Shown here: in pieces, positions 1-20,000 of the stretch
How positions within the stretch are numbered: position 1 is the stretch's first letter
Layout: each line of letters begins with the position of its first letter
IMG/VR virus record: IMGVR_UViG_3300038461_000154
Direction: 5' to 3' (one strand)
Origin: an uncultured virus (IMG/VR IMGVR_UViG_3300038461_000154)
Taxonomy: Duplodnaviria; Heunggongvirae; Uroviricota; Caudoviricetes
DNA length: 20,000 nt
Position numbers and translations under genes: made by a program
Notes under the pieces: model-generated
What the model was told of the DNA's origin: nothing
The model's input: the letters and a program-made list of their open reading frames with translations, nothing else
Database searches by the model: none

Positions 1-37
1 ACAAAGGATTTGGGTGTAGCCTTCGTAAGACATATGG

Positions 38-421
38 CTATCTCCTTTTTGGCGGATTACTAAATTTCTTGTCGTGCTTTTCTATCGCGTCCTCAATTCT
101 TGCTACTTCAAGTTTATCATAGTAGCTCAAAAGTTCCCCGGTAACCTTCAGCTTGAATTCTACACCAAGACCAAACATAATATCGGCAAAATCCCTCATG
201 GAAATGTCGTGGGCCTTGTCTGCCAAAAAGTCAGTGATGAACTTCTTACTCTTGCCGCTTTTATTCACCACTTCATCAAGAGTAATCTTCTTTTGCTCCA
301 TCAACATAACAATGGCTTCGGTACACTCGCACAAAGAGCATTCCTGATGGTACACACGTCGCTGTTGGACATTTTTGAACAGCTTGTCAAACAGAGTTTC
401 GTCTTTCTTGATTTTACCCAT
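38..421 (-). CDS. XRE-like helix-turn-helix transcriptional regulator
   Basis: Segment EAIVMLMEQKKITLDEVVNKSGKSKKFITDFL...ISMRDFADIMFGLGVEF has the XRE HTH pattern. Start moved to ATG 421 because AAGGAGG lies just upstream. Confidence 0.6.
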   Translation of the reverse strand: MGKIKKDETLFDKLFKNVQQRRVYHQECSLCECTEAIVMLMEQKKITLDEVVNKSGKSKKFITDFLADKAHDISMRDFADIMFGLGVEFKLKVTGELLSYYDKLEVARIEDAIEKHDKKFSNPPKRR

Positions 422-479
422 TCTCAAATTCCTCCTTATTAACTGTATCGTTACATCGTACACAAGACTTGAGCCTTTT

Positions 480-1220
480 TCAATCATTTTTCTGCAAATT
501 CATCGGAACCTGAATAGTAATCTTCAAGTCATTCCCGTCTGTATCTGAGTGATGATAAATCTCTTCAAGAATATCGGCAGCGGCTATTTCATCACCCTTC
601 TTTGCCTTTTCAAGCCGCCCCACCAAACGTTTCATCCCTTTGTAATACTTCGTGTTCCTCTCAAAATCTTCCTTTGATTCTTCTTGCATCCTTTCAATTT
701 GTTCTCTGGCGTATTTAGGTATCTTTGCCAATTCTTCTTTAGGCAGAGTCCAAGCCGGTTCTGGCTCTTCCGGGTCTTCAATCCAAATAAGACCTTCCTC
801 AATATCTTGGAAAATCTGCAATGCAATTTTACCCATATCTTCATGCTTATTGACAAGATAAAATGTTGTGCCGTATTCACTCTTTACGCCGATAACCTTT
901 GGCAAACGATAATAACCATCTTGCAGCCGCGCAAGCAGGTTATCGGCCAAGTCCCTATAGGCAAAGTCCATCAAAATCAAGTTGGGAGCTTTTGGCTTAG
1001 GATTCTGTTCCTGATATTTTTTCTCAAACGATATGCTGTCTTCCCGCGAGATATCAGTCTTACCAAATTTCTTGTCGCGTGTTTTGTAGTATTCATCAAA
1101 CCACGTCATCCATTCAACATAGAAAGCATAGAGTTTTTGTTCAACTTCGTTTGAGGGCTTGAAACTCCTACTCTTTTCTATGACTTTTGCAATGTTTCTT
1201 GCCATGTTTTTAGTCCTCAC
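480..1220 (-). CDS. hypothetical phage protein
   Basis: 246-aa charged ORF that overlaps the upstream gene in operon fashion; no recognisable motif. Confidence 0.75.
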   Translation of the reverse strand: MRTKNMARNIAKVIEKSRSFKPSNEVEQKLYAFYVEWMTWFDEYYKTRDKKFGKTDISREDSISFEKKYQEQNPKPKAPNLILMDFAYRDLADNLLARLQDGYYRLPKVIGVKSEYGTTFYLVNKHEDMGKIALQIFQDIEEGLIWIEDPEEPEPAWTLPKEELAKIPKYAREQIERMQEESKEDFERNTKYYKGMKRLVGRLEKAKKGDEIAAADILEEIYHHSDTDGNDLKITIQVPMNLQKND

Positions 1221-1431
1221 ATTTCTGTGTATTAACCACCGCCAAAAAACCCTTTTCTGCTGCTGCTTGTAAACACTTCAAACACGTCACATCTTTCAAA
1301 TTTTCTGACAGTATGGGAGCCATTTCACCACACAACGCGGTAGCATCAAAAGACATTTGCTTTGGACGCTTGAAGTAATGCGTCTTCAGCTTCGCTATAC
1401 GCGCATGGTCAAGTGGTTTATATATCTCCAC
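1210..1431 (-). CDS. small Cys/His zinc-binding hypothetical protein
   Basis: H...LCG...VTCLKC motif; overlaps both neighbours. Confidence 0.6.
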   Translation of the reverse strand: MEIYKPLDHARIAKLKTHYFKRPKQMSFDATALCGEMAPILSENLKDVTCLKCLQAAAEKGFLAVVNTQKCED

Positions 1432-1783
1432 GGCTCTTTTGCCTTTCTCCTAACTCCTTGCTTTTCTGACAGGCCAATTCAAACGAAGAACCTATCGCCT
1501 TGTATATATCGTTAGGATGATAACCTTCTTTAAACAATTTTTCACCAGAATAATGCCACTCTTCTGCTAGTTCATGACATTTCTTACAAAGTGTTGCACC
1601 GTTTTCCTTTACAGAACCACCAGCCATAATTGAGCGGTCCATGATGTGATGCGCGTCAAGTTCTTCTTTGGCTTTTTCTGGTGACGAAACGAAACCACAC
1701 TTCACGCAACGGTATTTATCACGACTGAAAACAGCGTATCTAAAGTTGTTTCTGATTTGTTTTTTCGTCTTAGAGATATCCAT
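1418..1783 (-). CDS. HNH endonuclease
   Basis: RDKYRCVKCG...LDAHHI...ENGATLCKKCH is a classic zinc-binding HNH signature. Confidence 0.9.
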   Translation of the reverse strand: MDISKTKKQIRNNFRYAVFSRDKYRCVKCGFVSSPEKAKEELDAHHIMDRSIMAGGSVKENGATLCKKCHELAEEWHYSGEKLFKEGYHPNDIYKAIGSSFELACQKSKELGERQKSRGDI

Positions 1784-2084
1784 GTTCTTTACCCCACTTC
1801 AACCAATCTTCCCGAATGTCTCCATACTTACCAGCGTGTTCCTTTAGTATGGGTTGGGCACCAGTGATGGCTGTCAATGCAGGACTCCACCAACCGCTTT
1901 GGTAATGTTCTTGCCACTCTTTCAGGATTATCGGCACCATACGCGGGCCTAGTGCGATAATCATTTGATAGGCCGGATGCTTTATCATGGCCTTATGAGA
2001 AGCACAGAGAATCACTTTTCTATCGGTTGCCCATAGACGATGTAGCTTCTTGAATAGCCTTTGTAACTCTGCATCATTTTGCAT
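1770..2084 (-). CDS. conserved-looking hypothetical protein (helical)
   Basis: HPAYQMIIALG..VPIIL...W..AL.AITG..P...WL.WG pattern that I recall from bacterial hypothetical proteins; operon context. Confidence 0.65.
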   Translation of the reverse strand: MQNDAELQRLFKKLHRLWATDRKVILCASHKAMIKHPAYQMIIALGPRMVPIILKEWQEHYQSGWWSPALTAITGAQPILKEHAGKYGDIREDWLKWGKEHGYL

Positions 2085-2086
2085 TC

Positions 2087-2251
2087 TTAAAAATCCAAGT
2101 CACACTTTTCCTCTAAACCACTAGGCGGCTGGACTATGTTTTGCTCTTGCATTATCATCCAATCGTAATCATGAAGCGCCGGTTCATGCATTACCCTAAC
2201 GGAATAACAGCCAGTCAAAAACGGAAGTAGAAAAAAAATCAAACTTCTCAT
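2087..2251 (-). CDS. small lipoprotein, 54 aa (absent from ORF track)
   Basis: Manual translation MRSLIFFLLPFLTGCYSVRVMHEPALHDYDWMIMQEQNIVQPPSGLEEKCDLDF*. It has an LTGC lipobox, an ATGA overlap with the upstream stop, and fills the gap exactly. Confidence 0.7.
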   Translation of the reverse strand: MRSLIFFLLPFLTGCYSVRVMHEPALHDYDWMIMQEQNIVQPPSGLEEKCDLDF

Positions 2252-2856
2252 ATTGCGGTTGCCTCACTTTCAATTTTCTCTTCAACCAACCGGAAACCAG
2301 TAACCTTGATTTTTGAAATGGCTGCGAACTTCTTGGCACGCTCTTTCATGAAGTCTATCTCTTTATCTGTCGGCTTTCGAGAACAGAAAATAGCCACAGA
2401 CAGGTAAGCGGGCCATTTATGAACCTTTTTCAACTTCATGGCATCGTTGATTTTTTTCTCATACCGTTTGATTTCACTCTTCTTATCGGCTTCACTCCAA
2501 TAAGAACGCTTTGCTTGCTTTATGTATCCACCAGTAATCTCTTTCGCTGCTTTGCGGTAATCTACTAATGCTTCGGCTTCTTGACCATCCTTAAAATGCC
2601 CGCCGTCACCGTGATTAAACCATCCCGGTGTTGGATAAATATTGACTGGCCGCATACAAGGGCAGTCATCACTACCATCAACACGGTTTTCTATAAAATC
2701 AAGAGGCTGTTTATGAGTTTCTTTCTTGTATTGCACCGCTTCTTCTTGCCCTACACCACATTCACCAATTTGACCAGTAATATAAGCGCACATCTGCCGC
2801 TCAAAGTTTCCAGCGTATTGTTCAGTATCAATGACAAACATATAATTTTTACTCAC
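2248..2856 (-). CDS. hypothetical phage protein
   Basis: FVIDTEQYAGNFERQMCAYITG motif. Start probably GTG 2856, after AAAGGAG. Confidence 0.8.
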   Translation of the reverse strand: MSKNYMFVIDTEQYAGNFERQMCAYITGQIGECGVGQEEAVQYKKETHKQPLDFIENRVDGSDDCPCMRPVNIYPTPGWFNHGDGGHFKDGQEAEALVDYRKAAKEITGGYIKQAKRSYWSEADKKSEIKRYEKKINDAMKLKKVHKWPAYLSVAIFCSRKPTDKEIDFMKERAKKFAAISKIKVTGFRLVEEKIESEATAI

Positions 2857-3229
2857 GTTTTGCTCCTTTTTCGTGTAACCACTCACAAATTAAAGGAACG
2901 AACTTAGCGTCAGGCAATGTCCCAAAAAACTCCCAACCGGAACCTTTGCCCGTTGTCTTTCCATCACTGTACAGAACGAAATCAAGCACTTTGTCATCAA
3001 GTGTAGCCCTAAAACAATAACATCTGTACAAGAACTCTCCACTGAAAGACCAATCCGACTTACCCCACAACTTTCTGCAAACATCATGGTGTAAATCATA
3101 CATGTTTTGGTAATCCAACAAATGCAGACAATCCATATGAGCACTATGATTAAGCCAATGAAAGCTGTTTTCATCTTTATGAAGTTTGCGGCCATTTTGT
3201 AACCGTTCTATTTTGAAAGCCATAATCAA
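2849..3229 (-). CDS. hypothetical protein
   Basis: 126-aa ORF coupled to both neighbours (ATGA overlap at 3226-3229). Confidence 0.7.
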   Translation of the reverse strand: MIMAFKIERLQNGRKLHKDENSFHWLNHSAHMDCLHLLDYQNMYDLHHDVCRKLWGKSDWSFSGEFLYRCYCFRATLDDKVLDFVLYSDGKTTGKGSGWEFFGTLPDAKFVPLICEWLHEKGAKRE

Positions 3230-3483
3230 ACTCCCATAGAAGGCGCTACAATGATGATGAAAGATTCGTCGCTAGTAACTGTGTTGATATCCTGAATCAC
3301 GTCTGTCACTCTAAAGTAGTGAAGGAACACATCACCACATTCCTTTGCCATGCTATCTCTGGCGTGCTTCAAACGCAAGACAATTGTGGTTCCAATCTGT
3401 GGTATGGCTTTGACTTCAATACTAGAAGCAAAGACTTCCACACTACTTTTCCCACACTCTTTTTCAGCAAATGCAACCCACAT
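3226..3483 (-). CDS. hypothetical protein
   Basis: AAAGGAG precedes ATG 3483; operon packing. Confidence 0.6.
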   Translation of the reverse strand: MWVAFAEKECGKSSVEVFASSIEVKAIPQIGTTIVLRLKHARDSMAKECGDVFLHYFRVTDVIQDINTVTSDESFIIIVAPSMGV

Positions 3484-3877
3484 CGCAAGCTCCTTTATCA
3501 AAAAGCTGTTGGACTTTGCCTTCCGAAATTACAAACATCGGCAACTTTAACAACTTAGCATCCCATTCAATGTGTTTACCATCACGAAAAGGTACATTGA
3601 TTTTGCCATCATTCTCCATTTGCGTTGCACAGGGGCCGGTACATTTAGTCCAACCAAACGGCGCTTTTAGATATGTTTCTTTGTTCTCTTCCAAACGAAT
3701 ATCACCTTTGGAGAGTGGCACGTTTAAGTAATAATAGCATCGCCAAACAAAGTTCGTAACTTCTTTCCCAAGAAAATTGATAAGAGGTTCCTTCCGTCTT
3801 TCCTTGCCTTCAAAGCTCCACTCTAAAATCAAACAAGGAATTTTGTGTACCTTTTTAACCGTCAATGCTTTCTTCAT
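3464..3877 (-). CDS. hypothetical protein
   Basis: 137-aa ORF with AAAAGGA ribosome-binding site; first gene after an intergenic gap. Confidence 0.7.
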   Translation of the reverse strand: MKKALTVKKVHKIPCLILEWSFEGKERRKEPLINFLGKEVTNFVWRCYYYLNVPLSKGDIRLEENKETYLKAPFGWTKCTGPCATQMENDGKINVPFRDGKHIEWDAKLLKLPMFVISEGKVQQLFDKGACDVGCIC

Positions 3878-3960
3878 CGCAGCATCCTTTTATCCAATCA
3901 CCGCTCATTGTATCGTAATAATAGCGGGAGATTCTTATAATATAGAAAGGAATTTGTATT

Positions 3961-4218
3961 TTAGGTAGATTTTAAGTTTACAGCATGTTCCACATCATAA
4001 GGGCAGCATTCAGGCGGATTTCTGTAGCGGCTTGTATATTCATCTCTCATATTATCATCAAAGAGCGTTTTTGTCATAACCCAAATATTGTAACACTCTT
4101 GAATCTTCTTAGCTTTATAAATACACCATATTGTGCCTTGTTTATCCCATTTATGTTGGTCTATGGTAAGGCCATTTATCTCATAGCATTTCTTACAAAC
4201 TATAAGGGAAAGAGGCAT
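3961..4218 (-). CDS. CxxC...C...CPYxxEH paralogue family protein
   Basis: IVCKKC...IWC...PPECCPYDVEHAV. Confidence 0.75.
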   Translation of the reverse strand: MPLSLIVCKKCYEINGLTIDQHKWDKQGTIWCIYKAKKIQECYNIWVMTKTLFDDNMRDEYTSRYRNPPECCPYDVEHAVNLKST

Positions 4219-4533
4219 TTAATCACACCCTTGGTTAACGAGTTGTTCCAAAGGATATTGGCAATGCTTTGGTATTTCTACTTGACGAATGTTTTTTGGC
4301 ATCCATCTTGTTTCATTGTGTATTATCTTCGTATCAAGAACTTTTCTTCCAAAGTTCTGATACGGGCATGGCACAAAGTGTGGGAAAATAGCAATCTCAA
4401 GCCATTCATCCAATTCGGTGTCAAATCTTTTTGCTGCATTCTGATGCCACTGATACCACGCAGACGACTTACAATGTTCGCGGATACACTTTTTACAAAT
4501 AGGAATGTTAAACTTAAATGGTTGCTTTAGCAT
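4219..4533 (-). CDS. CxxC...C...CxYxxEQ paralogue family protein
   Basis: PICKKC...VPCPY...IPKHCQYPLEQLV. Confidence 0.75.
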   Translation of the reverse strand: MLKQPFKFNIPICKKCIREHCKSSAWYQWHQNAAKRFDTELDEWLEIAIFPHFVPCPYQNFGRKVLDTKIIHNETRWMPKNIRQVEIPKHCQYPLEQLVNQGCD

Positions 4534-4931
4534 TCTTGATGCACCAACTGTTCTAACATATACTCACAATGAACCGGAATTGAATCTCCATCTATTTGCC
4601 GTTGTGACATTGATGACACACTCACCCTATGCCAAGCGTCTAGCTCGTATTCTACCAAACTACCAAATGTAATGTACGGACAAGGATAAACACTTTTTTC
4701 CCACCATCGCTGTAACCAAATCTCAAAAGTGCAGTTAGAATTGAACTGCAACTTGATGGTTTCTTTTCTGTCGGTTGGAAAACGAGAGCCATAATCTGTC
4801 AAACAAGGATTAATTAAATAAGGATTATTTGGGCTAAGAGAAAACCAACCTTTCATAGATAAGGTATCACTTGCCAACTTCTGGCTTAAATGTTCATGCA
4901 AACATTTTTTACAAATTACAAGATTTATCAT
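4527..4931 (-). CDS. CxxC...C...CxYxxEQ paralogue family protein
   Basis: VICKKC...YPCPY...IPVHCEYMLEQLV. Confidence 0.75.
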   Translation of the reverse strand: MINLVICKKCLHEHLSQKLASDTLSMKGWFSLSPNNPYLINPCLTDYGSRFPTDRKETIKLQFNSNCTFEIWLQRWWEKSVYPCPYITFGSLVEYELDAWHRVSVSSMSQRQIDGDSIPVHCEYMLEQLVHQEC

Positions 4932-5122
4932 ACTTGAAACATTTTCATATCTTGAGGATAGAGCAAGCCGTTTTCAACGCCAAACTGTGTAAGTGTTTTG
5001 ATTTGTATGGCCAAATCCTTTTCTTCTTCGGTTTGACTTATTCTCCTTTTTTTCTCTAACTGATTCAGGGAAACAATTAGCCTTGCTCTGACTTGCCCCA
5101 TTGATTCAGTAGTTGCAGTCAT
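4928..5122 (-). CDS. small helical hypothetical protein
   Basis: AAGGAG upstream of the ATG; ATGA overlap with the next gene; lies directly downstream of array block B. Confidence 0.65.
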   Translation of the reverse strand: MTATTESMGQVRARLIVSLNQLEKKRRISQTEEEKDLAIQIKTLTQFGVENGLLYPQDMKMFQV

Positions 5123-5164
5123 CTCTTGAACATTCTCCTTATCTATGCAGCACCTTAAAACAAA

Positions 5165-5422
5165 CAGCCCCTTCCCCTGCCTTCCAATGCGTTACTTTCC
5201 AGTGCTTTCCAGTGCTGTTCCCTTCCGCTCCCATTCACTTCAATGGGGAACTACGAATCTGGAAAAATGGCCTTTCCTCTCCGATAGCGTCCTTTCATAT
5301 CCATTGCTCTCCTCTACCTTGATTGCATTCAACAACAATTACAAATCTGAAAAGAGCCTTCCCTTTCGGTCCTGTGCATTGCTCTCATCTCCACTTCCAT
5401 AACATTGCTTTCCCTTACTTCC
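5165..5422 (-). repeat. pentamer (GNA-NN) array, block B: three tracts of about 12-15 units with two conserved linkers; putative guide ncRNA
   Basis: Minus strand, e.g. GCA-CT GGA-AA GCA-CT GGA-AA GTA-AC GCA-TT GGA-AG GCA-GG GGA-AG. Linkers GGCTCTTTTCAGATTTGTAATT (5358-5337) and GGCCATTTTTCCAGATTCGTAGTT (5272-5249). Confidence 0.9.
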
Positions 5423-5469
5423 ATTTTATACAGAAACAACCAATAGTTATGAAGACTTTTCGGTATAAT
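5423..5469. promoter_or_regulatory. divergent sigma70-like promoters, one for array block B (-) and one for the methyltransferase (+)
   Basis: Minus strand: TTCATA-17 nt-TATAAA (5430-5425) just before the first pentamer. Plus strand: TATAAT at 5464-5469, 5 nt before ATG 5475, with no Shine-Dalgarno, suggesting a leaderless mRNA. Confidence 0.5.
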
Positions 5470-5474
5470 CTTGT

Positions 5475-6236
5475 ATGGACTTGACACCGTTCCTAGACAA
5501 AATCATCTGTGCCGATTGTAAAACAGTCTTGCCTGATATCCCAAGCGAGTCAGTAGATTTGACTGTGATTGACCCGCCTTATTTCGGCGTCACTAAAGAA
5601 GAATGGGATGTAGAGGCTTTAGACGAAAATCTTGTCAAAGAACTGCATCGTATCCTTAAACCCACCGGCAACATTTACATTTGGTGCGGCATTGGTGAAA
5701 AATCCCAAAGTCTCATACGATGGTTTCCATTGTTCTCTAAATTGTTTCACTTCAAAGACTTAATCACATGGAAGAAAAATCGCGGTATAGGAATGCGGAA
5801 AGGCTGGCTCTATACGCGAGAAGAGTGTATGTGGTTTGTCAAAGACAACAGCCAATTCGTCTGGAATGTTGCGGAACAATACAGTACCGAAAAGCGGCCT
5901 TGGAACGTCTATAAAAAAGGCGGGGCAATGGTCAACAAATCTGAATTTAAACGTTTTACAAATGTGTGGACAGATATCAACGAAGTTGGCTTTGGCACCT
6001 GTCCTAAAAAATATCATCAAGAACGTTGGAAGTTTAACCACTTCACACCAAAACCAGTTGAAGCCATAGAACGCATCATAAAACTGCATACAAAAGAAGG
6101 CGATGTGGTACTTGATTGTTTTTTGGGAAGTGGAACAACAACAGTAGCGGCTAAGACTTTAAACCGCCACTACATTGGTATCGAAAAAAATCCTGAATAC
6201 TGCAAAATAGCTCAACAAAGAACTGAAGAAAGTTAA
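5475..6236 (+). CDS. DNA N6-adenine/N4-cytosine methyltransferase, beta class (N6_N4_Mtase)
   Basis: VIDPPY catalytic motif near the N-terminus; HFTPKP; VLDCFLGSGTT SAM-binding motif and YIGIE near the C-terminus. No cognate restriction enzyme adjacent. Confidence 0.95.
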   Translation: MDLTPFLDKIICADCKTVLPDIPSESVDLTVIDPPYFGVTKEEWDVEALDENLVKELHRILKPTGNIYIWCGIGEKSQSLIRWFPLFSKLFHFKDLITWKKNRGIGMRKGWLYTREECMWFVKDNSQFVWNVAEQYSTEKRPWNVYKKGGAMVNKSEFKRFTNVWTDINEVGFGTCPKKYHQERWKFNHFTPKPVEAIERIIKLHTKEGDVVLDCFLGSGTTTVAAKTLNRHYIGIEKNPEYCKIAQQRTEES

Positions 6237-6485
6237 CCCTTTCAATGCTCTACAATCCGCTCCTTTACATTGCTCTTCTCTTCAGTCCTCTCCGTTGTTG
6301 ACTACAAATCTGATTAAAAACCTTTTCCTTACAATCCACTCTGTTACTTTGCTTTGCTTTACGGTCCTCTCCTTTTATTGACTGCGAATCTGATAAATAG
6401 CCTCTTCCTTCCAATCCTTTACAGTCATATCCACTAGGCATCCGTTTCTTTCCATTTGTTTCCATTACCATCCACTGCAATCCTC
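6237..6485 (-). repeat. pentamer (GNA-NN) array, block A: three tracts of 16, 10 and 11 units with two conserved linkers; putative guide ncRNA
   Basis: Tracts 6483-6403, 6372-6323 and 6293-6239, e.g. GGA-GA GGA-CC GTA-AA GCA-AA GCA-AA GTA-AC AGA-GT GGA-TT GTA-AG GAA-AA. Linkers GGCTATTTATCAGATTCGCAGTC (6402-6380) and GGTTTTTAATCAGATTTGTAGTC (6322-6300). Confidence 0.92.
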
Positions 6486-6692
6486 TTATTTATTGCATGG
6501 AATGGGCTTTAATTTGGAAAGCCGTACAATTGAATCAAGTTGTTTCTTTACTTCTTTTGGAGATTTATAGACCATAGCAGAGCAGATTAAAATTCCGTTT
6601 CCATCACGCAAAGTAACGTTTTCAAGATTCCAAACACCATCAGGAACAACTGCCATTCCAACAACAAGACGGTTTAATTTTAGTGTTTCCAT
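6486..6692 (-). CDS. small hypothetical protein in the RAMP operon
   Basis: Strong GAGGAGG ribosome-binding site; its stop codon abuts the first pentamer tract. Confidence 0.7.
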   Translation of the reverse strand: METLKLNRLVVGMAVVPDGVWNLENVTLRDGNGILICSAMVYKSPKEVKKQLDSIVRLSKLKPIPCNK

Positions 6693-6703
6693 CTTACCTC
6701 CTC

Positions 6704-6967
6704 TTAACCTTGTGCGCCAGTGTTGCCAGTGCCTTGAATCTTGTATGGCTTTAAAAACACTCTCAAAAATTCCACGTCAAAATCAGCAATATCAACTAAA
6801 AGCATTTGTTCTTTGCTTAATGGAGTTGCACCACCGCTAAAACCAGTTCCATCATTGCGTGACCCTTGGTTGTACACCATGTGCCCTTTGTAAAAAACTT
6901 CTGTTTCCACGCAATTTGGATTGACCACAATACGAATTTCACCAAGATGTGGCTTGCGGGACTTCAT
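6704..6967 (-). CDS. small hypothetical protein in the RAMP operon
   Basis: Start overlaps the upstream gene's stop (6964-6967); 87 aa. Confidence 0.65.
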   Translation of the reverse strand: MKSRKPHLGEIRIVVNPNCVETEVFYKGHMVYNQGSRNDGTGFSGGATPLSKEQMLLVDIADFDVEFLRVFLKPYKIQGTGNTGAQG

Positions 6968-7461
6968 TTTTTATTTTCCAATTGCGGCTGATTATGTTTT
7001 CCAGAGAGTGCCAAAATGCCCATTGCTTGTCTGCGGATAGCTTTTTCCAAAGAAAATTGGCTCTCTGCTGTAAGATGATTCCGGTCAATCTCGCATGTTC
7101 TGGCGTGGTTGCCGATGTAGCGAGTGACGATTTTTGCTTCTCTGAACTCACGGTATTGTAACGCTTGTTCATCAGTCAAACAGCACAAATCGCCCCGGAT
7201 TACACGGCAAGTAAGAGGTTGGCTCCTATCGGCAAAATAAGACTCTACACGCTTGGCCAACAACATGGATTCAAACCTATATTCAGGTTGCTCCACTTGA
7301 AAACCAAACATCTTCTCCAAGTAGGATGCAGGAACAGTAGCACCCTTGTAGAGCTTATCAAATTCAATGGAATACTTCTGTAGCGACACTGGCACTACAG
7401 GGGTAATCGAAGTCTCTGTCTGTGTTCCAGTTACATTAATATCAACGTCTGGTTGACTCAC
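6964..7461 (-). CDS. candidate accessory protein of the RAMP/pentamer-array system
   Basis: Immediately downstream of the RAMP gene. AGGAGG precedes GTG 7461. LTCRVIRGDLCCLTDEQ segment is followed by long helices. Confidence 0.7.
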   Translation of the reverse strand: MSQPDVDINVTGTQTETSITPVVPVSLQKYSIEFDKLYKGATVPASYLEKMFGFQVEQPEYRFESMLLAKRVESYFADRSQPLTCRVIRGDLCCLTDEQALQYREFREAKIVTRYIGNHARTCEIDRNHLTAESQFSLEKAIRRQAMGILALSGKHNQPQLENKK

Positions 7462-7487
7462 ATCCACCTCCTGTTTATACCAAAACT

Positions 7488-8132
7488 CTATTTATTTTGT
7501 AGACTGAGAGATTCAGTCTCACTAATAACACCAGCGCCTTCCTTATAGCGAACATGCTCTGCTTTTTCGATTTTGAAAAGCCCGTATCTCGGACGCCAAT
7601 CGCTCAAGCCGATGAATCTTCCTGCGTTCTTTGCCGCTTCAAGAATTTGGTTGAATTCTATGACATCCGGCAAGAAGTTAATGGTCAACGTGGCAGACCA
7701 CGAATGGAAAATTGGACGAGTACGCATAATTCTAGAACGATTGATGACAACACCAGTCGTCAAACGGAAATTAAGGTTCTCGAAAAGTTGTTTGGAATTC
7801 TTTGGACCTTCATACTCCAAAAGAGTATCTTCACAAAGAATGCCGGTTGTGGCTTGAACACCTAGACGATTTCTTTTCGCGCCTGCCACAATCATTGCCT
7901 GAATGTTATCATCAGGCCAGATTACTTGGCTCTTTTCATTCAAGTACAACGAACCTTCATGTTCGATTCGCGCCATATCTTCATGGTCTTTGTCTGTCTT
8001 CTTTCTCTTTGATGTTATTTCCTTGAGTTTCTTTGAGTAAACATCAAGAGGATTTGCCAAGCGCCCGTTGTGTTGAATGGTAGGTGTCATGCCCGTGATG
8101 CGAATGATGGCCATATCGTAGCCCGGTATCAT
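7488..8132 (-). CDS. stand-alone RAMP/Cas7-like RNA-binding protein (Vipr-like effector)
   Basis: N-terminal strand IRITGMTPTIQHN; IWPDDNIQAMIVAGA helix; thumb-like hairpin VVINRSRIMRTRPIFHSWSATLTINF; C-terminal Gly-loop AGRFIGLSDWRPRYGLF. Start is ATG 8132 after AAAGGAGG (214 aa). Confidence 0.8.
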   Translation of the reverse strand: MIPGYDMAIIRITGMTPTIQHNGRLANPLDVYSKKLKEITSKRKKTDKDHEDMARIEHEGSLYLNEKSQVIWPDDNIQAMIVAGAKRNRLGVQATTGILCEDTLLEYEGPKNSKQLFENLNFRLTTGVVINRSRIMRTRPIFHSWSATLTINFLPDVIEFNQILEAAKNAGRFIGLSDWRPRYGLFKIEKAEHVRYKEGAGVISETESLSLQNK

Positions 8133-8160
8133 CTTCTTCCTCCTTTTTGAGAGAAAACGA

Positions 8161-8205
8161 ACCTCTCCCTTGCCTTGCCTTCGGTTGCCTTCCAAGTCCC
8201 ATTCT
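8161..8205 (-). repeat. short pentamer tract in the 5' leader of the RAMP gene
   Basis: Minus strand GGA-CTT GGA-AG GCA-AC CGA-AG GCA-AG GCA-AG GGA-GA GGT, between the -10 box and the ribosome-binding site. Confidence 0.75.
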
Positions 8206-8208
8206 GCG

Positions 8209-8215
8209 ATTATAC
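8209..8215 (-). promoter_or_regulatory. -10 box (GTATAAT) of the RAMP operon
   Basis: Perfect TATAAT in the intergenic region. The same GTATAAT occurs before other operon starts at 10973-10979 (-), 15047-15053 (-) and 5463-5469 (+). Confidence 0.6.
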
Positions 8216-8297
8216 AGAGAAGCCCTATATGCTTTTGAGAAAAAATTTTCTATTTTGTGATTGTGAGCAGAAGCTTTTCCGGTTTCTGCAATTGAGA

Positions 8298-9272
8298 TTA
8301 TTTATTGTCGTATGAGTATTCGAATTCGGCAAATGGAGAATACACCTTGTCGTTTCCCATATTCATATAACATCTTACGCGATACCGCCACGACATTCCA
8401 CTGTCATCAATAAAGGAAGTTTGTTTTGTACAATCAATCACAGAAAAATCTCCCGCCGTTAAAGGAGCACGTTGGACTTCATATTTTTCTGCGTGTGTTG
8501 AATTATTTTGCCACATCAGTTTTATTTGGTTTTCTGAAAGTACCGCAACGTTTAGACTACTAGGTGCTTGAAGTAATGTTGTAATGTTTGTTTGTATTGA
8601 AGGCGACAAATTGTTTCTATAAAAAGCCACAACACAATATGAATATGTTGTTCCTTCAAGAGTAGTTGTGTCTGTAAAACTACAACGAGTAATGGTAGCC
8701 AACAATACAGCAGGTTGATTGCCTTCGCTTCTGAAAATTCTAAAAGCTTCTGTTCGTTTGTCTGTTTTTTCCCACTGTAAGATTACTTTTTTAAACATAA
8801 CCGTAGCAGTAAAATTGGTTGGTGCAGATAATAGTTCGCCGTCAACAATTCTCGTATTGCTTACCGCATAAATTGATTCTTCTTCCCCTGCCGTAGCTTT
8901 AATACGATATTGATAAATATTACCTATAATAACCGTTTCATCTTTCCATGTGATAGCTTTGGCAGCAGCATTACCAGCTTTCTTAAAATCCCCATCATTA
9001 ACCTTTTTTTCAATAGTAAAAGACCACAAAGTATTTGACCTGTTTTTCCAAGATAATTCTATAGTATGGTCAGATACTTGCCTGATTTTTACATGACTCG
9101 GTTCCACCAGTGTTTCGTTTATCCCAACATATTCTTCGTGGATAGGTTGCTTGCTAATTTCTACATCGTTCGGCTCTGCAATTTTTTCATGCGTTTTTGC
9201 GCACGTATTAGAATTTTTTCTACCAAAACGAACACCATTTAATACCATGACTTTATCCTTAAATATAATCAA
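8298..9272 (-). CDS. fibronectin type III repeat protein (about 3 domains)
   Basis: Repeated P..L.......I.L.W.......F.I.R.....(F/W).D......Y.Y.V.A......S pattern. Confidence 0.85.
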   Translation of the reverse strand: MIIFKDKVMVLNGVRFGRKNSNTCAKTHEKIAEPNDVEISKQPIHEEYVGINETLVEPSHVKIRQVSDHTIELSWKNRSNTLWSFTIEKKVNDGDFKKAGNAAAKAITWKDETVIIGNIYQYRIKATAGEEESIYAVSNTRIVDGELLSAPTNFTATVMFKKVILQWEKTDKRTEAFRIFRSEGNQPAVLLATITRCSFTDTTTLEGTTYSYCVVAFYRNNLSPSIQTNITTLLQAPSSLNVAVLSENQIKLMWQNNSTHAEKYEVQRAPLTAGDFSVIDCTKQTSFIDDSGMSWRYRVRCYMNMGNDKVYSPFAEFEYSYDNK

Positions 9273-9936
9273 TTTTTGTAAGGCTATCCACAGTTCCAGA
9301 GTGCGTAATCATGTTAATACCTATCCTTGATAGCTCGGCAGCAACGTATGGTGGAAACTTTTCTGCTATTACTGTTCCCACTACTATATCATACAATCCA
9401 AGGCACATGTTCAATTCTAAAGCTAAAACATATTTATCAATTTGGCTCACAACACTGCTTGGTGCTTCACCCATTTTTACTTCGACAGCACGAATGATAC
9501 GGTTGTCTCTCGCCAAAATATCGCATCGGCCAAACTCTCTCATTTCTTCTTCACGCCCAACTAAAGCAGTTGGGCTGGCTTGTAAAATATACAAAAGCTT
9601 TGTCTTTTGTCTAACCAATTCTTTACAAAACTCCAATTCAGGCCCGCTCTTTTGAACAGGCGCAAAGTTCTGTTCAAAAATTGGCGTCTGATACCCTTCT
9701 CCATAAAGACGGCCAAACAGATTTTGTTCAATGCGTCGTTGGATAGTTTTGAATCTCTCGAAATGGATTGGGTGCAATTCAGATAAAATTTCTCGCTCGG
9801 TATAAGTATTAAGCATTCCTAAAAATTTCTTTGCTTCATCACGCCTGTTGCGTAAGAAAGATGTATGAAGACGCCAATAAATTGCATCTAAAATACCTCT
9901 TGGTCTTTTTAGAATCGCCTTTTTAGGAGTTAACAT
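9259..9936 (-). CDS. PD-(D/E)XK nuclease resembling the NucS/EndoMS C-terminal domain
   Basis: GREE..EFGRCDILARD....AVEVKMGEA...VVSQIDKYV: D...ExK core plus QxxxY motif. Confidence 0.75.
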   Translation of the reverse strand: MLTPKKAILKRPRGILDAIYWRLHTSFLRNRRDEAKKFLGMLNTYTEREILSELHPIHFERFKTIQRRIEQNLFGRLYGEGYQTPIFEQNFAPVQKSGPELEFCKELVRQKTKLLYILQASPTALVGREEEMREFGRCDILARDNRIIRAVEVKMGEAPSSVVSQIDKYVLALELNMCLGLYDIVVGTVIAEKFPPYVAAELSRIGINMITHSGTVDSLTKIDYI

Positions 9937-10486
9937 TGATATACTCGCTAAAAGTGTATATTTTTATGTCTTGAAAACCACTTGGTAGAATACCTTTATT
10001 AAATGCTTTTTTTAAATTACAATTAAAACACAACAATTGATAACGTTCTTTAGGATATTTTAAAATTTTCAATTTGCGATAAAAACCTGCACCATGACGT
10101 GAACCAGCTTTCGCTTTTTCACGCTCCGCTTTACCATCATTAAAAGTATGGTCAACGGTCAATTTATCGGAATCGCGCTCTCCACAACAAATACACTGAC
10201 TCCCATAAGCTTTTATAGCTTCAATTTTCAATCCTTGTTGATATTTTTTGGCTAATTTTTTGAATACATCACTGTTTCGCTTGTAGCGAAGTTTCGATTT
10301 TTTTAAACTTTTTTGATGATTTGAATAATATTTTTTCATTACAAATTTATTATGACATTTAGCACAACGCGAGGATACGCCGTATTTGCCCGTCTTATGT
10401 TTATAAAAATCGCTTATTGGTTTACTTATATGACATATTGTACAAGTTTTTATATTCATTTGTGGAAGCTCCAATACGTTCCACAA
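9923..10486 (-). CDS. HNH homing-endonuclease-like protein with N-terminal zinc finger
   Basis: KTCTICHISKPISDFY...CAKCH finger; CICCGE...LTVDH...YQLLCFNCNLKK nuclease domain. True start may be the MNIK methionine. Confidence 0.85.
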   Translation of the reverse strand: MWNVLELPQMNIKTCTICHISKPISDFYKHKTGKYGVSSRCAKCHNKFVMKKYYSNHQKSLKKSKLRYKRNSDVFKKLAKKYQQGLKIEAIKAYGSQCICCGERDSDKLTVDHTFNDGKAEREKAKAGSRHGAGFYRKLKILKYPKERYQLLCFNCNLKKAFNKGILPSGFQDIKIYTFSEYINVNS

Positions 10487-10505
10487 ATGTTAGAGTATAG
10501 AAAAA

Positions 10506-10748
10506 TTATGAAGGTTGATTGCTATCTTGTTTATTTTTACGTTTCAAAAGGAATTCATATATTTCTAAAGCCATCATCGGAATACATACTGTAATCGTCA
10601 ATAATAGCATCAACATGAATACTTGATATTGTGCTGGTTGCCCGTGAAGATTAGTCGGCATCGCTACCAATGCTATTAGCTGGAAAATAATTAACAAAGC
10701 TAACCCAATATACTTCCAACGTTTTAAATTCATGGTTATTATCTGCAT
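10506..10748 (-). CDS. small two-helix membrane protein
   Basis: Two hydrophobic segments and a basic C-terminal tail. Confidence 0.6.
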   Translation of the reverse strand: MQIITMNLKRWKYIGLALLIIFQLIALVAMPTNLHGQPAQYQVFMLMLLLTITVCIPMMALEIYEFLLKRKNKQDSNQPS

Positions 10749-10948
10749 TTATGGTTAGAGAAGTGTTTTTCGCAAAGCTGTTTAAAACACTTTGGACACT
10801 GAACGATATGTTTCTTACAGATGAACCCGCCACAGAGCTTACATTTATAGCCGGTCTGTAAATTTCCTTTACTTTGGCAAATTACGCAAGTGCATGTTTG
10901 GGCGATGGAACTGCGATATTCAATTTTTTTCTTTTGATAAAATGGCAT
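10739..10948 (-). CDS. Cys/His-rich zinc-finger protein (AN1/B-box-like)
   Basis: CVIC..YKCKLCGGFICKKH..CPKCFKQLCEKH...HKC; AAGGAGAGG ribosome-binding site and TATAAT upstream. Confidence 0.75.
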   Translation of the reverse strand: MPFYQKKKIEYRSSIAQTCTCVICQSKGNLQTGYKCKLCGGFICKKHIVQCPKCFKQLCEKHFSNHKCR

Positions 10949-11002
10949 AGTACCTCTCCTTGAGCACTTCGTATTATACAGGAGCGGCGCTATGATTTGA
11001 AG

Positions 11003-11617
11003 CTATTCCTTACCAACAGAGCGAAAATATGCGTCCATTACCTGCTTCACATCGTCTGGTATTGTGTCTCCGGTTTTCTTGTATTCTATCTGCTCATCCT
11101 TCTCTTGTTCATATCGCCCACCTTCAACGCCAGTTATGGTTAAAGAAATACACTTCATTGTTTCGTTATTTTTCACCATCTTAATGCCCCTACAGTAACT
11201 AATAAGGAAATCAACATCAACACCATCAACACCAGCAGGCTTATAAAACCCTCCCGTAGACCTGTAACAGCTACCCTGATAGACAAGATTACCATTGTTG
11301 GGGTCTTTGAATCTTTCACGAGTGACTATACAGTCCTCAGTAATGTAAAACTCAATAGTGCAGTCGTCTGGAAGATTCTGCTCAGGTTTAGACGATTTCC
11401 ATACCCCCATGATGCCAAACTTCTTCATTAGCTCCTCTGGCACAGGCTTGAGACTCTTATCAGCATTTTCCGTCCACTGTTTATACTTCTTCTTTTCTTC
11501 TTTAATTCGTGTCTTTTCTTCTACAAGTTGTTTCTTTTCTGCAATTGATTTATCCCCTTCGCCAGAAAACGAATATGCAGAACATATAAGCATAATGAAC
11601 AAAAGACAGGATTTCAT
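11003..11617 (-). CDS. exported hypothetical protein
   Basis: Signal-peptide-like N-terminus MKSCLLFIMLICSAYSFS; AAAGGAG ribosome-binding site. Confidence 0.75.
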   Translation of the reverse strand: MKSCLLFIMLICSAYSFSGEGDKSIAEKKQLVEEKTRIKEEKKKYKQWTENADKSLKPVPEELMKKFGIMGVWKSSKPEQNLPDDCTIEFYITEDCIVTRERFKDPNNGNLVYQGSCYRSTGGFYKPAGVDGVDVDFLISYCRGIKMVKNNETMKCISLTITGVEGGRYEQEKDEQIEYKKTGDTIPDDVKQVMDAYFRSVGKE

Positions 11618-11694
11618 GTAGTTCTCCTTTCAGAACCAATGCCTGTTTATGTATCGTCAAATTTTGGAATAATTATTGTAAAAATTTAAAATAA

Positions 11695-12687
11695 TTATGG
11701 GGTGTAATCTAAGTACGGGCCAGAAGCTTCAGACGAGAAAATTTTTCCATGTATTGTTGCAACACTGAAAGTTGTCATTTGAAGATACGAAAGAAAAGGA
11801 ACTCCATTTATTGGGGCACTGGACCCGTTTAATCCTACGTTTCCAAGCGTATAAGCTAAATTTGTTCCACCATTCAGTTTATGGTTGGGGTCATACGGTA
11901 TGAAAGTACCAGCATCATCGCTATATTGAGAATAATAACAATATCCTACTGGACTGCGTAAACTATTCGATTTTAATAAAATTAAAACATTCTTTTTATT
12001 TGCATGTTGAATGACCTTTATATCTTGCCCAATCGGTGTGGGATTTTCACAATAACTAGGTGCCAATGGGAGCATCGTTGGACCTATTATATCAGTATAA
12101 GCATTTATAGCGTCTTTGTTGATATAGGTAGTGTTATTCTTATAACCTACAGCATATATAAAATATGCATAATACGCAGCATCATACATTCTGTCAGGGC
12201 TTGGTGGAGTAACGTTATTAGAATGAGTGTCTAGCCAATAAACATAGTTACCCTGAACAATAACATCTGCATCACCTGGAGCAACATCAATACCTGATGG
12301 TGTAGGAGGAAGCCCTGCACTCGGTCCCAAATCTGATTTCCAATCTGCACTACCAAAATCTTTACGATAACGTTTTATGTGCCACCTTACTACAGGAAAC
12401 TCAGTTAAATCAGACTGTTCCCAACTGAGCAATATGCTATTTGAGTCGGCTATTGTAGATGGCTGTGGTACTGGTTTTTCCGGTCCAGAAGGAGAAGGTC
12501 CAATTTCTGGCTTATTTGGTGCTCCGCATGGGTCATCATTGGTTGGAAAAGGTGGTTTTACTTTATCAGCAGGGTTATTTGTGTTATCTGTATGTGATTT
12601 GGGGTTGCCTGCATACGTTGGATGACCGTCCCCACCTAAATATGGTCCAGTACCAATTCCAAATCCGCCAATTCCACCAAGACCCAT
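11695..12687 (-). CDS. Gly/Pro-rich protein with degenerate FN3-like region, possibly a virion protein
   Basis: ILLSWEQ...WHIKRY...YWLD...YAYFIYAV pattern; GGAGGA before ATG 12687. Confidence 0.65.
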   Translation of the reverse strand: MGLGGIGGFGIGTGPYLGGDGHPTYAGNPKSHTDNTNNPADKVKPPFPTNDDPCGAPNKPEIGPSPSGPEKPVPQPSTIADSNSILLSWEQSDLTEFPVVRWHIKRYRKDFGSADWKSDLGPSAGLPPTPSGIDVAPGDADVIVQGNYVYWLDTHSNNVTPPSPDRMYDAAYYAYFIYAVGYKNNTTYINKDAINAYTDIIGPTMLPLAPSYCENPTPIGQDIKVIQHANKKNVLILLKSNSLRSPVGYCYYSQYSDDAGTFIPYDPNHKLNGGTNLAYTLGNVGLNGSSAPINGVPFLSYLQMTTFSVATIHGKIFSSEASGPYLDYTP

Positions 12688-12738
12688 AACGTCCTCCAAA
12701 TCTCGTAACGTGCCTATAGTTGTATTACTATAAAATTT

Positions 12739-14250
12739 TTATACTGCTTGTACCACGTTGCTATAACTATATTCGCAGTTTGAATGTGCTCGTATCCTAT
12801 AAAAACATGTACAAGAATCATTTTGCGTATCAGTACAATTGCAATGTTCTGAATCTAAACCAGCTATTGTTTCATATTTGTTTCCATCACTTGAACGCTC
12901 AACATTAAAACTATCTATTTTTCCACCGTTATAAGTCCACTGTAAAACAATCATGGTATATTCAATATAGGATGTTAATTTTGGGCTATCAATAAGCATG
13001 TCATTTTTTTGTATTATTTGGTTCGGTTTTATATCAAAAAATGTCATATGAGTATCGCTGTACTTAATTTCACTACCTTTATAAGCCTTGATACGATAAA
13101 AATAAATTGCCACAGTATCTTCCAACTTTTTATCCACGTATTCAAAATTTGCAGCAATGTTGACTCCGCTTTTCCTTGCAGAAACAGTAGCTATCCCTGT
13201 ATAACCACTATCATGGCTCGTAGACCGTTCGATTACAAATCCATCCAATGCACAACCATCATAGAACCACTCCAAATACACCATATTATTGTGTGACATA
13301 CAAGTTACTTCTGGAGTATCCATGGGCTTTGGTACTTCAGGCACAAATGTATTCACTCCAAACTCGTACCAAGCAGCATAAATCGTTTTATCATTATCAG
13401 CTTTGTATGCTCGTATGCGATAACAGTATTGCTTATTTGGTCCTGCATTTTTATCCAAATACGTTAAGGTAGTCTCCTCACCTTTGAGAACTTTTGCTAC
13501 CACTCCATAAAAACCAAGAGCACCTTCTTTCTTTTCTATCTCATAACCGTTGGCTAATTCAGAAGTGACTGCCCACTTCAATTCAACTCCGCTGTTTGGA
13601 ATTGCCTTAGCATTGACAGAAACTAATTCCTGTAAGACAGGACTAAGATTATTACTTTCATTGCTGAAGTCCGAGCACTCTGTGAATCTCTTGTTTTGGA
13701 CTTTGTATTTGTAGTCCTTGCCATATTCCACAGCGGAATCAATATAGCTAGATACTGCTGGAATAAGCGCAATTAGATGTTCATAGTCTTGTTTGTCTAC
13801 GCTACGCTCTATACACACGCTTGTTATGTTTGAAGAATTGAGTTTCCAATCCAATTTTATACCTGCCTCTTTGAATTTTGTAGCTGTCAAACCACTAGGA
13901 ACAAGTATACCGTTCATGGTTACTATTGCTGTGTTGCTGAATCCAGAAACTTGGTCATAGTAGTAAGCTTGCACTCTGTAATAATAAGTCTCACCTTCTT
14001 TCATATCAGAATCAAACCACGACATGCTCAAAAGTCTATCTTGACTTGATGAATCTACTTTTACAGGTGGCGACGTAAACTCTGTTGTTTGTGATTTGAA
14101 AACGCAAAAGCCGGTAGGATGAACTGGATACAACTTACCACCATCATATTTCCACGTAAGCTTTATCTGGCTACCACACAATCTAGCTTCCAAATTCGTT
14201 GGCTGCTTTATCCAACCCCTTGGCCTCACTTTGGAATTATTGCCAACCAT
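12739..14250 (-). CDS. fibronectin type III repeat protein (about 5 domains)
   Basis: Five repeats with IKLTW/IKLDW/VELKW/VYLEW/IVLQW, each ending in Y(Y/K/C)YR(I/V)xA-like strands. AAAGGAG before ATG 14250. Confidence 0.9.
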   Translation of the reverse strand: MVGNNSKVRPRGWIKQPTNLEARLCGSQIKLTWKYDGGKLYPVHPTGFCVFKSQTTEFTSPPVKVDSSSQDRLLSMSWFDSDMKEGETYYYRVQAYYYDQVSGFSNTAIVTMNGILVPSGLTATKFKEAGIKLDWKLNSSNITSVCIERSVDKQDYEHLIALIPAVSSYIDSAVEYGKDYKYKVQNKRFTECSDFSNESNNLSPVLQELVSVNAKAIPNSGVELKWAVTSELANGYEIEKKEGALGFYGVVAKVLKGEETTLTYLDKNAGPNKQYCYRIRAYKADNDKTIYAAWYEFGVNTFVPEVPKPMDTPEVTCMSHNNMVYLEWFYDGCALDGFVIERSTSHDSGYTGIATVSARKSGVNIAANFEYVDKKLEDTVAIYFYRIKAYKGSEIKYSDTHMTFFDIKPNQIIQKNDMLIDSPKLTSYIEYTMIVLQWTYNGGKIDSFNVERSSDGNKYETIAGLDSEHCNCTDTQNDSCTCFYRIRAHSNCEYSYSNVVQAV

Positions 14251-14296
14251 AGCCACACTCCTTTAATCTATTATGTGATGGCTTATTCAGAAAATG

Positions 14297-14719
14297 TCAG
14301 ACTTGTTGGCTGTTGGAAACAGGCAGGCTACCATCTTCTGGAGGGAACATTTTATTCCACGAAGTCTTTACAGCCTTTACCACTGTATCTTTATGTGCTT
14401 CCCATTCTTCTCGTGTACTGTGATAGTTGTAGAACTTGTGTGGGTAGACATAAAATTTACCTGCTTTGTCAGTTGAGTCTATCCGCATTTTTGAATTAAA
14501 ACTACAGGCTTCTTCACAAGCTTTATAAAAGTCATCCGGGTGCATAGAGCCGCAGAACGAACAAACTCTCTTACCGTCACGCATTTCCCAATCATCAAGA
14601 TTTTCTTTAGCTTCAAAAGATGGATGAAAGCCGTATAATCGTTCAGGGCATGTCATCATGAAAGTTTTTCCATATAGCAATACAGGGCCAGTTCTAATCA
14701 AACTGGCCCTGTATTTCAC
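14297..14719 (-). CDS. hypothetical phage protein with CxxC/H motif
   Basis: CPER...CSFCGSMHPDDF...KFY..H. Start uncertain. Confidence 0.7.
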   Translation of the reverse strand: MKYRASLIRTGPVLLYGKTFMMTCPERLYGFHPSFEAKENLDDWEMRDGKRVCSFCGSMHPDDFYKACEEACSFNSKMRIDSTDKAGKFYVYPHKFYNYHSTREEWEAHKDTVVKAVKTSWNKMFPPEDGSLPVSNSQQV

Positions 14720-14735
14720 ACCACAGGCTTATACA

Positions 14736-14999
14736 CTATTCGATTTTCTTCAAATGACCACTCACCAGCTTAGTCATTTCAAACATGTCTACCTGTTTCT
14801 TGCCGTTGAAGACTGGCTTGAGTTTTTCATCAGCAATAATGACACGCTTGTTCTTTTCGTCTTGCAGGTTGTTAGCTTTGATGTATTCCCAAAGCTTCTT
14901 GACTACTTGGGGTCTTGGAATAGGCTTATCCCCCACAACTGCCGCCAATGCTTCATCTGGTTGAAGCGGTGCCTGAAGCCCTAAACCTTTCTTTGCCAC
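14736..14999 (-). CDS. SWIB/MDM2 domain protein
   Basis: LAAVVGDKPIPRPQVVKKLWEYIKANNLQDEKNKRVIIADEKLKPVF...MFEMTKLVSGHL is a canonical bacterial SWIB sequence. AAAGGAG and TATAAT lie upstream. Confidence 0.95.
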   Translation of the reverse strand: MAKKGLGLQAPLQPDEALAAVVGDKPIPRPQVVKKLWEYIKANNLQDEKNKRVIIADEKLKPVFNGKKQVDMFEMTKLVSGHLKKIE

Positions 15000-15131
15000 A
15001 GTTTTTCTCCTTTGTGCTTATGGTTTAACAACTCAACTCAAATACTATTATACCGTTAATGACCATAAATTTTGCGTATCGTTCATAAAAATTTTATAGG
15101 CAGTCATAAAGAGAGACATGGGAGATTGTGT

Positions 15132-15734
15132 ATGAATCATAGGTTTATAGCTTCTGAACTTGTCAAAGTTGCCAATATTCTAATTGCTGATAGTGCCTTG
15201 ACTAGCAAAAAAGCTTTTGAATTTCCTAACAAAACAGAGTTAAGAAAGTATTTAGATAACCATCCCAAAGCAGATAAAAGAAATCATTGGATTAAAAATG
15301 AAAAACGCTCTGGCCCTAATGACCAAGATTCAAAAAGTACAAAATTAGAACAGGAACAAATAAAGAAACCTGCCAAAACAATCATTGTTCCTAAAGAAAA
15401 ATGGCCTAAAGGGAAAGAAGACCCAACTCAATATAGTTCTGATAAACATGCGATTATGGTTAGAAAAGACTATGACATAAAAGCTGACCCCGCTGGCTGG
15501 ATGGTGCATGAGCGTGTTCATGCTTCTGGAAATATCAAAGATGACAACAAACCATATCCAGAAAATGCTGTTGAACGTGCTGCCTATACTAAACAGTTTG
15601 AGCATTTGATTAAAAAAGGATATAAGACATTGGCAGATATACTAAAAATCAAAACAGTGGAACATAAAGCTGACCATGCCACTGTATTAACCAAATATTT
15701 TCAACAAGCTATGAAGAATATAGGTAAAAAATAA
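15132..15734 (+). CDS. HExxH zinc-metallopeptidase-like protein with amphipathic N-terminal leader
   Basis: WMVHERVHA...ENAVERAAY (HExxH plus downstream E). GGAG before ATG 15132. N-terminus MNHRFIASELVKVANILIAD. Confidence 0.6.
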   Translation: MNHRFIASELVKVANILIADSALTSKKAFEFPNKTELRKYLDNHPKADKRNHWIKNEKRSGPNDQDSKSTKLEQEQIKKPAKTIIVPKEKWPKGKEDPTQYSSDKHAIMVRKDYDIKADPAGWMVHERVHASGNIKDDNKPYPENAVERAAYTKQFEHLIKKGYKTLADILKIKTVEHKADHATVLTKYFQQAMKNIGKK

Positions 15735-15745
15735 ATTCAGATTTT

Positions 15746-16051
15746 TTATGCTTTGTGTAAATTTTCTTCAATGAGGTGATTCGCCTTTCTGTAATACTGT
15801 AAACCTTTGTCAGTAACAGCTAGGTTATCTCTTTCCCGCGTCAAACAACCAGCATATATCTCTTTATTTATAGCAATCTCAAAAGATTCCTGCGTTTCAT
15901 ATATCAATATGGCATTCTTAATTGGCAACTTTCGTTCTCTCAATTCTTTGATTGTGAAAAACAAGCGGCCTTGTTTAAGGAATAATGCAACCTTCATTGC
16001 AATCATTACAGTGCCGATGCTATCCAATAAACTTTCTTCACTCTCAGACAT
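15746..16051 (-). CDS. hypothetical protein, possibly winged-helix-like
   Basis: AGCLTRERDNLAVTDKGLQY resembles a winged-helix wing. Confidence 0.5.
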   Translation of the reverse strand: MSESEESLLDSIGTVMIAMKVALFLKQGRLFFTIKELRERKLPIKNAILIYETQESFEIAINKEIYAGCLTRERDNLAVTDKGLQYYRKANHLIEENLHKA

Positions 16052-16084
16052 AGCAATTCCTACGTTGCATTTTTATGAATCTTG

Positions 16085-16621
16085 TTAAGCATTTTCAGAC
16101 ATGGTTTCACGTATCTTTTCATCCTGCCCTTTAAGAATTTTACTCACTTTGCAATGTGTGGAAATCCGTTCTCCCTCTGCCTCATCGTCTTCATCTTCAC
16201 TGTTTTTGTAAAGCTCGAAATGCCGTTCTACAGCCGTGATAATAGTTGGATGGATATTACACTTTTCCATGTACTCTTTCCATCCATCTTTTGGCACATC
16301 ACCATCGCCCCAACTTTTACCATTACCTACGTAGAACTCAGCAGGCTTTGAATAGACAATTTGACCATCAGCAAGCTTAATGTATGGCCGTATAATCAAA
16401 GCAGCATCACGACAACAACCACACGAATGATTCCGTTCATATTCTACGGCGATGGCATTAACCGCAGTAGTACCATAACGCACATTGCCCCACCTGTCTG
16501 GATAACGTGTCAAATCTGAATATTGCGAGATTAGCGCCTTGATTTTATTCAAAGCGCCAATCTTCGCATTGTACTCAACAATGTCTTTGTTTAACTCGGC
16601 AAGTAGTTCTTCACCTTCCAT
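16085..16621 (-). CDS. hypothetical phage protein
   Basis: Coiled-coil N-terminus, DRWGNVRY, and an HSCGCC metal-binding-like motif. Confidence 0.75.
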   Translation of the reverse strand: MEGEELLAELNKDIVEYNAKIGALNKIKALISQYSDLTRYPDRWGNVRYGTTAVNAIAVEYERNHSCGCCRDAALIIRPYIKLADGQIVYSKPAEFYVGNGKSWGDGDVPKDGWKEYMEKCNIHPTIITAVERHFELYKNSEDEDDEAEGERISTHCKVSKILKGQDEKIRETMSENA

Positions 16622-16624
16622 CTT

Positions 16625-17185
16625 TTAATTCTCCGCAATGATTTTGACATGCTTCTTCATGGTTTCCAAAGTCTCAAACAAGTCAGTAATGGCACTGAGC
16701 CTGTTTCTATTCTCATTATACTTAGTCCGAAGCTGCTTTATCACTTTTCCTGAATCATCCACATGCGCAACACAAATAATTCCTTCTGGTGCATTACTTC
16801 TACAATACAAACCAGCACCCCAAATATGTGCAAACAATCCACCTTTCATATTGCTTGATTTCGTCTCTATATCTAGCACATCACGGTCCATCTTCCTAAA
16901 AATTGCATACGCCTTCGCGTGCATAACCACATGTGTTACTCTCAAATTTTCTTCTTCAATGTCAGAGAATACATTTGTCATTGAATACAGAATGGAACTG
17001 TTCGATTCACGTACTACACAAGATGTGTCTTTCAACATCTCGTCGGCAGCTTTGGCCATTACTTGTTGTCTGTTGCCGCCAACAGTACGATATTCCTTCA
17101 CTGCATCAATTGCAACTCTGGCTTCCGCCGAATTGCAATCGAAAAATGACTGGCCCTTATCGTCTAAAAACTTTACGGTATTCAT
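16625..17185 (-). CDS. truncated major-capsid-protein-like (HK97-fold fragment) protein
   Basis: VFSDIEEENLRVTHVVMHAKAYAIFRKMDRDVLDIET..NMKGGLFAHIWGAGLYCRSNAPEGIICV resembles the central/C-terminal segment of large-phage major capsid proteins. GGAGG before ATG 17185. Confidence 0.6.
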   Translation of the reverse strand: MNTVKFLDDKGQSFFDCNSAEARVAIDAVKEYRTVGGNRQQVMAKAADEMLKDTSCVVRESNSSILYSMTNVFSDIEEENLRVTHVVMHAKAYAIFRKMDRDVLDIETKSSNMKGGLFAHIWGAGLYCRSNAPEGIICVAHVDDSGKVIKQLRTKYNENRNRLSAITDLFETLETMKKHVKIIAEN

Positions 17186-17337
17186 AGTACGCTTCCTCCA
17201 TTGCGGAGAGAGTCGCACTTTCTTTTTTGACAAAGAAAGGTATTATCGAAACCTACAGATTTCAATACTCTCCGATAGTCTGCGGAGGTGCAGTATAAAG
17301 TATTATATACCAACAATAAAAATTTCTAAAATAATTT

Positions 17338-17868
17338 CTAACGATGCCCGCCATGCCCACCAAAACTGTGTCCAGAACCACCGCGTGAACCATAACCATA
17401 ACTAGAGAATCCAAAGCCTACAGAGAAGCTTGGGTAGTAATAAGGACGATAGCAAGGATAGGAATAGTAAGGATAAGCAGAGGGATAGTCAGTATAGACA
17501 TAACGTACTGTCGGCGCTTCTACAATTTCTACCTGTTGTATGGGTTCTTGTACCACTCGTACTGGCTGTGCTCTAATCGGCTCTGCTTTTGCCCTGATTA
17601 CAATTGGTTGACGTTCTGCAATGACTTCATGCGCAACCGGCTTACAATGCTTCAAGATAGCCACAACGACTTCCTTTGACACCTTTGCATCTTTGAGTTT
17701 GAGAATGTCATCAGCAGTCAATGTAACAGGCTCAGATGTTTCCACAAAGGCAAGCATCACTTCATCACCAACACCTTTTTGAGTCAATGTCACAACATCT
17801 TCTACCGTTGCAGCCTGGATGAAGCCACTACCAATAAGCAATACAGCAGAAATAAACCATTTCCACAT
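17338..17868 (-). CDS. exported protein with a helical repeat domain and Tyr/Pro/Gly-rich tail
   Basis: Signal peptide; TVEDVVTLTQKGVGDEVM...LTADDILKLKDAKVSKEVV; YPYYSYP and GGHGGHR tail; AAGGAGG ribosome-binding site. Confidence 0.8.
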   Translation of the reverse strand: MWKWFISAVLLIGSGFIQAATVEDVVTLTQKGVGDEVMLAFVETSEPVTLTADDILKLKDAKVSKEVVVAILKHCKPVAHEVIAERQPIVIRAKAEPIRAQPVRVVQEPIQQVEIVEAPTVRYVYTDYPSAYPYYSYPCYRPYYYPSFSVGFGFSSYGYGSRGGSGHSFGGHGGHR

Positions 17869-17924
17869 GGTTAATCCTCCTTGTCAAGCGTCCATATTAT
17901 TGACGGCTATTCAAAAACTATTAT

Positions 17925-18188
17925 TCAAGTTGGTCTATTGAAATACTTCGGCAAGGCTTCTTCTGGACATTGCTTGATGAATTCCAACGCCTCTGGACTA
18001 TTAAGTACAGCAGTAATGGCACCAATCAGCATCGGAGAGCCTTTGGTTTTGCAGTGCCATTGTTCGCCTTTTGGCCCAATACCTATCGTAGCCAACGTAC
18101 AGGCGAAACTACGGCGCTGTAGCTCTGCCATTAGCTCGTCTATGCTGGCTTCCTGAATTGGAGCCATGGTTACTTGACACTTTTTCAT
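17925..18188 (-). CDS. hypothetical protein
   Basis: ASIDELMAELQRR motif; start uncertain. Confidence 0.55.
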   Translation of the reverse strand: MKKCQVTMAPIQEASIDELMAELQRRSFACTLATIGIGPKGEQWHCKTKGSPMLIGAITAVLNSPEALEFIKQCPEEALPKYFNRPT

Positions 18189-18269
18189 CGGTTTCTCCCA
18201 ATAAGCCTACTGCCATTGTACAGGCTTGCGGCCACTTTTTGACAATTTTTATAAATCTTATAAGTCTTT

Positions 18270-18653
18270 TTACTGTTTGATGTTACGATAATGTTTTTTA
18301 CATAAACCCTTGGCGTGGAACTGTCCCTCACAGCCTTCAATTGAGCAAAACCTTTCATTAGGGTTACGTTTAAACACATTTTTGTAATAATGTTGCTTGC
18401 AATACCCTTTCGCGTGAGGCTCTTCGTTACATCCATCTACTTGGCATTTTCTTATTTCTTCGGGGGGAATGTCTTCGTGCAGCACATGTTCTAGGCAATA
18501 TGGGCAAGCATCTGGCGGGTCATGTGTAATGAAAACACTGCATAATACTTCAGGACATTCAATGACACCAAGTTTCCAAAGACGTTTCCTAATCTGACTC
18601 CACTTTCTTCCTTGAACTTCAATACATTTTCGACAGACTTTTTTGTTCAACAT
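18270..18653 (-). CDS. CxxC...CPYxxEH family domain fused to two C-x4-C...KGxCxxHY zinc fingers
   Basis: VCRKC...IECP...PPDACPYCLEHVL, then CQVDGC..AKGYCKQHY and CSIEGC..AKGLCKKHY. Confidence 0.8.
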   Translation of the reverse strand: MLNKKVCRKCIEVQGRKWSQIRKRLWKLGVIECPEVLCSVFITHDPPDACPYCLEHVLHEDIPPEEIRKCQVDGCNEEPHAKGYCKQHYYKNVFKRNPNERFCSIEGCEGQFHAKGLCKKHYRNIKQ

Positions 18654-19129
18654 TTGAAATCTGATTCATCATCTTTTGACAAGACGTGCTCTAGTTCATA
18701 AGGACAACTTTCTGGCGGATTGTCCTTCCACACAAACAGGATTTTACACGTCTTGTGGCAGAAAATACACTTCTTTTTGTAAACTTCTTGCACATCTAAA
18801 TGAACTTCTGTTGATTGCTTACAGACCGCACAAACCTTGGCATTGATTTTTCTTGGGAACTGCGTGTAAGATAATTGTTCAACAAGCCAACCAAAGTTCT
18901 CAAAGAATATCTCGTAGTCTGGAATAGCGAAGCTATAGTTGCCACTGGTACTAGTAGTTACTGTGCCTATCGGAATAGAAGTGGACCCGATGCCATAGAG
19001 AGACTGGTTGGCATACACAGGGTAGATGTTAGAATTGTTGGGAGAGCTATACGTGATAGTGCCCGAATTGTTGGTGCTGGTTGTAATTGTATTCCAATTT
19101 GTATTAGGTGAAAGTGGGAGAGCCGCCAT
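18647..19129 (-). CDS. Ser/Thr-rich N-terminus plus CxxC...CPYxxEH family domain
   Basis: INAKVCAVC...IFC...PPESCPYELEHVL; AAGGA before ATG 19129. Confidence 0.75.
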   Translation of the reverse strand: MAALPLSPNTNWNTITTSTNNSGTITYSSPNNSNIYPVYANQSLYGIGSTSIPIGTVTTSTSGNYSFAIPDYEIFFENFGWLVEQLSYTQFPRKINAKVCAVCKQSTEVHLDVQEVYKKKCIFCHKTCKILFVWKDNPPESCPYELEHVLSKDDESDFKC

Positions 19130-19131
19130 AA

Positions 19132-19383
19132 TCAATGTTTCCTTGTAACCAATTGTTCTATAAGATAAGGACACCATTTCGGTGGTTCTGCTTTGACTTC
19201 TATAAAACCAAAAATAGAAGTCAATAGGTTGTAATATCTCTCATCTGGTATTTTATTATGGCTAAGTAATTGACGCGGACAGGATATATAACCTTCTTTC
19301 CACGTCATATCAGTGTCATTGTTCCACGGTAATAATGATTGTCTATAGCAAGTCTTACATATTTTCTTGCGAATTTTATTCAT
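19132..19383 (-). CDS. CxxC...CPYxxEQ paralogue family protein
   Basis: KICKTC...W..GYISCP...PPKWCPYLIEQLV. Confidence 0.8.
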   Translation of the reverse strand: MNKIRKKICKTCYRQSLLPWNNDTDMTWKEGYISCPRQLLSHNKIPDERYYNLLTSIFGFIEVKAEPPKWCPYLIEQLVTRKH

Positions 19384-19891
19384 AGAGGTTCACTTCGGCG
19401 CTCGTACCGTTGGAATAATACAGCCTTACTTTTACACCAGCTTCTCTAAGCATAATCTTGGCATGAGCCATTTGTTCTTTCCATCTTGTTTCCCATGCTT
19501 TTTTCTTTGTTTCATAGGTATCACCAGCTATGATGATTTCAATAATACCAACATTGATAAGAGCACGGGCGCAATCAGTACAGGGCAAAAAATCCATGTA
19601 AATACGACAACCCTTTAATCCAGCACCTCCAATTCTTGCCTTGTTGTAAATTGAGTTGCGTTCGGCGTGTTCAATGTAAAAATATTTAAGGGGTCTTTCT
19701 TGCCTTTCAGGAACGTCATCTTTTATGCCACGCGGGAAGCTATTGTAACCAGTAGTACGGATGTCGTTATCCGGTCCAACAATAACACAACCTACTTTGG
19801 TTGATTTGTCTTTTGATTTTCTTGAAAGCGGTTCTACCATTCCAAGGAAGTATTCATCAAATGTTACGTCTTCTGGCTTGTCTTCTAGCAT
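19376..19891 (-). CDS. dCMP deaminase (ComEB/deoxycytidylate deaminase family)
   Basis: SKDKSTKVGCVIV...TGYN.FPRG...HAERN...PCTDC. Confidence 0.93.
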   Translation of the reverse strand: MLEDKPEDVTFDEYFLGMVEPLSRKSKDKSTKVGCVIVGPDNDIRTTGYNSFPRGIKDDVPERQERPLKYFYIEHAERNSIYNKARIGGAGLKGCRIYMDFLPCTDCARALINVGIIEIIIAGDTYETKKKAWETRWKEQMAHAKIMLREAGVKVRLYYSNGTSAEVNLYE

Positions 19892-19907
19892 ATTGACTAT
19901 TCCTCTA

Positions 19908-20000
19908 TCATAATTTCTGCTCTAAAAGCAGATGTTCTAAAAAGCAACTACATTTTTGTGTTATCTTCTTTTCGTCTTTGGAAATCCGTCTTTTCAATAC
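19908..20000 (-). CDS. partial CDS (C-terminus), probable further member of the Cys paralogue family
   Basis: Manual translation ...KKITQKCSCFLEHLLLEQKL* matches the family's C-x-x-x-L-E-H ending. Confidence 0.45.
   Translation of the reverse strand, partial: VLKRRISKDEKKITQKCSCFLEHLLLEQKL

What the first reader, a model, noticed from the sequence alone, without database searches (positions are those of the whole stretch)
5249..6402. Conserved inter-tract linker: likely processing or handle element
Seen: four copies on the minus strand, GGCTATTTATCAGATTCGCAGTC (6402-6380), GGTTTTTAATCAGATTTGTAGTC (6322-6300), GGCTCTTTTCAGATTTGTAATT (5358-5337) and GGCCATTTTTCCAGATTCGTAGTT (5272-5249). The consensus is GGY, a T-rich stretch, then CAGATTYGYARTY. 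Linkers are spaced about 80-90 nt apart, and only a weak GAUU/AGUC stem is possible. Inference: the linker marks where a precursor is cut into individual guides, or where the protein filament is capped, analogous to a CRISPR repeat.
Basis: partly seen in the sequence, partly recalled or inferred. Interest (0 to 1): 0.7.

Follow-up and report, generated by a model that had tools for sequence, protein, structure and literature searches.

The report
Guide-RNA boundary in purine-coded VIPR array
The four repeats sit between five-base-repeat tracts next to a phage gene related to a known RNA-guided silencing protein (VIPR); they likely mark where each guide RNA ends and where a long precursor is likely cut, a step not described in the VIPR preprints read.

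Summary
The four copies are real. The 13-nt core occurs exactly 4 times in the 126,653-nt contig (0.12 expected). They lie in a phage VIPR locus: 7488-8132(-) is a Vipr homologue (E 1e-29 to SUSP1 Vipr), with seven pentamer tracts. The unit here is A-NN-G-N rather than the published Y-NN-GG.

The linker has two parts. A U/C-rich run follows all seven tracts and is typical of A-type loci. The CAGAUU-YGY-ARUY core lies only between tracts and was found only in this phage and one orthologue.

The linkers do not fold. They are not Rfam RNAs, promoters or terminators. Best reading (0.6): a filament stop plus a short 3' tail, cut in the exposed linker. No RNA data exist, so cutting is untested.

A guide shared by three related A-type loci matches a Sak4-like phage gene at its first 10 of 12 units under the one-base-skip rule. 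No target was found for this window's guides. The scan had not reported this before. New variant of a known system; interest 0.45.

The parts
8209..8214 (-). TATAAT -10-like box upstream of tract 0 (inferred promoter)
   Evidence: kept in L161; not reported by the sigma-70 scan
8162..8202 (-). Tract 0 (upstream vrRNA): 6 in-frame A-NN-G-N units plus 2 offset units
8148..8161 (-). U/C-rich tail of tract 0, no GATT core; followed by AGGAGG (8144-8139) and the vipr start
7488..8132 (-). vipr, 214 aa RAMP (Vipr homologue)
   Evidence: PDB 36pp SUSP1 Vipr E 1.2e-29; PHROG 4652; model pLDDT 93, closest folds Csm/Cmr RAMPs
6964..7467 (-). 167 aa ORF in the vap position; family unknown
   Evidence: kept in L161
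6704..6967 (-). 87 aa ORF of unknown function; a further small ORF read by eye at about 6692-6486
   Evidence: similar ORFs in L161
6401..6486 (-). Tract 1, about 17 units with a 1-nt register shift; L161 has an extra linker and tract inside it
6376..6400 (-). Linker 1 (25 nt): U-rich run plus core at 6392-6380
6321..6375 (-). Tract 2, 11 units
6297..6320 (-). Linker 2 (24 nt), core at 6312-6300
6237..6296 (-). Tract 3, 12 units; its U-rich tail starts at 6236, antisense to the methyltransferase stop codon, with no GATT core
5475..6236 (+). N6/N4 DNA methyltransferase gene separating the two downstream arrays
   Evidence: PF01555 E 4.9e-43; same place in L161
5425..5430 (-). TATAAA -10-like box upstream of the second array (inferred promoter)
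   Evidence: kept in L161
5356..5424 (-). Tract 4, with a register shift; last unit ends in GC
5321..5355 (-). Linker 3 (about 35 nt), core at 5349-5337
5271..5320 (-). Tract 5, 10 units
5245..5270 (-). Linker 4 (26 nt), core at 5261-5249
5169..5244 (-). Tract 6, about 15 units with a 1-nt shift; followed by a G/U-rich run without the GATT core

Best explanation
The four repeats lie between pentamer tracts of a phage VIPR locus and are likely the guide-RNA boundary: the place where the Vipr protein filament would stop and where a multi-guide precursor is likely cut. Shown: each tract is built of A-NN-G-N units, usually closes on GG, and is followed by a pyrimidine and a U/C-rich run; the CAGAUU-YGY-ARUY core follows only between tracts. 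Inferred: each array is transcribed from an upstream -10-like promoter. Vipr coats one A-NN-G-N unit per subunit and cannot load on the A/G-poor run. The naked 24-35 nt linker is cut at or near the core, most likely by a host single-strand endoribonuclease with trimming up to the filament (less likely by Vipr itself). This leaves 10-12-unit guides with a short U-rich 3' tail that silence DNA of competing phages by the NN, skip-one code.
For: Vipr homology, with the nucleic-acid contacts named in the preprint kept (SUSP1 H17, K33, R39, K82, R138, D177, W178, R179 align to H21, K37, R43, K86, R139, D178, W179, R180). In 40 orthologous units the A is kept 40/40, the NN bases 34/40 and 36/40, and the free base only 24/40 (p 0.0009). 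Of 102 tract ends called in 24 A-type loci, 81 have GG and 77 of those 81 go on with a pyrimidine. In the window plus L161, 13 of 14 called ends have GG against 37 of 72 inner units. At 61 tract starts, the triplet before the first G.A unit has A in 58. Y-type loci mirror this: 128 of 181 ends are GG followed by a purine (the purine follows from how ends were defined, the GG does not). Last-tract tails resemble inner linkers over the first 8 nt (mean 55%) and not beyond (mean 24% at positions 9-27), in 10 loci. A guide shared by L209, L217 and L219 matches a Sak4-like gene at 20/20 NN bases in 62 of 76 hits; four of these bases were not in the search pattern, and they include the first unit after the linker. 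No promoter or terminator match lies in a linker. The published tail starts after the last YNNGG repeat and caps the filament.
Against: No cut site has been observed, and the nuclease is a guess. The core is truncated in one of five L161 copies. Tracts 1 and 6 run for 15-17 units across a 1-nt shift with no linker, so linkers are not the only possible boundary. The core is missing after tracts 0, 3 and 6, so it cannot be a cap that every guide needs. The counts are inflated by two groups of close relatives (L209/217/219/223 and L021/036/173), and 21 of 102 ends lack GG, some of them false calls. No target was found for the window's own guides. In the Sak4 case, units 11-12 of the longer guides do not match.
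Confidence: 0.6

Rival explanations
1. The whole linker is kept as an uncut 3' tail, as in SUSP1: it folds into the small GAUU/ARUY hairpin when protein-bound, caps or nucleates the filament, and the cut falls at the start of the next tract.
For: The SUSP1 tail caps the filament, which resolves from the 3' end. The stem pairs in 94% of cells in 9 copies, with G-U/G-C and U-G/U-A swaps. In L021 the linker is a strong hairpin (z -4.3).
Against: No change on both sides of any pair. Linker folding energies are 0 to -2.2 kcal/mol, z -0.1 to +1.4. The core is absent from 3 of 7 tract ends, whereas in wV8 a tail-like segment follows every tract read.
Confidence: 0.16
2. Only the U-rich stop matters; the GATT core is a relic of array growth by duplication of linker-plus-tract units and has no function of its own.
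For: The second half of the linker is unrelated between lineages, is absent at array ends, and is truncated in one L161 copy.
Against: AGATT is unchanged in all four orthologous pairs although third codon positions are 69% identical (about 6e-4 by hand). It is shared by two arrays that a gene separates.
Confidence: 0.12
3. The U-rich run is a transcription stop or pause assisted by Vipr binding, or the linker is an internal promoter, so guides are made separately rather than cut.
For: A U-rich run follows every tract, including tract 0 just before the vipr start.
Against: No terminator-like or promoter-like site lies in any linker. The -10-like boxes lie ahead of arrays, not in linkers. Related arrays hold 13 tracts with 19-nt linkers.
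Confidence: 0.06
4. The linker is a DNA site at which guides are inserted or exchanged, like a CRISPR repeat during spacer acquisition.
For: The same guide appears at different array positions in L209, L217 and L219, starting exactly at the linker end.
Against: The one guide gain or loss between the window and L161 has its ends inside tracts, not at linkers. No integrase was identified among the ORFs scanned.
Confidence: 0.05
5. The linker is a self-cleaving ribozyme remnant, as in hammerhead-interspersed VIPR arrays.
For: Such arrays are reported for types I and V.
Against: No Rfam match up to E 1 in 4900-8400; the linkers are 24-35 nt and do not fold.
Confidence: 0.01

Closest known systems
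VIPR system and vrRNA 3' tail, SUSP1 / type II (bioRxiv 10.64898/2026.04.26.720920; 10.64898/2026.04.26.720927)
   Same: Phage RAMP homologous to SUSP1 Vipr; one tract upstream of vipr and arrays downstream; period-5 tracts with variable NN; a conserved element right after the last repeat; skip-one matching seen in an A-type relative.
   Different: The unit is A-NN-G-N (a purine where SUSP1's pocket excludes purines). The linker is 24-35 nt and unfolded rather than a 40-nt pseudoknot. Its core is missing after last tracts. A methyltransferase gene splits the downstream array. The protein carries T18/I19/W72/S177 next to the base-contact positions.
Non-canonical VIPR repeats (NNNGG, YNNNG, NNNNG in 720920; GAC/NN, CAC/NN, WGT/NN, TGH/NN in bioRxiv 10.64898/2026.10.21.760802)
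   Same: Alternative pentamer codes beside Vipr-like proteins are already reported; NNNGG or NNNNG would include these tracts.
   Different: A fixed A, the GG-then-pyrimidine end rule and this linker were not in the text read. The figures listing the motifs (S17; S10) could not be seen and may show them.
Staggered and hammerhead-interspersed VIPR arrays (720920, figs S18, S19; legends only)
   Same: Multi-guide precursors; 1-nt register shifts also occur here in tracts 0, 1, 4 and 6.
   Different: Here distinct linkers separate most tracts, and no ribozyme is detected.
CRISPR repeat / crRNA handle cut by Cas6 or Cas5d (recalled, not from a call)
   Same: A conserved element between variable guides, read by a RAMP-type system.
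   Different: Not present at both ends of the array, variable in length and sequence, no stable hairpin, and no cas genes among the ORFs scanned.

Membership tests
VIPR system | Vipr-family RAMP protein | tested here: met
   E 1.2e-29 to PDB 36pp over residues 9-190; RAMP fold
VIPR system | Flanking non-coding tracts of tandem pentamers with fixed bases and variable NN | tested here: met
   Seven tracts; NN kept and free base variable in the orthologue
VIPR system | Phage-encoded, minimal locus with an accessory gene, no CRISPR array | tested here: inconclusive
VIPR system | Targets recognised by the one-base-skip rule | tested here: inconclusive
   Met for a guide of related A-type loci (20/20 in 62 of 76 hits, skip at codon third positions); nothing beyond chance for two window guides searched in viral contigs or in the own contig
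VIPR system | vrRNAs expressed and bound by Vipr; silencing | not testable with these tools
   No RNA holder listed
Canonical GGY/NN (type II, SUSP1-like) vrRNA | YNNGG repeat unit | tested here: not met
   No GGY tract in the contig; the unit is A-NN-G-N
Canonical GGY/NN (type II, SUSP1-like) vrRNA | Invariant structured tail of about 40 nt after every tract | tested here: not met
   24-35 nt, unfolded; core absent at 3 of 7 ends
VIPR types I-VII | Placement by Vipr tree, RNA architecture and vap family | not testable with these tools
   Reference sets and figures of the preprint are not available; own tree has weak support near the window's protein
Hammerhead-interspersed VIPR array | Hammerhead ribozyme between guides | tested here: not met
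   No Rfam match
CRISPR array | Near-identical direct repeats on both sides of every spacer, with cas genes | tested here: not met
   Linkers 55% mean column identity, absent at array ends; no Cas Pfam family in 10 ORFs scanned

The most novel reading that the evidence does not exclude
A-register VIPR systems are a code orthogonal to GGY systems. A W72/S177 pocket reads adenine, a GG-then-wrong-class base stops the filament, and the terminal Vipr subunit itself cuts the precursor at the CAGAUU mini-hairpin. One ancestral RAMP would then do both the Cas6 job (guide maturation) and the Cas7 job (backbone), and switching the register base would escape hijacking by GGY-type solo vrRNAs of satellites.
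Probability: 0.15. Interest if true: 0.78.

Novelty: new variant of a known kind. Interest (0 to 1): 0.45.

Why it matters
The VIPR preprints show separate vrRNAs but, in the text read, name no enzyme that frees them from arrays, apart from ribozyme-containing arrays. This locus gives a short, mutable boundary element and a simple rule to test: a tract closes on GG and the next base is of the class the protein does not read. It also points to an adenine-reading Vipr group with candidate pocket residues (W72 in 11 of 16 A-type against 0 of 94 Y-type representatives). That could give a second programmable silencing code that does not cross-load with GGY guides. The system class itself is already published, so the gain is mechanistic detail.

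Tried and rejected
No RNA holder listed; this is no evidence on expression. Contigs of 8 of the 13 listed DNA runs showed no variants or joints in the arrays; the four small-share runs did not cover the linkers.

Single-sequence scans of viral contigs with Vipr and with the 167 aa ORF found no relatives. A scan for tract-plus-linker in viral contigs gave 14 hits, none in an array.

Target searches for window guides 6b (15 hits) and 3 (104 hits) showed no extension beyond chance. The own contig gave no convincing target. Ninety A-type guides against the 240 loci and the contig were not better than shuffles overall (skip-1 mean 0.760, control 0.753); the Sak4-type hit in L100 was among the top rows.

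Fold-back of each tail onto its own tract end was not supported. One of 6 window/L161 tests reached p 0.016, uncorrected and not repeated in L161; 0 of 10 other loci were below 0.05. Ribozyme or known RNA: none. Sigma-70 promoter or terminator in a linker: none.

Coding role: ORFs crossing the tracts (6265-6480, 5145-5402) are not kept as such in L161. Predicting A-type tracts from W72/S177 in four untyped loci (L003, L008, L162, L165) failed for lack of clear tracts. A-type proteins are not one clade (8 changes; shuffles minimum 10, mean 15), and support near the window's protein is weak.

Full report
Observation. The four strings are present as written. Their core, CAGATTYGYARTY, occurs exactly four times in the 126,653-nt contig, all here, against 0.12 expected. 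The spacing of 80-90 nt holds within each pair only; a methyltransferase gene (5475-6236, + strand, PF01555 E 4.9e-43) separates the pairs. A related locus, L161 (Vipr 92% identical), has the same layout and five linker copies. AGATT is invariant in 9 of 9 copies, while vipr third codon positions are 69% identical.

Context. The ORF 7488-8132(-) matches SUSP1 Vipr (PDB 36pp, E 1.2e-29). Its model (pLDDT 93) is closest to Csm/Cmr RAMPs (that library ends in April 2026). The locus has seven period-5 tracts on the same strand: one just upstream of vipr and two arrays of three downstream. This is the layout of a VIPR system (720920). No GGY tract exists in the contig. In 40 orthologous units, written G-N-A-N-N, the identities are 35, 24, 40, 34 and 36 of 40. 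So A is fixed, the base after G is free, and NN is conserved. Public runs holding the stretch are mostly peat metagenomes.

Register. I fetched 240 Vipr loci with a 60-protein alignment. With the window, 26 rows were A-type, 149 Y-type and 66 untyped (not deduplicated). In 24 A-type loci (L019 and L207 dropped as duplicates; L210 gave no end), 102 tract ends were called. Of these, 81 have GG and 77 of the 81 continue with C or T. At 61 starts, the triplet before the first G.A unit has A in 58. Y-type loci mirror this: 128 of 181 ends in 80 of 94 representative loci are GG plus purine (the purine is forced by the definition, the GG is not). In the window and L161, 13 of 14 called ends have GG against 37 of 72 inner units. 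Caveats: two groups of close relatives supply many of the ends, some calls are false, the window's tract-6 end was mis-called as internal, and tract 4 ends in GC.

Two parts of the linker. The nine bases after the end are about 50% T in A-type loci, for inner and last tracts alike; in Y-type loci they are 27% T. In 10 loci, last-tract tails match inner linkers at a mean of 55% over positions 1-8 and 24% over positions 9-27, while inner linkers match each other at 49-87% throughout. The second half differs by lineage: a tetraloop hairpin in L021 (z -4.3), a short motif in L219, and the GATT core here. In the window the core is missing after tracts 0, 3 and 6. It was not seen before first tracts. 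In wV8, a GGY-type phage, a tail-like segment follows each tract read and a hairpin-like spacer precedes tracts (read by eye).

Structure. The four linkers fold at 0 to -2.2 kcal/mol, no better than shuffles. The GAUU/ARUY stem pairs in 94% of cells, but the 5' arm never varies, so there is no compensatory change. Fold-back onto the own tract is not generally supported. There is no Rfam match and no promoter- or terminator-like site in a linker. Boxes resembling -10 lie ahead of tract 0, the 167 aa ORF and the second array; the scan did not report them, so they are inferred.

Guide function. Of three guides searched in viral contigs with 16-base gapped patterns, the two from the window gave no extension beyond chance. 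The third, shared by L209, L217 and L219, gave 76 hits. In 62 of them (37 distinct sequences) the unit before and the unit after the pattern also match, giving 20/20, in the sense frame of a Sak4-like ATPase gene with the skip at codon third positions. Units 11-12 of the longer guides do not match, and the shorter L219 guide differs at its tenth unit. The first matching unit begins right after the linker. This supports the skip-one code and the 5' boundary in A-type systems, but for relatives and not for this window.

Protein. Among 153 representatives at 80% identity, W72 is in 11 of 16 A-type and 0 of 94 Y-type proteins, and S177 in 9 of 16 and 0 of 94; I19 and T18 also associate. By the alignment these sit next to SUSP1 H17, E71/M72 and D177, which contact the fixed bases. 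A-type proteins are not one clade, the association is confounded by kinship, and an out-of-sample check was uninformative.

Mechanism. Shown: position, two-part anatomy, register and conservation. Inferred: transcription from upstream promoters, one subunit per unit, a stop at the pyrimidine run, cutting in the exposed linker and a short 3' tail. A host single-strand endoribonuclease with trimming is my commitment; it rests on recalled knowledge of bacterial RNA decay, not on a call. Confidence 0.6. Rivals: whole linker kept as a tail 0.16, duplication relic 0.12, terminator or promoter 0.06, DNA exchange site 0.05, ribozyme 0.01. The one guide gain or loss between the window and L161 ends inside tracts, which counts against the DNA-site rival and shows that long fused tracts exist.

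Literature. 10.64898/2026.04.26.720920: parts 1-4 of 6 and passages. 10.64898/2026.04.26.720927: parts 1-2 of 6 and passages. 10.64898/2026.10.15.759431: passages. 10.64898/2026.10.21.760802: passages. Figures and supplements were not seen; figs S17-S18 and Data S4 of the first and fig S10 of the last may already show A-type repeats or such linkers. Searches found no other VIPR paper. Term look-ups found no 'RNase', 'matur', 'biogenesis' or 'ANNG' in 720920 and no word starting 'GGA' in 759431 or 760802. Alternative repeat consensuses are already reported. No earlier finding of this scan holds these terms.

Verdict. A real, conserved vrRNA boundary element in an adenine-register VIPR locus: a new variant of a known kind. 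Interest 0.45.

Noticed in passing
window 8133-8170 (-); L161 1100-1148: The tract-0 tail can pair either with the last units of its tract (-8.4; L161 -11.2 kcal/mol) or with the vipr ribosome-binding site (-10.0; L161 only -2.6), a possible Vipr-dependent autoregulation switch.
   Followed up: partly
window 5425-5475: Divergent -10-like boxes within about 50 nt serve the methyltransferase (+, near 5463) and the second array (-); the methyltransferase stop codon coincides with the first tail bases of tract 3. Same layout in L161.
   Followed up: partly
L209:1692, L217:2259, L219:4285: One guide shared at different array positions matches a conserved motif of a Sak4-like phage ATPase gene; L100, itself a Vipr locus, carries a near match.
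   Followed up: yes
window tracts 0, 1, 4, 6: One-base register shifts inside tracts, conserved in L161 for tracts 1 and 6; these may be staggered-guide boundaries.
   Followed up: no
L021:3633-3679, L036, L173: A-type arrays whose linker is a strong tetraloop hairpin and whose last tract ends at a terminator-like hairpin.
   Followed up: partly
L017, L186: A-type tracts of 30-40 uninterrupted units with no linker.
   Followed up: no
L270 (NC_012749.1) 940-1240 and 2340-2540: In phage wV8 a hairpin-like AT-rich spacer precedes each GGY tract in addition to the tail; a candidate processing signal for type II arrays.
   Followed up: no
window 8298-9272, 12739-14256 (-): Fibronectin type III repeat proteins (PF00041 for the first; the second judged by eye), unusual next to a VIPR locus.
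   Followed up: no
window 3961-4931, 18270-19383 (-): A run of small cysteine-rich ORFs sharing C-x-x-C near the start and C-P-Y near the end; their DNA ends form repeat family D3.
   Followed up: no
window 14736-14999 and 19376-19891 (-): ORFs resembling a SWIB/MDM2-domain protein and a dCMP deaminase, judged by eye.
   Followed up: no

Follow-up and report, generated by a model that had tools for sequence, protein, structure and literature searches.

The 20,000-nucleotide stretch analyzed here (the window) forms one end of a 126.6-kb uncultured virus record (IMG/VR IMGVR_UViG_3300038461_000154; 68% complete). Nine sequencing runs that hold most of the window's DNA are peat metagenomes; runs with small word shares (X9 to X13) were left out as evidence. 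Reading along the minus strand, the locus runs from a vipr gene through a vap1-like accessory gene, two small genes and three repeat tracts (A1 to A3) to an antisense methyltransferase gene and three further tracts (B1 to B3). The vipr gene (7488..8132, minus strand) encodes a 214-amino-acid RAMP protein; its start codon, following the protein collection, is the ATG at 8132, in a frame open from 8195. The vap1-like gene (6964..7467, minus strand; 167 amino acids) adjoins it, as a vap-type gene does in type II VIPR, and joined the Felixounavirus vap family through an iterative profile of vipr neighbors (round 3, E 1e-8); direct BLAST of its product against the Felixounavirus vap in locus L001 gave no match. 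Pfam had no match for vipr or vap, the ESM Atlas placed vap in unnamed viral clusters only, and a promoter and terminator scan stayed at chance level. The DNA methyltransferase gene (5475..6236, plus strand; Pfam N6_N4_Mtase, E 5e-43) overlaps with its stop codon the terminal GGTT of tract A3, which lacks the tail shared by other tracts; the gene therefore looks inserted at a tract-tail junction and is probably an insertion outside the VIPR system. Directly upstream of vipr lies a gene for a fibronectin type III protein (8298-9272, minus strand), similar by eye to a second repeat protein (12739-14256, minus strand), and a small protein (14736-14999, minus strand) presumably resembles a SWIB domain.

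Block A consists of tracts A1 (6403..6483; 16 GNA-NN units, one slip of register), A2 (6323..6372; 10 units, no slip) and A3 (6235..6293; 11 units at 6293-6239, no slip, then GGTT), all on the minus strand. A1 is followed by a terminal GGCT and a tail with the motif CAGATT (6373..6402, minus strand), and A2 by a terminal GGTT and a like tail (6294..6322, minus strand); A3 has no CAGATT tail. Block B, also on the minus strand, holds B1 (5331..5422; 12 to 13 units with slips, GGCT and a CAGATT tail), B2 (5242..5330; 12 units with a slip, GGCC and a CAGATT tail) and B3 (5166..5241; 14 units with slips; GGCT and then T-rich sequence at the end, without the CAGATT tail). The predicted folding of the tail, common to four of the six tracts, is weak (0 to −1.2 kcal/mol). 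A2 and A3 represent an 80-base duplication at 78%.

A preliminary description, made from the letters alone, had proposed a G-N-A triplet with free positions 4 and 5, and its reading of A3 was recovered exactly, unit by unit. In block A (37 units), position 1 is G in 33 and position 3 is A in 37, G is the commonest base at position 2 (G 17, T 8, A 7, C 5), and positions 4 and 5 vary, position 4 being A-rich. The slips lie, as described, in A1, B1, B2 and B3. Counted over all six tracts (5166-6483), the 75 five-base units have G at position 1 in 66, G at position 2 in 35 and A at position 3 in 75, the last figure arising partly by construction, since the parser placed slips to maximise G at position 1 plus A at position 3. 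A2 and A3, which need no slip, have 21 units between them, with A at position 3 in all 21, G at position 1 in 20 and G at position 2 in 9. The total depends on a re-parsing of B1 by hand; the other parse gives 76 units (65, 34 and 76, respectively). The 75 triplets comprise GGA (31), GCA (14), GAA (11), GTA (10), TGA (3), CTA (2) and four singletons.

The preliminary description had allowed that a different register might reduce the motif to the known GGY-NN. No internal unit in any tract is GGY, and an in-frame GG(C/T) closes all six tracts; these two observations fix the register, with GNA in the place of GGY. Runs of at least five G.A.. units occur in the 126.6-kb genome in these two blocks only, and the longest run is 11 units (4 to 6 in 50 local shuffles). 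Contigs from three other peat runs (X3, 5074-5575, 6186-6451 and 6454-7405; X6, 6250-6707; X7, 5312-5508 and 6353-6545) match the arrays letter for letter over the parts covered, so the arrays are not an assembly error.

GGA is also the core of CsrA binding. Its presence in the tracts would suit an RNA that titrates CsrA or RsmA in place of guiding, a reading we find scarcely credible: GGA makes up only 31 of the 75 units, the five-base phase is strict with variable NN, vipr and vap adjoin the tracts, an Rfam search had no match, and a csrA gene is absent from the 68%-complete genome.

The array is a real variant of VIPR, described in 2026 as an RNA-guided gene silencer related to CRISPR (10.64898/2026.04.26.720920). 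It shares with VIPR the tandem series of five-base units (10 to 16 here, about 9 to 16 in VIPR) with a fixed triplet and a variable NN pair, and its internal units lack the GGY/NN scaffold that is canonical in SUSP1 and P. fulva. The parts of that paper we consulted permit GGY "or a related consensus," which here applies only in the latter sense (GNA internally, GGY terminally), and its methods list the repeats NNNGG, YNNNG and NNNNG. Formally, GGA-NN falls within NNNGG, and GNA-NN within NNNNG if read cyclically; the accompanying text as consulted names no fixed adenine, no form with position 1 fixed and position 2 free, and no protein determinant, a comparison made apart from the logos of its fig. 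S17. COMPASS (10.64898/2026.10.21.760802) describes, in the text consulted, 21 clusters in which Vipr-like folds adjoin five-base units other than GGY; its named examples are GAC, CAC, WGT and TGH, and that text has no GGA, GNA or GCA, which its fig. S10 may include. Within the text consulted, the VIPR papers thus mention neither a natural GGA or GNA scaffold nor a residue determinant; figs. S17 and S10 and data S4 may show them.

The Vipr protein of the window matched the SUSP1 Vipr (PDB 36pp) in phmmer (E 1.5e-29), and its AlphaFold model (pLDDT 93) found as best Foldseek matches the Cmr and Csm RAMPs (TM about 0.5) in a fold library that predates the Vipr entries; together these searches point to the stand-alone RAMP with thumb and G-loop that typifies VIPR. 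The RAMP fold is common to Class 1 CRISPR proteins (Csm3, Cmr4 and Cas7); unlike those systems, the window has no CRISPR array or cas operon, and its predicted five-base code is gapped. The closest described system is the type II VIPR of Escherichia phage SUSP1 (10.64898/2026.04.26.720920; 10.64898/2026.04.26.720927; PDB 36pp), whose Vipr is homologous (about 36% identity of the window protein to Felixounavirus copies), and the SUSP1-like L001 protein stands in the same tree as the window Vipr, in a comparison that did not draw on the authors' type labels (data S4). As in SUSP1, the vap1-like gene lies directly downstream of vipr, guides have 10 to 16 units with a tail between them, and the SUSP1 contacts are retained for G at position 1 (H17 and D177), G at position 2 (R138 and W178), R179 and the DNA clamps (K33, R39 and K82). 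Unlike SUSP1, the window has GNA triplets with GGY solely as the last unit, a short, unstructured tail with no sign of a pseudoknot, two small genes between vap and array, a methyltransferase gene inside the array, and the replacements F14T, M68W, G176S, E71D, M72N and C173I. Among the named wall residues of the position-3 pocket, E71D, M72N, C173I and V175L (position 175 is T in the structure paper, as consulted, and V in the PDB chain) are changed; these do not separate scaffold classes.

To place the scaffold among its relatives, 165 Vipr loci were compared (163 fetched by protein, namely, the best 80 of 372 viral matches, the best 80 of 119 genomic matches and 3 more; one Felixounavirus locus; and the window). 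Pyrimidine-type arrays were called in 137, A-type arrays in 12 and a mixed one in 1, with no call in 15. In parallel, IMG/VR was scanned for ten GNA units plus GGY, with about 140 stretches estimated; among the matches listed, 69 of 135 were information-rich, and the 52 distinct ones comprised 46 GGA and 6 GCA arrays. The corresponding GGY scan gave an estimated 2,300 or so, with 125 of 135 information-rich among the matches listed. A Vipr-like gene accompanied 39 of 44 information-rich GNA loci with at least 3 kb of DNA versus 1 of 38 simple-repeat loci. Adenine at position 3 is thus not unique to the window, occurring in 12 of 165 loci and about 3% of strict IMG/VR arrays, mostly as GGA.

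The Vipr proteins beside A-type arrays span close and distant clades, so position-3 adenine recurs as a variant and is not one subtype. The preliminary description had suspected a new subtype, provided that GNA scaffolds were not already common; what survives is the departure from GGY-NN and the minority share just given, while the many Vipr lineages involved, the published NNNGG and NNNNG repeats, and the looseness of position 2 elsewhere weaken it. The window is the loosest at position 2 (G fraction, 0.43) of 117 loci with at least 14 units, the lowest pyrimidine-type value is 0.47, and 13 of 106 pyrimidine-type loci have 0.65 or less. Five IMG/VR loci (L173, L195, L198, L238 and L268) have mostly fixed GCA/NN units, and in four of the five a distant Vipr-like gene lies alongside. 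In L274 (247-812) and L267, GGA arrays have guides spaced by GGCAG plus 0 to 4 bases, without a structured tail.

Three residues outside the named wall follow the scaffold when alignment columns are compared across 137 non-identical proteins (11 A-type and 126 pyrimidine-type). W72 (SUSP1 M68; codon at 7917-7919, minus strand) and S177 (SUSP1 G176; 7602-7604) are each present in 9 of the 11 A-type proteins and absent from all 126 of pyrimidine type (Fisher p 1.5e-12, uncorrected for kinship), and T18 (SUSP1 F14; 8079-8081) is present in 8 of the 11 and in none of the 126. Of 265 collection proteins, 36 have both W72 and S177, 5 have S177 alone and 1 has W72 alone. When arrays were found first, GNA arrays led to 7 new Viprs of the close clade, 5 with S177 and 2 with C; 4 of those 5 show position 72, which is W in all. 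S177 falls within the G-loop, flanked by two named contacts, and W72 immediately precedes helix 1. T18, W72 and S177 likely reshape the pocket, the F-to-T change perhaps offsetting the M-to-W change, and a different triplet pocket, as the preliminary description had supposed, is probable. D75 and N76 were rejected as determinants, N76 being common in GGY systems and the commonest residue at its column (56 of 165 loci). For the loose position 2, the only candidate columns were clade-like, and none was common to the window Vipr.

The triad may instead mark a lineage in which other changes (e.g., D75, N76, I174 or L176) set the preference for A, an alternative we think unlikely but consider the most serious rival to the pocket reading. 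The counterparts of T18, W72 and S177 are not among the contacts named in the parts of 10.64898/2026.04.26.720927 consulted. The vap genes nearest to that of the window belong to other A-type loci, and A-type arrays occur without the triad both in the close clade (L011, L027, L225 and L271) and in distant clades, whose residue at position 177 is G, C, A, H or L. A tree of 50 selected proteins with the triad columns dropped scatters the triad (6 changes), but a single triad clade was not rejected (AU test, p 0.187), and independent pairs on well-supported branches number only 3, nearly always concordant (sign test, p 0.25). Independent origins of the triad are therefore unsupported, and of the idea that effector phylogeny would track scaffold type, the covariation of residues holds while common descent stays compatible. 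Against mere lineage marking, eight pyrimidine-type proteins nested among triad proteins (L002, L031, L032, L035, L051, L095, L154 and L159) lack all three residues, W72 or S177 occurs in 0 of 126 pyrimidine-type proteins, and N76 is too widespread to serve as an alternative. Single-sequence scans for close relatives with DNA found none; relatives known as proteins without a DNA record are P0002 (78%) and P0267 (88%, vap). Strict arrays are missing from the records of two triad loci with vap, L004, where the sole trace is a brief, degenerate run of GNA (4598-4645), and L009, which has no array; both are possibly guide-less systems.

We therefore favor, with considerable confidence, the view that the six tracts are predicted guide RNAs of a type II-like phage VIPR, whose G-N-A triplet likely stems from a remodelled pocket and whose position 2 is likely a loose scaffold base. 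By analogy with the SUSP1 structures, one Vipr protomer would bind each unit, H21 and D178 would read G at position 1, W179 and R139 would stack position 2, NN pairs would read two of every three target bases, leaving the third unread, and bound filaments would silence genes of rival mobile elements. In the window protein, T18, W72 and S177, replacing SUSP1 F14, M68 and G176, are predicted to hold the adenine at position 3, and position 2 is likely held only loosely.

The one-base-skip code was evaluated by scanning 691 decoded guides against the fetched DNA. A score of at least 17 was reached by six guides under a one-base skip and by no guide under a skip of 0 or 2; a skip of 3 recovered only the arrays themselves. 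A GGA guide of L274 matched a phage ATPase motif in L101 at 22 of 24 bases, found before any selection; of the 120 loci returned by a scan built on that match, 28 agreed at 23 of 24 bases and none at all 24. An A-type guide of L267, missed by a stricter guide caller, matched a helicase motif at 18 of 18 bases in six of 120 loci, and a GGY guide of L101 matched the same motif at 24 of 24. In all these matches the skipped base is the third codon base; the matched sites are homologues of true targets. The code thus has matches for two A-type guides from other phages, both adjoining distant Viprs without the triad, and none for the window guides. The guides in L267 (409-453, GGA) and L101 (4562-4626, GGY), from unrelated elements, thus both decode to this helicase motif of one phage family, one guide on each strand. 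Guides of related VIPR phages (L040, L060, L069, L072, L073 and L074) match each other's loci at up to 22 of 22.

With the skipped base located, position 2 could be compared with it. The preliminary description had suggested that position 2 might also carry information, for example, by pairing the skipped target base in a contiguous three-base code. All four bases do occur there, and the A2 and A3 duplicates keep position 2 at 7 of 10 units, much as they keep position 4 (6 of 10). However, a non-G position 2 equaled the skipped base in 3 of 18 cells of the six best guide-target pairs (two of them duplicates; 16 of the 18 cells from GNY guides) and in 1 of 18 for the A-type L267 guide over its six perfect loci, both at or below chance. 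One L267 unit, read by position 2, would demand Met where all six loci encode Ile. In the window, position 2 is independent of the neighboring NN (6 tests, p 0.16 to 0.88); in other loci the same tests gave 5 of 24 below 0.05 with no common pattern. The SUSP1 structures, as far as 10.64898/2026.04.26.720927 was consulted, bury the triplet in protein with the skipped base pointing the other way. We judge an informative position 2 very improbable; lacking a skipped-base match and dependence on NN, it is best read as loosened scaffold, and since it does not read the skipped base, the decoding rule stays as it is.

Target searches of public collections covered two of the six tracts, A3 and B2. A3 units 1 to 9 gave 6 matches in viral contigs, none extending fully (best, 20 of 22); A3 units 3 to 11 gave 64 matches in metagenomes, extending over 0 to 3 of 4 further bases, as by chance; and B2 gave 3 matches, none extending. 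Best matches of seven guide segments in the virus's own genome were at the level of shuffled guides, and the fetched loci held no target for window guides. These results, the slips in four of six tracts, the methyltransferase gene in place of the A3 tail and the near absence of arrays at the triad loci L004 and L009 would also suit decaying GGA arrays whose position 2 varies as guides go unused. We regard such decay as improbable, for it would strike all positions, whereas the slip-free units keep position 3 throughout and position 1 in all but one and lose G at position 2 in most; vipr and vap are intact with functional residues retained, and internal degeneracy is frequent in vrRNAs according to the portions consulted of 10.64898/2026.04.26.720920.

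A remodelled pocket with a loose position 2, as favored here, would bear on how VIPR systems recognize guides. The structure paper, in the parts consulted, has the SUSP1 position-3 pocket excluding purines (10.64898/2026.04.26.720927), set against adenine fixed there in a few percent of natural arrays, and the residue correlation names which change to test. GGY was changed to GGA, GAY, AGY and AAY in 10.64898/2026.04.26.720920, the text of which, so far as consulted, states that GGY perturbation abolished silencing. Guides with an adenine scaffold would likely be unreadable to standard VIPR proteins; if so, A-type and GGY-type systems would be blind to each other, a property relevant to multiplexed VIPR tools. 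What is new here is the correlation of the T/W/S triad with the scaffold and the orthogonality predicted from it, with common descent of the triad still compatible. Since adenine is fixed at position 3 in a few percent of arrays, GGY-based callers miss A-type guides. Decoy orphan guides have been reported in SUSP1 satellites, with guides called by a GGY caller (10.64898/2026.10.15.759431, in the parts consulted), and mutual blindness would bear on that conflict. Tentatively, and with more doubt than conviction, we propose private scaffold codes, in which the T/W/S switch would yield a G-N-A reader blind to GGY guides and spread by immunity to the GGY decoys of satellites or rival phages; escape from decoys as the driver is speculation. 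Such codes would mean that orthogonal VIPR pairs exist in nature and that scaffold preference could be switched by a minimal recipe. Other departures from GGY were seen among the loci: L150 has TGY/NN units, its Vipr carrying Thr in place of the Asp that reads G at position 1, and in L045 A-type and pyrimidine-type units both lie near one Vipr.
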